From contig JBDRIF010000045.1 of assembly GCA_043816125.1 (NCBI GenBank), forward strand, positions 1-48,886: a DNA stretch of 48,886 nt, given 5' to 3'. Under the pieces are notes generated by a model. That model was not told the DNA's origin. It was given only the letters and a program-made list of their open reading frames with translations, and searched no databases. Both the position numbers and the translations under genes were made by a program. This stretch comes from a bacterium. Its GTDB lineage: Bacteria > Margulisbacteria > WOR-1 > O2-12-FULL-45-9. This document shows, piece by piece, positions 1 to 48,886 of the stretch. The number at the start of each line of letters is the position of its first letter. Positions within the stretch are counted from its first letter, which is position 1.

Positions 1-437
1 CGGCCACGAAACTCATCTTCGCCAGGGACCCCAATCTTGGCTGCTTCGGTCCCCGAGGCGACAATCAGTGCCTTGGCGGTGTAACTCTTGTCGTCAACAA
101 TGACGGTAAATTCATTTTTGCTGTTCTTTATACTCTGAACAATTCCCCAGGTGACGGTTACTCCTAGTTTTTTGACCTGGTTTTCCATCTGAGCGCCCAG
201 ATCCATCCCCGAAATCCCTTCAGGAAAGCCGGGATAATTCTCGATGTGAGAAGTGGTTGTGACCATCCCACCCATGATCATCTTTTCGATAATCATCACT
301 TTTAGCCGCGATCTGGCCGCGTATAAGGCAGCCGTTAAGCCGGCCGGCCCGCCGCCGATAATAATAATATCCCAGTCTGGTGATTTTTTGTTGTGGATTA
401 GTTTTGGTTTAGGCCTGGTTTTTAATTGTGTTGTCAT
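1..437 (-). CDS. trxB: thioredoxin-disulfide reductase, N-terminal part (gene continues beyond window start)
   Basis: Runs off the left edge, so absent from the ORF track. My minus-strand translation from ATG 437..435 reads MTTQLKTRPKPKLIHNKKSPDWDIIIIGGGPAGLTAALYAARSRLKVMIIEK...TSHIENYPGFPEGISG...ALIVASGTEAAKIGVPGEDEFRG. GGGPAG FAD fold and ENYPGF motif are typical of TrxB. ATGA start/stop overlap with the upstream gene. Confidence 0.85.
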   Translation of the reverse strand, partial: MTTQLKTRPKPKLIHNKKSPDWDIIIIGGGPAGLTAALYAARSRLKVMIIEKMIMGGMVTTTSHIENYPGFPEGISGMDLGAQMENQVKKLGVTVTWGIVQSIKNSKNEFTVIVDDKSYTAKALIVASGTEAAKIGVPGEDEFRG

Positions 438-1456
438 TTAGCCAAATCCTCGTCTGTTATTACTACTTTCCCCTGTCCGATGACAGATATCTTTTTATCT
501 TTTAACGAGAGTCTAACTTTTTTTCCGGCCAAAGTATTTTCCCCTTGAGTCGCCCGGGCTTTGCCCGATAATATGATGGTCTGCTCTTCGGTAAAATATT
601 GAGCCGAATCCCCCCAGGCCTCAATATCCATATAGTTTACCTTAACGCGGTCAGAGAGCTCAAGGATGTTTTCGGCCTGCAGATATTTCATCTTACCGGC
701 CAGAATATTTGCCTCTTCCCATCTTATTTCCGGGGCTCCAGAGGCAATAATTTCGTCTTTGGGACTGATCACTTGAAAAGAGACAGCTTCCAGCGTTATT
801 GGCGACGAGTTTGTCGGCTCAATTGTTAAGACCGGCCGCCCATCAAGGATAATATTTTGTAATCCGACATCACTTGTCAGTCTGTCGGCCCGCCCGGTGA
901 TCTCCCCTTTGTTCAAAATGATATTGCCGCTGCAGATCAACTGCTGAGTGGCCAGTTTCCAGCTTAAATTCTTGGCTTGAAACCAGTAACCTGGGTTTTT
1001 GGCATAAAGTTTAGGCAGGTTAAAAATAGAGGCGGCTCCGGCTTTTTGTTGGGCCAATAACCCCTCGATTTTATCTTTTAAGCTGACGTCGTAACCCAAT
1101 GGCTGATCAAGAAAGATCTCCTTCTTTTTCATGTCCCAGAGAGCGATGGGGGAGTTGAAGCTTAAAACCGGTTTCCCATTCTGATAAAAATTCCCTTTGG
1201 ATATCTTCAAGGTGGAGAGTTGAGTCGATTTGTTGACCATTGCGGTTTCGGCGATTAATTGCCAGTATTTAATCCCGGCTACCACTTCTTCAAAGGAGAC
1301 CTGCTTAAAAGCCATATCGGCCTGGTTTTCCTGTTCTTTTAACGTCCGGTAGATCCGTTCAGAAATATCTTCTTTGGGGCTAAAAGCGACCCAAGCAAAG
1401 ATCCCGATAAAAAAAATAGTGATAGCGCCTAAGATGATTTTTGTGCTAAGTTTCAT
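434..1456 (-). CDS. membrane-anchored periplasmic LPS-transport protein, LptC/OstA(LptA)-like
   Basis: ORF 434..1513. Preferred start is ATG 1456 (MKLSTKIILGAITIFFIGIFAWV), giving one N-terminal TM anchor followed by a long beta-rich region. Sits next to heptose/LPS genes. Family call from pattern and context only. Confidence 0.5.
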   Translation of the reverse strand: MKLSTKIILGAITIFFIGIFAWVAFSPKEDISERIYRTLKEQENQADMAFKQVSFEEVVAGIKYWQLIAETAMVNKSTQLSTLKISKGNFYQNGKPVLSFNSPIALWDMKKKEIFLDQPLGYDVSLKDKIEGLLAQQKAGAASIFNLPKLYAKNPGYWFQAKNLSWKLATQQLICSGNIILNKGEITGRADRLTSDVGLQNIILDGRPVLTIEPTNSSPITLEAVSFQVISPKDEIIASGAPEIRWEEANILAGKMKYLQAENILELSDRVKVNYMDIEAWGDSAQYFTEEQTIILSGKARATQGENTLAGKKVRLSLKDKKISVIGQGKVVITDEDLAK

Positions 1457-2055
1457 TAAAACCCGAGAGCCTTTAGTCGAACAGCTTCCATCCGTTCTAA
1501 AAATCCGCGCCAACTATCCCCTTTTTTATAATAACCTTCGGCCAACAGTAGATGCAAAGCGGCGACATTGTTATCTATTGCCAGTCCTTTTTTTGTAAAT
1601 GCCATGGCCAGGTCAACGTTATCAAGCTCCCCATAGATTAAAGCTAGATAGCCATGGGCCCAGACATTATTTGGATCAATAATTAAGACGTTTTTTAGCT
1701 CTCTGACGGCATCTGTCCTCTGCTCGTTAAAATAGTAGGCAAAGGCGAGGCGAAAACGAAGTTTCCAATCGTTCGGCTCTGTGTTTACTTTTTCAATATA
1801 CAAGGGGAGGGCCCGATCTTTAAATGTCGGGTCAAGTTGGACGACTTTCTTCAAGAGAGACATCCCTTCGATGATGTTATTGGTATAGGCGTAGGTGATG
1901 GCCAGCTCAAAATTGGCTTGTGGATCGGTCGGATTTTGGGCCACAATCGCTTTCTTATCGGCAACCTCTTCTTTGAGCTCATTGGATATTCGCCAAGCCC
2001 GTGCGGGCAAGATACAAGATACAAGTAACAAGATACAAATGATTATTCTTTTCAT
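1456..2055 (-). CDS. secreted tetratricopeptide (TPR) repeat protein
   Basis: ORF 199 aa. Signal peptide MKRIIICILLLVSCILPARA, then repeated A..Y...G....A...F.KAL..DP-type TPR motifs (ANFELAITYAYTNN, WAHGYLALIYGELDNVDLAMAFTKKGLAID). TAATG one-base overlap with the downstream gene. Confidence 0.7.
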   Translation of the reverse strand: MKRIIICILLLVSCILPARAWRISNELKEEVADKKAIVAQNPTDPQANFELAITYAYTNNIIEGMSLLKKVVQLDPTFKDRALPLYIEKVNTEPNDWKLRFRLAFAYYFNEQRTDAVRELKNVLIIDPNNVWAHGYLALIYGELDNVDLAMAFTKKGLAIDNNVAALHLLLAEGYYKKGDSWRGFLERMEAVRLKALGF

Positions 2056-2057
2056 AT

Positions 2058-3509
2058 TTATTGTTTTGCCAGGATCTTCTCAACAATGTTTGTGGTGGAG
2101 CGGCCTTTGATCGGAGGGATAACGATCACTTTGCCGCCCAGAGATTCGACTAATTTGCGTTCGGGGAGCTGGCTGATCTTATAATCTCCCCCCTTAACAT
2201 GAATCTCTGGTTTAACTGCTTTAATTAGATTGTCAGGTCTCAATTCATCAAAAAGACAGACGTAGTCTACACATTCCAGAGAGGCCAGGACTTCGGCCCG
2301 TTCCATCTCCGAAACATACGGACGGTCTTTCCCTTTTAATTTTTTGACCGAACTATCGCTGTTGACGCCAACGATTAGCAGGTCACCAAGTTTTTTTGCC
2401 TCACTCAAATATCGCACATGGCCAAGATGGAGGATATCAAAACAACCGTTGGTAAAAACGATCTTTGCTCCCTGGAGTCTTAATTTGTCGGTAATCTTGC
2501 TGATCTCCTGTCGCTTCTTAATTTTTTTAGTGATCGGTTCGTGTCCCTCGATAGCTTCGGATAACTCGTCTCTAAAGCAGGGGGCGGTGCCGATTTTGCC
2601 AATGACGACCGAGGCGGCATAGTTGCCAAGAATACAGGCGGTCTTGATGTCGACTCCGGCCGCCAGGGAGAGGGAAATCGTCGCAATAACAGTGTCTCCG
2701 GCGCCGGTGATATCAAAGACCTCTCGAGGGACAGCCGGAATGTAGATTGCTTCATCTTCGGCAAACAACGACATTCCATCACGACCGCGGGTGATCAAGG
2801 CATATTTTGTGCCTGCCACATTGCGCAGGACAGCCCCCATCTTCATAATATTCTTTTCGCCGACAACGAGGAGGCGGGTGGCAATTGAAGCCTCTCTTAG
2901 GTTCGGAGTAATAATCGTCGCCCCTTGATATTTCTTGTAATCGACCCCTTTAGGGTCAACGGCGACCGGTTTTTTGTTCTTTTTGGCCAGGCTGATCAAC
3001 GCTTGGGCTGTTAGCTGATTGACCGCCCCTTTGCCGTAGTCGGAAATAATTACTCCATCAACCGCTTTGATCAATGATTGTAATTTTTTGGTGATGTTGG
3101 CAATTAGTTTGTCGGATAAAATTGTTCTGTCTTCCCGGTCGACTCGGACCAGATGTTGTGAAGAGGCGATGATCCTCGATTTCAAGATTGTCGGCCTGGT
3201 TCTGTCTATAATTAGGTTGCCGGCCGAGATATTTGACTCGCGTAATGCTTTGCGAAGTTTTTCACCCGAACTGTCGTGGCCGATAACGCCGACTAGAAGC
3301 GGAGTCCCACCCAGAGCTGTGATATTTGCCGCGACGTTGCCGCAGCCGCCGGGGACATGGTTAATCTGGATAACATCGGCGATCGGGACGGGGGCTTCGG
3401 GGGAGATGCGGGAGACTTTGGTCCAAATATGTTCATCAAGCATCAGATCGCCAAAGACCAAGATCTTCTTTCCTTTGAATTTGGGCAAGATGTTCTTGAG
3501 GCTTTCCAT
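2058..3509 (-). CDS. hldE: bifunctional D-beta-D-heptose 7-phosphate kinase / D-beta-D-heptose 1-phosphate adenylyltransferase
   Basis: 483 aa. N-terminal PfkB-type sugar kinase (GGCGNVAANITALGG ... DITGAGDTV). C-terminal cytidylyltransferase (FTNGCFDILHLGHVRYLSEAKKLGDLLIVGVNSD). Confidence 0.9.
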   Translation of the reverse strand: MESLKNILPKFKGKKILVFGDLMLDEHIWTKVSRISPEAPVPIADVIQINHVPGGCGNVAANITALGGTPLLVGVIGHDSSGEKLRKALRESNISAGNLIIDRTRPTILKSRIIASSQHLVRVDREDRTILSDKLIANITKKLQSLIKAVDGVIISDYGKGAVNQLTAQALISLAKKNKKPVAVDPKGVDYKKYQGATIITPNLREASIATRLLVVGEKNIMKMGAVLRNVAGTKYALITRGRDGMSLFAEDEAIYIPAVPREVFDITGAGDTVIATISLSLAAGVDIKTACILGNYAASVVIGKIGTAPCFRDELSEAIEGHEPITKKIKKRQEISKITDKLRLQGAKIVFTNGCFDILHLGHVRYLSEAKKLGDLLIVGVNSDSSVKKLKGKDRPYVSEMERAEVLASLECVDYVCLFDELRPDNLIKAVKPEIHVKGGDYKISQLPERKLVESLGGKVIVIPPIKGRSTTNIVEKILAKQ

Positions 3510-3512
3510 TCT

Positions 3513-4064
3513 TTATTCTCCCAAAATAGTTTTGACTGCCGCCATTAAATCTTCTGCAATTATATCAGGTTTGTTAGCTAAACGGTCAACCGTATGCAGT
3601 CCAGTTTTTACAAAAGCAGTCTTAGTTCCGGCATTTTTACCCGCGCCAATATCGCCATCCTTATCCCCAATCATCCAGGAATGAGCGAGATCAATATTAT
3701 GGTCTTTGGCCGCTTTTAGGAGCATCCCCGGATTCGGTTTTCGCAATTGGCTATCTTGTTTGTACGGGTAAATGCCGTGTTCGGCATGAAAAGGACAATA
3801 GTAAATACCTTCAATATAGGCGCCGTTGTTTAAGATAAGTCGCTGGATTGTTTTGTCGATTGTTTGTAACATATCTTCGCGAATTAAACCTCGGGCAATA
3901 CCAGCCTGATTTGTCACTATGATGATTTTGTAGCCGGCTTTATTTAGTAGTTTTATCGCTTCGAGTGAGCCGGGGATAAATTTGATATCAGCCGGATTGT
4001 TTAAATAGCCGACATCTTCGATTATCGTCCCATCGCGGTCGAGAAATACGGCCTTATCAGGCAT
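3513..4064 (-). CDS. gmhB: D,D-heptose 1,7-bisphosphate phosphatase (HAD-IIIA)
   Basis: ORF 3513..4196. Homology begins at MPDKAVFLDRDGTIIED (ATG 4064). Also IIIVTNQAGIARG and GDKDGDIGAG HAD motifs. 8-nt overlap with the gmhA stop. Confidence 0.85.
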   Translation of the reverse strand: MPDKAVFLDRDGTIIEDVGYLNNPADIKFIPGSLEAIKLLNKAGYKIIIVTNQAGIARGLIREDMLQTIDKTIQRLILNNGAYIEGIYYCPFHAEHGIYPYKQDSQLRKPNPGMLLKAAKDHNIDLAHSWMIGDKDGDIGAGKNAGTKTAFVKTGLHTVDRLANKPDIIAEDLMAAVKTILGE

Positions 4065-4632
4065 TAGGGAAAACCCCTTCCTCAACCAGCCCGCAGATGA
4101 TATGGCCGATGGTGATATGAGATTCCTGAATTCGGGGAGTGGCAGCCGAAGGGACGATGAGACTGATGTCGGCAGACTTTTTGAGAGTGCCGCCACCGCA
4201 ACCGAGTAGGGCGATGGATGTGCAGCCGAGTTCCTTTGCTTTGGCGAAAGCTAATTCAACATTTTTTGAATTACCCGAAGTGGAAAGACCCAAAACAACG
4301 TCTCCCTTTTTTGCCAAACCTTCAATTTGTCTGGCAAAAACAGTTTCAAAGCCAAAGTCGTTGGCCAGGCAGGTGAGAATGGTCGTATCGGTGGTCAGTG
4401 CAATAGCAGCCATCGCTGGTCGGTTTTTCAAAAAACGACCGATAAATTCGCCGGCAATATGTTGAGCATCGGCTGCCGAACCGCCATTGCCGCAAACCAT
4501 CAGCTTGTTGCCGTTCTTAATTGCTTTGATAATGACCTGTGTCGCTTCTTCGATTTGAGGGACGAGCTCTTTGATAACAAGATTTTTGACTTCAATACTC
4601 TCTTTGAGCCCTGAGACGATTTTGTTCTTCAT
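4057..4632 (-). CDS. gmhA: phosphoheptose isomerase (SIS domain)
   Basis: 191 aa; LMVCGNGGSAADAQHIAGEF and GLSTSGNS SIS motifs. Heads the gmhA-gmhB-hldE operon. Confidence 0.9.
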   Translation of the reverse strand: MKNKIVSGLKESIEVKNLVIKELVPQIEEATQVIIKAIKNGNKLMVCGNGGSAADAQHIAGEFIGRFLKNRPAMAAIALTTDTTILTCLANDFGFETVFARQIEGLAKKGDVVLGLSTSGNSKNVELAFAKAKELGCTSIALLGCGGGTLKKSADISLIVPSAATPRIQESHITIGHIICGLVEEGVFPNA

Positions 4633-4638
4633 TTCAAA

Positions 4639-4647
4639 ATTATATCA
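4639..4647 (-). promoter_or_regulatory. extended -10 box TGATATAAT, 6 nt upstream of the gmhA ATG (leaderless geometry)
   Basis: Reverse complement of 4639..4647 is TGATATAAT. Spacer tttgaa, then ATG (4632..4630). No SD. Confidence 0.55.
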
Positions 4648-4653
4648 TTATTT

Positions 4654-4719
4654 CGCTCATCTCGATACGCCGCTTCCCTTCGACGGTGCTCAGGGCAAGC
4701 GCGGCTACTCGATGAGCGG
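4654..4719. repeat. GC-rich hairpin repeat element, copy A1 (carries a ~23-nt internal insertion relative to the copy in rnfC)
   Basis: cgctcatctcgatacgccgcttc...gcgcggctactcgatgagcgg. The first 23 nt are identical to 35868..35890, and the 3' arm ctactcgatgagcgg is identical to 35895..35909. Terminal arms cgctcatc/gatgagcg are complementary. Confidence 0.75.
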
Positions 4720-4725
4720 ACGCTT

Positions 4726-4762
4726 CGGTCACTGAGTAGACGAAGTCGTATCGAAGTGACCG
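4726..4762. repeat. GC-rich hairpin repeat element, copy A2 (diverged, inverted orientation)
   Basis: cggtcactgagtagacgaagtcgtatcgaagtgaccg. 7-bp terminal stem cggtcac/gtgaccg. The reverse complement carries the same ordered core motifs (tcgatacg ... ttcg ... ctactc) as copies A1 and B. Confidence 0.6.
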
Positions 4763-4765
4763 ATA

Positions 4766-4774
4766 TGATATAAT
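4766..4774 (+). promoter_or_regulatory. extended -10 box TGATATAAT, 7 nt upstream of the asd ATG (leaderless geometry)
   Basis: tgatataat at 4766..4774, spacer aaaaatc, ATG at 4782. No SD. Confidence 0.55.
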
Positions 4775-4781
4775 AAAAATC

Positions 4782-5789
4782 ATGAGTAAAAAATATAACG
4801 TATGTGTCTTGGGTGCGACCGGAATGGTTGGTAAAGAGATGATGAAAGTCCTCGAAGAAAGAGATTTTCCTGTAGGTCGTTTTCTTCCGTTAGCCTCTGA
4901 AAGAACTGCCGGTCAAAAGGTTACTTTCAAAGGGAAAGAATACGTTGTTGAAGAAGCAAAGCCTGAATCTTTTGACGGGATGGATATCGGCCTTTTTTCG
5001 GCCGGAGCCAAAGTTTCGGCCAAGTTTGCCCCCGAAGCGGCCAAACGAGATTGTATAGTAGTTGATAATACCAGCCATTTTCGGATGGACCCTGAAGTCC
5101 CTCTCGTCGTTCCCGAAGTCAATCCCCAGGCGATCAAACGCCATAAAGGGATCATTGCCAACCCCAATTGTTCAACTGCCCAGCTGGTTTTGCCTCTAAA
5201 ACCGATCTATGATGCTGTCGGGATCGAACGGATTGTTATTTCAACTTACCAATCGACTTCAGGGTGGGGGAAAGAGGCGATCGCCGAGATGTATGAGCAG
5301 ACCAAAACTTTGCTGGCCGATCCGCAGGCAGTTATTACTCCCAAATATATTTTTAAGCAGATTGCTTTTAATCTGGTTCCGCAGATCGATCAATTTGCCG
5401 ATAATGGATATACCAAAGAAGAGATCAAAATGGTGAATGAAACCAAAAAGATCTTTGAAGATGATACGATTAAAGTTACCGCTACCTGTGTTCGTGTTCC
5501 TGTCGCAATCGGTCACTCCGAATCGGTTAACATAAAGACCAGAAGAAAAATTTCCGTCGAAGAAGTGAGGAAGTTAATCGCCGGATTCCCGACTTGTGTG
5601 GTGATGGACGATCCGTCAAATGGCGTTTATCCGACGCCGATCGACTGTGCCGGCAAAAATGAAACCTTTGTCGGCCGAATCCGTGAAGATATTTCGCAGG
5701 AAAACGGGATCGAAATGTGGATCGTCTCCGATAACCTCCGCCGCGGCGCCGCGCTTAATGCTGTTTTGATTGCGGAAAGACTGCTTTAG
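4782..5789 (+). CDS. asd: aspartate-semialdehyde dehydrogenase
   Basis: 335 aa; VCVLGATGMVG NAD fold, IANPNCSTAQLV active-site Cys motif, C-terminal DNLRRGAALNAV. Confidence 0.92.
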   Translation: MSKKYNVCVLGATGMVGKEMMKVLEERDFPVGRFLPLASERTAGQKVTFKGKEYVVEEAKPESFDGMDIGLFSAGAKVSAKFAPEAAKRDCIVVDNTSHFRMDPEVPLVVPEVNPQAIKRHKGIIANPNCSTAQLVLPLKPIYDAVGIERIVISTYQSTSGWGKEAIAEMYEQTKTLLADPQAVITPKYIFKQIAFNLVPQIDQFADNGYTKEEIKMVNETKKIFEDDTIKVTATCVRVPVAIGHSESVNIKTRRKISVEEVRKLIAGFPTCVVMDDPSNGVYPTPIDCAGKNETFVGRIREDISQENGIEMWIVSDNLRRGAALNAVLIAERLL

Positions 5790-7423
5790 GTCGTTTCTTC
5801 TGGATAATTTAGACTGATCATGCCGTCTCTTCCAATGAGCCAAGCATTGTTGTAGTGTCCCGGGTTAAACAAGACAAGATCTATGCCGCTACTTGACCAT
5901 TCAAAACCGAGTTGGCGCATCTTCTTGATCAGTTCTCCTCTTGTTGTCTGATTTGTTTCTAGAGAAGATAGTGTTATTACAACAGCTTCGGGAATACCGG
6001 CTTTTTTGCGAGTTGTCGACCAGACAATTCCCTCTGGTGGAGTGGGGTATCTGTTACGCAAATCATAAACACTTTGTCCTATGACGATAAACTCTCCATG
6101 GAAGTTTAAGTAATACCGTGCATTTTCTCTCGATAAACCTGTTCCTGCGGAAATTTGATCTAGGGTCTGTTTGCCGTTGGTTGTCAGGAATTGCCAAATC
6201 CGGTTAAAACTTCCCTTAGATAATTTTGTCAGACAAAAACGATCCTCCTCAATAGTAACTCTTGGGTGATGGGCGAAGATCTCTCTCAGTTCGGTTTCCA
6301 GGACTGCTATTCCCAACTGAGTTCTTAACTGCGTTCGATAATCATTGAATGACCAGGAGCTTCTGCCGCTGGGGGAAGGTTGTGATGGATTCAAATCGAC
6401 TAATTGCTGATAATCAACCTCGGTTCGACAAAAAGCTGGATTAGCAATTTTTGCATTGCTGACATTAATGCCAGTCTCCAAGTTAATGACGGTTGCCTGA
6501 TCGGCATCAATCAAGATATGGTCTACAGCTCGTGGTGTGACTGTCATAATATCAATTTCTGTCGAGGCGATTCGGAGCGGGCCGAGAGTATCCCAGCAAA
6601 TTGCGATGAGAGGCCCTAAAAGAGGGGCTTCGTTTTCTGCCAACACCTGCAGACCGAGTAAGCTTTCTCTTAGTCCTCTGAGGGTGACTATCGGCGAGCT
6701 GGCTAGAGACCAGGAGAGAATGATTGATAATGTGCGCCACATCGGTAAGAGGTGTTCGTGGAGGAGAGAGCCCTTCAAAAACTGCATTTTTGAACTGTCA
6801 ATATTGGCGTGTAGTGACTGTCTGTTTTGTATGCCAAATTCAGTCATGATCTCTCTAGGTGTAAAGTAATGTCCGGGTTGCTGAAAACCATAGTACATTC
6901 CAATTATGGCTTTATCTCTTTCCGAGATATTTGGTGCTGTTTTCAATAAGCGAGTTACCCTCTCCAGAGTAACAAGTGAGATTTCTGCTGCTCTGTTAAT
7001 AGTAAATTCGCGTGCTCCGGGCAGCCCGAGTAACCCGGGGTCTCTTGTCAGGATTGCTTCGCCAACCACCAAACATCTCTCTTCGCCGCTTCTAAATCTA
7101 TTGGAGGCACGCGTGGCTAAACCAAAGGTGTTTAGGGTAGGGGAAATGTAAACTGTTTCGACAAGGGTCCCTCTTCTCCTGAGCTCTTTTATTACCGCTT
7201 CAGCAAAGGTTTTGGTCGGAAGCAATGAGGTAACCTGAGACGAACTTCTAACACTTGCATGCCTTTTCCTAGCTACTTTTATTGGTGTGACCGGAGGGAG
7301 GTCTACTACAGAGGAATGGTGTTGGACTACCCTTTTAACTTGTCGTGCTCGGGCTCTGGTTTGAGCGTTATCGTTGTCTCTTTTTGCCTGCCAGCAGCGG
7401 GCCATTCTTAATAATTCTGTCAT
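5786..7423 (-). CDS. hypothetical multi-HTH protein, paralog 1 (sigma-70 region-4-like HTH + HARE-HTH-like + C-terminal winged-helix-like)
   Basis: 545 aa. Aa ~165-212 ISERDKAIIGMYYGF..TPREIMTEFGI resembles sigma region 4. Aa ~404-460 end in HGEFIVIGQSVYDLRNRYP, close to the HARE-HTH terminal motif of RNAP delta (GRFLAL..TWGLRSWYP). Collinear paralog of 7439..8977. Its stop overlaps the asd stop (convergent). Confidence 0.6.
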   Translation of the reverse strand: MTELLRMARCWQAKRDNDNAQTRARARQVKRVVQHHSSVVDLPPVTPIKVARKRHASVRSSSQVTSLLPTKTFAEAVIKELRRRGTLVETVYISPTLNTFGLATRASNRFRSGEERCLVVGEAILTRDPGLLGLPGAREFTINRAAEISLVTLERVTRLLKTAPNISERDKAIIGMYYGFQQPGHYFTPREIMTEFGIQNRQSLHANIDSSKMQFLKGSLLHEHLLPMWRTLSIILSWSLASSPIVTLRGLRESLLGLQVLAENEAPLLGPLIAICWDTLGPLRIASTEIDIMTVTPRAVDHILIDADQATVINLETGINVSNAKIANPAFCRTEVDYQQLVDLNPSQPSPSGRSSWSFNDYRTQLRTQLGIAVLETELREIFAHHPRVTIEEDRFCLTKLSKGSFNRIWQFLTTNGKQTLDQISAGTGLSRENARYYLNFHGEFIVIGQSVYDLRNRYPTPPEGIVWSTTRKKAGIPEAVVITLSSLETNQTTRGELIKKMRQLGFEWSSSGIDLVLFNPGHYNNAWLIGRDGMISLNYPEETT

Positions 7424-7438
7424 ATTCTTTTCCTGTTA

Positions 7439-8977
7439 TTAAACATAATATTTCCCTCTGCCTGTCTCCATAATGTGTGCTTTAATATCGTCGTATCTAT
7501 GAAGGACATTTTGCACTGCTTTAAGCGACCATCGGAAACCGAGTGATAAAGTTGACTGATGTATCTCTCTGGCAGTTAATGGTCCGCTAGCTCTGACCAG
7601 TGCCACATAAACTGCCGGAAATGCAAAAGCGGCACTTTGAATTTCAGGAACTGTTACGTATCTAAAAACGGAGGCGAACTTACTGCGGAGGTTATACCAG
7701 CCGTTTCCGACCAGGATGAATTCTTCTTTCTCGGCTTTTAGCAAGTTGGCTGTGGTCCCTTCTGTTAAGCCGACTGAGCGGGCTATAACTTCGTAATGTA
7801 ATGGACCTTCAAAATCAAGTAACTGTCTGACCCGGTCGAAATTGACCCAAATCATTTTAACAGTCCAAAAAGTATCTCCTTCGACTACAAAAGAGGGATG
7901 ATAATTAAAAAGCGAGCGGAGCGCTTCGATGGAAATGTTTAATTCGAGCCTCTCTGAGACGACTTTTTGGAAAGGTTTCAATTGCCAGTAGGCCCGTCGT
8001 TCCGGTTTCTCTCTGACTTCAAAATAGAGATCAATAATTCTTTGGTAGTCAGATGATTCGCGGCAAAAGGCGACAGCTTCTGCTCTGACATTCTCCTCCG
8101 CCTCCCCATCGAAAAGGCTAAGCAGTTTTACATCTCCCCCTCTAAGGAGCTCAAAATTAACGGCTTCGCCGGGTAAGGTTGGCAGGTCAATGTGACTCAT
8201 TGAGGCCCGAAATGGTCTGAGCCAATCCCAGATTAGGCCGAGCAGAGGAATAATCTGATTTTCGTTCTCCTCTGTAATAAGAGAAAAACTTTTTAAGTCT
8301 CTAATTAAATAATCTAAGGGATAAAGAATCTCTGTGGCCAAATGCCAACTAATGATGGTAGAAATAATTTCCCAGGTTGGGAGTAGGTAGTCGAACTTTA
8401 GCGGACTTCTGGATATTTCTGACTTGGTTCTGGCATCGACTCGTGCGGCTTTTGATGTCCCTATTTCCTGGCCAATAGCTGTAAAGGAGAGGGCTTTTCC
8501 GGAGTCATGAAAGCCGGTTCGTTTTTTGGCAACCTCAATACGTAGTTCTGTTTCACGTAGGCCCAATCGCTCAATAAGTTCGGTTATTCTGGACCAGTTC
8601 GAGATAGGAGATCGGCCGACATTGTTCGAATTATATCTGGCTGGCCAGAAAAGGGCTCTTTCGGTGCTTTGAGTTTGAATTATCCTTGGGCGAGTCCTCT
8701 CCATTATTCCCGGGGTTGGGATCAGTTCGTTAACATATATTGTGTCAACCTCTCTTCCTGTTTCAGTTAGGTAAGCTTCCATTTTTTCGATGAAAGCTTC
8801 TAACGTTATTGGTAAACGATAATTTAGCGAGGTCTTTAGTAACACATCTCTGCCATGAATATTAATTCGCCTTGGCAGCTTAGTTGGAGCGGATGCCGCG
8901 GATTGAGGATTAGCAACCCTTCTCGCCGCCCAGCATTGAGCCATGTTTCTAAGTGAGCTAACTTCTGTGGGTCTCAT
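7439..8977 (-). CDS. hypothetical multi-HTH protein, paralog 2
   Basis: 512 aa. Shares with 5786..7423 the motifs A(R/Q)CW.A.R at the N-terminus, LLP.W..(L/I)S.I(L/I)SW.LA, PLLG.....WD.L.P.R, FCR...DYQ..(V/I)DL, (F)..HP......(D)(R/T)F and EF(I)(V/L)(I/V)G..(V/W)Y.LR. Region-4-like LSFTAIGQEIGTSKAARVDARTKSEI. Confidence 0.6.
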   Translation of the reverse strand: MRPTEVSSLRNMAQCWAARRVANPQSAASAPTKLPRRINIHGRDVLLKTSLNYRLPITLEAFIEKMEAYLTETGREVDTIYVNELIPTPGIMERTRPRIIQTQSTERALFWPARYNSNNVGRSPISNWSRITELIERLGLRETELRIEVAKKRTGFHDSGKALSFTAIGQEIGTSKAARVDARTKSEISRSPLKFDYLLPTWEIISTIISWHLATEILYPLDYLIRDLKSFSLITEENENQIIPLLGLIWDWLRPFRASMSHIDLPTLPGEAVNFELLRGGDVKLLSLFDGEAEENVRAEAVAFCRESSDYQRIIDLYFEVREKPERRAYWQLKPFQKVVSERLELNISIEALRSLFNYHPSFVVEGDTFWTVKMIWVNFDRVRQLLDFEGPLHYEVIARSVGLTEGTTANLLKAEKEEFILVGNGWYNLRSKFASVFRYVTVPEIQSAAFAFPAVYVALVRASGPLTAREIHQSTLSLGFRWSLKAVQNVLHRYDDIKAHIMETGRGKYYV

Positions 8978-9019
8978 GGTTCTGTATCGTCTCTACTCGT
9001 GGAAAATTTCAAGCAATAC

Positions 9020-9028
9020 TGATATAAT
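9020..9028 (+). promoter_or_regulatory. extended -10 box TGATATAAT, 6 nt upstream of the GTG start of the methyltransferase operon
   Basis: tgatataat at 9020..9028, spacer tcaaaa, GTG at 9035. No SD. Confidence 0.5.
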
Positions 9029-9034
9029 TCAAAA

Positions 9035-9679
9035 GTGCACAACCAAGGACAAAGAGATTATTTTGAAGGGTTATTGGCCAAGCACGGAAATTCATATCTG
9101 GCTCTCGATTGGAACAGTCCCGAGAGTCAAAAACTCCGCTACATAATTTTGAGTCAGATCTTGCAGTTTTCCGCCAAATCAGTCGATCTTTCTTTGCTTG
9201 ATGTCGGTTGCGGCTTTGGGGACTTGTTCGATTTCTTACGTAGTCAAAAATTGTTAGCCAGTCATAATATTAGTTATCTTGGTTACGATATTTCCGACAA
9301 AATATTGGCCGTGGCCAAAAAGAACTATCCTGATGCCAAATTTGAACATAAAGATCTTCTGTTGGAAACGGATGTTCCCCATGTTGATTTTATCTTTGCT
9401 TCTGGAATATTTAACATTAGGGTCTTACCCAAAGATGAACATCATAATTTTGTTAAGGAAATGTTGCAGCGGATGTACGAGTTGGCAAATTATGGGGTGG
9501 CTGTTAATTTTTTAAGCGAAAACGGTGTTTCTATCTCAGATATCGATGATTTGAACAGCGGCCGTTATTTTTGTTTTAAGGTTGAGGACTTGGCCGAATT
9601 CAGCCGGGCTTTGACCAATCGTTTTATCATAAGACATGATTATCATCAGGGCGATTTTACGCTATACTTATTAAAATGA
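9035..9679 (+). CDS. class I SAM-dependent methyltransferase
   Basis: 214 aa; motif I LLDVGCGFGDLFDFL, post-I YLGYDIS, motif II/III FIFASGIF. GTG start. ATGA overlap with the next gene. Confidence 0.8.
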   Translation: MHNQGQRDYFEGLLAKHGNSYLALDWNSPESQKLRYIILSQILQFSAKSVDLSLLDVGCGFGDLFDFLRSQKLLASHNISYLGYDISDKILAVAKKNYPDAKFEHKDLLLETDVPHVDFIFASGIFNIRVLPKDEHHNFVKEMLQRMYELANYGVAVNFLSENGVSISDIDDLNSGRYFCFKVEDLAEFSRALTNRFIIRHDYHQGDFTLYLLK

Positions 9680-10668
9680 ATCCCGCAAGAAGATTAATAT
9701 TACCGGCTCTGATCCTAGTCTCCATTATCACTTTTGGGATAGTCGGTTTTATGCTTATTGAAGGGTGGGGCTTTTTCGACTCCGCCTATATGATGGTTAT
9801 CACTCTGTTTACTGTCGGCTTTCGTGAAGTTCATCCGTTGTCCAATGCCGGTAGATTGTTGACCATGTTTATTATTGTATCCGGTGTCGGTACGGCTATC
9901 TATTCTGTCGGGCAGATCGGAGAAATAATTGTTGAAGGCCAAATATTTGGTTACAGGAGGAAACAAAGAATGAAAGGAAAATTAAAAGAGTTGAAAGAGC
10001 ATTACATAATCTGTGGTTATGGGCGGGTGGGACATCAGGTGGCCGAAGAATTGCTTTTGGAAAATATGCCGATCGTGGTGGTTGATATTAAGCCGGAAAC
10101 TTCTGAAGAGTTAGAACCAAAAGGGATCCCTTATGTGGTTGCCGACTCGACTTCTAATGGCGTATTGAAGGAAGCAGGGGTTGAGCGGGCCAAAGGGTTG
10201 ATCGCCTGTGCCGATTCTGACATGGAGAATGTATTTGTCACTTTGTCTGCCAGAGCAGCCAATCCGGATATGCATATTGTCGCTAGGGCGAGCGGCAAAG
10301 ATGCGGAAGAAAAATTAAAATTGGCCGGGGCCAACAGAGTGATCTCTCCCTACTTTATTTCTGCCCGACGTATGGCCGGCTTGGCCACAAAACCGGTTGC
10401 CAGCGATTTTCTTGATACTGTTATGCATGGTGAACATTTAGCCTTCAGCTTAAGGGAAGTTCGCATACCGGATAATAGCAAAATTGTTGATAAATCTTTA
10501 GCTGATGCGGAGATCAAACATAAATCAGGGGCGTCTGTCCTGGCGATCCGTAAAATTGATGGTGGTTTCAACCTTCAACCTCTGGCCGCTTCCAAGATTG
10601 ATAAAGGGGACGTTTTAATCGTGATCGGGACGAGTGAACAACTGGATTTATTGGAGAAGATGCTTTAA
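9676..10668 (+). CDS. 2-TM ion channel with RCK (TrkA-N/TrkA-C) domains; non-canonical filter TVGFREV
   Basis: 330 aa. M1-pore helix-M2 layout, then IICGYGRVGHQVAEEL Rossmann (TrkA-N) and a TrkA-C-like C-terminus (KSLADAEIKHKSGASVLAIRK). Filter position reads TVGFREV (nt 9811..9831) instead of TVGYGD. Confidence 0.75.
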   Translation: MNPARRLILPALILVSIITFGIVGFMLIEGWGFFDSAYMMVITLFTVGFREVHPLSNAGRLLTMFIIVSGVGTAIYSVGQIGEIIVEGQIFGYRRKQRMKGKLKELKEHYIICGYGRVGHQVAEELLLENMPIVVVDIKPETSEELEPKGIPYVVADSTSNGVLKEAGVERAKGLIACADSDMENVFVTLSARAANPDMHIVARASGKDAEEKLKLAGANRVISPYFISARRMAGLATKPVASDFLDTVMHGEHLAFSLREVRIPDNSKIVDKSLADAEIKHKSGASVLAIRKIDGGFNLQPLAASKIDKGDVLIVIGTSEQLDLLEKML

Positions 10669-10670
10669 AA

Positions 10671-11177
10671 ATGCAGAAAGCAATTTTAGCGATTGCCGAT
10701 AAGATGATTCTGGCCGCTAAGACAGCGCCCAAAGCGAGAGGTTTGGATTTTATCGAGGCGATCGTCATTTTTGATAAGAATATTAATAAACTTTCCGAAG
10801 AGATGCGCAAGATCGGCCAGCGGGAAACACATCAGACCTTCCTGCGTGACGGGGCAAATATCTTGAAAGCTGAAGCGATCGTCCTCATTGGGACAAAGAA
10901 GAAAACAATTGGGCTCAAATATTGTGGGTTTTGCGGCTTCAAAGATTGTCAGGCGGCGGAGAAGGCCGGGGCAGTTTGTGCTCTTAATAGCGGCGACTTG
11001 GGTATCGCTATCGGATCGGCTGTTTCTATCGCCATGGATAATCGAGTTGATAACCGAGTGATGTATAGCGCAGGTAAAGCGGCGATCGAGGCCGGTTTAT
11101 TAGGCAAAGAGGTAGTAATTGCTTATGGTATTCCGTTGTCAGCTACGGCCAAAAATCCTTTCTTTGATAGGAGTTAA
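10671..11177 (+). CDS. DUF2148-like ferredoxin-domain protein
   Basis: 168 aa; APKARG, central YCGFCGFKDC cysteine cluster, GIAIGSA. Pattern I associate with the DUF2148 family, often found near cysteine-metabolism genes. Confidence 0.6.
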   Translation: MQKAILAIADKMILAAKTAPKARGLDFIEAIVIFDKNINKLSEEMRKIGQRETHQTFLRDGANILKAEAIVLIGTKKKTIGLKYCGFCGFKDCQAAEKAGAVCALNSGDLGIAIGSAVSIAMDNRVDNRVMYSAGKAAIEAGLLGKEVVIAYGIPLSATAKNPFFDRS

Positions 11178-11180
11178 ATA

Positions 11181-11786
11181 ATGTTTAATGGAATAAGGAC
11201 GATATTTGAAAAAGATCCGGCCGCGGCCAATATTTTTGAAGTTTTACTGTATCAGGGCTTGTGGGCGATGTGTTTTCATCGCCTGGCGCATCTTCTTTAT
11301 AATTTGCGGGTTCCTGTTATCCCTCGTTTGATTTCGCAGATCTCTCGCTTATTGACCTTGATCGAGATCCATCCGGGGGCCAAGATCGGCAATAAATTTT
11401 TTATTGACCACGGCAACGGGGTCGTTATTGGCGCAACCGCGGTTATCGGAGACAATGTTGTCATTTATCAAGGAGTAACTTTGGGCGGGACCGGCCACGA
11501 AAAAGGAAAACGCCATCCGACGATCGGGAATAATGTGGTGATCGGGGCCGAAGCGATTATTTTAGGTAATATTAATATTGGGGACAACGCACGAATTGGT
11601 GCCGGTGCGGTAGTAACCAGATCGGTGCCACCCGATACGACTGTAGTTGGTAATCCGTCATGGTATATCAGGCGCGAAGGGCGCAAGCTCGATCCGCTGG
11701 AGCACGGTGCGTTACCGGATCCTGTTCATAAGGCTCTAGATGAGCTCAACGGCCGCATTAAAGCTTTAGAAGAAAAAGTTAAGTAA
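11181..11786 (+). CDS. cysE: serine O-acetyltransferase
   Basis: 201 aa; IHPGAKIGNKFFIDHGNGVVIG followed by hexapeptide repeats (GDNVVIYQGVTLGG, IGNNVVIGAEAIILGNINIGDNARIGAGAVV). Confidence 0.88.
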   Translation: MFNGIRTIFEKDPAAANIFEVLLYQGLWAMCFHRLAHLLYNLRVPVIPRLISQISRLLTLIEIHPGAKIGNKFFIDHGNGVVIGATAVIGDNVVIYQGVTLGGTGHEKGKRHPTIGNNVVIGAEAIILGNINIGDNARIGAGAVVTRSVPPDTTVVGNPSWYIRREGRKLDPLEHGALPDPVHKALDELNGRIKALEEKVK

Positions 11787-11788
11787 AA

Positions 11789-13381
11789 TTACGGGTTACT
11801 TACTACTTCTGTTGTTCCCCAGTCGGTTGTTTTCTTATAAGCACAATTTTGTACCGCATTGTCTCCCATGCCGCTGACTAAGCCGATGCAGCAGCTAAAT
11901 GAATCAGCGGACAAGAGGACATTGTTAGTCAGATCGGCATAACCGTAAACATATTGCTCGCCAATTGTATCAACAACAGTCGGGGTTACATAAATGCCAT
12001 CGCCAACTTCCCACTGGTAAGTTGCACCTTCGATATAGGCCCCGCTTTCATCTGTCGCCTTCTGCCATTTCAATGAGAAGATCGGGCTGGATACAGTAGT
12101 GTTATCCAAGACATTGTGCATGGCATCGTCAAGTCCGGCAGTAAGAAAATCGTCGGTCGAGCTGTATTGGCCGGAATAATAACCTTTTACACGAGGGATA
12201 TCCGCAACTGCAAAGTTGATCATCTTGACAATCTTTTCAGTCGTATCGTCGGAAAAAACAACATTGAAAGTTAATGTGTCCCCAGCCTTAATTATTGTTC
12301 CGGGGGCGATGTTGGCGCCGCCCAGTACGACCTGCCATCTGTCATCATCGGGCATATCATATAATGTATATCCGACCGACTGCCAGGTGCTGCCGACATC
12401 GGTGTTGTTGCCAGAATGGATTTGAGCGGAGGATGCCCAATCGGGCCCGGCTTCAAGTGTGACGCTGGAAATTGTATTTCCAGTTTTGGGGTGCATGGCG
12501 ATAATTACCCAATAGCCGGTCGGATTATTAACAACATCAGAAACCCCTTGGCCGTAAGGGACCTTAACGTTGGTCCACATGGCGGAATAGTCAATTTTAG
12601 AATCTGAAGCTGATAATGTTTCCATGGTGGCTAACCCATCAAATTCATCCATTACACCATCCCCATCATTATCTGCGTCAAAGATATTTGGTAAGCCGTC
12701 ACCGTCGCCGTCAATGATAGTTTCGTCGTAAGTTCCGCTGATATCAGCGTCGCTTCCTTTGCCAAAATTTCCTGCCCCTTTGGGGACTAATTCCTCACCT
12801 GATATGGCAGTAACCACAGTGGAGTTGTCCAAATAGTCAGTTGGAGTGACCGAAGGTTTTGCTGTGGATTTTTCTTCATCCAGATATAGATCTCCGATAT
12901 CCAGGCTTTCTACTGCTTCACCGGAAGGTTTTATTGCCATTACTGCGCCACCTTCGGTTGTGCCAAAAGCAATCGGTCCCACCAGTTTATTATCGGTATC
13001 GATAATTTGCAGGTAATATGATTCCTGGGAGGGGAGATTACTGATCGTGAAATCTCCATTCGCATCAAGAGCAGTTGAAACGTAAACTGTGCCTGTGTTT
13101 TTCCCTACAGCGGTAACCTTATACCCTTCCAGCGGAATCGGTGGGACAGCAAACGTTGTTGCTTGAACGGACAAGGGACCTGTTTGTTCCCAGTCCCAGC
13201 CAGATAATGTCCCACTGATAGTGGAAATTCCGCCAGTAACGGCACTGGTGGTGGTTGTGGTGCTAGTTGTGGTCGTCGTGGTGGTGGCTGTTGAGGTCGA
13301 GGTGGAAGTGCCGCAGCCGATGAGAGCGATGCCAGTAACAAGAAAGAGGACCAAAGACAGAACCAATGATGCTTTTTTCAT
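11789..13381 (-). CDS. surface lipoprotein with Thr-rich linker, CarboxypepD_reg-like domain and TSP3-type Ca-binding repeats
   Basis: ORF 11789..13393 starts at TTG. Preferred start is ATG 13381 (MKKASLVLSLVLFLVTGIALIGCG lipobox) with GGAGGG SD. Poly-T/S tract STSTSTATTTTTTSTTTTTS. DANGDFTISNLP. DGDGDGLPNIFDADNDGDGVMDEFD. Confidence 0.65.
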   Translation of the reverse strand: MKKASLVLSLVLFLVTGIALIGCGTSTSTSTATTTTTTTSTTTTTSAVTGGISTISGTLSGWDWEQTGPLSVQATTFAVPPIPLEGYKVTAVGKNTGTVYVSTALDANGDFTISNLPSQESYYLQIIDTDNKLVGPIAFGTTEGGAVMAIKPSGEAVESLDIGDLYLDEEKSTAKPSVTPTDYLDNSTVVTAISGEELVPKGAGNFGKGSDADISGTYDETIIDGDGDGLPNIFDADNDGDGVMDEFDGLATMETLSASDSKIDYSAMWTNVKVPYGQGVSDVVNNPTGYWVIIAMHPKTGNTISSVTLEAGPDWASSAQIHSGNNTDVGSTWQSVGYTLYDMPDDDRWQVVLGGANIAPGTIIKAGDTLTFNVVFSDDTTEKIVKMINFAVADIPRVKGYYSGQYSSTDDFLTAGLDDAMHNVLDNTTVSSPIFSLKWQKATDESGAYIEGATYQWEVGDGIYVTPTVVDTIGEQYVYGYADLTNNVLLSADSFSCCIGLVSGMGDNAVQNCAYKKTTDWGTTEVVSNP

Positions 13382-13449
13382 TTTTCCCTCCAATAAAATC
13401 AGAATAGTATAATCCTAGCAATAAATACTGCACTGTCAACCACTTTTTG

Positions 13450-13458
13450 TGTTAAAAT
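13450..13458 (+). promoter_or_regulatory. extended -10 box TGTTAAAAT, 4 nt (first ATG) or 7 nt (second ATG) upstream of the cysS start
   Basis: tgttaaaat at 13450..13458, then ttaa ATG ATG. No SD. Confidence 0.45.
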
Positions 13459-13462
13459 TTAA

Positions 13463-14884
13463 ATGATGGTTTTAAAACTCTATAACACTTTAACCAAACA
13501 AAAAGAAGAATTTCAGCCGTTGGATGGCAAAAATGTCCGGATGTATGTCTGCGGGATTACCCCTTATGATGAAACCCACTTAGGTCATGGCCGTGCTTAT
13601 GTTACTTTTGATATCGTGAGGCGTTGGCTGGAATATTCCGGTTATAAGGTTACTTATGTGCAAAATGTGACGGATGTGGACGACAAAATAATTGCTAAGG
13701 CGAGGGACGAGGGACGAGAGACGAAGGACGTGACTGAACAATACACAAAATCTTATCTAGAGGTGATGGCCCAATTAAATGTTCGACCGGCTGACAAGTA
13801 TCCGAAGGCGACGGAACATATTAAAGAGATGGTGAGATGGATAGAGGGGTTGATGGAGAGCGGACACGCTTATGAAGTAGATGGTGATGTCTATTTCGAA
13901 GTCGCAAAATTTAACGATTACGGCAAACTTTCAAACCGTAAACTCGACGATATGATTTCCGGGGCCAGAGTCGCCGTTGATGAACGGAAGAAATCACCGT
14001 TAGATTTTGCTTTGTGGAAGAAGGCGAAAGAGGGGGAGCCGAGTTGGGATTCGCCGTGGGGGAAGGGGCGTCCGGGTTGGCACATCGAATGTTCGGTGAT
14101 GTCGACCAAATATCTGGGGGAGAGTTTTGATATCCATGGCGGCGGGTTAGATCTTGTTTTTCCTCATCATGAGAATGAAATTGCCCAAACAGAAGCCGCA
14201 ACTAGTAAACCCTGGGTTAAATATTGGCTGCACAACGGTTTTGTAAATGTTGATAAGCAGAAGATGTCAAAATCTCTGGGGAACTTCTTTACTTTAAAAG
14301 ATGTTTTCAAACAATATGATCCGATGGTTGTCCGGTTCTTCTTATTGTCTACTCATTACCGGAGCCCGATAAATTATAGTCAGGTCGAATTGAATCAGGC
14401 TAAGGAAGCCTATGGCAGGATTACTCGGTTTATTCGCGATCTCGATTTCTTGATCTCAAAATCAGGGCAAAATTGTCCGACTTCCGAGAAGAACGATCTT
14501 GACGACGACTTTCGCGGGTTTAAGAATTCATTTTCTGCGGCGATGGATGACGATTTTAATACAGCCAGCGCCATTGCTGTAATTTTCGATTTGGTTAAAT
14601 ATTGTAACAAAGCAATTGCTGATGGCCAGGACGAGCAGGGGTGTTTGGCTAAGATGAGGGCTTTGACAATAGAGTTGTGCGGCATACTCGGATTAACAAC
14701 CGAACTCCGAACTCAAAACTCTGAACTCGACACTAAAGAGATCGAGCAATTAATTACAAAACGTGAAGTCGCCAGAAAAGAAAAAGATTTCGCTCAAGCG
14801 GACAATATTAAACTTCAACTGGCGGAGATCGGAATTGTTTTGGAAGACACCCCTCAGGGAACCCGGTGGGCGCAAGAAACTTAG
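13463..14884 (+). CDS. cysS: cysteine--tRNA ligase
   Basis: 473 aa; class I HIGH (HLGHGRAY) and KMSKS (KMSKSLGN) motifs. GWHIECS zinc-site motif. Confidence 0.93.
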   Translation: MMVLKLYNTLTKQKEEFQPLDGKNVRMYVCGITPYDETHLGHGRAYVTFDIVRRWLEYSGYKVTYVQNVTDVDDKIIAKARDEGRETKDVTEQYTKSYLEVMAQLNVRPADKYPKATEHIKEMVRWIEGLMESGHAYEVDGDVYFEVAKFNDYGKLSNRKLDDMISGARVAVDERKKSPLDFALWKKAKEGEPSWDSPWGKGRPGWHIECSVMSTKYLGESFDIHGGGLDLVFPHHENEIAQTEAATSKPWVKYWLHNGFVNVDKQKMSKSLGNFFTLKDVFKQYDPMVVRFFLLSTHYRSPINYSQVELNQAKEAYGRITRFIRDLDFLISKSGQNCPTSEKNDLDDDFRGFKNSFSAAMDDDFNTASAIAVIFDLVKYCNKAIADGQDEQGCLAKMRALTIELCGILGLTTELRTQNSELDTKEIEQLITKREVARKEKDFAQADNIKLQLAEIGIVLEDTPQGTRWAQET

Positions 14885-14893
14885 GCCGGGAAA

Positions 14894-16537
14894 TTATTCG
14901 TCCAATAGTTGCTGTGCCAATAACTCTTCATCAACATCAGGCAGTTTCCTGGTGCGGGCCTGGCGAATACTTTTTACAATCCCAACCAGTGTTAGTTCTC
15001 TGTGTTCTAAAAGTATTTTTTCCAATGGGCCAAATTTTTGGTCAAATTTTTCGTCAGGCATGTCGGCATCATTGGCGGAAGGTTTAATTTCTAGCTCAAT
15101 GTCATCTTTCAGTTTGTTTTTTAATCTAACATTTACTCTTGACTCTTTACTAGGCGACAGTTGGCATTTATTGTCAATAATTATTTGCACTTGAGCGGCA
15201 TATTCTGGCCCAATTGGTAAATTAGCTAAGGCTTTAAATGCCGTTTCTATCGCGGCCTCTTGTATTGGCGTGGGAACCGGTTTTACTCTAAGGGGAGGGG
15301 TTATTCTTTCTACTTGGAGTCCGTATCCGGCTGCTGCAGTTTCAACTGTTGGGGTTTTTGCTTTCGCTTCAGGATCAGCTAATATTCTAGAATATTCTGC
15401 TCTAATTGTTTCTGGGTTGGTGTCGGCACGATCTGGATCCAGTAGTATTTTTATCTTTCCTTTTGTTCTCAGATCTCTATTAAAAATATCAATGATAAGC
15501 TTTTTGCCAATAAGTCGAGGGGAAATAAATCTGTTATCGGCAACAAAACAGGGAGAGGCTGTAGCTGCTAAGGCGAGCTCGACTTTTCTGGCAAATGGGA
15601 CGACTGAACTATCTAAGGCCTCCCTGATTAATCTAATAGAAGGAGCTTTATCATCCGGCTGATCGGGAAGAGTGAAATCTCCTGCTAATGCTCGATTTTG
15701 GTCTCCTTCGTCGTAGGCTTTTGGCTGAGGAACGTTTGGCGGAGAAGCTTTTGGGACCGCTGTCGGATCGGCAATAATTCTATTGTATTCTTCTCTAATT
15801 GCCTGAGGGGTAGTGCTGGTTCTGTCGGCCTCTAATCTTATCGTAATCTTTTCTCTGTTTCGTAGTTCTTGATTTAATATCTCTATGATTGTCAGTTTGC
15901 CAACAAGGTCTGGGCGAATGAATCTATTATCAGCGACAAAAGCTTCTGACGATGTGACAGCTATGGCAATCTCGACTTTTCTGGTTATAGAGACTTCTCT
16001 GCTATCTAATGCGGCTTTAATCAATCTAACAGAAGGGAGAGTATCTTGCTCATTATCGGGCGAGGTAAGTTTTCCTTCAAGCGCAGCATTTTGAGCATTC
16101 TCATCTGTGATTTTGGCCTGCCTTAACTCGTTGAAATGAGTTTGTAATTGCTCTGGTGTGTATTTGTTCGCTGTGGGTAACATTGGCAGGCAATTTAGTT
16201 CAATTAAATAAGCATTAAAAACTCTGATAATTGTGGAGAGGGTGAAAGCCTCGGGATAGGCGGCTCTCCCTTGAGGGAAAAAGAGATCTGATTTTAAGAC
16301 TGCTTCGGCAATGGCTATTCTTCTTTCGGGTAGATTGCCAGGCGATTTCATGGCCTCTCTTAATAATCTCCCAGAAGGCAATTTATTGCTAGCAGTACCA
16401 GGCTTTGAGAATTCGCCGGCTAAGGCTCTCTCTTGAAATCTCTGTGATGTGATTATTTCAAAAGTCAGCTTTATTCTCCCTGAACTTGTTGTCGGATAGT
16501 CGTAATTAAGAGGTGCTTTTCTTGGCGGTATTCTCAT
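14894..16537 (-). CDS. hypothetical protein with three internal ~110-130-aa repeats
   Basis: ORF 14894..16651. The first 38 codons are antisense to the duplicated serS 5' end, so I prefer ATG 16537 (MRIPPRKAPLNY). Repeats at nt ~16112-16429, 15764-16096 and 15371-15700 share ALAG(E/D)F..P....K.PS.RLI.EAL.S......RKVE.A.A.T.S..FVADNRFI.P.L.GK..II.I.N..LR...KI.I.L..DR..T.P..IR.EY.RI.ADP. No recognisable family. Confidence 0.6.
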   Translation of the reverse strand: MRIPPRKAPLNYDYPTTSSGRIKLTFEIITSQRFQERALAGEFSKPGTASNKLPSGRLLREAMKSPGNLPERRIAIAEAVLKSDLFFPQGRAAYPEAFTLSTIIRVFNAYLIELNCLPMLPTANKYTPEQLQTHFNELRQAKITDENAQNAALEGKLTSPDNEQDTLPSVRLIKAALDSREVSITRKVEIAIAVTSSEAFVADNRFIRPDLVGKLTIIEILNQELRNREKITIRLEADRTSTTPQAIREEYNRIIADPTAVPKASPPNVPQPKAYDEGDQNRALAGDFTLPDQPDDKAPSIRLIREALDSSVVPFARKVELALAATASPCFVADNRFISPRLIGKKLIIDIFNRDLRTKGKIKILLDPDRADTNPETIRAEYSRILADPEAKAKTPTVETAAAGYGLQVERITPPLRVKPVPTPIQEAAIETAFKALANLPIGPEYAAQVQIIIDNKCQLSPSKESRVNVRLKNKLKDDIELEIKPSANDADMPDEKFDQKFGPLEKILLEHRELTLVGIVKSIRQARTRKLPDVDEELLAQQLLDE

Positions 16538-16583
16538 GTGTTGTTTTCGCAGCTTTTTTGTAATAATTTCACTCCAATATGAA

Positions 16584-16663
16584 TTGACCCCTATTTTTTT
16601 CTTGTGTATACTTGGAATAATAATGCTTGACCCAAAACTGATCAGAAACAATCCGGAAGCTGT
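16584..16663 (+). repeat. 80-bp direct repeat, copy 1: duplicate of the serS promoter plus first 14 codons
   Basis: Aligns with 17922..18001 with 4 mismatches by manual alignment. Retains TTGACC-N17-TATACT (16584..16612) and an ATG at 16623 opening a 15-codon remnant [15 protein letters not shown]. Confidence 0.85.
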
Positions 16664-16666
16664 GAA

Positions 16667-17839
16667 TTAGTGAACTCTTGAAATTTCCTGAATATTTCTT
16701 CGGGCTTGGTCGATTCGAGGTTGGAAGGCTTGAGAACCTTGTTGCCATCGTTGGAAAATTTCAATCAATTTTTCTTGCGTCTCAATAGCTATTGCCCAGT
16801 CCTCAGCTTTTTTGGCAATTGAGTAAGCGTGATCAAGCGTGCCTATTTTGGGGGCTAGCCGGAAGGCTTCTGTAATTAATGGCAATGCTTGACGAGGGTC
16901 AGGAAGGGAGGGTGCATTAGTCTCAAATATCAATGCGAGGGCGCTGTCTTCTATATTATCTATCCCCCCCCATTTCATTATCCTTTTTCTTATGTCAGCT
17001 AACACAGCTGGGGCTACAACACCGGAAAATTGATCTAAATAATTTTCTGTTTCCCTAACTGCTGGATCAACCACAGTTATTTCTAATGGATGGATGGGGG
17101 AGATGTTCTTGGCTGGGCTTCCGGGCTCGACAATTAGAGCAGTAATAGCCTTATCGATTGCATTACTTTGTTCAGAAGAAATCCTCAAATACATGGCCGT
17201 GAGAGCGGAGTTTAACGCCCTGTCGTCCCTCGGCTGGCATTCTATCCGGGCTTTCGCAAAGAGATCAAGATGCTGATCATCCATCTGCCAGAAAGCATCA
17301 AGTAAGGCTGCGAGTGTGTTGAGGCCTTTTTCACTGGTAGCGGCGCGAATCATTAATGTTCTGACGGCTTGTGCCGGGTTGGCCGAATTCAATACTAGCG
17401 AAGCCAAACGTTTAGGTGACTGGTCATCCATTCGATCCAATATCTTCTGGGCGGATTGGCTGTTATGCAAATATGCTTCATCAAAAATATATTGAGTGGC
17501 AGCCTCGGCTGCAGTGGCTTGTTCCGGGGAGCCAAAAGCTGCGGTATATTCCAGCACAAATACAACTAAGTCAAGGTCGCATTTTTTTATAATATTTCCA
17601 AGTTTGCCTTCCTCGCCAGTTTGTGCTAAAAAAGCTGCCAGAGTAAATATGACGTGGGATTGCTGTGGAGTGGGAACTGCTGCGCCAGTGATCAAGTCTG
17701 CTTCTTGCTCCAGCCCTTCAAGCAATGAAAATTCGCGTTGAGGATCTCTTACAAACCGCTGGTAAGCGGCTTGATATGCTTGATCGCAATCAGGATTAGC
17801 TGATGTTGAATAACCACATTCTCCGGGAATGCTTATCAT
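16667..17839 (-). CDS. hypothetical alpha-helical protein (no recognisable motifs)
   Basis: 390 aa ORF; GGAGG about 10 nt upstream of ATG 17839. Exactly bracketed by the two 80-bp repeat copies. Confidence 0.6.
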   Translation of the reverse strand: MISIPGECGYSTSANPDCDQAYQAAYQRFVRDPQREFSLLEGLEQEADLITGAAVPTPQQSHVIFTLAAFLAQTGEEGKLGNIIKKCDLDLVVFVLEYTAAFGSPEQATAAEAATQYIFDEAYLHNSQSAQKILDRMDDQSPKRLASLVLNSANPAQAVRTLMIRAATSEKGLNTLAALLDAFWQMDDQHLDLFAKARIECQPRDDRALNSALTAMYLRISSEQSNAIDKAITALIVEPGSPAKNISPIHPLEITVVDPAVRETENYLDQFSGVVAPAVLADIRKRIMKWGGIDNIEDSALALIFETNAPSLPDPRQALPLITEAFRLAPKIGTLDHAYSIAKKAEDWAIAIETQEKLIEIFQRWQQGSQAFQPRIDQARRNIQEISRVH

Positions 17840-17890
17840 GCAAGTCGAACCTCCATACGAACTTATCGTGTTATCATGCTAAAAACTTGC

Positions 17891-17911
17891 GCCTGCCTCC
17901 GGTAGGCAGGC
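17891..17911 (-). terminator. perfect 8-bp GC-rich hairpin, followed on the minus strand by a T5 run 5 nt downstream (terminator-like)
   Basis: gcctgcct-ccggt-aggcaggc. On the minus strand it is followed by gcaagttttt. Lies between the serS promoter and the start of the 390-aa gene. Confidence 0.35.
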
Positions 17912-17921
17912 CAAAATGGAT

Positions 17922-17950
17922 TTGACCCTCATTTTTTTCTTGTGTATACT
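17922..17950 (+). promoter_or_regulatory. sigma70-type promoter of serS: TTGACC-N17-TATACT
   Basis: TTGACC 17922..17927, 17-nt spacer, TATACT 17945..17950. ATG is 10 nt downstream with no SD. Confidence 0.6.
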
Positions 17951-18001
17951 TGAAATAATCATGCTTGACCCAAAACTGATCAGAAACAATCCGGAAGCTG
18001 T
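17922..18001 (+). repeat. 80-bp direct repeat, copy 2 (functional serS promoter and 5' coding end)
   Basis: See copy 1 at 16584..16663. Confidence 0.85.
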
Positions 18002-19241
18002 CAAAAAAGCCTTAAAAAATCGCAAGGCCGATGCTTCTTTGGTTGATAAGTTCCTGGCCATAGATGAAGAATGGCGAAAGTTGATCATGGAGACGGATGA
18101 ATTAAAAGCTAAACGTAATACCGTTTCCGACCAGGTGGCTAAAAAGAAAAAGGCTAAAGAACCGACCGATGAATTAATTGCCGATATGAAACTTGTTTCT
18201 ACAAAAATTAAGGAACTAGATGAGCAACAGAGGGCGGTTGAGGAAAAACTCAACACTATCGCACTGCAAATGCCAAATACTCCGCATCTTTCTGTCCCTA
18301 TCGGTGTTGATTCGCGTGATAATATTGAAGTCCGGTCCTGGGGGGAGAAGACAAAATTCGATTTCCACCCTTTGGCTCACGATGAGCTGGGGAGAAGACT
18401 CGATATCCTCGATTTTGAGCGGGCCGCCAAGATTTCCGGCGCCAGATTTGTCGTGAATAAAGGGTTGGGGGCACAATTGGAGCGGGCATTAATCAATTTT
18501 ATGCTCGACTTGCATACCAAGGAGCATGGCTATACCGAAGTAATAGCGCCTGTTTTGGTTAATGCCAAAGCAATGCAGGGGACAGGGCAGTTACCAAAAT
18601 TCGCAGAAGACTTATTTAAAATGAAGGATGATCCTTTATATTTAATTCCGACCGCCGAAGTCTCGGTTACCAATATGCATGCCGATGAAATATTGACTGC
18701 CGATCAACTTCCGCTAAAATATGTTTGTTACTCAACTTGTTTTCGCCGTGAAGCGGGGTCGTATGGGAAAGATACCAAAGGGATCATCCGTCAGCATCAA
18801 TTTAACAAAGTTGAATTGGTTAAATTTTCTGAGCCAGATAAATCATACGAAGAACTTGAACTTTTGACGAAAGATGCGGAGATCGTTCTTCAAAAACTTG
18901 GTCTCCCTTATCGGGTTGTTCAACTCTCTACCGGTGATCTCGGGTTTTCAGCGGCAAAAACTTATGATCTCGAAGTTTGGTTCCCTTCCGAGAATAGATA
19001 TCGCGAAATATCTTCTTGTTCAAATTTTGAATCTTTTCAGGCGAGAAGGGCGGGGATCCGCTTTCGAGCTGATGCCAAGGCAAAAACGGAGTATTTACAT
19101 ACATTAAACGGTTCCGGCCTGGCAGTAGGTCGGACTTTAGCGGCAATCTTGGAAAATTTCCAGCAAAAAGATGGCTCGATCGAAATCCCTCAAGTTTTAC
19201 ATCAATATATGGGAAATACACGCAAGATTTCCCCGTCTTAA
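17961..19241 (+). CDS. serS: serine--tRNA ligase
   Basis: ORF 17916..19241. The canonical N-terminus [18 protein letters not shown] starts at ATG 17961. Class II motifs [21 protein letters not shown] and [18 protein letters not shown]. Confidence 0.93.
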
Positions 19242-19260
19242 TCCGATAAATATTATAGCC

Positions 19261-19512
19261 ATGGATGCGTCAAAAATTAATCCGTTAGTTGTCTCTGTTT
19301 TTCCAAACTTAATAGATTCGATTGCAAAGCCAGCGGGCAAACCCGATGTCTTTCTTTCGGAATTAGAAAATGTTTTTGCAGCAAAAACAAGCCTTTTATC
19401 TCCTCATGATATTCTACCTGGGGTCCTTGTTCCTGGCGAACAATTGCCGAATCCCACTCCTTTTTATCCCGCTTTAAATATTGAACAAAAAGACCCCACT
19501 GCTATTGGCTAA
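19261..19512 (+). CDS. small hypothetical protein (83 aa)
   Basis: In-frame ATG 19261 within ORF 19171..19512 (MDASKINPLVVSVFPNL...). TATTAT box lies 4 nt upstream. No homology recognised and the coding status is uncertain. Confidence 0.3.
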   Translation: MDASKINPLVVSVFPNLIDSIAKPAGKPDVFLSELENVFAAKTSLLSPHDILPGVLVPGEQLPNPTPFYPALNIEQKDPTAIG

Positions 19513-19520
19513 TTATTTTA

Positions 19521-19529
19521 TGCTATAAT
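19521..19529 (+). promoter_or_regulatory. extended -10 box TGCTATAAT, 6 nt upstream of ATG 19536
   Basis: tgctataat at 19521..19529, spacer tatttt, then ATG. No SD. Confidence 0.5.
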
Positions 19530-19535
19530 TATTTT

Positions 19536-19814
19536 ATGCCTCTCTACGATTACAAATGCAAAAAGTGCAGTCACATCTTTGAAGTGCAACAGCGGATCAC
19601 TGATGCGCCGTTGAAATATTGTCCTGAATGTAAAGGGGATATCTTTCGTCTGATCTCAGCGGCTGGAGTGGTTTTTAAAGGTTCTGGTTTTTATGTTACA
19701 GATTCTAAGGGTAAAAAATCACACGCGCATACTGCCAAAGCCGAGAAGAAAGAGGTTAAGGCTAAAGATTCAAAAAGTTCTGCAAAAGATTCTTCCCCGC
19801 CTCAGTCAAAATAG
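19536..19814 (+). CDS. FmdB-family zinc-ribbon protein (CxxC...CxxC) with Lys/Ser-rich tail
   Basis: 92 aa; [41 protein letters not shown] is the classic FmdB/CxxC_CxxC_SSSS N-terminus. Confidence 0.8.
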
Positions 19815-20325
19815 ATTCCGGATGAAATTGAACCCCTTCGAGTTTGAATTCCTTATGCCTAATTCCCATGATCTCATCATCATCTGCCGTGGCGGAAATT
19901 TCAAAACAAGCTGGAAGGCTCTCTTTTTCTACGATTAACGAATGGTAACGGGTGGCTTTGAACGGTTTTGGTAGACCATGAAAAATTGTCTTCCCATCAT
20001 GATGTATCTCTGATGTCTTTCCGTGCATCAGTCTCTTGGCCCGCACAACTTTTCCGCCAAAAGCCTCGGCGATTGCCTGTTCGCCCAAACAAACTCCCAA
20101 TATAGGAATTTTGCCGGCCAAAGTCTTGATCACTTCTTTGGAAATTCCGGCATCGGCCGGGGTCCCCGGGCCTGGGGAGATAACGATCTTATTGGGCTGA
20201 AGCTTTTCAATCTCGGCGATGGTGATCTGGTCGTTACGAAAAACTTTTAGTTCGGCCCCTAACTCACCAAAATACTGAACAAGATTGTAGGTAAACGAGT
20301 CGTAGTTATCGATCATCAGTATCAT
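19762..20325 (-). CDS. glutamine amidotransferase of anthranilate / aminodeoxychorismate synthase
   Basis: ORF 19762..20352. Canonical start [19 protein letters not shown] at ATG 20325. GVCLGEQAI catalytic Cys and [19 protein letters not shown]-terminus. The TrpG versus PabA role is not resolvable here. Confidence 0.88.
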
Positions 20326-20340
20326 GTTATAATTATAACA
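20325..20340. promoter_or_regulatory. perfect 16-bp palindrome TGTTATAATTATAACA holding two overlapping divergent extended -10 boxes
   Basis: Plus strand: TGT+TATAAT (20325..20333), 9 nt before the femX ATG at 20343. Minus strand: TGT+TATAAT (20340..20332), 6 nt before the trpG/pabA ATG at 20325. The whole intergenic region is 17 bp. Confidence 0.55.
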
Positions 20341-20342
20341 CA

Positions 20343-21410
20343 ATGCAATCACGACTCATTAATTTCGCGGATAATGATCTCTGGAACGATTTCGTTGCCA
20401 ATTCTCCCGAGTCTCCTGTCCTCCAGTCTTATGAATGGGGCGAAGTTAAAGCTCGCTTTGGCTGGCAGGCGATCCGTTTAGCGGTTGAAGAGGACGGAAA
20501 GATTGTTGCTGGAGCCTCGATCTTAAAGAGGAAATTGCCTTATCTGCCTCATTCTATTCTTTATGCTCCGCGCGGTCCTGTTGTGGATTATTCTAACCGA
20601 GAGCAATTTGATTTTCTCCTGCACGCTTTGGAACAGGAAGCCGAGAAACACAAAGCTATTTCCCTGAAGATCGATCCCGATCTTGCCGAAGAGCGTCGTG
20701 ACATTCTCGAATACCTCCAGCGGGTCGGCTTTGTGAAATCTCAGAAGCAGGTTCAGCCGCGGGCAACAATTATTCTCGATTTAAAACTTGATTTTGAGGA
20801 ACTATTGAAAAGTTTTGAAGAGAAAACCCGCTACAATATCCGCTTAGCCGGTCGTAAAGGGGTGGAGGTCAAAGAAGATCCGAGCGCGGTTGGGGTGGCC
20901 GCTTTTTATAAGAGCTATATTGAAACCTCAAAACGGGATAATTTTCTGATCCATCCCCCCGAGTATTATCAGGTGATCCGTGAATTAATGTTTGAAAAAG
21001 GACTCGGGACAAACTTTGTCGCTTATTATCAGGGGAAACCGATCGCGGCTGTTATTGTCTTCTGCTTTGGTAAAAAGATCTGGTATATGTATGGGGCCTC
21101 TTCTTCTGAATATCGCAACCTGATGCCTAATCATCTATTGCATTGGGAGATTATTAAATGGGCTAAAGAGCGGAACTATGAAAAATATGACCTCTGGGGG
21201 ATTCCGGCCAATCCACATGAAGGACATCCACTTTGGGGGGTCTATCGCTTTAAAAAAGGTTTTAACGGTGCAACTATTAAGAATATCGGAGCGTATGATT
21301 TTCCTTATTCTTCATTCTTTTATAATGTATTCGAACATGGTTTGACCTGGATCAAGAACGCGCGGAGTTTATTAACTAAAGGCAAAATCGAGGATTCATT
21401 AAGCGAATGA
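20343..21410 (+). CDS. FemAB-family peptidoglycan interpeptide-bridge aminoacyltransferase
   Basis: 355 aa; [73 protein letters not shown] are FemX/FemAB-family signatures. ATGA overlap with murE. Confidence 0.8.
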
Positions 21411-22780
21411 GTATACAATACGATTCACGTAAGGTTCTTCCAGGAGACACTTTTGTTGCCATGCCTGGCTTCAAAGTAGATGGGGCCGATTATATCCCGC
21501 AAGCCATAAAAAACGGGGCCAAAATAATTGTGGCCGAGAGAAAAGTTTCGGTGCCTGACGGAGTTAGGCTGGAACTTGTCCCCTCTGCCCGCAAAGCTTT
21601 GGCGCATATGGCTGCGAAATTGTATGATTTTCCTTCTCGCAAATTACAATTGATCGGGATTACCGGAACAAACGGAAAAACAACTACCGCTTATTTGATC
21701 CGATCAATTCTGGAGCGGGCGGGGCATCGGGTCGGTTTGATTGGGACAATAGATAACTCGTTAACAACTCCCGAGTCATTAGAACTGCAGGCAATCTTTG
21801 CCTCTATGGTTGCGCAAGGGGTCACTCATGTGGTGATGGAGGTCTCTTCGCATGCTTTAGCCCAGGATCGGGTCGCCTATTGCGACTTTGATATTGCGAT
21901 CTTTACTAACCTGACACATGATCATCTCGACTATCATCACTCTTTTCATGAATATTTGGCTGCGAAAAAGAAATTGTTTGAAAGGCTGAAACCGGAGGGG
22001 TTGGCGATTATTAATGTTGATGATCCGGCTAGTCATTTCTTTCTTGAGGTGGTGAGGGGGGAAGCGGCTACTTACGGTGTCAGCCAGGCCAAGCACGAAC
22101 CGCGCGACACTTCGCACAACGAGTTTGATACCAGGGTTGGGGATGTTCAGATCAGAGCCAGGGACATGGTCCTCAAGATCAATGGTCAGGAGATCAGGAC
22201 CCCATTGATTGGTATGTTTAATGTCTATAATATAGTTGCCGCTTTTCAGTGTGCTTTGGCCCTCCATGTCCCGCAACAGGTTATTAAGAAGGGGATTGAG
22301 TCTTTAAAATTGGTTCCCGGGCGAGTGGAGCGGATTGAGTGTGGCCAGCCTTTTTCGGTGATTGTCGATTTTGCCCACACGCCGGATGCTTTGCAAAAAC
22401 TTCTGGAGACCTATCGGCCAATTACCAAAGGTAAGCTTATCCTTGTTTTCGGTTGTCCCGGTGATCGGGATAAGACTAAAAGGCCCGAGATGGGGAAGAT
22501 TGCCGATCAGTTAGCCGATCAAGTTATTGTTACAACTGATGACCCTCATAACGAAAAACCTGAAAATATTATCAAAGATATTGTTGCAGGTTTTTCAAAT
22601 GACAAATGTTTTGAATCAATTATTGATAGAAAAGAAGCGATTGAAAAGGCTTTATCCATGGCTAAAAAAGATGATACTGTGTTGATTGCTGGTAGAGGGC
22701 ACGAGAAGGTTCAGGATTTTAATGGGAAGAAAGTCCCCATTAATGACAAAGAAGTTGTCGAGTCTTACTTTACCCGTTAA
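21407..22780 (+). CDS. murE: UDP-N-acetylmuramoyl-L-alanyl-D-glutamate--2,6-diaminopimelate ligase
   Basis: 457 aa; GITGTNGKTTT P-loop, MEVSSHAL, DFAHTPDAL, DRDKTKRPEMG, TTDDPHNE. The diaminopimelate (versus lysine) specificity is assumed, not shown. Confidence 0.88.
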   Translation: MSIQYDSRKVLPGDTFVAMPGFKVDGADYIPQAIKNGAKIIVAERKVSVPDGVRLELVPSARKALAHMAAKLYDFPSRKLQLIGITGTNGKTTTAYLIRSILERAGHRVGLIGTIDNSLTTPESLELQAIFASMVAQGVTHVVMEVSSHALAQDRVAYCDFDIAIFTNLTHDHLDYHHSFHEYLAAKKKLFERLKPEGLAIINVDDPASHFFLEVVRGEAATYGVSQAKHEPRDTSHNEFDTRVGDVQIRARDMVLKINGQEIRTPLIGMFNVYNIVAAFQCALALHVPQQVIKKGIESLKLVPGRVERIECGQPFSVIVDFAHTPDALQKLLETYRPITKGKLILVFGCPGDRDKTKRPEMGKIADQLADQVIVTTDDPHNEKPENIIKDIVAGFSNDKCFESIIDRKEAIEKALSMAKKDDTVLIAGRGHEKVQDFNGKKVPINDKEVVESYFTR

Positions 22781-24275
22781 AGCTATATCTCAACAGCTCG
22801 GCATCTGACTCATCAATTTCGATCATCGTGTATGGAAAGAAGACATTTGTATCCGTTTCCCTAATATTTAAATCGTCAAGACGTACTTCTAAGTGTACAT
22901 CAGCCGGAATTACTTTCAATTCCCGTCCCTTGTTGCCGGCCATCGGCTGAGCCCAGTTTTCGATAATCCGACTGATAATTTCACGTTTGCCGGAAAATTC
23001 TTCGCCGAACTCGGTTAGGATCGCCAGCAAAGGTTTTCCCAATCTTGCTTCCTTCAATAGATTGATACTACCGAGCATCCCCAGATGCTGACTTAAATAT
23101 TTCCCCTCTTCCTTTTCGACCGAGCCGATATTTAAAAGAAGGACCTGGACATCTTTATAAACACGACCGATCCCCGGTTCATATCTGGTGTCGCCGGTGA
23201 TACCGATATTTATCTTGCCGCCGTTTTTGGGGTCGGGGAGGTCGGTATGCAAGATCACTCCGACCGATGATTCCTGATTGGTCCACCGCTCGGTATGAAA
23301 AGCCGGGTTAACCGATAAAGAGAAACCGTGTTTTTCTTTTAATGAGACCCCTTCAACTTCTGTGATCTCGGCGCCGGGGACAAGGAGTTTAAAGTTGATT
23401 TCTCTATTGCCAAAGAGATCGGTGGCTGATAGTAAGCCGTGAAATTTTAATAAAACTCCGGCCGAGCCGAAAATATCGATAACTTTTGATTTCTTCTGTT
23501 CGTTATGGTCGTTATATTTTGCGAGCAAGGAAAGAATTCCCTCAACCGATTCGGTATGATCATCATGGTCGTGGGTGATGATTATTGCGTCGATATCGGC
23601 GATCCCTAAACCGAGGTCGCGGAAGATGGTGAAGAAATCATAACCTGGATCTACAGCGATCCCCTTGGTCTGTCCCTTGCGATTTTGCAGGGTTAAAAAA
23701 TAACCGCCACCTTGAGAAATGCCTTGCGAAAAGAGTGGGGTGGCCGAATTCCATTTATGGATAGTTCTTAAGACATTTGGTCCCATGATTCTTTCCAGAT
23801 TGCGGGGATGATTTAAGTCTTTTATCAATTTGGTTTGGTTTTTACGGATCATCTCTCTGGTCGGAAAGATCGTCTCTTCCATATAGGCAATGCCGCGGGC
23901 GGCCGGACCGTTGACCCGGCGGTTATGCGCGTCATACTGTCGTGAAACCTGAAAATCTTTATAGGCATCCTGAAACCGTCCCTGAAGAAAATGGGTGATC
24001 CCTCTTAAATATGCCGGCAAGCCGATATCACCACGGTCTTTTTGCGCTTTCTGAAAAAATTCATCATATATTGTTTCCGCTTCCTGATAGAGATTGCTGT
24101 CGATGCAGGCGTAGCCGAGAATGTTCCATGGTTCGGGATTATCGCTGGGAAGTTTGTGTAAGGTCTTAATTAGTTCTTTTAAGTTGAGACGAAACCACTC
24201 TTTGCGGCTCTTGTGGCTCAGCCGGGTTAAATTTAGCCAGGTATTAGGTCTCTGTGGATCGATAAACTCTTGCAT
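22770..24275 (-). CDS. TPR-like N-terminal domain fused to an MBL-fold metallo-hydrolase
   Basis: 501 aa; HxHxDH motif in IIITHDHDDHTESV, later GDTRY and LTEFGEE. The N-terminal ~130 aa are helical-repeat-like. Its start abuts the stop of the upstream OMP gene with zero gap. Confidence 0.7.
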   Translation of the reverse strand: MQEFIDPQRPNTWLNLTRLSHKSRKEWFRLNLKELIKTLHKLPSDNPEPWNILGYACIDSNLYQEAETIYDEFFQKAQKDRGDIGLPAYLRGITHFLQGRFQDAYKDFQVSRQYDAHNRRVNGPAARGIAYMEETIFPTREMIRKNQTKLIKDLNHPRNLERIMGPNVLRTIHKWNSATPLFSQGISQGGGYFLTLQNRKGQTKGIAVDPGYDFFTIFRDLGLGIADIDAIIITHDHDDHTESVEGILSLLAKYNDHNEQKKSKVIDIFGSAGVLLKFHGLLSATDLFGNREINFKLLVPGAEITEVEGVSLKEKHGFSLSVNPAFHTERWTNQESSVGVILHTDLPDPKNGGKINIGITGDTRYEPGIGRVYKDVQVLLLNIGSVEKEEGKYLSQHLGMLGSINLLKEARLGKPLLAILTEFGEEFSGKREIISRIIENWAQPMAGNKGRELKVIPADVHLEVRLDDLNIRETDTNVFFPYTMIEIDESDAELLRYSFNG

Positions 24276-25529
24276 TTATAATTTCCAGGAGAGACTGATC
24301 AAATGGGTCCGATTATATGTTCCGCCGAGTAGGGCATAATCGATAATCGTATTACCGACGCCGACACTCATGCCGGCAGTTTTGCTGTTGTCCGATAATC
24401 CGGCGCGTACTGCCAAGCCGTAGGCCGGCATAAATTCGACCCCGTAATGCATCGTCGCCTCTTCTCCATTTTGCGCAAAAGCATTGTGAATGTCGGCGGC
24501 AATTAGCAATTGGCGAAAAGGTCTGATGCCGACCCCTGTATTCACGTTCATCTGGTATCTGGTGACTGCTCCGTTAGTCCAGGTAATATCTGTGGTGAGT
24601 AATTCTTTGGCGCAGATACCAAACATTAATTTGTCGGAAATTCTTATCAGCCCTCCGACATCGAGTCCACCGCCCAGACCTTTAACATCGGTGCTAACCA
24701 CTGTCAGATCATAGATATTTAAATTTGCACCCAAGGCGACAGTTTCTGCATAGCCGGAAGCGACGGAAAAAGAATACCAGTTTGTATTTTGGTCGATCGC
24801 TGCAGACGAGTTTTTATCCATCATCACGGTGATTCCACCGCCAAACTGGGCTTTGCCGGCCGGAGTTAATTCTTTTTCGCTATAATCATATCTGTTGTCC
24901 CAATAATTTGGCCGATAGTAATTTGGTCGATACCAATATGGGGCATAATAATAATGTCTCGACTGGAGGGCAACTTCTTTAAGTGCAGCGTCGGCCAATT
25001 TCCCTGTTACTTTGATTGCAGCTTTGCCAACTTCTTTTGCTGCTTTTTTGATCAAGGCTTTTTTGGATACAGAATCTCTTTTGGGCTCTTGGCCGGCAGC
25101 TTCCTGCTTTTCATCTTCTTCTTTAACACTTTCAGCCATTGATTCGTCTTTGGCCGTCGTTTCGCCTTCTCGTCCCCAACCTTTTTTGACCACCCCTTCA
25201 TCATGGAGATACTTTGCCGTCTCATAAGCAAAGTAGGTGGCCGCGCCGACCCCTAATACCCATTCAAACGGATTGATTCCCAATTCAAAGCACGCTTTGA
25301 GGGCAAAAGTATTGTCGCCGACAGCTTGATTGCGGTTGTTGATTTGATATGATCCGACCATATCTATACCCGGATTAAGGGCAAAGCCGGCCGGGTTATA
25401 ATAGGCTGCATATGTATCGTCGGCAATTGCGGTAAAGGCTTCTCCCATCGCCATCGCCCGAGGGGCGTATATTGCCAGGGCAGGTGAGGAAATTGTTAAA
25501 CAAAGTAACAAAGCTAATATTTTAATCAT
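24276..25529 (-). CDS. outer-membrane beta-barrel protein (PorV/UPF0164-like N-terminal motif) with a charged and aromatic-rich insert
   Basis: ORF 24276..25574. Preferred start is ATG 25529 (MIKILALLLCLTISSPALA signal peptide) with GGGGGG SD. MGEAFTAIADDTYAAYYNPAGFA motif. Lys/Glu-rich stretch plus YYYAPYWYRPNYYRPNYWDNRYDY. Alternating beta-strand pattern to the C-terminus. Confidence 0.6.
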   Translation of the reverse strand: MIKILALLLCLTISSPALAIYAPRAMAMGEAFTAIADDTYAAYYNPAGFALNPGIDMVGSYQINNRNQAVGDNTFALKACFELGINPFEWVLGVGAATYFAYETAKYLHDEGVVKKGWGREGETTAKDESMAESVKEEDEKQEAAGQEPKRDSVSKKALIKKAAKEVGKAAIKVTGKLADAALKEVALQSRHYYYAPYWYRPNYYRPNYWDNRYDYSEKELTPAGKAQFGGGITVMMDKNSSAAIDQNTNWYSFSVASGYAETVALGANLNIYDLTVVSTDVKGLGGGLDVGGLIRISDKLMFGICAKELLTTDITWTNGAVTRYQMNVNTGVGIRPFRQLLIAADIHNAFAQNGEEATMHYGVEFMPAYGLAVRAGLSDNSKTAGMSVGVGNTIIDYALLGGTYNRTHLISLSWKL

Positions 25530-25550
25530 AAATACCCCCCATTGGTTTTC

Positions 25551-25559
25551 ATTGTAACA
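25551..25559 (-). promoter_or_regulatory. extended -10 box TGTTACAAT for the OMP/MBL operon (leader ~21 nt, with SD)
   Basis: Reverse complement of 25551..25559 is TGTTACAAT. Confidence 0.45.
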
Positions 25560-25567
25560 AACCATTC

Positions 25568-25596
25568 TTGTCATGGCAACACGAGAGTGTTACAAT
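25568..25596 (+). promoter_or_regulatory. sigma70-type promoter TTGTCA-N17-TACAAT (TG-extended) for the Yip1-like gene
   Basis: TTGTCA 25568..25573, 17-nt spacer ending in TGT, TACAAT 25591..25596. GAGGTGG SD precedes ATG 25615. Confidence 0.5.
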
Positions 25597-25614
25597 CATC
25601 TCGAGGTGGAAAAT

Positions 25615-26217
25615 ATGTCAATCTTATCCAGAGCCCGCGAGTTAATAATAAATCCCCGAGTTACTTGGCAGATCATCCGAGATGAAGAGACAACCGTCAA
25701 AGAGCTTTTTATCAATTATGCCGCACCGTTAGCTTTGATCCCTGCTTTAGCCAGCATGATCAGCATGACCCTGATCGGCTTACGCTTACCGGCGGAGAAA
25801 GTAATTCGGGTTTCGTTTTTTGATTCGTTACTGGCCAATGGGGGGCAATATCTATTTACGCTGACGGCTGTTTACGCAGCTTCTTGGATCATTACAAAAC
25901 TTGCTCCGGTATTTAAGTCGAAGGTTGATAGGACGATGGCCGCTAAACTTTGTATCTATTCTATGACACCGTCCTGGTTGGTCGGAATATTTACTTTGGT
26001 CCCCGGACTTGGTCTGCTAACAATTTTAGGCTCGTACGGTATTTATCTTTTCTTCTTGGGTTTGCCGGTCTTGTTGGAAACACCTGATAATAAGGTTTTA
26101 TTATATTCAATCGCTTCTCTGGTCTTGGCTTTTTTGGTCAGCCTGGTCCTCTCAATGATCTTAGTCTCAACTGTCTACGCGCCGATCTATCTGAAGCTTT
26201 TGGCTGTTAGTAAATAA
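25615..26217 (+). CDS. Yip1-domain integral membrane protein
   Basis: ORF 25573..26217. Preferred start is ATG 25615 ([25 protein letters not shown]), which is typical of the Yip1/DUF1282 N-terminus, followed by ~5 TM segments. Confidence 0.6.
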
Positions 26218-27082
26218 CTTTATTTAGCGGATATTCTACAATGCCGCGGGCGCCCGATTTTTTGAGTTTGGGAATAAGCTCCCGCACAATATTTTCATCC
26301 ACTACCGTGTCTAAGTCGACCCAAGCAGAATCGGAAAGTTCCGATACTGTGGGAGTTTGCAAGGCAGGGAGGATTTTTAGGATTGCTCGCAGGCGGGTTT
26401 TGATTACATTCATCTTTAATCCAACCTTAGTTTCGGCTTGTAATGCCCCTTGAAGTAATAGTACCAGGTTGTTCAATTTCTCTTTTTTCCACGGGTCGGC
26501 CATGGTCGGAGCGTTGGCGATTACAACTGTGTTCGATTCCAATACTGTGTCGATGATCTTAAGTCTGTTGGCGCGAAGGGAAGAGCCGGTTTCGGTCAAT
26601 TCGACGATAGCATCGGCTAATTCCGGCGGTTTGGCTTCGGTTGCCCCCCAGGAAAATTCGACGATAGCTTCAACCTTGTTGGCCTTAAGATATTTTTTTG
26701 TTGTGTTGACGAGTTCGGTGGCGATCCTTTTTCCTTTAAGATCTTTGACTGATTTGATCTTTGAGTTCTCAGGCGCGGCCAAAACCCAGCGGACTTTTCT
26801 TAATCCTTGTTTGGCATAAACCAGGTCGGCGATTGTTCTGACTTTACAACCCGAGTCGGCAACCCAGTCGCTCCCCGACAAGCCACAGTCGAGAACGCCG
26901 CTTTCGACATAGCGGGCCATTTCCTGTGCTCTGATCAGCATTACTTCTAATTCCGGATCGTCAACTGACGGGTAATATGAGCGGGAATTGGCTTTTATTG
27001 ACCACCCTGCTTTTTTAAATAGTTCAAAAGTTGATTCCTGCAGTGATCCTTTTGGCAACCCGAGTTTTAGTTTTTTTGACAT
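26207..27082 (-). CDS. hisG: ATP phosphoribosyltransferase (long form)
   Basis: 291 aa; [53 protein letters not shown]-terminal regulatory domain. Confidence 0.9.
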
Positions 27083-27108
27083 GTTTTCCCCCTCGACTAA
27101 TTTTGCCT

Positions 27109-27117
27109 ATTGTAGCA
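27109..27117 (-). promoter_or_regulatory. extended -10 box TGCTACAAT upstream of hisG (leader ~26 nt, with GAGGGGG SD)
   Basis: Reverse complement of 27109..27117 is TGCTACAAT. Confidence 0.45.
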
Positions 27118-27249
27118 CCGAAAATATCTCGACTGCAAGGTGAAATTTCTAGGCCCCGAATGACGCGAACGTCATAATTGAACGGTGGACGGCCAGAAGC
27201 AGACCACTAAGTATTATGAAACAGGAGGGGTGAGCCGATTTCCGCCCAG

Positions 27250-27999
27250 TTGTTATTGCATTTATTAGTCCGGTCCGCGGGTGTAACTCGCATTGTCACC
27301 TATGATCCCCATTCTCCTACCATCGGCGGATTTGTTAAGGAGCCGGTTGAAATGTTAACTGCTTTTCCAGTCTTAGTTGAAGAGATCAGGAAAGATATTC
27401 TGCCTGAATCGTTTGTGGCCGGTTGCGCTGATGCCGGTGGAGCAAAACAGGCCAGCCATTTGGCAGAGGTTGTTACCGGCAATGATGTTTACGCTCAACC
27501 TCATAAACATCGGCCAAAACAAAGTGAAGCCGAAATAAAAACGGTTAGTGGTGCGGATGTGACAGGGAAGGATGTGGCCGTGATTGAAGATATTATTGAT
27601 ACAGGCGGAACTCTGATTGCTGTGGCTAAGACCTATATGGAGATGGGGGCGAAGAGTGTTTCTGTTTATGCTACACACGGGGTGTTTTCGGAAAAAGAGA
27701 TAAATGCTGATGAGGTGGAACGGATTAGAGCATATCTTAGTCGTCACGACAAAAATCCTGATGGCTATCTGAAAGTTGATAAGCGCAGCAATAGAGTTAT
27801 GGCCAGCGGTTTGATCAGACTTCAGGCAGATGAAAACATTAGCCGTATCGTTGTTACCGATTCACTTCCGGTAGATCCCATGCTTATCATCGATTCGAAC
27901 AAGGTTAGAATAATCCCATTGGCAGATATGATTGCTGATGATGTGCGCAAAATTATTAATAATGAGCAGCTACCTAATGAAAGATATGTGGCGGGTTAA
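27250..27999 (+). CDS. ribose-phosphate pyrophosphokinase-like protein lacking the N-terminal domain (truncated gene or pseudogene remnant)
   Basis: 249 aa from a TTG. The reading frame is open from 27220 and reads NRRGEPISAQLLLHLLVRSAGVTRIVTYDPHSPTIGGF, which matches Prs only from about residue 100 (REPITAKL..LL..AG..RV...DLH..QIQGFF). PRPP loop EDIIDTGGTL is present. Only ~135 nt separate it from the hisG start, so the Pribosyltran_N domain cannot be encoded here. Confidence 0.55.
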   Translation: MLLHLLVRSAGVTRIVTYDPHSPTIGGFVKEPVEMLTAFPVLVEEIRKDILPESFVAGCADAGGAKQASHLAEVVTGNDVYAQPHKHRPKQSEAEIKTVSGADVTGKDVAVIEDIIDTGGTLIAVAKTYMEMGAKSVSVYATHGVFSEKEINADEVERIRAYLSRHDKNPDGYLKVDKRSNRVMASGLIRLQADENISRIVVTDSLPVDPMLIIDSNKVRIIPLADMIADDVRKIINNEQLPNERYVAG

Positions 28000-28340
28000 T
28001 TCTTGATCTGATTTTTGCTGTCGACGTAAACTTTTTTCGCCTTAAAACTCTTGGCTTCTTCTGGGGTTAATTGAGCGTAAGATAGCAAAATTACTCTTTC
28101 ACCTTTAGTGCCTAGCTTAGCGGCTGGTCCTTTAAGAGAGATTTCTCCCTTTTTCCCTTCAATTACATAAGTCTCAAAACGATTGCCGCTTTCATATGTT
28201 AAGACTTGCACTTTTTCACCGGGGATCAAGCCGGCGGCTTTGATCAGGGCAGGGCAAACGGCGATGCTCCCTTCATATTCAAACTCGGTTGAAGTGAGTG
28301 TCGCCATGTGAATTTTTGATTTAAGAACGGTAATTAACAA
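27996..28340 (-). CDS. panD: aspartate 1-decarboxylase
   Basis: 114 aa; MLITVLKSKIHMATLTSTEFEYEGSIAV with the G-S self-processing site, and NGAAA-equivalent LKGPAAKLG. Confidence 0.88.
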   Translation of the reverse strand: MLITVLKSKIHMATLTSTEFEYEGSIAVCPALIKAAGLIPGEKVQVLTYESGNRFETYVIEGKKGEISLKGPAAKLGTKGERVILLSYAQLTPEEAKSFKAKKVYVDSKNQIKN

Positions 28341-28349
28341 ATTATTACC

Positions 28350-28676
28350 TCAAACATGTGCCGGTTGCTTCATGTGTTCATCAAGCTTGTGCTCAATTCT
28401 GTTAACATCATGCCTTGTGTCTTGAAGTAAATCATATAATGCCGCAGCATTGGTATCATGCTTTTTGTCAATCTTATCCAGCTTTTTATCAAGTCTATCG
28501 AATTTCCGTTCAAGGCCATCGAATTTCCCTTCCAGGCCATCGAATTTTCCTTCAAGGCCATCGATTCTTCTGGAATTCCCTCTAACTTCGTCCAGTATCT
28601 CCTTTTGGCCGTCAACAATCAGCTTTTCTATTCTTTCCAGATTTTTTTGCATAATAGCATTATCCATCCCCATCAC
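28350..28676 (-). CDS. small coiled-coil protein with tandem heptad repeats
   Basis: 108 aa from GTG 28676. The ATG at 28667 (MDNAIMQKN) is better placed behind GGGGGTG. Core IDGLEGKFDGLEGKFDGLERKFDRLDKKLDKIDKK. Confidence 0.6.
   Translation of the reverse strand: MMGMDNAIMQKNLERIEKLIVDGQKEILDEVRGNSRRIDGLEGKFDGLEGKFDGLERKFDRLDKKLDKIDKKHDTNAAALYDLLQDTRHDVNRIEHKLDEHMKQPAHV
28497..28559. repeat. three tandem 21-bp repeats inside the coiled-coil CDS
   Basis: atcgaatttccgttcaaggcc / atcgaatttcccttccaggcc / atcgaattttccttcaaggcc, each encoding one heptad (DGLEGKF-type), with degenerate copies flanking. Confidence 0.8.
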
Positions 28677-28731
28677 CCCCTCTGTCTAGCCCCGAGCTCT
28701 GTCGAGGGGCTGTCCCTTGTCCACTTAAATA

Positions 28732-28740
28732 ATTATATCA
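28732..28740 (-). promoter_or_regulatory. extended -10 box TGATATAAT upstream of the coiled-coil gene (long ~50-nt leader with a hairpin at 28688..28711)
   Basis: Reverse complement of 28732..28740 is TGATATAAT, 12 nt after the stop of the upstream lipoprotein gene. The leader contains agcccc-N12-ggggct. Confidence 0.45.
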
Positions 28741-28752
28741 CAGAAATTGCGG

Positions 28753-30102
28753 CTAATATAAATCAAACTTGACGACAACTCTGGACGTGAATTCATAGCC
28801 TGCCTGGATATGATGGATGTCTGCCCGATCAATGTCCAGGCCGCTAACCGTCAAATCTGCCGGTGTTGCTGTCAGGTAATAAAATGCTTTTCCCGTTGCA
28901 GTATCTCCTTCTCGATGCAGACTGCTGCCGCTTGAGAAGAAAGAGATAAATGGTTTTTGTGACTCGGATGATGGGAAATTAATTGCGGCAAGAACTTCGG
29001 CTGCGGAAGCCTCGGCAGTCGCACCATTGACAAGCTTTTGCCATTTGTATTGGACGGTTTCAATTTTACCTGTCGATTCGTTGCTGACCAGATGGAAGAC
29101 AGGGTAAATAATGTTGTTATCTGCTCCCATTCTCATCACTTCAGAAGCTTTGAAGTTGTTTATTGTATAAGTTGTCGATTCGATTACTACTGAATATGTC
29201 CCATCAGGGGCTATTTCCGGTGTGGAGACAGTAGGGAAAAAGAGGGTAAAGCCACTTCCGCTTATGGCGTCAGTTGTGGTTGTTTGAGTCGTTGTTCCGC
29301 CTAAGGCTGAGGGAGGGGTTAGTGTTGCCGTGGTTCCGGTATCTCTGACATCCCCACTCCCCAGAGCGGTAAAGTATATCTGGAGAAAACTAGGGATAGG
29401 GGTATAATCGGAATTATATCCACTGATCATGGCGTCAACTTCTCCGGTCGGAGGGGCGTCATTATCAAACATGCCGATGTAAGTTTGAAACATATAATTT
29501 TTGTCTTCGGTAAAATCAAAAACTCCGTTTCCATCAATGTCAATATTTGTTAATGAGGCTAAGGAATTATCAAGCTCTCCATACAAAGTGGCGACACTGG
29601 TATCCATATCCATTTCGGTAATTAGACTGGTGATATCTATTGCAGGGGTCGCTTCAAGGCTGGCAGTGTCTATTTCAATTGTGCCCAGGGCAGTGGCGGA
29701 GTCTGCCGGGGCGATAATGGGGAGAGAGTCCCAATCATAATCAGAGTTTTGTAAATATCCAAGAAGTGTTATCGTTGTTCCTGTTTTGTTATAAAAGCCT
29801 AAAACATATGGTTGTCCAGATGTAACCGTTAGCACAAAACTCCCGTCAGCTTCTGGAGTGACCAGGGTCTTTTCATTGTCTGCTCCGATCGCAACAATGT
29901 CAGTAACTGTATCTGTTGCCGAAGCCATTATGCCGCTGGTTGTTATCGTACCGACTGAGCCTGAAACAGAGTAATTGCCTGAAGTTGTTGTCCCGCTATT
30001 CGTTCCTGTTAATGAACCGCAACCGATCATCATCATCCCCATACCAAAACCTAGCGCGATCAAACCGACCCCAACAGCCAACATTAAATTTTCTTTTTTC
30101 AT
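28753..30102 (-). CDS. surface lipoprotein, Thr/Ser-rich N-terminal linker (architecture resembles 11789..13381)
   Basis: ORF 28753..30111 starts at GTG. Preferred start is ATG 30102 (MKKENLMLAVGVGLIALGFGMGMMMIGCGS lipobox) behind GAGGTG. ADGSFVLTVTSGQPYVLGF CarboxypepD_reg-like strand pattern. Confidence 0.6.
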   Translation of the reverse strand: MKKENLMLAVGVGLIALGFGMGMMMIGCGSLTGTNSGTTTSGNYSVSGSVGTITTSGIMASATDTVTDIVAIGADNEKTLVTPEADGSFVLTVTSGQPYVLGFYNKTGTTITLLGYLQNSDYDWDSLPIIAPADSATALGTIEIDTASLEATPAIDITSLITEMDMDTSVATLYGELDNSLASLTNIDIDGNGVFDFTEDKNYMFQTYIGMFDNDAPPTGEVDAMISGYNSDYTPIPSFLQIYFTALGSGDVRDTGTTATLTPPSALGGTTTQTTTTDAISGSGFTLFFPTVSTPEIAPDGTYSVVIESTTYTINNFKASEVMRMGADNNIIYPVFHLVSNESTGKIETVQYKWQKLVNGATAEASAAEVLAAINFPSSESQKPFISFFSSGSSLHREGDTATGKAFYYLTATPADLTVSGLDIDRADIHHIQAGYEFTSRVVVKFDLY

Positions 30103-30174
30103 GTTTAACACCTCAATAGAATAATACTCCAGTGAATTTCTAAGTCAAGTGAAATTAATTCAAATTGTATTGGA

Positions 30175-30180
30175 TATATT
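30175..30180 (+). promoter_or_regulatory. -10-like box TATATT, 6 nt upstream of ATG 30187
   Basis: tatatt at 30175..30180, spacer cttgtc, then ATG. No SD. Confidence 0.35.
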
Positions 30181-30186
30181 CTTGTC

Positions 30187-31392
30187 ATGACAAAGATCGG
30201 CGGATATAAACCTCCGGGTGTCGGTTGGACTCCTAGCGGGGTAACTCATGGGAAAAAGCCGGGGCAAAAACCTCCAGCCAAACCGAAAGTCCCACCGCAA
30301 AGGGCGACGACGATTGATGTCGGTTTGCCTGTTACACATATCAGTGCAATGTCTGGCGGCGTGATTGCTGCTGTTCATTCTCCCGAAAGATTTTTGCGCG
30401 CATATGATGCGGCAGGCCAAATGCTGTGGGGAGAGGGAATTAGGCTTTATTCGAGGAGCCAACCGGAAAGAGTCCAGCAAATTCTCCAGGCCGGTGATTA
30501 TACCTGGGTTACTTCCCGTGATATTCATGACGGTGATTGTGTGATGAGGATCATCGAAAATAGAGCCGGCCATCTTGTTTATGAAGACTTGTTTGTAGCC
30601 GAAGAGCTGGCGCCGCATTTTACCTTGATCCCCCGACAGGGGCGGGTTTTAAAACTGGGGATCGACAGTCGAGTGACTCTTCACGATTATCAAGGAAACA
30701 AGATTGCGGAAATCCTGGAGCCCAATCTTGACGGCCCGCTAGGGGCTTTATCGAACGGAGGGGATAAGTTCTTTTTTTCTTTTGAGACAAGAGGCGGGTC
30801 CCGTTATGTGATCGGGTATGATAGCTATGGCGGGCAAGTTACCGCCGCGGTTAGGTTTGATGACAAATTTGGCAAACCGTGCCAATCCCTTGTTGACGAG
30901 CAGAATAACCAACTGTTTGTTGCTACCGATAATGGATATTTGTTTGTAATTGATATTACTTCCAGTGAATGTCGAGAGATCTCTTATCCGTATGCCCGAA
31001 ATGGGGCTTTGGCAATTACGTTGATAGATGGTCAGCTCTATGCTGTTATTGAAAATGATTATCATGCCAAGTTAGTGGCTTATAATGCTAAAACTCATCA
31101 GGAAGCCTGGCGTTTCCCCAGTATGGGAACGATCGAAGGGTATTCTTTACCTCTTGGTTATTACTATGATGGTCAGCGAAATTTAATTATTACCTGTCGT
31201 GATGGCCTGATGCATGGTTTAAACCCTGTCGATGGACTAATCCTGGGTTTTGGTAATGAGAAAATCGCAGCCTATACTTCATTCCGACCAGTTCAGATTG
31301 CGGGAGATCTTTTTGCGGTCGAAGTCAACGCGCCGGGGAAGAGGCTGGATGAAAAACCGTCGCAGACATTAGCCGTTTACAAGTGGGGATAG
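30187..31392 (+). CDS. PQQ/BamB-like beta-propeller repeat protein with Pro/Lys-rich N-terminus
   Basis: 401 aa; repeated motifs such as AYDAAGQMLWGEG, LFVATDNGYLFVIDITS, LVAYNAKTHQEAWRF and CRDGLMHGLNPVDG resemble PQQ-like propeller blades. No obvious signal peptide. Confidence 0.5.
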   Translation: MTKIGGYKPPGVGWTPSGVTHGKKPGQKPPAKPKVPPQRATTIDVGLPVTHISAMSGGVIAAVHSPERFLRAYDAAGQMLWGEGIRLYSRSQPERVQQILQAGDYTWVTSRDIHDGDCVMRIIENRAGHLVYEDLFVAEELAPHFTLIPRQGRVLKLGIDSRVTLHDYQGNKIAEILEPNLDGPLGALSNGGDKFFFSFETRGGSRYVIGYDSYGGQVTAAVRFDDKFGKPCQSLVDEQNNQLFVATDNGYLFVIDITSSECREISYPYARNGALAITLIDGQLYAVIENDYHAKLVAYNAKTHQEAWRFPSMGTIEGYSLPLGYYYDGQRNLIITCRDGLMHGLNPVDGLILGFGNEKIAAYTSFRPVQIAGDLFAVEVNAPGKRLDEKPSQTLAVYKWG

Positions 31393-31399
31393 ATTCAAT

Positions 31400-31405
31400 T
31401 ATAAT
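31400..31405 (+). promoter_or_regulatory. -10 box TATAAT, 6 nt upstream of GTG 31412
   Basis: tataat at 31400..31405, spacer gtttgt, then GTG. No SD. Confidence 0.35.
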
Positions 31406-31411
31406 GTTTGT

Positions 31412-31897
31412 GTGATCAAAAATGTGTTGATATTTGTCCTCTGTTTGTTTTTTATTTCTTCTTCTTACGCCACTTCAATCAAATATTTCCCCGGTATCAA
31501 GTTTCAATCTTCTGCCTATGGTATCTGGTATGACAAAGGTAATATTGAACTTTTTCTCTCTTCAACCAAAACTCCGAATGTCTATCTTTTTGGTGCGCAT
31601 AAGAAGCACAAGGTGAATGGTTGGTTGACCCTATTGACCGGACTTAGCGGGCAGAAAGGGCCGAACGAAACGCCCCTTACGATTGGACTTGGCGCTCAGG
31701 GGGATTGGGATTTTTTTGGAATGCAGATCAAAGCTCCGGTTTTGTTCAGTTATTACCGCAATTCAGCTATGACGATCGATTATGGCCTTGAAATTCCTTA
31801 CCGAGCCTGGCTTTTAGGCTTTCGAGGGATTTACTGGCTAATTAATAACCAAACAGGAGTCAATGAGTTGTACTGGCAGGTAGGTATTGATTTATGA
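31412..31897 (+). CDS. small secreted, beta-rich (OMP-like) hypothetical protein
   Basis: 161 aa; signal peptide IKNVLIFVLCLFFISSSYA. Alternating hydrophobic pattern with Gly/aromatic-rich strands. GTG start. Confidence 0.5.
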   Translation: MIKNVLIFVLCLFFISSSYATSIKYFPGIKFQSSAYGIWYDKGNIELFLSSTKTPNVYLFGAHKKHKVNGWLTLLTGLSGQKGPNETPLTIGLGAQGDWDFFGMQIKAPVLFSYYRNSAMTIDYGLEIPYRAWLLGFRGIYWLINNQTGVNELYWQVGIDL

Positions 31898-33144
31898 AGA
31901 AGGTCTTTTTAGTTGTCAGTTGTTTGTTGTTAGTTGTTGGTTTGTCAAATGGTTGCGGCGAAATGCGTCTGCCGTATAATTACAACTCGACGGTCGATGC
32001 CGAGTTCACTTATTTCCCCGTCGACTTGGCAAAACTATTTTGGGCGGATAATCCGGATTATCAGGCCGAATATCTGATTAACCTAAATACTAATGGTCCA
32101 TTCTTAAGCCCGTTTGCCATCCATACCGAAGGGGATCACAATGACGGCTATGGAAAATGGTATCTCCGCTCGTGGGACCGGTCGTTGAAAGTCTATATGC
32201 CGGTGCAAGGGACTATCTTGCCAAAAAATATTACGAATACATTAAACAGAGTAACTACTTATGAAGGAGATGAGGTTTGTGTCGATACCACTGTTGATTT
32301 TGTGATCAATGAACATGTCACTTTGCGTTTTGGTCATTTGGAACTTCTCAAATCTATTCAAGATGACCTAGACAATAGTGAAGATGGCTATTTAACTTTG
32401 CCGGCCGGGACCCATGTCGGGTATATATTGTCATTAGCCTACAGTGGTGAGGCGACTACCGGATCGCTCGATTTTCAGGTCTCTGATGATCGGGTCAATC
32501 AGGGGGTTGCTTACGATCCGGAGTATCACGCAAATCAATGGAGCTTGCCGCTAAACTATTTTACTTCTGATCTACAGACAGAAATTGAAACCTATTACGA
32601 TATTTTGTACTCTCGATTGGCAGAGATCGGCCGCTCTCCCGAGTCTAAGCTGGATAGTGCGTTAAATATTCATATCGGTAACAGCCCCTGGGGTGTTTGG
32701 TATTATGAAGAAGGGGATCTGGTGACAGCCGAAGGACATTATGATTGGGGGATGTCTGTAATCACCATGCTAAAACATCCGGAAAAAACTAATGAAGAAA
32801 CTTTTATATATGACCTTAGTATTTCGACTATGGAAGTTCCTGTCCGTTCTGATCTGGTCGGATTGTTTAATGCCAATAACGCGGAGACCGCGCCGGACAA
32901 ATATACTTTTCTGGAATCGGCAGTCTGGAGTCTCTATCTGGAAAGTGGGACCACAAATGAAGCAGGGGTCTTTAGAATGGAAGCTCCCCTTGGTACTCAT
33001 TACATGAAGTTTGAATTTCTCGAAGAGAGTTGTTCTGTTTGTCCCTGGGATGATAAGCTTAGAATAGAGTTCTTTGAGACATCTGCCGAAGCGAGTGGGG
33101 CGTTTGTGGATCCTTTAATCTATGGGAGAAATCCGAGTGAATAA
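31894..33144 (+). CDS. hypothetical lipoprotein
   Basis: 416 aa; MKKVFLVVSCLLLVVGLSNGCGE lipobox. ATGA overlap with the previous gene. The segment VTLRFGHLELL...LPAGTHVGYI vaguely recalls the M23/LytM barrel, but I saw no HxH metal site. Confidence 0.55.
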   Translation: MKKVFLVVSCLLLVVGLSNGCGEMRLPYNYNSTVDAEFTYFPVDLAKLFWADNPDYQAEYLINLNTNGPFLSPFAIHTEGDHNDGYGKWYLRSWDRSLKVYMPVQGTILPKNITNTLNRVTTYEGDEVCVDTTVDFVINEHVTLRFGHLELLKSIQDDLDNSEDGYLTLPAGTHVGYILSLAYSGEATTGSLDFQVSDDRVNQGVAYDPEYHANQWSLPLNYFTSDLQTEIETYYDILYSRLAEIGRSPESKLDSALNIHIGNSPWGVWYYEEGDLVTAEGHYDWGMSVITMLKHPEKTNEETFIYDLSISTMEVPVRSDLVGLFNANNAETAPDKYTFLESAVWSLYLESGTTNEAGVFRMEAPLGTHYMKFEFLEESCSVCPWDDKLRIEFFETSAEASGAFVDPLIYGRNPSE

Positions 33145-33439
33145 GAAAATTGTTGTATTATTAATGATCTGTTTGTTGAATGGCCCGGCATTTTGTGAAA
33201 CAGCAACACCAGAAGCCCAACCCCAACCCGAACACAATTTCTGGCAGGAGTTTGATATTACTTTCTGGCAAGGACTGCCCTGGATCACGATCTGGACGCA
33301 TTTTGCGGAAAGGCAGATCCAGGCTCAGCAAAATCCCGGCCAGCCGGCGAACTGGACGGTTATTTTGTCTGCTTCCACTGTTTTATCGGCGATCAATGCT
33401 TATCAGCACTCGAGAAGAGTTGCGGAGAATAGGGAATAG
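33122..33439 (+). CDS. small secreted hypothetical protein
   Basis: 105 aa from ATG 33122. The alternative GTG 33137 (MNKKIVVLLMICLLNGPAFC) sits behind GGGAGA and gives a cleaner signal peptide. Confidence 0.5.
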   Translation: MGEIRVNKKIVVLLMICLLNGPAFCETATPEAQPQPEHNFWQEFDITFWQGLPWITIWTHFAERQIQAQQNPGQPANWTVILSASTVLSAINAYQHSRRVAENRE

Positions 33440-33442
33440 GGG

Positions 33443-33832
33443 ATGAGAGAACAGGGAATTGTCAGCAAAATTCTTTCCCCTCTTCTGGTTGAAGTCTCTT
33501 TTCAAAGATCAGCCGCCTGCGAAAAATGCAACCTTTGTCATGGTCTGGATGAAAATAATGTTGGAGTAGAGGCGGTTAATGAGGTTGGAGCCAAGGTTGG
33601 AGATAAAGTAGAAATTGATATCCCTTCGCAGGAAGTTGTCAAAGGTTCAATCGTCATTTTTGTTTTGCCGCTCCTTTTATTAATTATTGGCTATTTAATA
33701 GGCAACTATTATTTTAGCGAAAGTTACGCGATTTTACTGGGGTTCATTTTTTTTGTCGGGAGTTTTTGGCTGGTTAGGTGGTATGACCGGAAATCCGTTT
33801 TACGGGCCATGATCATAAAAGTCTTCTCCTGA
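33443..33832 (+). CDS. rseC: RseC/MucC-family (SoxR-reducing system) membrane protein
   Basis: 129 aa; GIVSKILSPLLVEVSFQRSAACEKCNLCHG N-terminal Cys motif followed by two TM helices. Classical neighbour of rnf operons. Confidence 0.75.
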   Translation: MREQGIVSKILSPLLVEVSFQRSAACEKCNLCHGLDENNVGVEAVNEVGAKVGDKVEIDIPSQEVVKGSIVIFVLPLLLLIIGYLIGNYYFSESYAILLGFIFFVGSFWLVRWYDRKSVLRAMIIKVFS

Positions 33833-33932
33833 TTGAAATTTCCTTCAACACGCACGCGCGCAAGGCAGCAAATATGCCGTGGCTCCCCAAGCTGCGCAGC
33901 CGTCTTATCAGAAATTGCATGTAAGATGAAAT

Positions 33933-33960
33933 TTGCTTGTTTTCCTGTCGATGTTAATGT
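33933..33960 (+). promoter_or_regulatory. putative promoter of the repeat-gene array: TTGCTT-N16-(TGt)TAATGT, followed by GAGGTG SD
   Basis: TTGCTT 33933..33938, TAATGT 33955..33960 preceded by TGT, SD 33962..33967, ATG 33976. Confidence 0.4.
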
Positions 33961-33975
33961 TGAGGTGAATCATCA

Positions 33976-34227
33976 ATGAGGCCACAATTGCCCTGGATCC
34001 CAATCAAGGATTTGGATAATGAAAAAATAATTGCAGAAATTGCAGATAATTTGAACAAGATGCTGAATAAAGCCTGGGAGGAAAAAGAAGATAAGAGTAA
34101 AAATGAGCTTGAATATGAAGGGGTGACTTTCTTTAGGAGAAAATTGGGAGACCGACAAATCTGGGCGACTGATAAAGAGAACTTTTTAGCTGTTGCCAAT
34201 ATTTTGGGAGAAATAAATGAGTGTTAG
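33976..34227 (+). CDS. repeat-family protein, one module (divergent N-terminal half)
   Basis: 83 aa; ...LNKAWEEKEDKSKNELEYEGVTFFRRKLGDRQIWATDKENFLAVANILGEINEC. Its stop lies inside ATGAGTGTTAG, which also starts the next ORF. Confidence 0.65.
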   Translation: MRPQLPWIPIKDLDNEKIIAEIADNLNKMLNKAWEEKEDKSKNELEYEGVTFFRRKLGDRQIWATDKENFLAVANILGEINEC

Positions 34228-35104
34228 AACTGCATTAACTAGGCGCTTACCTGTTACAGGAAAGTGGACAAGGCCAACTTTTGCTGTTCCCATAATCAAC
34301 AGAGCAAGGGAAATGGGCGTGACCCAAAATGATCCAACCTTTGGTTTTATCGGGGGCGGACAGCCACTTAACGCTAGGTTTCTTAACGAACAGTTGAACA
34401 AGGCCTGGGAAGAGAAAGAGGATAAGAGTGCCAATGAGCTTGAATATAATGGCGTTATCTTCTTTAGAAGAAAATCAGGGTCACGTCACATCTGGGCTAC
34501 AGACAAGGAGAATGTAGAGGCAGTTGCCAAAATACTACAGCAAGGATATTTCCCTTTTGAAATCTCCCCTCTGGCTGATCATGAAATGGGCGTGACCCAA
34601 AATGATCCAATCTTTGGTTTTATCGGAGGTAGACAGCAAAATAATGCTAATTTTCTTAAAAAACTGTTGAACAAGGCCTGGGAGGAGAAAGCGGATAAGA
34701 GTACCAATGAGCTTGAATATAATGGCGTTATCTTCTTTAGAAGAAAAGCCGGGCCACGTCCCATCTGGGCTACAGACAAGAAGAATGTAGAGGCAGTTGC
34801 CAAAATACTACAGCAAGGATATTTCCCTTTTGAAATCTCCCCTCTGGCTGATCATGAAATGGGCGTGACCGTAAATGATCCAACCTTTGGTTTTATCGGA
34901 GGTAGACAGCAAAATAACTCCAAGTCTCTTAACGAACAGTTGAACAAGGCCTGGGAAGAGAAAGAGGATAAGAGTGCCAATGAGCTTGAATATAATGGCG
35001 TTATCTTCTTTAGAAGAAAATCAGGGTCAAACTACATCTGGGCGACTGATAAAGAGAACTTTTTAGCTGTTGCTAATATTTTGGGAGAAATAAATGAGTG
35101 TTAG
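34217..35104 (+). CDS. repeat-family protein, three tandem modules in one polypeptide
   Basis: 295 aa; 32-aa leader MSVRTALTRRLPVTGKWTRPTFAVPIINRARE, then modules starting MGVT at 34313, 34586 and 34859 (period 273 nt). Each reads MGVT.NDP.FGFIGG.Q..N...L...LNKAWEEK.DKS.NELEYNGVIFFRRK.G...IWATDK.N..AVA.IL. Confidence 0.7.
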   Translation: MSVRTALTRRLPVTGKWTRPTFAVPIINRAREMGVTQNDPTFGFIGGGQPLNARFLNEQLNKAWEEKEDKSANELEYNGVIFFRRKSGSRHIWATDKENVEAVAKILQQGYFPFEISPLADHEMGVTQNDPIFGFIGGRQQNNANFLKKLLNKAWEEKADKSTNELEYNGVIFFRRKAGPRPIWATDKKNVEAVAKILQQGYFPFEISPLADHEMGVTVNDPTFGFIGGRQQNNSKSLNEQLNKAWEEKEDKSANELEYNGVIFFRRKSGSNYIWATDKENFLAVANILGEINEC

Positions 35105-35453
35105 AACTGCATTAACTAGGCGCTTACCTGTTACAGGAAATTGGACAAGGCCAACTTTTGCTGTTCCCATAATCAACAGAGCAAGGGAAATGGGCGTGAC
35201 CAGAAATGATCCAACCTTTGGTTTTATCGGAGGCGGACAGCAACTTAACGCTAAGTTTCTTAAAAACCAGTTGAACAAGGTCTGGGAAGAGAAAGCGGAT
35301 AAGAGTACCAATGAACTTGAATATAATGGCGTTATCTTCTTTAGAAGAAAATCGGGCCTGCGTCACATCTGGGCTACAGACAAGGAGAATGTAGCGGCAG
35401 TTGCTGGAATTTTAGGAAAAAGCATAAAAGAAAAGTATAGAGATTCGTTATAA
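35094..35453 (+). CDS. repeat-family protein, one module
   Basis: 119 aa; same 32-aa leader as 34217 (one substitution) plus one module. Same ATGAGTGTTAG junction with the preceding ORF. Confidence 0.7.
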   Translation: MSVRTALTRRLPVTGNWTRPTFAVPIINRAREMGVTRNDPTFGFIGGGQQLNAKFLKNQLNKVWEEKADKSTNELEYNGVIFFRRKSGLRHIWATDKENVAAVAGILGKSIKEKYRDSL

Positions 35454-35542
35454 TGATTGATAGAATCAAAATCAGACAGAAATGCTCTCTTTAGGGCCGA
35501 TAGCTAAAAGTCAAGGATAATATTTTCTGTTTCTTTGTATTA

Positions 35543-35551
35543 TGATATAAT
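35543..35551 (+). promoter_or_regulatory. extended -10 box TGATATAAT upstream of rnfC (17 nt to the ATG, no SD)
   Basis: tgatataat at 35543..35551, then gacccggttgctttttt, ATG at 35569. Confidence 0.5.
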
Positions 35552-35568
35552 GACCCGGTTGCTTTTTT

Positions 35569-36882
35569 ATGAAAACTTTTAAACAAGGGATCCATCCTGC
35601 TTACAACAAGCGGGAGACACAGGACAGACAGATTGTCGAGGCTGCTCTTCCTAATAAAGTTATTATTCCGCTGCACCAGCATACCGGCGCGGTCTGCGAG
35701 CCTTTGGTTAAAGTCGGCGATGAGGTTGTCGAAGGGCAAAAGATTGGTGAGTCCGACAAATTTATTTCTGCCTCTGTTCATGCTTCAATCTCCGGAAAAG
35801 TAACCAAGATAGATAAGTTTCCGCATCCGTGCGGGGTTAATGTGTTGAGTGTGGTGATAGAAGCGGCCGCTCATCTCGATACGCCGCTTCGCGCCTACTC
35901 GATGAGCGGGCTTGACGCGGAACAGATTCGTTCTGTTGTCAAAGAAGCAGGCATTGTTGGGCTTGGCGGGGCGGCATTCCCAACTCATGTAAAGTTGTCT
36001 CCTCCAAAAGATAAAGTAATTGATACTATTATTATTAATGGTTGTGAATGTGAACCGTTTATTACCGCTGATCATAGAATAATGTTGGAAATGACCAAGG
36101 AGGTCGTTTATGGCGCCAAGGCAGTGGCCAAAGCTTGCGGGGCCAAGCGTATTCTGGTTGGAGTTGAAGATAATAAGGCCGATGCTATTGCCAAACTACG
36201 CGCCGCGATCCGGACCCAGCCGCTGGAAGTTGTCGATCAATTTGATGTTATTCGTTTGGAAACCAAATATCCTCAGGGCGGAGAAAAAATGTTGATCAAA
36301 GCGATGCTTAATCGTGAGGTCCCTTCCCGCGGTCTGCCTTTAGATGTCGGTGTGGTGGTTGTTAATGTCGGGACCTGTGTGGCACTGGCCGAAGCGATAC
36401 AGCTGGGCCGGCCTTTAACCAAACGAGTTGTTACTGTTACCGGATCGGGGATCAAAGAGCCGAAAAATCTGTTGGTCCGGATCGGGACCTCTTTTAATGA
36501 TGTAGTGGCGCAGTGCGGTGGATTAGCGGATGGGGCGCGCAAGATCATTGCCGGTGGTCCGATGATGGGGGTGGCGCAAGTTGATCTGGAAGTGCCGATT
36601 GTCAAAGCGACCAGTTGTATCCTTGTTTTGACTGAAAAAGAAATTGCTCAAGAACTGGAATTCCCCTGCTGTAAATGTTCACGTTGTGTCGACCATTGCC
36701 CCATGTACCTTGTGCCGACCAAAATAGTCGCCTATGCGCAAAATAGTAAATTGAGTGAATTTGAAGAATGGGGGGGCGGCGATTGTATTGAATGTGGCTG
36801 TTGTGCCTATAATTGCCCGGCCAAAATTCCTATGGTTCAGTGGATTAAATTAGGAAAACTGAAAGCGAGAAATTTAAAATGA
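35569..36882 (+). CDS. rnfC: Rnf electron-transport complex subunit C
   Basis: 437 aa; GIVGLGGAAFPTHVKL, IINGCECEPFITADHR, two 4Fe-4S motifs (CCKCSRCVDHCP, CIECGCCAYNCP). Confidence 0.92.
   Translation: MKTFKQGIHPAYNKRETQDRQIVEAALPNKVIIPLHQHTGAVCEPLVKVGDEVVEGQKIGESDKFISASVHASISGKVTKIDKFPHPCGVNVLSVVIEAAAHLDTPLRAYSMSGLDAEQIRSVVKEAGIVGLGGAAFPTHVKLSPPKDKVIDTIIINGCECEPFITADHRIMLEMTKEVVYGAKAVAKACGAKRILVGVEDNKADAIAKLRAAIRTQPLEVVDQFDVIRLETKYPQGGEKMLIKAMLNREVPSRGLPLDVGVVVVNVGTCVALAEAIQLGRPLTKRVVTVTGSGIKEPKNLLVRIGTSFNDVVAQCGGLADGARKIIAGGPMMGVAQVDLEVPIVKATSCILVLTEKEIAQELEFPCCKCSRCVDHCPMYLVPTKIVAYAQNSKLSEFEEWGGGDCIECGCCAYNCPAKIPMVQWIKLGKLKARNLK
35867..35909. repeat. GC-rich hairpin repeat element, copy B, embedded in frame in rnfC
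   Basis: ccgctcatctcgatacgccgcttcgcgcctactcgatgagcgg; 9-bp terminal stem ccgctcatc/gatgagcgg. Translated as AAHLDTPLRAYSMSG in the linker before the GIVGLGGA domain. Confidence 0.75.
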
Positions 36883-37808
36883 ATTATCTGATTTCTCCCG
36901 GCCCACACATCAAAGCGAAAGATTCTATCCCTCAGTTGATGAATTTGGTTCTTATTGCTCTTTTGCCGGCGGTTGCGGCGGGGGTCTATTTTTTCGGTCT
37001 GCCGGCACTGTTTCTGATGCTGGTTTGTACCATAGCCGCGGTGGTTACGGAAATCATCTGTCTCAAAATAATGAAAAGTAAAACGCCGGCCAAAGGGGGC
37101 GGGGCGATTTTGACCGGTTTATTGTTGGCGATGTGCTTGCCTCCCAATTTCCCGTTGTGGGCCGGAGCGCTTGGCAGTGTGGTGGCAATTGTTATCGGTA
37201 AACAACTTTTTGGCGGTTTGGGGTATAACATCTTCAATCCGGCTTTAGTTGGCAGGGCTTTTCTGGCCGCCGCTTTCCCTGTATTTATCACTACTTGGAC
37301 CTCGCCTTTTGCCGCCATTACTTCGGCCACTCCTTTGGCTGTGTCCAAATTTCAGCATTTGATAACTGAGCCGATGTCTCTTCTAATCGGGAATGTCGGC
37401 GGCTGTGTTGGTGAGACGTCTGCTCTATTATTATTACTTGGTGGTTTGTTCCTGTTGTGGAAAGGGGTAATTGACTGGCGTATCCCTGTCAGTTATCTGG
37501 CTTCAGTTTTTATTCTTGGAGGCTTTTTCTGGATTCTAAACCCACAACAATACCCGGATCCGATTTTCCATCTCCTAGCTGGGGGCTTAATGCTTGGGGC
37601 CTGGTTTATGGCTACTGATTATGTCACTTCACCTATCACCAAAAAAGGGATGTTGTATTTTGGTGCCGGGGCAGGGGTATTGGTCGTAATAATTCGTCTT
37701 TTCTCTGGGCTTCCGGAAGGGGTCATGTATTCTATTCTATTGATGAATGCTTTTGTCCCATTGATCAATCGTTATACCAGGCCGAGGATATTGGGGCGAG
37801 TTAAATGA
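36879..37808 (+). CDS. rnfD: Rnf complex subunit D
   Basis: 309 aa polytopic membrane protein; ISPGPHI N-terminus, NPALVGRAFL, SATPLA FMN-attachment region, MATDYVTSP. Confidence 0.9.
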   Translation: MNYLISPGPHIKAKDSIPQLMNLVLIALLPAVAAGVYFFGLPALFLMLVCTIAAVVTEIICLKIMKSKTPAKGGGAILTGLLLAMCLPPNFPLWAGALGSVVAIVIGKQLFGGLGYNIFNPALVGRAFLAAAFPVFITTWTSPFAAITSATPLAVSKFQHLITEPMSLLIGNVGGCVGETSALLLLLGGLFLLWKGVIDWRIPVSYLASVFILGGFFWILNPQQYPDPIFHLLAGGLMLGAWFMATDYVTSPITKKGMLYFGAGAGVLVVIIRLFSGLPEGVMYSILLMNAFVPLINRYTRPRILGRVK

Positions 37809-38320
37809 AAAAAATAATTCATATTATTGCGACGTTGACGGTGATCGGTTGTATCTCCGGCGGAATCCTGGCCGGAGTATATCAATGGGCCTTGCCTAAG
37901 ATCGTTGCCAATCAGATCAAAGAGACCGATGCGGCTGTTTTCAAGGTTGTCCCCGGTACGACCCGTTATGAAGAGAAAACAAAAGATGATTTGAAGTATT
38001 TTGAGTGTTTCGATAATACCGATGCCAAGACCGGTTACGCGATCCTTTGTCAGGGGAACGGCTATCAGGGAGCGATAAAAATGATGGTCGGCGTTAATGC
38101 CGATTTCTCTAAATTTACCGGATTAATTATTCTCGAACAATTAGAAACGCCCGGTTTGGGGGCCAAGATAGCGGAGGCAAAGTTTTTTACTCAGTTTACT
38201 GGACTTCTAACCGACAAACCTTTGGATCTTGTAATGGTCAAACCAATTACTGGAGCGACTATCTCTTCCAAATCAGTGGTCGGAATTATTAATAAGGCAG
38301 TCGAACAATGGCTAAAGTAA
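37805..38320 (+). CDS. rnfG: Rnf complex subunit G (FMN-binding)
   Basis: 171 aa; N-terminal anchor, GYQGAIKMMVGV, ETPGLGAKI, ITGATISS FMN-binding motif. Confidence 0.88.
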   Translation: MKKIIHIIATLTVIGCISGGILAGVYQWALPKIVANQIKETDAAVFKVVPGTTRYEEKTKDDLKYFECFDNTDAKTGYAILCQGNGYQGAIKMMVGVNADFSKFTGLIILEQLETPGLGAKIAEAKFFTQFTGLLTDKPLDLVMVKPITGATISSKSVVGIINKAVEQWLK

Positions 38321-38883
38321 AGAAAAGCTTAATCTTTGAGTTTGCTAAAGGCCTCTGGGCTGAAAATCCCGTAGCGCGCCAGTTGCTGGGGATGTGTCCG
38401 ACACTGGCGGTGACGACTTCATCGATCAACGGTTTTTCCATGGGGCTGGCTACTTCTTTTGTTCTGATCTGTTCGAGCACAATGATTTCGCTGATCAGAA
38501 AACTGATTCCGAGCCAGGTGCGGATTGCTTCATATATAGTAGTTATTGCCTCGTTTGTCACAGTGGCCGATCTTTTCTTAAAAGGGAATTTCCCCGATAT
38601 TTCCAAAGCCTTGGGCCCGTTTGTCCCTTTGATTGTTGTCAATTGTATTATTCTCGGCCGGGCCGAAGCTTTTGCCGCTAAACATCCCCCTCATGCTGCC
38701 TTTGTCGATGCGCTGGGGATGGGGATTGGTTTTACTTTGGCTCTGCTTGTTTTAGGAACTGTGCGTGAGATTCTCGGTTCCGGGATGTTTGGCGAACCGT
38801 GGGTCATAATGATCTTGCCGGCCGGGGCCTTTATTACATTGGGACTGCTGATCGGGTTGATGAATATGGTCAAGAGGAAATAA
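38308..38883 (+). CDS. rnfE: Rnf complex subunit E
   Basis: 191 aa; [20 protein letters not shown] signature. NqrD/RnfE-type 6-TM protein. Confidence 0.9.
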
Positions 38884-38884
38884 G

Positions 38885-39457
38885 ATGGATTTATTAATAA
38901 TATTTATTTCTGCTTCGGTAGTTAACAACTTTGTTTTGAGTTATTTCTTGGGCATTTGTCCTTTCCTGGGAGTTTCCAATAAGCTGGAAAAGGCGTTCAG
39001 CATGGGGCTGGCCGCGACTTTTGTTATGGTTTTATCGGCGATGGTTACCTGGATGATAAACAACTGGATATTAATTCCATTTAACCTCCCTTTTCTGCAG
39101 TATGTCGCTTTCATTATTGTAATTGCTTCTTTGGTCCAGTTTGTCGAAATGTTTTTAAGAAAAGCGGCTCCGGCATTATACCGGTCGCTTGGAATCTTCC
39201 TTCCATTGATCACGACCAACTGTGCGATCTTAGGCTTGGCGTTACTTTCTGCTTTGCGTGAGTATAATTTTCTGCAAAGTTTAGTTTTTGGTTTGGCTGC
39301 CGGTGTCGGTTTTACTTTGGCTCTCTGTATTATGGCCGGCATACGTGAAGAGTTGGATTTGGCGCCTGTCCCCGAACCGTTCAAAGGGGCGCCGATTACG
39401 TTGATCATTGCCGGTTTATTAGCCCTGGCTTTTATGGGCTTTGCGGGGATCATCTAA
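38885..39457 (+). CDS. rnfA: Rnf complex subunit A
   Basis: 190 aa; [18 protein letters not shown] signature and [12 protein letters not shown]. Confidence 0.9.
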
Positions 39458-40245
39458 TGATATTCATCGGTTTACTAACAATGGGTGGGTTAGGGCTGTT
39501 CTTTGCGACGGTCCTGGCAATCGCCGCCGAAAAATTAAAAGTCGAAGAGGACCATCGGGTGGAACAAGTTAACGAGGCTCTGCCCGGTCTCAATTGCGGC
39601 GCCTGTGGTCAAGCCGGCTGTCACGATTTGGCAGAAAAAATAGTTGCCCAAGGAAATACCGATAATCTCAAGTGTCCCCCCGGTGGAGCTGAAGTTGAAG
39701 AAGCGATTGCCGAGGTGTTAGGGATTGCCGCTGGGGAGACGGTCAAGAGACGGGCGGTGATCAATTGTGGCGGAGGAAACGGGCTGGCTGACGATAAAGC
39801 CGATTATTCGGGGGTCAAAACTTGCGCAGCCGATGAATTAGTCGCCGGCGGGCATAAGCTTTGTAGTTTCGGTTGTTTGGGCCATGGTGATTGTGTTACT
39901 GTCTGTCCATTCGATGCGATATATATTGGAGAAAATGGGTTGCCGGTTGTTATTGAAGAAAAGTGTACTGCTTGTGGACTTTGTGTTGATGCCTGTCCGC
40001 GAAATATTATTGATCTGGTTTCTTGTTCTAATCGAACGGTTGTCGCCTGTAATTCTCATGATCGGGGCCCGACGGTGCGAAAAGCTTGCAAAGTCGGTTG
40101 CATCGGTTGTATGATCTGTGTGAAACAGTCTCCGGATGCTTATGTGGTTGAAAATCTTTTGGCTAAAAGGATTTATGACAAAGACGATTTGGCCGCTGAA
40201 GCAGGAATGATTAAATGCCTGACAAAATGTATCGTAAAACTATAG
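39457..40245 (+). CDS. rnfB: Rnf complex subunit B (Fe-S)
   Basis: 262 aa; N-terminal anchor, LPGLNCGACGQAGCHDLAEKIV, CSFGCLGHGDCVTVCP and CTACGLCVDACP ferredoxin motifs. Confidence 0.9.
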   Translation: MIFIGLLTMGGLGLFFATVLAIAAEKLKVEEDHRVEQVNEALPGLNCGACGQAGCHDLAEKIVAQGNTDNLKCPPGGAEVEEAIAEVLGIAAGETVKRRAVINCGGGNGLADDKADYSGVKTCAADELVAGGHKLCSFGCLGHGDCVTVCPFDAIYIGENGLPVVIEEKCTACGLCVDACPRNIIDLVSCSNRTVVACNSHDRGPTVRKACKVGCIGCMICVKQSPDAYVVENLLAKRIYDKDDLAAEAGMIKCLTKCIVKL

Positions 40246-40715
40246 TCTATTTCTTTTTGTTTTGCCTCCTCATTGGGGTGGCTTTTGCCATGAGTAAAGC
40301 TCCCAAACCTGCCACCGATATTTCCGATCTCGATTTTCTTCTCTACGACCTCAAAGGGGAGCCTCATTATCTTTCTGATCATAAGGGGAAGATTATCTTT
40401 CTGAATTTCTGGGCAACCTGGTGTCCGCCGTGCCGAGCCGAGATGCCGTCGATGCAAAAGCTGCAGAAGTATTGGAATCCCGAAAAATATGCGATGGTGG
40501 CTGTAAATGTAGGCGAAGATCCTGAGATAGTTAGGGCTTTTATGCAGGATAATAATTATACTTTTCCAGTATTGCTTGATACCACAAGAAAGATCGCCCG
40601 CAAATACCAGGTGACCGGGATCCCTGTCACTTTTATTATTAATGAGGAGGGGCAGATTGCGGCGCGGGAGGTTGGGGCTCGGGAGTGGACAAATGAATTA
40701 TTGGATAGCTTTTAG
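40215..40715 (+). CDS. TlpA/ResA-like periplasmic thiol-disulfide oxidoreductase
   Basis: 166 aa (alternative start ATG 40227, MYRKTIVYFFLFCLLIGVAFA). FLNFWATWCPPCRAEMP thioredoxin CxxC motif and GIPVTFII. Confidence 0.85.
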   Translation: MPDKMYRKTIVYFFLFCLLIGVAFAMSKAPKPATDISDLDFLLYDLKGEPHYLSDHKGKIIFLNFWATWCPPCRAEMPSMQKLQKYWNPEKYAMVAVNVGEDPEIVRAFMQDNNYTFPVLLDTTRKIARKYQVTGIPVTFIINEEGQIAAREVGAREWTNELLDSF

Positions 40716-41394
40716 CGCCGGCCTACTAACATTCTTTTCGCCTTGTTTTTTGCCGCTTGTCCCTGCTTATTTGATATATTTAACCGGCCTGTCGCTTGAA
40801 GAGATCAAAACTTCCCGGGTTACAACCGTTGTCCACTCTCTGCTTTTTATTCTTGGGTTTACGATCGTTTTTACTATTTTAGGGTTCGGAGCCAATCAAT
40901 TGGGTCGGTTCTTTGTTAATTCGTCGGCACTGTTCAGAATTGCAGGTGGATTCTTATTGATCTTTCTCGGCATCTACTTTTTGGGGATTCTAAAAATACC
41001 TTTTCTCGATCTGGAGAGAAAATTTGTTTTGACAAAACGGCCGAGCGGCTATCTCGGCTCAATCTTTATCGGGATGGTCTTTGCTTTGGGCTGGACCCCG
41101 TGTATCGGACCGATCTTGGCGACAATCTTAGTATTAGCCGCCAATAGCCAGACTGCATATTGGGGGGGCGCCTTATTGCTTACCTATTCATTAGGGATCG
41201 GATTACCGCTCCTGATAACGTCAATTGCGGTTAATTATTCTCTCGGTCTGATCAAAAAAATCCAAGAGTATTTTCCGTTGTTACATAAAGTAAGTGGTGG
41301 ATTGCTCATTTTTGTTGGCCTCTTGTTGATTTTTAATTACCTACAGGTATTAACTGTTTGGCTAATTCGGGTGACAGGGTATCAGGGGATCTAA
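40693..41394 (+). CDS. ccdA: cytochrome c biogenesis / thiol-disulfide transporter CcdA (DsbD family)
   Basis: ORF 40642..41394. Preferred start is ATG 40693 (MNYWIAFSAGLLTFFSPCFLPLVPAYL). Second conserved Cys in GWTPCIGPILATIL. Confidence 0.85.
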   Translation: MNYWIAFSAGLLTFFSPCFLPLVPAYLIYLTGLSLEEIKTSRVTTVVHSLLFILGFTIVFTILGFGANQLGRFFVNSSALFRIAGGFLLIFLGIYFLGILKIPFLDLERKFVLTKRPSGYLGSIFIGMVFALGWTPCIGPILATILVLAANSQTAYWGGALLLTYSLGIGLPLLITSIAVNYSLGLIKKIQEYFPLLHKVSGGLLIFVGLLLIFNYLQVLTVWLIRVTGYQGI

Positions 41395-41401
41395 CCACTT
41401 C

Positions 41402-41430
41402 TTGAATCGGGCCAAGGGATAGGGTACAAT
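41402..41430 (+). promoter_or_regulatory. sigma70-type promoter TTGAAT-N17-TACAAT, 7 nt upstream of the dnaB ATG (leaderless geometry)
   Basis: TTGAAT 41402..41407, 17-nt spacer, TACAAT 41425..41430, spacer aattaca, ATG 41438. No SD. Confidence 0.55.
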
Positions 41431-41437
41431 AATTACA

Positions 41438-42775
41438 ATGGTTGAGGCTAAAATACCCCCACAAGATCTGATAGCGGAACAATCTGTGATTGGTTCCATG
41501 CTCCTGGACAAGAACGCGATTGTCAAAGCGATTGAAATACTCCATTCCGACAGTTTTTATCGTGATGCCCACCGTTATATTTATGAGGCGATGCTGGATC
41601 TTTTTGACAAAGGGGAACCTGTCGATCTAATCACCCTGACCGATACTCTGCGTAAAGCGGGGAAGCTGGAGATGGTTGGCGGGACGATTTATATAACCGA
41701 TCTCCTTAATTCGGTCCCAACTTCTGCCAATATAGATCACTATGCCAAAATTGTCGAAGAAAAAGCTGTCTTACGCCGCTTAATTGACGCCGGCACAAAT
41801 ATTGTCAAAGATGCTTTTGCCGCGGCGCAGGATGTCGATCAAATCTTAGATGAAGCAGAAAAATCGATTTTTGGTATTGCCTTAAAACGGGTTAGGGAAG
41901 GATTTTGCAAAATTGATACTGTTATCAAAGGGGTATTAGATAAGATCGATACTCTTTACGAGCAAAAAGGGACGATGACCGGTTCCCCCTCGGGCTATCC
42001 TGATCTTGATCAGATGACCGGCGGTTTTCAACCGGCCGACTTAATCATTATTGCCGCCCGTCCTTCGGTCGGAAAAACCGCACTCGCCTTGAATATGGCT
42101 TTAAACCTGGCTATTAAGCATAAAGTCCCGGCCGCGATCTTCTCGCTGGAAATGAGCAAAGAACAATTGGCCCAAAGGATGCTCTGTTCCGAAGCCGAAG
42201 TAAATGCCCAACAATTAAAAACTGCCAGTCTCTCCGATGTCGGCTGGAAAAAGTTGACCAGAGCTTTAGGTCGTCTATCCGAAGCCCCAATATATATCGA
42301 TGATTCCGCTTCTATCACCGCAACCGAGATCAGGGCCAAAGCCCGACGGTTAAAGATCGAAAAAGGTTTGGGTTTAATAATTATTGATTATATGCAGTTG
42401 ATGCGCGGTCGAGCCAGAGTAGAGAACCGTGTTCAGGAGATATCTGAAATTGCCCGCTCATTAAAGACCTTAGCTAGGGAATTAGACGTCCCGGTCATTG
42501 CTTTGTCTCAGCTCTCACGTGCTGTTGAACAAAGAACCGACCGGATTCCGCGCCTCTCTGACTTGAGAGAATCTGGTGAAATCGAGCAGACAGCCGATCT
42601 GGTTATGTTTATCCATCGTGAAGGTTATTATAATCCGATGTCAGAAAGAGGAAATATTGCCGAGATCATTATTGCCAAACAACGTAACGGCCCGGTCGGA
42701 ACTATCGAATTAGTTTTTCGCAAAGAGCTAGCTAAATTCAGCAACAAGGAAAGTCGGTACGAACAGGTTGCCTAA
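41438..42775 (+). CDS. dnaB: replicative DNA helicase
   Basis: 445 aa; PPQDLIAEQSVIGSML N-terminus, Walker A AARPSVGKTALALN, IIIDYMQLM, SQLSRAVEQR. Normal length, so no intein. Confidence 0.93.
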   Translation: MVEAKIPPQDLIAEQSVIGSMLLDKNAIVKAIEILHSDSFYRDAHRYIYEAMLDLFDKGEPVDLITLTDTLRKAGKLEMVGGTIYITDLLNSVPTSANIDHYAKIVEEKAVLRRLIDAGTNIVKDAFAAAQDVDQILDEAEKSIFGIALKRVREGFCKIDTVIKGVLDKIDTLYEQKGTMTGSPSGYPDLDQMTGGFQPADLIIIAARPSVGKTALALNMALNLAIKHKVPAAIFSLEMSKEQLAQRMLCSEAEVNAQQLKTASLSDVGWKKLTRALGRLSEAPIYIDDSASITATEIRAKARRLKIEKGLGLIIIDYMQLMRGRARVENRVQEISEIARSLKTLARELDVPVIALSQLSRAVEQRTDRIPRLSDLRESGEIEQTADLVMFIHREGYYNPMSERGNIAEIIIAKQRNGPVGTIELVFRKELAKFSNKESRYEQVA

Positions 42776-44282
42776 ATTGGAATTTGATTATTGGAAATTG
42801 ATTGTTGTTTGGTTTTTGTTACTTGGTTATTGTATCTTACCTGCTAATGCTCAATCCCAGGATGTCACTATCAATGGCAATAATGTCACATATTCTCAAG
42901 ACGAAGAGCAGGTCGAGGCGACCGGTTCGGTTGAAGTTGTTTATCAGGAGACGAGGCTCGTCGGTGAACATGTTATCTATAATACTTCTGCTGAAAGTGT
43001 GTTAGCCGATCGGGGCTTCACTCTTCATCTGGAAGGTTATGACGTTTCCGGGCAGACTCTTGACTATGATATCAAGCAACAGTCCGGTCGGGCCAGTGAG
43101 GTCGATTTTCTCTTTGATCGAACTATCATTAGTGGCGAGAAAATTGAGCTTAACAAAAAATATGTAAAATTAAATAATGCCGGATTTACCACCTGTGATC
43201 TGGAGCATCCTCATTACCGGGTGACGGCCAATGAGATCATTCTTTATCCCAAAGATGGCTGGCTGGTAGCTTCTTGGGGGTTGGTTTGGATCGGAGGTTG
43301 GCCGGTTTTCCCTTTGCCGACATATATTTACGATGCGTCCGGCGCCAATTCTGAACGGCGCAATATTTTGCCTTTTCCCAAAATTGGGACTAACGACGAA
43401 GATGGAACTTATGTCAGCCAGGAATTAGCCTGGCATCTCTCACGGGAGCTTTCCGGCTCATATACGTTAAGTTATTTTCAGAAAAAAGGTTTTGGTGGAG
43501 GGATCAAGGCAAACTATCTTCTTGACGATGATAATCAAGGGGATTTTAGGCTATTTGCCAACCCGACCGATCAATATTATGGCGGCTTAACTCATACTTG
43601 GTCTTTTGGTGGAGAAATTGAAAAGAAATCGCTCCTCGGTTTTAATCTGTTTCCCAAGGTGAAGCAGTTTGATTTAGAAACTACTCTTTCCTATCACGAA
43701 TGGCAAAATTATGAACGGGTCAGTCTTTATCCTAAAATTCTGATCAGGGCCAATCAAGGGCCCCTTTTGGGTTCCAGCATTAAATATGATCTGACTGTCG
43801 GTGGGGCGATGATCTCCGAGGTGGGGACAGGCAAACTGGGGCAGGGACAGGGGGACCTAAAACTATATGGTGATCTAATTAAACATCCCCTCGCTTCGAT
43901 CGTCCCTTTTGTCGAGTTTGATAACCGCTATTATTCCGATGGGACACAATGGATCAGAAACTCCGGCGGGATAGGTGTCGAGCGGGCGCTGACCGATCAG
44001 CTTGTTGCCGGGATCGGATATGTTCATTATTTTACTACCGCGGGGACCAGCCCTTTTAATTTTGAATTATACAGATACAATCCTGCCGATAGATTGACCT
44101 CCAGTCTGCTTTATCGCTTTGATCACTCCGGTCTTTCAATCGATACCTCATATTTTCTGGACGATTGGTCCCCGGAGGATATAGATTATTCCGCGTTCCT
44201 CTCTCTACATTGTTATGATTTAATGCTAAAATATCGGTCGTTGCGTCGTGAATTTAATGTCGGCTTGAGTTTTGGAGGCTAA
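42768..44282 (+). CDS. LptD/OstA-family outer-membrane LPS-assembly protein (short form)
   Basis: 504 aa from a TTG. Signal/anchor segment, then OstA-like N-domain (VTINGNNVTYSQDEEQVEATGSVEVVYQETRLVGEHVIYN). FTTCDLEHPHYRV is typical of LptD. Beta-barrel-like C-terminus. Confidence 0.65.
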   Translation: MPKLEFDYWKLIVVWFLLLGYCILPANAQSQDVTINGNNVTYSQDEEQVEATGSVEVVYQETRLVGEHVIYNTSAESVLADRGFTLHLEGYDVSGQTLDYDIKQQSGRASEVDFLFDRTIISGEKIELNKKYVKLNNAGFTTCDLEHPHYRVTANEIILYPKDGWLVASWGLVWIGGWPVFPLPTYIYDASGANSERRNILPFPKIGTNDEDGTYVSQELAWHLSRELSGSYTLSYFQKKGFGGGIKANYLLDDDNQGDFRLFANPTDQYYGGLTHTWSFGGEIEKKSLLGFNLFPKVKQFDLETTLSYHEWQNYERVSLYPKILIRANQGPLLGSSIKYDLTVGGAMISEVGTGKLGQGQGDLKLYGDLIKHPLASIVPFVEFDNRYYSDGTQWIRNSGGIGVERALTDQLVAGIGYVHYFTTAGTSPFNFELYRYNPADRLTSSLLYRFDHSGLSIDTSYFLDDWSPEDIDYSAFLSLHCYDLMLKYRSLRREFNVGLSFGG

Positions 44283-44284
44283 AA

Positions 44285-44899
44285 GTGTTTATTACTTTTG
44301 AAGGTCCCGAAGGGTGCGGTAAGTCTACTCATGCCAAGAAGTTGAAAGGGTATCTGGGGGAGCTAGGACATCAAGTCCTGTTGACCAGAGAACCGGGGGG
44401 GACCCAAATTGGCAAGCAGATCAGGCAGATGCTTCTTCAGCCAGAAATTACTCTGGACGAAACAACGGAGATCTATCTCTTTGCCGCCGACCGGTCAGAA
44501 CATGTCTGCAAAATAATTAAACCTGCCTTAGCCGAGGGGAAAATTGTTATTTCCGATCGTTACACCGATTCTACTATTGCTTATCAGCTTGGTGGCCGTG
44601 ATCTCCCCGAAGATTTGGTTCGCTACGTGAACATGATCTCTTCCAAGGGGCTGATTCCCGATCTAACTATTTTATTTGATGTGACACCGGAGACTGGGAT
44701 AAAAAGAGCTGGTCAGGTTGGTGAAGCCGACCGTTTTGAAAAAGAAAAACTGGATTTTCATCATAAGGTCAGAAATAAATTTCTGCAGATTGCCAAGGCA
44801 AATCCTGATAGAATAAAAGTAATTAGCACCGAAGAAAAAACAATCGAGGCGGTACAAATTGAGGTTAGAGGAATAATTGATGAAAAGCTCGGAAATTAG
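44285..44899 (+). CDS. tmk: dTMP (thymidylate) kinase
   Basis: 204 aa, GTG start; FITFEGPEGCGKST P-loop, TREPGGT, DRYTDSTIAYQ. Confidence 0.9.
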   Translation: MFITFEGPEGCGKSTHAKKLKGYLGELGHQVLLTREPGGTQIGKQIRQMLLQPEITLDETTEIYLFAADRSEHVCKIIKPALAEGKIVISDRYTDSTIAYQLGGRDLPEDLVRYVNMISSKGLIPDLTILFDVTPETGIKRAGQVGEADRFEKEKLDFHHKVRNKFLQIAKANPDRIKVISTEEKTIEAVQIEVRGIIDEKLGN

Positions 44900-47582
44900 A
44901 AAAAAATTCATAAAGTATTTTGAGGGGAAGGGGCATAAGAGGCTCCCGGGTTCTTCCTTGGTCCCTACCGACCCGACGGTTCTCTTAACTTTGGCCGGGA
45001 TGCTGCAATTTAAGCCGATTTTCCTTGGTCAACAAAGCCCGGAAGATAAAAAAGTGACTACGGTGCAAAAATGTGTCCGGACAATCGATATTGAACAGGT
45101 CGGGCATACCCTGCGACATCATACTTTTTTTGAAATGCTCGGTAACTTTTCTTTTGGCGATTATTTTAAAGAAGGGGCGATCGAATATGCCTGGGAGTTT
45201 TTGACCGGGGTCTGTAAGCTTCCCAAAGAGAAATTATTGGCTGCTGTTTATGAAAAAGATGATGAAGCCTATGGTATTTGGGAGAATAAGATCGGCTTGC
45301 CCAAAGAGAGGATTTTGCGTCTTGATGAAGAAAACAATTTTTGGGCGGTCGGTCCGACCGGTCCGTGCGGTCCTTGTTCGGAGATCTATTACGATCTGGG
45401 CGAACGATTGGGTTGTGGCAAACCAAATTGTGCTCCCGGTTGTGATTGCGATCGCTTTTTAGAGGTCTGGAATCTGGTCTTTATTCAGTACAATCGCGAC
45501 TCCTCGGGGAAATTGATCGATCTTAAGACTAAAGGGATCGATACGGGGATGGGGCTGGAGCGATTGGCCGCTGTGATGCAAGGGGTCGATTCCAATTTTG
45601 AAACCGATCTCTTTATGCCACTGATCAACAAAGTTAAGATTATTGCGCAGCAAAAAGATCCGAATATTACTTCATTGCGAATTGTTGCCGATCATGCCCG
45701 GGCAATTACTCATCTAATCAGCGACGGGGTAGTACCGGGAAATGCCGGTCGAGAATATGTTTTGCGTCGTCTGATCCGCCGGGCGATCCGTCATGCACAG
45801 TTGATCGGAATCAAGCGCCCTTTTCTGACCGAGTTGACCGACGAAGTTGTGGCTGATATGAAGGAGGCCTATCCGAATCTCTGTGCCAGCGATAAACTTA
45901 TCAGTCAAATAGTCAAAATTGAAGAAGAGAACTTTTTGGCCACTCTGGAGCAGGGGTTGTCTCTGGTCCAATCGGAGATCGCCGCTCATGTTCAGGATAA
46001 AGTTATACCCGGGGCGATTGCTTTTAAATTACACGATACATTTGGTTTTCCGATTGACCTGACCAGAGAAATAGCTGCCGAAGCCGGTTTTCAGGTTGAT
46101 CAGGGCGGGTTTGAAATTGAGATGGAAAAACAAAAAGATCTGGCCAGAAAGGCCGGGATTCCCGCGCAAAAGAAACAGCGATTGGCGACCCTCAATTTAG
46201 AAGCTCTCAAAGCGACAAAGTTTGAAGGGTATAAGCAGGATGCATTGGAAACGAAGGTTCTGGCTCTCTTTCCGGCCGAAAAGTTGGTGGTGTTGGAGAA
46301 GACCCCATGTTACGGTGAAAGTGGCGGGCAGGTCGGCGACGCCGGTGTAATTCAATTACATAGTCAGGAGATTAAAATTCTTGATACCATAATCAGCCCC
46401 AAAGGGACTTTTTTGCATGAAGTTGAGGAAGTTGGTGGGTTAACTGTCAACGAAAAAGTTAAAGTTACGATTGATGAAAAGAAGAGGAGGGCGACAGAGG
46501 GGCATCATACTGCCACTCATCTTTTACACCAGGCGCTAAAAGAGGTTTTGGGGGGACATGTGAAACAGGCCGGTTCTTATGTCGGTCCCGACAAACTCCG
46601 TTTTGATTTTAGTCATTTTCAAGCGATGACAGCGGAAGAGATAATAAAAGTTGAAGAGATCGTTAATCAGAAGATTCATGAAAAACTCAAAGTTGATGTT
46701 CTGGAGAAATCTTATAAAGACGCTTTAAAAATGGGGGCAGTCGCCCTTTTTGGTGAAAAATATGGAGATAAGGTGCGGGTATTGAAAGTGGCTGATTATA
46801 GTCTGGAATTATGTGGTGGAACACACGTGAAATCAACTGCTGATATACATTTCTTTAAGATTGTATCCGAGGGGGCACTCGGTTCCGGAGTCCGCAGGAT
46901 CGAAGCTGTAGCCGGTGAGAGGGCCAAAACTTATGTTACATCTCTCTCTAAATCTTTATACGATGAAGCGACCGGGTTGTTAAAGAGATATAAACAGTTG
47001 GAAATGGAAAAAGAGTCATTGGGCGGGAAACGTTTTACCGAGACTAATATCTTCAAGATCGAGAATACGGAGATAATGGCAATTGAGAAGGCGGTTGACA
47101 AGCAGGACTCTGTTAATCTTAATAAATTTCTGGATCATCTGACCGGGCGGGTCGATTGGTTAAAAGAGAGAATATCTAAAACAGAAAAAGAGATCAATGG
47201 CCTCAAGCTAAAGGCGGCCAGCGGTGATGCTTCCGGTCTTGATGCCGAGATGAAGACCTTTGGCTCCGTTAATATTCTTTTGAAAGAGGTCCCCGGCTAT
47301 TCGATGGAGATGATGCGGGCGATGTCCGATGCGGTTCGTAACCGGGCCAAATCGTGTATCGTTGTTTTGGCGGCGCCGGGTCTGGGTCGGGTCCGCTTCT
47401 TGATCACTGTTACAGACGATCTGGTCGCCAAGGGACAGTCGGCGACTGCGGTGGCCGATGTTTTGGGACCGATCATTGGAGGAAAAGGGGGAGGTCGTGT
47501 TGAAAAAGTTGAGGGGGGTGGGACAGAGCCGAACAGGGTCCTGGAGGCATTTGCCGCAGTGATCGAGTCGATCCATGGGTAG
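44880..47582 (+). CDS. alaS: alanine--tRNA ligase
   Basis: ORF from TTG 44877; ATG at 44880 preferred. FFEMLGNFSFGDYFK, WNLVFIQYNR, editing-domain HTATHLLH and CGGTHV, C-terminal DHHA1 GGKGGG. Confidence 0.93.
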   Translation: MKSSEIRKKFIKYFEGKGHKRLPGSSLVPTDPTVLLTLAGMLQFKPIFLGQQSPEDKKVTTVQKCVRTIDIEQVGHTLRHHTFFEMLGNFSFGDYFKEGAIEYAWEFLTGVCKLPKEKLLAAVYEKDDEAYGIWENKIGLPKERILRLDEENNFWAVGPTGPCGPCSEIYYDLGERLGCGKPNCAPGCDCDRFLEVWNLVFIQYNRDSSGKLIDLKTKGIDTGMGLERLAAVMQGVDSNFETDLFMPLINKVKIIAQQKDPNITSLRIVADHARAITHLISDGVVPGNAGREYVLRRLIRRAIRHAQLIGIKRPFLTELTDEVVADMKEAYPNLCASDKLISQIVKIEEENFLATLEQGLSLVQSEIAAHVQDKVIPGAIAFKLHDTFGFPIDLTREIAAEAGFQVDQGGFEIEMEKQKDLARKAGIPAQKKQRLATLNLEALKATKFEGYKQDALETKVLALFPAEKLVVLEKTPCYGESGGQVGDAGVIQLHSQEIKILDTIISPKGTFLHEVEEVGGLTVNEKVKVTIDEKKRRATEGHHTATHLLHQALKEVLGGHVKQAGSYVGPDKLRFDFSHFQAMTAEEIIKVEEIVNQKIHEKLKVDVLEKSYKDALKMGAVALFGEKYGDKVRVLKVADYSLELCGGTHVKSTADIHFFKIVSEGALGSGVRRIEAVAGERAKTYVTSLSKSLYDEATGLLKRYKQLEMEKESLGGKRFTETNIFKIENTEIMAIEKAVDKQDSVNLNKFLDHLTGRVDWLKERISKTEKEINGLKLKAASGDASGLDAEMKTFGSVNILLKEVPGYSMEMMRAMSDAVRNRAKSCIVVLAAPGLGRVRFLITVTDDLVAKGQSATAVADVLGPIIGGKGGGRVEKVEGGGTEPNRVLEAFAAVIESIHG

Positions 47583-47973
47583 AATTTTAGCCTTAGATTA
47601 TGGTGAAAAAAGGATCGGAGTCGCGATTTCGGATTCCCTCGGTATTACCGGACAACCTGTTACAGTTATTTCTTCTTTAGACGAACTTACGCCTATCATT
47701 AATGAATATGAGAATGTCGAATTGATAGTTGTCGGTTTGCCAAAAAGTCTTTCCGGGGAAATTAAGTTGGCTGGGCAAAATGTTCTCTCTTTTGTCGAAG
47801 AGGTAAAGGCAAAATTTAATCTGCCTGTTAAGACGTGGGATGAAAGATTAACAACCGCTCAGGTAACTAAGACAATGATTGCTGCAGGTTTATCCAGGGC
47901 AAAACGTAAACAAGTTGTCGATAAATCAGCTGCTGCCTTGATTTTGCAAGGTTATTTGGATGCAAAGAAGTAA
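47575..47973 (+). CDS. ruvX: Holliday-junction resolvase-like / pre-16S rRNA nuclease YqgF
   Basis: 132 aa; ILALDYGEKRIGVAISD and WDERLTT motifs. ATGGGTAG overlap with the alaS stop. Confidence 0.88.
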   Translation: MGRILALDYGEKRIGVAISDSLGITGQPVTVISSLDELTPIINEYENVELIVVGLPKSLSGEIKLAGQNVLSFVEEVKAKFNLPVKTWDERLTTAQVTKTMIAAGLSRAKRKQVVDKSAAALILQGYLDAKK

Positions 47974-48886
47974 TCCTCACCCCCTCCCTCGCGTTGCTCG
48001 GGTGAGGTATTTGATATTCTTTTTTCTTCTCTTTGCCATTATTGTCTTCTCTTCTTTGTTTCAGCCGGCCAATCCTTTTGGGCAAAATCCTGTGCGAATA
48101 ATTGTGCCTAAAGGGGCGACAAGTTATTCGGTTGCCAGGATGCTTGAAGAAGAAGAGTTAGTCAAGGTAAACAGTAGTTTCACGTTTATGCTCAAGGTCC
48201 TCGGTTGGACCAGAAGTATTCAGGCTGGAGAATATGAAATAATTCCGGCAGATTCTCTTTTATCTATTCTCCTGAAATTTAAAAATGGTCGGGTCGTTGA
48301 GCCGAAGCAGATCGCCGTAACTTTTCCCGAAGGGTCCTCTATTTATAACATGGGAGAAATCTTAAGGGAACAGAGAATAGGGATTGGAGAACAGTTTAAA
48401 GGTCTGGTCGAGAGGGGGATTAAGGCCGATTTGAGAAACAGACATTGGGGGATATTTAAATATATCCCTTCAGAATCGCTGGAAGGGTATCTGTATCCGG
48501 ATACTTATTATTTGGGGCAAGAGGTTGGGTTGGAGCCGCTGGTAGAGTTAATGCTGCGAAGATTTGAGGATGTTGTTATCCCTTTTTGGGAGGGTGCGCA
48601 GAAAGATACTAAGTATAATCTTCATGAGATATTGACTCTCGCTTCGATCATTGAAAAAGAGGCGCAAAAGCCGGAGGAGAGAGCGATTATCTCTTCTGTT
48701 TATCACAATCGTTTAAAGATTAGAATGCATTTGGGGGCCGATCCTACGATCAAATATGCCTTGGAGCGTCCGACAAAAAAAGTTTATATCAATCAATTAA
48801 ATGTCGATTCACCTTACAATACTTATAAGCGTTACGGTTTGCCGCCAGGGCCGATATGTAATCCGGGGATTGAGTCGATTAGAGCT
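47960..48886 (+). CDS. mltG: endolytic murein transglycosylase MltG/YceG (3' end beyond window)
   Basis: Open to the right edge, so absent from the ORF track. My translation: MQRSNPHPLPRVARVRYLIFFFLLFAIIVFSS...VRIIVPKGATSYSVARMLEEEELV...IQAGEYEI...LEGYLYPDTYY...ILTLASIIEKEA...YNTYKRYGLPPGPICNPG, the YceG signature. In-frame GTG 48002 or TTG 48011, after the hairpin, are alternative starts. Confidence 0.85.
   Translation, partial: MQRSNPHPLPRVARVRYLIFFFLLFAIIVFSSLFQPANPFGQNPVRIIVPKGATSYSVARMLEEEELVKVNSSFTFMLKVLGWTRSIQAGEYEIIPADSLLSILLKFKNGRVVEPKQIAVTFPEGSSIYNMGEILREQRIGIGEQFKGLVERGIKADLRNRHWGIFKYIPSESLEGYLYPDTYYLGQEVGLEPLVELMLRRFEDVVIPFWEGAQKDTKYNLHEILTLASIIEKEAQKPEERAIISSVYHNRLKIRMHLGADPTIKYALERPTKKVYINQLNVDSPYNTYKRYGLPPGPICNPGIESIRA
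47975..48007. other. GC-rich hairpin (8-bp stem, 17-nt loop) immediately after the ruvX stop
   Basis: cctcaccc-cctccctcgcgttgctc-gggtgagg, followed by tatttgatattctttttt. Lies within the first 16 codons of the longest mltG reading frame. Confidence 0.5.

Follow-up and report, generated by a model that had tools for sequence, protein, structure and literature searches.

A duplicated serS promoter and gene start flanking an orphan gene in a Margulisbacteria genome: a candidate scar of integrase-free, homology-anchored gene acquisition

Results

The locus and its genes

The window analysed is the whole 48,886-nt contig JBDRIF010000045.1 of a bacterium of the Margulisbacteria (assembly GCA_043816125.1). 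The interval considered here lies between two conserved aminoacyl-tRNA synthetase genes on the plus strand, cysS on the left (13463-14884, 473 aa; Pfam tRNA-synt_1e, E 1.6e-139) and serS on the right (17961-19241, 426 aa). The serS product carries the Pfam domains Seryl_tRNA_N (residues 1-108) and tRNA-synt_2b and is 64-78% identical to the SerRS of Margulisbacteria/Saganbacteria. The 3.1 kb between cysS and serS hold two orphan genes, both on the minus strand.

The first of these, p585/p547, is publicly called as a 547-aa gene from the ATG at 16537 (14894-16537). Its open frame continues to a TTG at 16651 through the left copy of the repeat described below, which adds a spurious extension of 38 codons. 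A previous reading of this DNA, made from the sequence only, had regarded as artefacts both this N-terminal part of ORF 14894..16651 and ORF 17879..18256, and rightly so, as both traverse repeat copies and the public call of the first starts at 16537. The protein is a singleton among 5.8e9 clusters and has no Pfam, PHROGs, PADLOC or NCBIfam match; its in-frame codon score (0.193) is the highest of the six frames.

The second, p390 (16667-17839, 390 aa), is the only gene between the two repeat copies. It codes for protein. Its in-frame codon score of 0.153 is the top of the six frames yet low for this genome, and a GGAGG ribosome-binding site (17850-17854, minus strand) stands 10 nt upstream from its ATG. 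No homolog of p390 was found among the 5.8e9 clusters, in 1.84e9 (1.84 billion) representative proteins searched with full phmmer, or in 40 relatives, and it had no family match in Pfam, PHROGs, PADLOC or NCBIfam. A phage or plasmid origin was rejected, as the phage and plasmid collections gave no match. The structure model of p390 is all-alpha and of low confidence (pLDDT 52.6). The two orphan proteins, when compared with each other, were unrelated. The GC content of the inserts is not distinct, and their codon scores are low but inside the range of the genome.

The repeat pair

The direct repeats span 16581-16666 and 17919-18004, that is 86 nt without gaps, of which 80 are identical. Gapped blastn extends them to 16574-16666 and 17911-18004 (93-94 nt; 94 columns, 91.5% identity, one indel). 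The earlier alignment, limited to 16584-16663 and 17922-18001, had given 80 bp with 4 mismatches, and we counted exactly the same number. In the 1.41-Mb genome the repeat is present only twice, with E values of 1e-39 and 2e-31, hence it is not a chance similarity.

Each copy contains, as had been reported, TTGACC-N17-TATACT, followed 10 nt later by ATGCTTGACC...GCTGT. The right copy (17911-18004, plus strand) is the working promoter of serS with its codons 1-14; its -35 hexamer lies at 17922-17927 and its -10 hexamer at 17945-17950. Its identification as the real start of serS is borne out by Seryl_tRNA_N, which aligns from residue 1 of the ATG at 17961. The same promoter, TTGACC-N17-TATACT, sits 7-10 nt upstream of the serS ATG in four relatives too, and when the right-copy promoter was looked for genome-wide, TGTGTATACT was found at no other site; the promoter is thus specific to serS and conserved across genera. 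There is no Shine-Dalgarno sequence before serS, which looks leaderless.

The left copy (16574-16666, plus strand) is a displaced serS promoter with serS codons 1-14 (-35 at 16584-16589, -10 at 16607-16612). It opens a 15-codon remnant (16623-16670, plus strand) of the leaderless type, with the ATG 10 nt past the -10 hexamer. The TAG of the remnant (16668-16670) overlaps by 2 nt the TAA of p390 (16667-16669, minus strand), as previously noticed.

The copies differ at 16583, 16591, 16592, 16615, 16622 and 16664 (left-copy positions), and both promoter hexamers are spared. The sole coding difference is synonymous (GTG/GTC, Val14), so that the serS repeat taken alone shows one synonymous difference in 14 codons, together with 5-7 differences in the promoter part.

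An 8-bp GC-rich hairpin (17891-17911) stands at the left edge of the right copy. It was previously described as terminator-like and as lying, with a single gene, in the segment between the copies. The single gene is confirmed, whereas the hairpin is not the terminator of p390, because the T-run that follows it is on the minus strand only and it lies upstream of the p390 start. A search of the genome did not return the hairpin as a multi-copy element, an identity that was rejected on this ground, and a known RNA element was rejected in the absence of any Rfam match.

The cysS-serS interval in relatives

In five relatives cysS directly adjoins serS, with a gap of 0-20 bp. In the others the gap is occupied by an MNT/HepT toxin-antitoxin pair, an ISL3 transposase, GH16 and PAP2 genes, or unknown genes, including one of 534 aa; hence the same conserved flanks enclose a different gene content in different relatives. 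On the SerRS tree the empty and filled states are interspersed. Since cysS adjoins serS in some relatives and different cargo lies between them in others, the gap is a variable hotspot of the whole family, and the entire 3.1 kb with both orphans is lineage-specific cargo.

These data modify the sequence-only reading, which proposed that p390 had been inserted at the serS 5′ end with a duplication. An insertion scar, best explained by recombination, stands; the cargo is the whole 3.1 kb that fills the gap of the relatives, not p390 alone. The comparison with relatives that it had suggested gave the five loci with a gap of 0-20 bp, but no empty site or donor arrangement within the genus, the best SerRS match being 78% identical. 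Precisely, two metagenome scans, the search of 5.8e9 clusters and exact-protein look-ups returned no genome or metagenome contig of the same genus, and 78% was the nearest SerRS. In 105 other serS loci there was no second copy of the serS start, which indicates that serS is not a recurrent att site. A baseline for the density of gene-end repeats, taken from 80 unrelated serS loci, was dominated by tRNA-Ser paralogs and does not serve as a control.

Similar repeats elsewhere in the genome

In this genome the start or stop of a conserved gene is duplicated by short direct repeats in at least 12 further cases (36-180 nt; 78-100% identity). They bracket cargo free of recombinases, and their edges are often exactly at an ATG or a stop codon. 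The remnants at these sister sites are 3′ ends without a promoter. Over 11 repeat pairs the differences between copies fall 13/8/54 on codon positions 1/2/3 (54 of 75 at the third; p=9e-12 against uniform), and 46 of the 60 differing codons are synonymous as opposed to 14 non-synonymous (p=9e-5 against 50%). Differences that are mostly synonymous imply that the copies come from genes that evolved separately while functional rather than from duplication in situ, and the repeat pairs of this genome therefore point to xenologous pairs made of a resident and a donor homeologous copy. In the serS pair itself this sign is thin.

One NTase/HEPN-like cassette recurs in five genomes between repeats that derive from four different gene ends, and its junctions at tsaD are at codon 16 in one genus and at about codon 47 in another. 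For the sister case at ileS on contig C70, lemA was not beside ileS in four relatives, where an ancestral adjacency was thus not seen. A different structure is found on contig C137, where 55-nt repeats of a tRNA 3′ end contain an integrase. The genome has three tyrosine recombinase genes (PF00589), one inside this tRNA island and none on the serS contig; the other two are presumed to be Xer-like.

Discussion

Proposed origin of the repeat

We consider the repeat as the scar of an integrase-free, homology-anchored "terminal displacement" of the serS 5′ end, with a probability of about 0.6. A stranded gene-end fragment lies beside the cargo and the other copy belongs to an intact gene. The insert contained no recombinase or transposase in domain searches of p390 and p585, and no terminal inverted repeat at its ends.

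According to this proposal, DNA from a related lineage, with different cargo beside its own serS promoter, would have entered the cell, and serS with its conserved promoter would have been the homology anchor for recombination with the resident chromosome. The second junction would be illegitimate, joining serS at codon 14/15 to the stop codon of p390. Equally possible is a small circle carrying the cargo and a fragment of the serS start, integrated by a single Campbell-type crossover. Either way, two homeologous copies of the promoter and 14 codons would result, one heading serS and the other 1.3 kb upstream beside the older neighbour. The order in which the two orphan genes arrived and the uptake of the DNA by transformation are suppositions of the model. 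ComEC and DprA are present in the genome; both are near-universal (they were detected also in 10 of 14 control genomes) and so lend weak support.

Both the content and the left edge of the repeat fit this mechanism. The repeat comprises a promoter and a start codon because only events that duplicate both keep serS intact. Its left edge coincides with the edge of the conserved serS promoter, as expected if the repeat stops where the homology between donor and recipient stops. As a likely consequence, the stranded promoter would still fire, yielding a 15-codon leaderless ORF together with a transcript that is antisense to p390 and may continue into serS.

Alternative explanations

The repeat could instead be the remnant of a site-specific element with a tyrosine or serine integrase, which brought a substitute promoter and 5′ end for serS in its attP and later lost the integrase gene together with most of its DNA. 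We regard this as unlikely, even though attL and attR classically look like this, as direct repeats of a gene end of which one copy is intact, the tRNA island on contig C137 is a true case in the same genome, and an element that carries a gene end would also give copies differing at synonymous sites. The e14 element and phage 21 in E. coli icd, and the islands specific to dusA, which rebuild the 5′ end of that gene, are integrase-mediated and carry a replacement gene end. They share with serS the direct repeats of a protein-gene end, with one intact copy, one pseudo-end and mainly silent differences. Those elements encode an integrase and have a defined core site, whereas here no integrase was found, the inserts comprise only 1-2 genes and the sites are many. 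In fact, of the features of an integrase island, serS has the gene-end direct repeats with a restored gene, and neither an encoded integrase nor a recurrent site was found. Neither the insert nor its immediate surroundings contain a gene for an integrase, an excisionase or a phage protein, and one non-Xer integrase would face at least 12 gene-end sites, so that each cassette must have lost its own enzyme. Moreover, the junctions of the tsaD cassette vary between genera, unlike a fixed att core, and the survey of other serS loci offers no second start.

A duplication in situ, in which a staggered break or a template switch during replication copied 86-94 bp of resident sequence and the copies diverged later, is quite unlikely in our view. 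The geometry suits a target duplication around a single insert, and the coding parts of the two serS copies differ little. The predominance of synonymous changes genome-wide would not be shown by an unconstrained remnant, and it argues against the replication-slippage capture, or duplication at the site, that was put forward earlier. The repeat edges lie at start or stop codons or at the promoter edge, which limits of homology predict and random staggered cuts do not. Besides, a divergence of 7-9% would need a long neutral decay while the orphan frame of 390 aa stayed open.

The left promoter could also have been kept by selection, as a device for antisense repression of p390 or as a distal promoter of serS; we consider such a device very improbable. 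Its hexamers, the 17-nt spacer and the spacing to the ATG are all intact in the left copy, and for this reason an antisense or tandem-promoter arrangement, as suggested in the sequence-only reading, is plausible for the predicted promoter. Read-through towards serS is made plausible by the hairpin, which on the plus strand has no U-tract. However, the absence of differences in the hexamers is not significant given five changes (p=0.17 by chance), a long upstream transcript would translate a leaderless serS poorly, and the sister remnants lack promoters altogether, so that a scar needs no function.

An assembly artefact, namely a small circle or a second strain with the same serS start threaded into the contig, is hardly credible. 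The genome is a metagenome bin of 162 contigs, and the longest exact stretch common to the two copies is 41 nt, both of which leave some room for it. Many contig ends, however, share an overlap of exactly 141 nt at 100% identity, a de Bruijn signature from which we infer a final assembly k of 141. As this exceeds the length of the repeat (94 nt), each copy was crossed by k-mers with unique anchors to its left and right, and a misjoin induced by the repeat is unlikely. The variants at 16622/17960, at most 49 nt from the junctions, phase each copy with its own flank, and at small k the branch at a 41-mer ends unitigs rather than joining them. A dozen like structures are on other contigs, with diverged copies.

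Three further readings were rejected. A decayed tandem copy of serS, to which the 1338-nt spacing would correspond (about the length of promoter plus serS), found no similarity between 16667-17918 and 18005-19256 (global alignment z=0.24 against shuffles; no tblastn match). A transposon or IS was dismissed because there are no inverted repeats at the insert ends and no transposase domain, and because a duplication of 86-94 bp is, as stated before us, far too long for transposase target duplications of about 2-14 bp. An integron cassette was discarded since the repeat consists of the promoter and coding start of serS and does not resemble an attC palindrome, and no integrase is nearby.

Comparison with known systems

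The closest parallels to terminal displacement at serS are the C-terminal displacement of rhs genes (Jackson et al. 2009, PMC2935791) and the orphan effector/immunity arrays of the Vibrio cholerae T6SS (Kirchberger et al. 2017, PMC5361080), for which homologous recombination with circular intermediates, or homology-facilitated illegitimate recombination, were proposed (PMC2935791, PMC5361080). There, as proposed here, an incoming module brings a new gene end and strands the old end beside older cargo, and no dedicated recombinase takes part. In those systems it is the toxic 3′ tip, the variable part of a polymorphic toxin gene, that is displaced, and the protein becomes more diverse. At serS, on the contrary, the anchor is an invariant 5′ end with its promoter, the gene is an essential housekeeping one whose protein stays the same, and unrelated orphans make up the cargo.

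The cysS-serS site also resembles the minimal mobile elements of Neisseria (Saunders & Snyder 2002; Snyder et al. 2007; as summarised in PMC3787668), in that whole-gene cargo differs between relatives, the site has no mobility genes in this genome and exchange would use recombination in the conserved flanks. As they are summarised in that source, minimal mobile elements are exchanged without a scar, through a double crossover that uses the two flanks, whereas serS has one non-homologous junction and a duplicated gene end. A further difference is that natural transformation is a putative trait in this lineage.

In homology-facilitated illegitimate recombination of transformable bacteria (de Vries & Wackernagel 2002; Prudhomme et al. 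2002; Meier & Wackernagel 2003; as cited in PMC5361080), one homologous anchor and one illegitimate join trap foreign DNA, as would be the case at serS. In a Campbell-type insertion-duplication, one crossover inserts a circle that bears a fragment of a gene end; the fragment is duplicated and the gene remains intact, which is likewise the outcome seen here. Both kinds of events, the former as far as those citations describe it, are laboratory observations, and serS is a natural locus. The linear homology-facilitated illegitimate events mostly come with deletions, not with short duplications. For housekeeping genes of an uncultivated lineage, we found no description of such a footprint in nature.

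Implications

If terminal displacement is correct, serS preserves the trace, left in nature, of one-sided gene acquisition anchored by homology, a process known mainly from laboratory transformation and from polymorphic-toxin loci; its target here is the promoter and start of an aminoacyl-tRNA synthetase gene that is essential. As a tentative and rather doubtful generalisation, small cassettes in Margulisbacteria might travel with 25-180 nt copied from a housekeeping gene, at its start or its stop, which would offer the recombination of the host a portable homology site, so that most accessory genes would enter without a recombinase of their own, the serS scar being one instance. Such cassettes may include toxin-antitoxin pairs, AAA_14/DUF4143 ATPases and orphan genes, and may stack, each insertion stranding a gene end. 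Entry of this kind perhaps occurs also in other lineages with small genomes poor in mobile elements.

For practical purposes, stranded gene ends flag recent insertions and their boundaries, and gene callers are misled by the spurious ORF extensions and the pseudo-starts that they create. Where the stranded end brings a promoter that is still intact, newly acquired genes would face a ready source of antisense transcripts. If the proposed origin holds, serS and its dozen sister scars suggest a route by which orphan genes and toxin-antitoxin modules enter the genomes of an uncultivated lineage poor in integrases and transposases.

Repeated start of serS

Positions 16581-16666 and 17919-18004 were identical at 80 of 86 sites in an ungapped alignment, and after gapped alignment the repeat pair extended over 16574-16666 and 17911-18004. 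The sequence-only reading had described the pair as an 80-bp repeat with four mismatches and, within that frame, the count was exact. The repeat sequence was found at two sites only in the genome (1.41 Mb, 162 contigs), in which the window makes up all of contig C45. The promoter TTGACC-N17-TATACT, claimed for each copy, was located in both and followed, 10 nt further on, by ATGCTTGACC...GCTGT. The ATG at 17961, in the right copy, is the start of SerRS, as had been proposed, given that the alignment of the Seryl_tRNA_N domain begins at residue 1. The ATG at 16623, in the left copy, opens a 15-codon ORF whose stop overlaps, as previously noted, the stop of the minus-strand gene p390. The six mismatches between the copies were at positions 16583, 16591, 16592, 16615, 16622 and 16664, none of them in the promoter hexamers, and the last one is synonymous (GTG/GTC, Val14).

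Genes and hairpin next to the repeat

The gene p390 lies at 16667-17839 on the minus strand, with a GGAGG site 10 nt 5′ of its ATG, and its codon score of 0.153 (0.266 ± 0.076 for the long ORFs of the genome) was the best among the six frames. It had no family match in Pfam, PHROGs, PADLOC or NCBIfam, and no homologs in 5.8 billion clusters, in 1.84 billion representatives (full phmmer), in 40 relatives, or in phage or plasmid collections; a single-sequence model was all-alpha and unreliable (pLDDT 52.6). Its minus-strand neighbour, p585, is equally orphan. In this case, the repeat accounts for the 38 additional codons of ORF 14894..16651, which are artefactual, as the sequence-only reading had it, and the true start is the ATG at 16537 (547 aa). 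The 547-aa protein (14894-16537, minus strand) has long internal repeats with the motif ...RALAGEF/DF...APS[IV]RLI[RK][EA]AL...VADNRFI....

The hairpin at 17891-17911, which had been called terminator-like, is indeed strong, occurs once in the genome and has no match in Rfam; since its T-run is on the minus strand and upstream of p390, it is not the terminator of this gene. We also considered a decayed tandem copy of serS, the 1338-nt spacing being close to the length of promoter plus serS, and rejected it because the interior is unlike serS (z = 0.24).

The cysS-serS interval in relatives

By the source names of its SerRS homologs, the lineage belongs to Margulisbacteria/Saganbacteria (candidate division WOR-1). 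Upstream synteny is conserved at the family level and comprises a methyltransferase-like gene, a channel gene, a 168-aa gene, cysE and cysS. The comparison of the cysS-serS interval in relatives, which had been suggested as a way to find the empty site, gave cysS abutting serS at this level (0-20 bp apart in genomes G006, G011, G012 and G010 and in contig L026) and no same-genus empty site, no SerRS more than 78% identical being found in any collection searched. In other relatives the gap is filled by an MNT/HepT toxin-antitoxin pair (coordinates with serS on the plus strand: L107 of G008, 6417-7098; L024, 5659-6000; L112 of G007, 3688-5666, where an ISL3 transposase adjoins the pair), by a GH16 hydrolase and a PAP2 gene (G002) or by a 534-aa unknown gene (G003), and these states are intermingled on the SerRS tree. 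Contents varying in this way indicate that the gap is a variable hotspot and that the entire 3.1 kb between cysS and serS in our genome is lineage-specific cargo; hence, the insertion at the serS 5′ end previously claimed was retained, but not the limitation of its cargo to p390. In behaviour, the hotspot resembles the Neisseria minimal mobile element (PMC3787668).

Between cysE and cysS (11789-13393, minus strand) there is a 534-aa threonine-rich lipoprotein-like gene, with a counterpart 41% identical in the same position in G011 only (L111, 2537-4132), which makes it a further patchy insert within this conserved stretch.

Sister repeats in the genome and in relatives

Self-comparison of the genome gave at least 12 further direct repeats, 36-180 nt in length, 78-100% identical and 0.7-5 kb apart; a control for the frequency of such scars was confounded by tRNA-Ser genes. 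Most of them duplicate the start or the stop of a conserved gene, several ending precisely at the ATG or stop codon, and each pair brackets one or two genes. Starts are duplicated for ileS (contig C70, 260-314/1531-1585; no conserved ancestral neighbour in this case) and for an rsmD-like gene (C43, 20025-20073/20753-20801). Stops are duplicated for ilvD and an ilvN-like gene (C50, 3806-3873/4871-4938 and 8856-8895/10121-10160) and for genes on C77 (3083-3128/4353-4398), C22 (1441-1476/3658-3693), C146 (905-957/2046-2095) and C156 (647-826/1501-1680). Contig C118 carries a three-copy stack (554-625/2177-2290/4953-5023), and the repeats on C97 (5303-5398/6221-6316), C17 (1388-1454/6412-6478) and C64 (1641-1762/4768-4888) are without a recognised gene end. 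As cargo they enclose orphan genes, AAA_14/DUF4143 ATPases, an NTase/HEPN-like pair and a PIN toxin, and in no case a recombinase. The genome has three tyrosine recombinases in total, and the only integrase-bearing island seen is a classical 5.2-kb one on C137, with a tyrosine integrase inside 55-nt tRNA 3′-end repeats (994-1048/6196-6250).

For the 11 pairs overlapping coding sequence, differences between copies at codon positions 1, 2 and 3 were 13, 8 and 54, and 46 of 60 differing codons were synonymous, a bias with p = 9e-12 versus a uniform distribution and p = 9e-5 versus a 50% expectation. Differences that are mostly synonymous point to copies that were functional genes of separate lineages before being joined, not to in-situ duplicates. 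The serS pair alone gives a thin signal, namely one synonymous change and promoter changes outside the hexamers (p = 0.17).

The NTase/HEPN-like toxin-antitoxin cassette of C50 is patchy, being present in 15 of 41 relatives, and gene-end repeats bracket it in 5 of the 12 loci examined, this genome's own counted: at the ilvD stop here, at the tsaD start in G019 (L129, junction at about codon 47) and G024 (L128, junction at codon 16), at an rluB-like start in G029 (L123, 14 codons) and at a gene stop in G009 (L122). Cassette identity does not track phylogeny (67% in another family).

Origin of the serS scar

We assign a probability of about 60% to the scar being a homology-anchored, recombinase-free insertion. 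Precisely, an exchange would have taken place inside the serS gene with its promoter, and the other junction, at codon 14/15 beside the stop of p390, would be an illegitimate join. An equivalent route would be the entry, by a single crossover, of a circle with the cargo and a serS-start fragment. A mirror-image event bringing p585 and the remnant would be equally possible, and the newcomer may be either orphan gene. The repeat would hold promoter and ATG because only such a duplication keeps the essential serS intact under selection. Both ComEC and DprA are present, which adds little as they are nearly universal. Two described processes come closest. [quoted passage not shown]

An integrase element bringing a replacement gene end would leave a similar scar, and we regard it as unlikely here. 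Elements of this type are e14/phage 21 in icd and the dusA islands, which look similar; however, at the serS scar we found no integrase, transposase, inverted repeats or attC. Moreover, the tsaD junctions differ between G019 and G024, which represent two genera, and this variability argues against a fixed att core. Less probable still is an in-situ duplication whose stranded remnant then decayed, since decay would not give synonymous-dominated differences as in the 11 pairs; of the recombination or slippage capture initially put forward, only recombination is therefore kept.

Dozens of contig ends in the genome share exactly 141 nt with 100% identity, which we attribute to de Bruijn assembly with a largest k of 141 (MEGAHIT default). 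For example, window 48746-48886 corresponds to C22 4488-4628 reversed, and such overlaps also show which contigs adjoin in the assembly graph. A repeat-induced misjoin or threaded-in circle is very improbable, because this k exceeds the 94-nt repeat, so that each copy is crossed by k-mers anchored in unique flanks, and because the copy-specific variants 16622 and 17960 are at most 49 nt from the inner junctions.

The serS promoter and its left copy

The element TTGAC(C/G)-spacer-TTGTGTATACT precedes serS where no cysS or same-strand gene is directly upstream, ending 7-10 nt 5′ of the ATG, and is present in G004, G001, G003 and, in a second family, G023; TGTGTATACT has no other occurrence in this genome. 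The serS-specific TTGAC(C/G)-N17-(TGTG)TATACT is kept across genera, including the T-rich spacer (window 17922-17961; loci L006, L010, L012 and L017). Conservation of this spacer hints at a candidate regulator-binding site. Since serS has no Shine-Dalgarno sequence, its mRNA appears to be leaderless or nearly so.

The left edge of the repeat is the edge of the conserved promoter element, and the left copy retains every conserved promoter position. As the hairpin has no U-tract on the plus strand, read-through past it into serS is conceivable, and a leaderless-type serS would probably be poorly translated from such a transcript. If the left promoter fires, it would give a 15-codon ORF of leaderless type as well as RNA antisense to p390.

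Follow-up and report, generated by a model that had tools for sequence, protein, structure and literature searches.

The DNA between rseC and rnfC on this 48.9-kb contig (the window; 48,886 nucleotides) encodes three small proteins that we read as stand-alone members of a new, lineage-restricted family of modular repeat proteins, which probably bind DNA. We hold this reading with moderate confidence; the function is inferred from related proteins in which the same module is joined to enzymes. Established here are the layout of the locus, the family itself with its domain architectures, the pattern of selection and the insertion. The family is rare and appears to be previously undescribed. Judging by those sequences that have a named source, its main home would be the Margulisiibacteriota/Saganbacteria. 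The features of the locus are given below in order of their coordinates.

33443–33832, + strand: rseC, the upstream flank (RseC_MucC, E = 1e-27)
33833–35568, + strand: the rseC–rnfC interval of 1.7 kb, which contains the lineage-specific insertion
33962–33968, + strand: Shine–Dalgarno sequence GAGGTGA, 7 nt 5′ of the ORF1 ATG, as read from the sequence
33976–34227, + strand: ORF1, 83 aa, pI 4.85, a single module (M1) with the C-terminal end GEINEC and stop
34024–34224, + strand: M1, in ORF1, as matched by the family HMM
34159–34527, + strand: higher-order repeat copy A (M1 tail, junction, leader, M2 head)
34206–34227, + strand: junction 1, with GGGAG at 34206–34210, an in-frame TAA, the ORF2 ATG at 34217 and the ORF1 TAG at 34225–34227
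34217–35104, + strand: ORF2, 295 aa, a basic 32-aa leader and then three in-frame modules
34217–34312, + strand: ORF2 leader, 32 aa, basic
34313–34585, + strand: M2, in ORF2
34586–34858, + strand: M3, in ORF2
34859–35101, + strand: M4, in ORF2
35036–35404, + strand: higher-order repeat copy B (M4 tail, junction, leader, M5 head)
35083–35104, + strand: junction 2, with GGGAG at 35083–35087, the ORF3 ATG at 35094 and the ORF2 TAG at 35102–35104, in the layout of junction 1
35094–35453, + strand: ORF3, 119 aa, pI 10.4, a basic leader and then M5
35094–35189, + strand: ORF3 leader, 32 aa, basic
35190–35450, + strand: M5, in ORF3
35543–35551, + strand: TGATATAAT, an extended −10-like box upstream of rnfC
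35569–36882, + strand: rnfC, the downstream flank and first gene of the rnfCDGEAB operon

NCBI annotates the three ORFs as the hypothetical proteins ABIE84_02305, ABIE84_02310 and ABIE84_02315. They carry one, three and one modules respectively, and the linker QQGYFPFEISPLADHE connects M2, M3 and M4 inside ORF2. Across the whole contig the family HMM finds five modules, all in the array and none elsewhere. They score 58–81 bits against the HMM (alignment A2), and none of the five contains an internal stop or frameshift. The conserved F/R/W core and the tandem period of 82–92 aa, by which we define the family, are both found here. The initial annotation, which was made from the sequence alone, had described an exact 273-nt period with recurring MGVT starts, and the coordinates agree. 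MGVT begins at 34313, 34586, 34859 and 35190. In frame the starts are 273 nt apart, across each stop/restart junction 331 nt, and Tandem Repeats Finder reports a period of 273 with 2.7 copies (90% matches, score 1258). Its description of five near-identical modules needs some correction. There are indeed five HMM matches in three overlapping ORFs, but M1 is divergent and truncated at its N-terminus; it has no MGVT..FGFIGG and its HMM alignment begins at column 19.

The module is approximately 82–91 aa long and is probably a compact folded domain, since the AlphaFold2 model built from a 60-sequence alignment has a pLDDT of 87.4 (AlphaFold of ORF3 from its single sequence reached a pLDDT of 45). 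The predicted order of elements is a short beta strand, a long alpha helix, a three-stranded antiparallel sheet, an alpha helix and a linker strand, with H17–34, E42–45, E48–55, E58–63 and H65–74 as the AlphaFold2 elements. The conserved core consists of F50, R53 and W61 (M2 numbering). When modules of the same protein are compared, identity is at least 0.85 at L28, F50, R53 and W61 (HMM columns 28, 46, 49 and 57). The hypervariable columns are 5–6, 16–19 and 53–55, with identity of at most 0.2 at columns 5–6, 16, 18–19 and 53–54. These patches lie after strand 1, in the N-terminal half of helix 1 and in the beta2–beta3 turn. Family modules are mostly basic, typically with a pI of 9–10 and a net charge of +3 to +7; ORF1 and some modules are acidic.

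No family had been recognized for the module at the outset, and wider searches led to the same result. The best matches of ORF1–3 and of single modules in Pfam-A, NCBIfam, PHROGs and PADLOC fall below the cut-offs and are mutually unrelated, no curated family is matched by more than two of the 60 family modules when these are scanned singly, and PDB sequence searches with module profiles return chance matches to designed repeats only. Structure prediction followed by Foldseek, as suggested in the initial annotation, gives a confident model (pLDDT 87) without a match: nothing in PDB or BFVD lies below E = 0.2. Neither sequence nor fold is significantly similar to known nucleic-acid-binding domains.

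Word-indexed homology searches return only the window's own proteins (cluster size 1), and no close relatives were found in JGI metagenome contigs or IMG/VR. An exhaustive search of 1.84 billion proteins with a profile of the five window modules gave 30 proteins at the threshold of E ≤ 1e-3, some 28 of which we take as relatives. P0029 (fn3-rich) and P0031 (BamB-like) are probable false positives, as the family HMM did not recover either. Relatives with a named source are mostly from (Candidatus) Margulisiibacteriota or Saganbacteria, and a re-search with the family HMM finds 2–10 regularly spaced tandem modules in each protein. Among themselves the window modules share 77% identity, and no outside module exceeds 51% identity to them; the nearest are in P0003.

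The architectures of these relatives are varied. P0003 and P0016 have an SF2 helicase followed by five and four C-terminal modules respectively, and in both the helicase comes nearest to SauUSI (7clg, E = 3e-24), as well as to models of type IV restriction enzymes. P0015 and P0028 carry six and five modules directly N-terminal to an SNF2 motor, with an additional GGDEF domain in P0028, and P0018 has three modules and then a DEAD-like motor domain. A PHP domain is also among the fusion partners of confirmed members. Seven proteins have a common architecture in which leader and modules are followed by a conserved domain of some 230 aa at the C-terminus; P0014 combines five modules with this shared domain and with an MBL domain that matches ComEC (E = 1e-37 to 1e-39). 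The motif FDSxEER...DF...EHHP in the conserved C-terminal domain is reminiscent of PD-(D/E)xK/Vsr-type nucleases, but we make no such claim, as profile-versus-PDB and Pfam searches gave only spurious matches to alphaRep. Module-only proteins occur elsewhere too: P0012, which is complete and lies on a 13-kb contig, P0008, P0023 and P0027. The genes of the relatives are solitary, in housekeeping neighbourhoods, with no toxin partner.

Because the arrays of the relatives are fused to DNA helicases and nucleases, we consider nucleic-acid recognition a more likely role for the module than membership of an immunity-gene array. The fusion partners argue for DNA, although protein or RNA ligands would also be compatible. 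The nearest parallel lies in the accessory domains by which SF2 motors recognize their DNA target or substrate. An example is the type IV restriction enzyme SauUSI (PDB 7CLG), where the part C-terminal to the motor is the DNA target-recognition domain (PMC7913695). The module arrays of P0003 and P0016 sit where SauUSI has its coupler and target-recognition domain, and those of P0015 and P0028 come immediately before an SNF2 motor. That said, the module resembles the SRA-like recognition domain of SauUSI neither in sequence nor in fold, and it is found in 4–10 tandem copies where SauUSI has a single domain. Furthermore, P0003 and P0016 lack a PLD nuclease and the window proteins lack any motor.

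Two known domains were compared with the module. HARP, a substrate-recognition domain (PF07443; SMARCAL1, UvsW, XPB), is, like the module, small, located beside SNF2/XPB-type motors and sometimes tandem. According to PMC4666394, the HARP/HARP-like domain consists of a sheet of five strands against which two helices pack, which resembles the module's predicted element count, and the HARP motif tWdF..sDY..L is resembled by (V/I)W(A/T)F...D(L/V)..VA..L at the C-terminus of the module. On sequence, membership is not supported. PF07443 is matched by just one of the 60 modules, at a chance-level E of 0.086, and an hhalign comparison of alignment A2 with a fragment of the HARP structure 4O66, of low power as the HARP side is a single sequence, gave 2.9% probability over 14 columns. 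A word-indexed search seeded with a HARP fragment found no matches. On structure, 4O66 does not appear among the best 50 of 233 Foldseek PDB hits (best E = 0.71), and HARP is no more than a lead. The dsRBD has the same alpha-beta-beta-beta-alpha core order as the AlphaFold2 model, to which the module adds N-terminal and linker strands. An assignment to it fails: among the best 50 of 233 Foldseek hits (best E = 0.7, TM ≤ 0.36) there is no match to any of the many solved dsRBDs, there is no Pfam dsrm match, and 6v5b_C, the only dsRBD-containing complex among the hits listed, has a TM of 0.17.

In its logic, rather than by homology, the array resembles those of TALE, PUF and PPR proteins. In both, one unit is repeated in tandem, its scaffold conserved and only a few positions of each repeat hypervariable, and it is by this pattern that such arrays are recognized. 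Both can be fused to, or work with, nucleic-acid enzymes, and both undergo concerted evolution through recombination. The units themselves differ, being 33–36 aa and helical in TALE, PUF and PPR proteins and 82–91 aa and mixed alpha/beta in the module.

A conserved core with variable surface patches in tandem is also a hallmark of protein-binding repeats. Like ankyrin, TPR or Sel1, the module could be a repeat that serves protein–protein interaction or scaffolding, with arrays that recruit partners to helicases and nucleases and window proteins that act as adaptors. The acidity of ORF1 and of some modules, and the failure of the module to match any known nucleic-acid-binding fold, sit well with such a role. 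However, the known fusion partners of confirmed members are almost all DNA-acting, the modules are predominantly basic and the arrays of P0003 and P0016 hold the position of a target-recognition domain, and we regard such a role as fairly unlikely. Two observations on the window proteins do count against our own reading: the contig holds no enzymatic partner for them, and ORF1 is both acidic and truncated.

The stop/restart junctions reported in the initial annotation are both present and are near-identical. In each, GEINEC and its stop overlap ATGAGTGTTAG by 11 nt, GGGAG lies six nt 5′ of the ATG, and an in-frame TAA stands immediately before the ATG. As read from the DNA, this layout fits translational coupling. 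Programmed frameshifting at the junction is rejected, given the TAA directly before the ATG, the lack of a slippery site and the lack of an RNA structure signal there (z = 0.43). The leaders of ORF2 and ORF3 are identical at 31 of 32 aa. Arg/Pro-rich basic N-terminal leaders with a linker-like end are typical of the module family, which speaks in favour of the MSVRT leaders being true N-termini.

The junctions can also be seen as damage. ORF1–3 would then be the decaying remains of one five-module gene, possibly once fused to an enzyme, that was split by a copied frameshifting junction and has no present function. Each junction does add 58 nt (331 versus 273) and moves the frame by +1, M1 has lost its N-terminus and the locus has no enzymatic domain; the dN/dS between the paralogues, given below, mostly pre-dates any recent inactivation and is therefore compatible with a recent break. 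Decay would leave unexplained why GGGAG, ATG and stop overlap are well placed at both junctions, why the 32-aa leaders resemble the genuine basic leaders of intact members and why every module is free of internal stops and frameshifts. Module-only proteins also recur in other members, one of them complete. We find decay a doubtful explanation, and continue to read ORF1–3 as free-standing members of the family.

The array carries a record of recombination. The 369-bp direct repeat of few-percent divergence that had been noted earlier was measured at 20 mismatches in 369 nt between copies A and B (5.4%, that is 94.6% identity). The pattern of identity is a mosaic: the first 154 nt, comprising module tail, junction and leader, have two mismatches (98.7% identity), and over one stretch of 54 nt the copies agree completely (100%). 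This mosaic, with its near-identical junctions, agrees with the recent duplication or gene conversion proposed earlier, but a purely young, dynamic insertion does not agree with the dS of 0.12–0.53 between modules (saturated for M1). In five of the six M2–M5 pairs dN/dS is 0.22–0.38; for M2–M3 it is 0.81, a value that rests on few changes. The modules are old copies under purifying selection, with local conversion on top. Within the window pN/pS is 1.5 in the codons of the hypervariable patches and 0.28 elsewhere. These patches could simply be loops free of constraint, since a ratio of 1.5 drawn from a few codons does not prove positive selection.

Stretches of 154 nt at 98.7% identity and of 54 nt at 100% could mislead a short-read assembler, and this contig is the sole source of these proteins (cluster size 1). 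The number or order of the modules could in that case be an artefact of a collapsed, expanded or chimeric repeat. We think this very unlikely: the copies differ by 5–25% over most of the array, which is enough to resolve them, and all reading frames are intact. An error in copy number would leave the module and its family just as real.

The comparison of the rseC–rnfC interval in related genomes, another check that had been suggested, is informative. The genomes with the two closest relatives of RnfC have just 21 nt (L038) and 46 nt (L003) between rseC and rnfC, and neither has modules within 6 kb on either side of rnfC. Since rseC abuts rnfC in both, the 1.7-kb block is a lineage-specific insertion, and the earlier statement that it interrupts the rseC–rnf neighbourhood stands. 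The GC content of the block is close to that of the upstream flank. No convincing flanking direct or inverted repeats or transposon-like ends were found, and tblastn gave no matches in phage and plasmid collections and none in IMG/VR; these searches do not support a mobile element, phage or plasmid cargo.

The signals around the insertion are only partly those first described. The block had been credited with its own promoter and Shine–Dalgarno sequence; GAGGTGA is clear, but a consensus scan found no sigma-70-like promoter upstream of ORF1. No + strand terminator was found within the block, and there are no Rfam families or tRNAs in the window. The box attributed to rnfC, TGATATAAT, is present, but is not particular to the insertion, because L003, which lacks the insertion, has the similar box TGCTATAAT at the equivalent place before rnfC.

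Highly improbable is the reading first offered for the locus, an immunity or antitoxin paralogue array or contingency locus in which each small ORF neutralizes a toxin and copy number varies in the population: as in polymorphic-toxin immunity arrays, the ORFs are small, tandem, of one domain without a curated family and show signs of recombination, but the flanks are rseC and rnfCDGEAB with no toxin, nuclease or ATPase gene adjacent (as the initial annotation itself observed), there are no significant matches to PADLOC or immunity families and no phage or plasmid relatives, and in the relatives the module is repeated 2–10 times within one polypeptide, with helicase and nuclease fusions, in solitary genes of housekeeping context that have no toxin partner.

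We propose that the module recognizes a ligand, most likely DNA, as a modular unit, and that in the relatives its arrays serve the DNA motors and nucleases to which they are attached by targeting them or recognizing their substrate. Here, a set of genes made of modules alone would have entered the rseC–rnfC spacer, where it may have been expanded and homogenized via unequal recombination and gene conversion. Transcription of ORF1–3 is probably by read-through of the rseC/rnf transcript, and translation of ORF2 and ORF3 presumably depends on coupling at the two SD–ATG/stop overlaps. The free proteins might be, for example, DNA-binding factors, or partners or competitors of enzyme-fused paralogues. 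A bolder proposal, which we offer as a long shot, is that such modules make up a new class of programmable array for the recognition of nucleic acids. With its three hypervariable patches, each repeat of about 85–90 aa would read a portion of the DNA or RNA target, arrays would direct the helicases, SNF2 motors and nucleases of Margulisbacteria, and free arrays, diversified by gene conversion, would be stand-alone binders or regulators of their enzyme-fused paralogues.

The insertion splits an otherwise tight rseC–rnfC junction of an energy-conservation operon, and may alter rnf expression. The family is found in a candidate phylum that has no cultured model and few characterized proteins. If recognition of nucleic acids is its function, a structurally unmatched domain would join the small set of modular repeats that target enzymes to nucleic acids, and there would be a role for unannotated hypothetical and very large proteins, such as the SauUSI-like, SNF2 and ComEC-type fusions and those with the 230-aa C-terminal domain. 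Even if the function proves mundane, a new domain family has been cleanly defined and could be deposited in Pfam.

Between rseC and rnfC, the three overlapping module ORFs claimed by the initial annotation are confirmed, and the NCBI gene calls agree:

33976-34227, + strand, ORF1 (module M1), 83 aa, NCBI ABIE84_02305
34217-35104, + strand, ORF2 (modules M2-M4), 295 aa, NCBI ABIE84_02310
35094-35453, + strand, ORF3 (module M5), 119 aa, NCBI ABIE84_02315

With a family HMM, the six-frame translation of the window shows five modules and no more, all of them within this block. The count of five modules stands, although M1 is a truncated copy without the MGVT..FGFIGG segment, aligning to the HMM only from column 19. 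MGVT module starts fall at 34313, 34586, 34859 and 35190 (intervals of 273, 273 and 331 nt), and the 273-nt period proposed for the in-frame modules is borne out by this spacing and by Tandem Repeats Finder (score 1258). At both stop/restart junctions a GGGAG stands six nt before the ATG; an in-frame TAA lies immediately 5′ of the ATG and the TAG of the upstream ORF eight nt 3′ of it. The junction interval is 58 nt longer than the in-frame period (331 against 273), which puts the frame out by +1. The junction RNA shows no unusual structure (z = 0.43). On L042, a 1-kb JGI contig, a partial module frame (3-185) leads straight into the three-module gene P0027 (141-989) in the same frame, which hints that split/restart module genes may exist outside the window.

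The window leader, MSVRTALTRRLPVTGKWTRPTFAVPIINRARE (pI 12), is like the leaders of relatives in character, these being rich in Arg, Lys and Pro with a linker-like segment at the end. The end of this leader, FAVPIINRARE-MGVT, has a parallel in the in-frame linker FEISPLADHE-MGVT, and the likeness suggests both that the strand ahead of MGVT is structurally part of the module after it and that these leaders are true N-termini.

The module is a repeat domain with its own new, unnamed family. The initial annotation recognised no family for it, and we likewise find no match at cut-off in Pfam, NCBIfam, PHROGs or PADLOC, no PDB sequence relatives for the module profiles, and no recurrent Pfam family across 60 diverse modules scanned singly. 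Searched exhaustively with a profile, 1.84 billion representative proteins gave 30 matches at E <= 1e-3 (18 at E <= 1e-10), two of which are the window's own ORFs. Two others, P0029 and P0031, are likely false matches, as a rebuilt HMM did not find them again. The remaining relatives carry 2-10 tandem modules per polypeptide with a period of 82-92 aa. Where the source names an organism, this is mostly Candidatus Margulisiibacteriota or Saganbacteria, with one relative from Omnitrophota and one from Bdellovibrionales; none was found in phage collections, plasmid collections or IMG/VR.

An AlphaFold2 model of the module (60-sequence module alignment; pLDDT 87.4, pTM 0.71) has a short N-terminal strand, a helix (17-34), three strands (42-45, 48-55, 58-63), a helix (65-74) and, at the C-terminal end, a linker modelled at low confidence that contains a strand residue. 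Foldseek gave nothing significant against the PDB (best E = 0.71, TM <= 0.36 among the best 50 of 233 matches) or BFVD (best E = 0.2). The best-conserved positions are L28, F50, R53 and W61 (M2 numbering), and repeats of one protein differ most at HMM columns 5-6, 16-19 and 53-55. When these variable patches, set from other proteins, were applied to the window, pN/pS was 1.5 in patch codons versus 0.28 in the remaining codons. The modules are mostly basic (pI 9-10).

The relatives' architectures are informative. Two proteins join an SF2 helicase to C-terminal modules, five in P0003 and four in P0016, and the nearest matches of this helicase are SauUSI (7clg) and type IV restriction models. In SauUSI a coupler and a DNA target-recognition domain occupy the region after the motor (PMC7913695); the modules sit where SauUSI has the target-recognition domain. 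Modules also lie immediately N-terminal to an SNF2 motor in P0015 (six) and P0028 (five, with GGDEF and PHP domains too), and three accompany a DEAD-like motor in P0018. In P0014 five modules are followed by a shared C-terminal domain and then, at the end, by a nuclease domain of MBL type (match to ComEC, E = 1e-37 to 1e-39). The commonest architecture is a basic leader, 3-7 modules and a conserved ~230-aa domain without known family, while P0005, P0008, P0012, P0023 and P0027 are module-only proteins.

The ~230-aa domain follows the arrays in P0009, P0010, P0011, P0014, P0017, P0019, P0026 and P0030 (for example at about 8890-9580 of locus L047 and 7396-8118 of L041). Neither Pfam nor the PDB yields a sequence match to it, and its motifs, FDSxEER...YG...Q(V)...D(F/Y)...EHHP and farther on YD(L/I)RR...R(T)R...W P, would at most hint at a nuclease. 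P0015 (L046 3324-8465) and P0025 have in common an N-terminal region of ~190 aa (61% identity), whose P0025 copy starts like a signal peptide and contains hydrophobic segments, suggesting a membrane-anchored protein with module arrays, plus the SNF2 motor in P0015. Beside P0016 (L039/L040 8933-11303), a Fic/DUF4172 gene stands between two MTHFR (PF02219) fragments, one of 72-91 aa and the other of 293 aa, and looks as if it had been inserted into MTHFR.

What points to a recognition domain is that the modules are repeatedly fused to motors and nucleases acting on DNA, that the array has this position in the SauUSI-like proteins, that the modules are basic, and that variable patches sit on a conserved scaffold. 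Judged from sequence, the module is most plausibly a modular recognition domain with DNA as the likeliest ligand, and the window ORFs would be three free versions of it. A HARP-like substrate-recognition domain, as in SNF2 and XPB motors, was the sole concrete homology lead and was not supported by sequence-profile comparison. That the module is instead a protein-binding repeat is unlikely, yet it is the strongest of the alternatives.

The window fits the Margulisiibacteriota lineage, its RnfC being 68-69% identical to that of Margulisiibacteriota-type MAGs. L038 and L003, the two loci whose RnfC is closest to that of the window, have 21 and 46 nt between rseC and rnfC, and none of 36 rnfC loci has a module; the 1.7-kb block is thus a lineage-specific insertion, and the interruption of the rseC-rnf neighbourhood described earlier is borne out. 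L038 also has the two genes upstream of rseC. We found neither transposon-like ends nor a strong compositional anomaly, and the window holds no Rfam families or tRNAs. The spacer upstream of ORF1 and the 5′ part of this ORF share a 22-nt direct repeat (33909-33930 versus 34034-34055, 82% identity), perhaps left over from an older copy of the module or from the event that inserted the block. Upstream of rseC-rnf, 31894-33439 holds two ORFs that match nothing in Pfam, a lipoprotein-like one of 416 aa and another of 105 aa. L038 has counterparts of both (4041-5603) and L003 the small ORF alone; they may be a conserved uncharacterised companion of the Margulisbacteria rnf cluster. Three further upstream ORFs have no Pfam match at E <= 1e-5:

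28753-30111, - strand, 452-aa ORF
30187-31392, + strand, 401-aa ORF
31412-31897, + strand, 161-aa ORF

Window modules share 77% identity among themselves and at most 51% with any outside module, the nearest being those of the helicase protein P0003. Values of dS are 0.12-0.53 among M2-M5 and saturated against M1, and dN/dS is 0.22-0.38 in five of the six M2-M5 pairs (M2-M3, with few changes, gives 0.81): M1-M5 are old coding copies. That the ORFs are remnants of a broken multi-repeat gene is rather improbable. The tails of M1 and M4, and those of M2 and M3, are 98% identical, the middles of M2 and M4 100%, and the two junctions 98.7%. Such mosaic identity indicates gene conversion or unequal exchange, in support of the conversion or duplication proposed earlier. 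The few-percent divergence reported for the 369-nt direct repeat also holds, with 20 mismatches, just 2 of them within the 154 nt spanning module tail, junction and leader. We give little credence to a copy number produced by mis-assembly.

A promoter belonging to the block itself, as first proposed, is not upheld, since a consensus scan found no + strand promoter upstream of ORF1; nor did it find a + strand terminator within the block. The TGATATAAT box assigned to rnfC is present, but an equivalent occurs in L003, where the insertion is absent. The sole + strand sigma-70-like match of the region (TAGAGA, 17 nt, TAGAAT, with TG; 35438-35466) is distinct from that box and runs from the last codons of ORF3 to 13 nt beyond its stop, ~100 nt 5′ of rnfC. 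The three ORFs probably share a transcript with rseC and rnf, and would probably be translated by coupling.

The immunity or contingency array first envisaged finds no support, because the relatives' modules are tandem in one polypeptide and fused to enzymes, and their genes are solitary amid housekeeping genes with no conserved partner gene beside them; we regard an immunity array as highly improbable. The block instead represents a new, unnamed repeat-domain family with a putative role in targeting.
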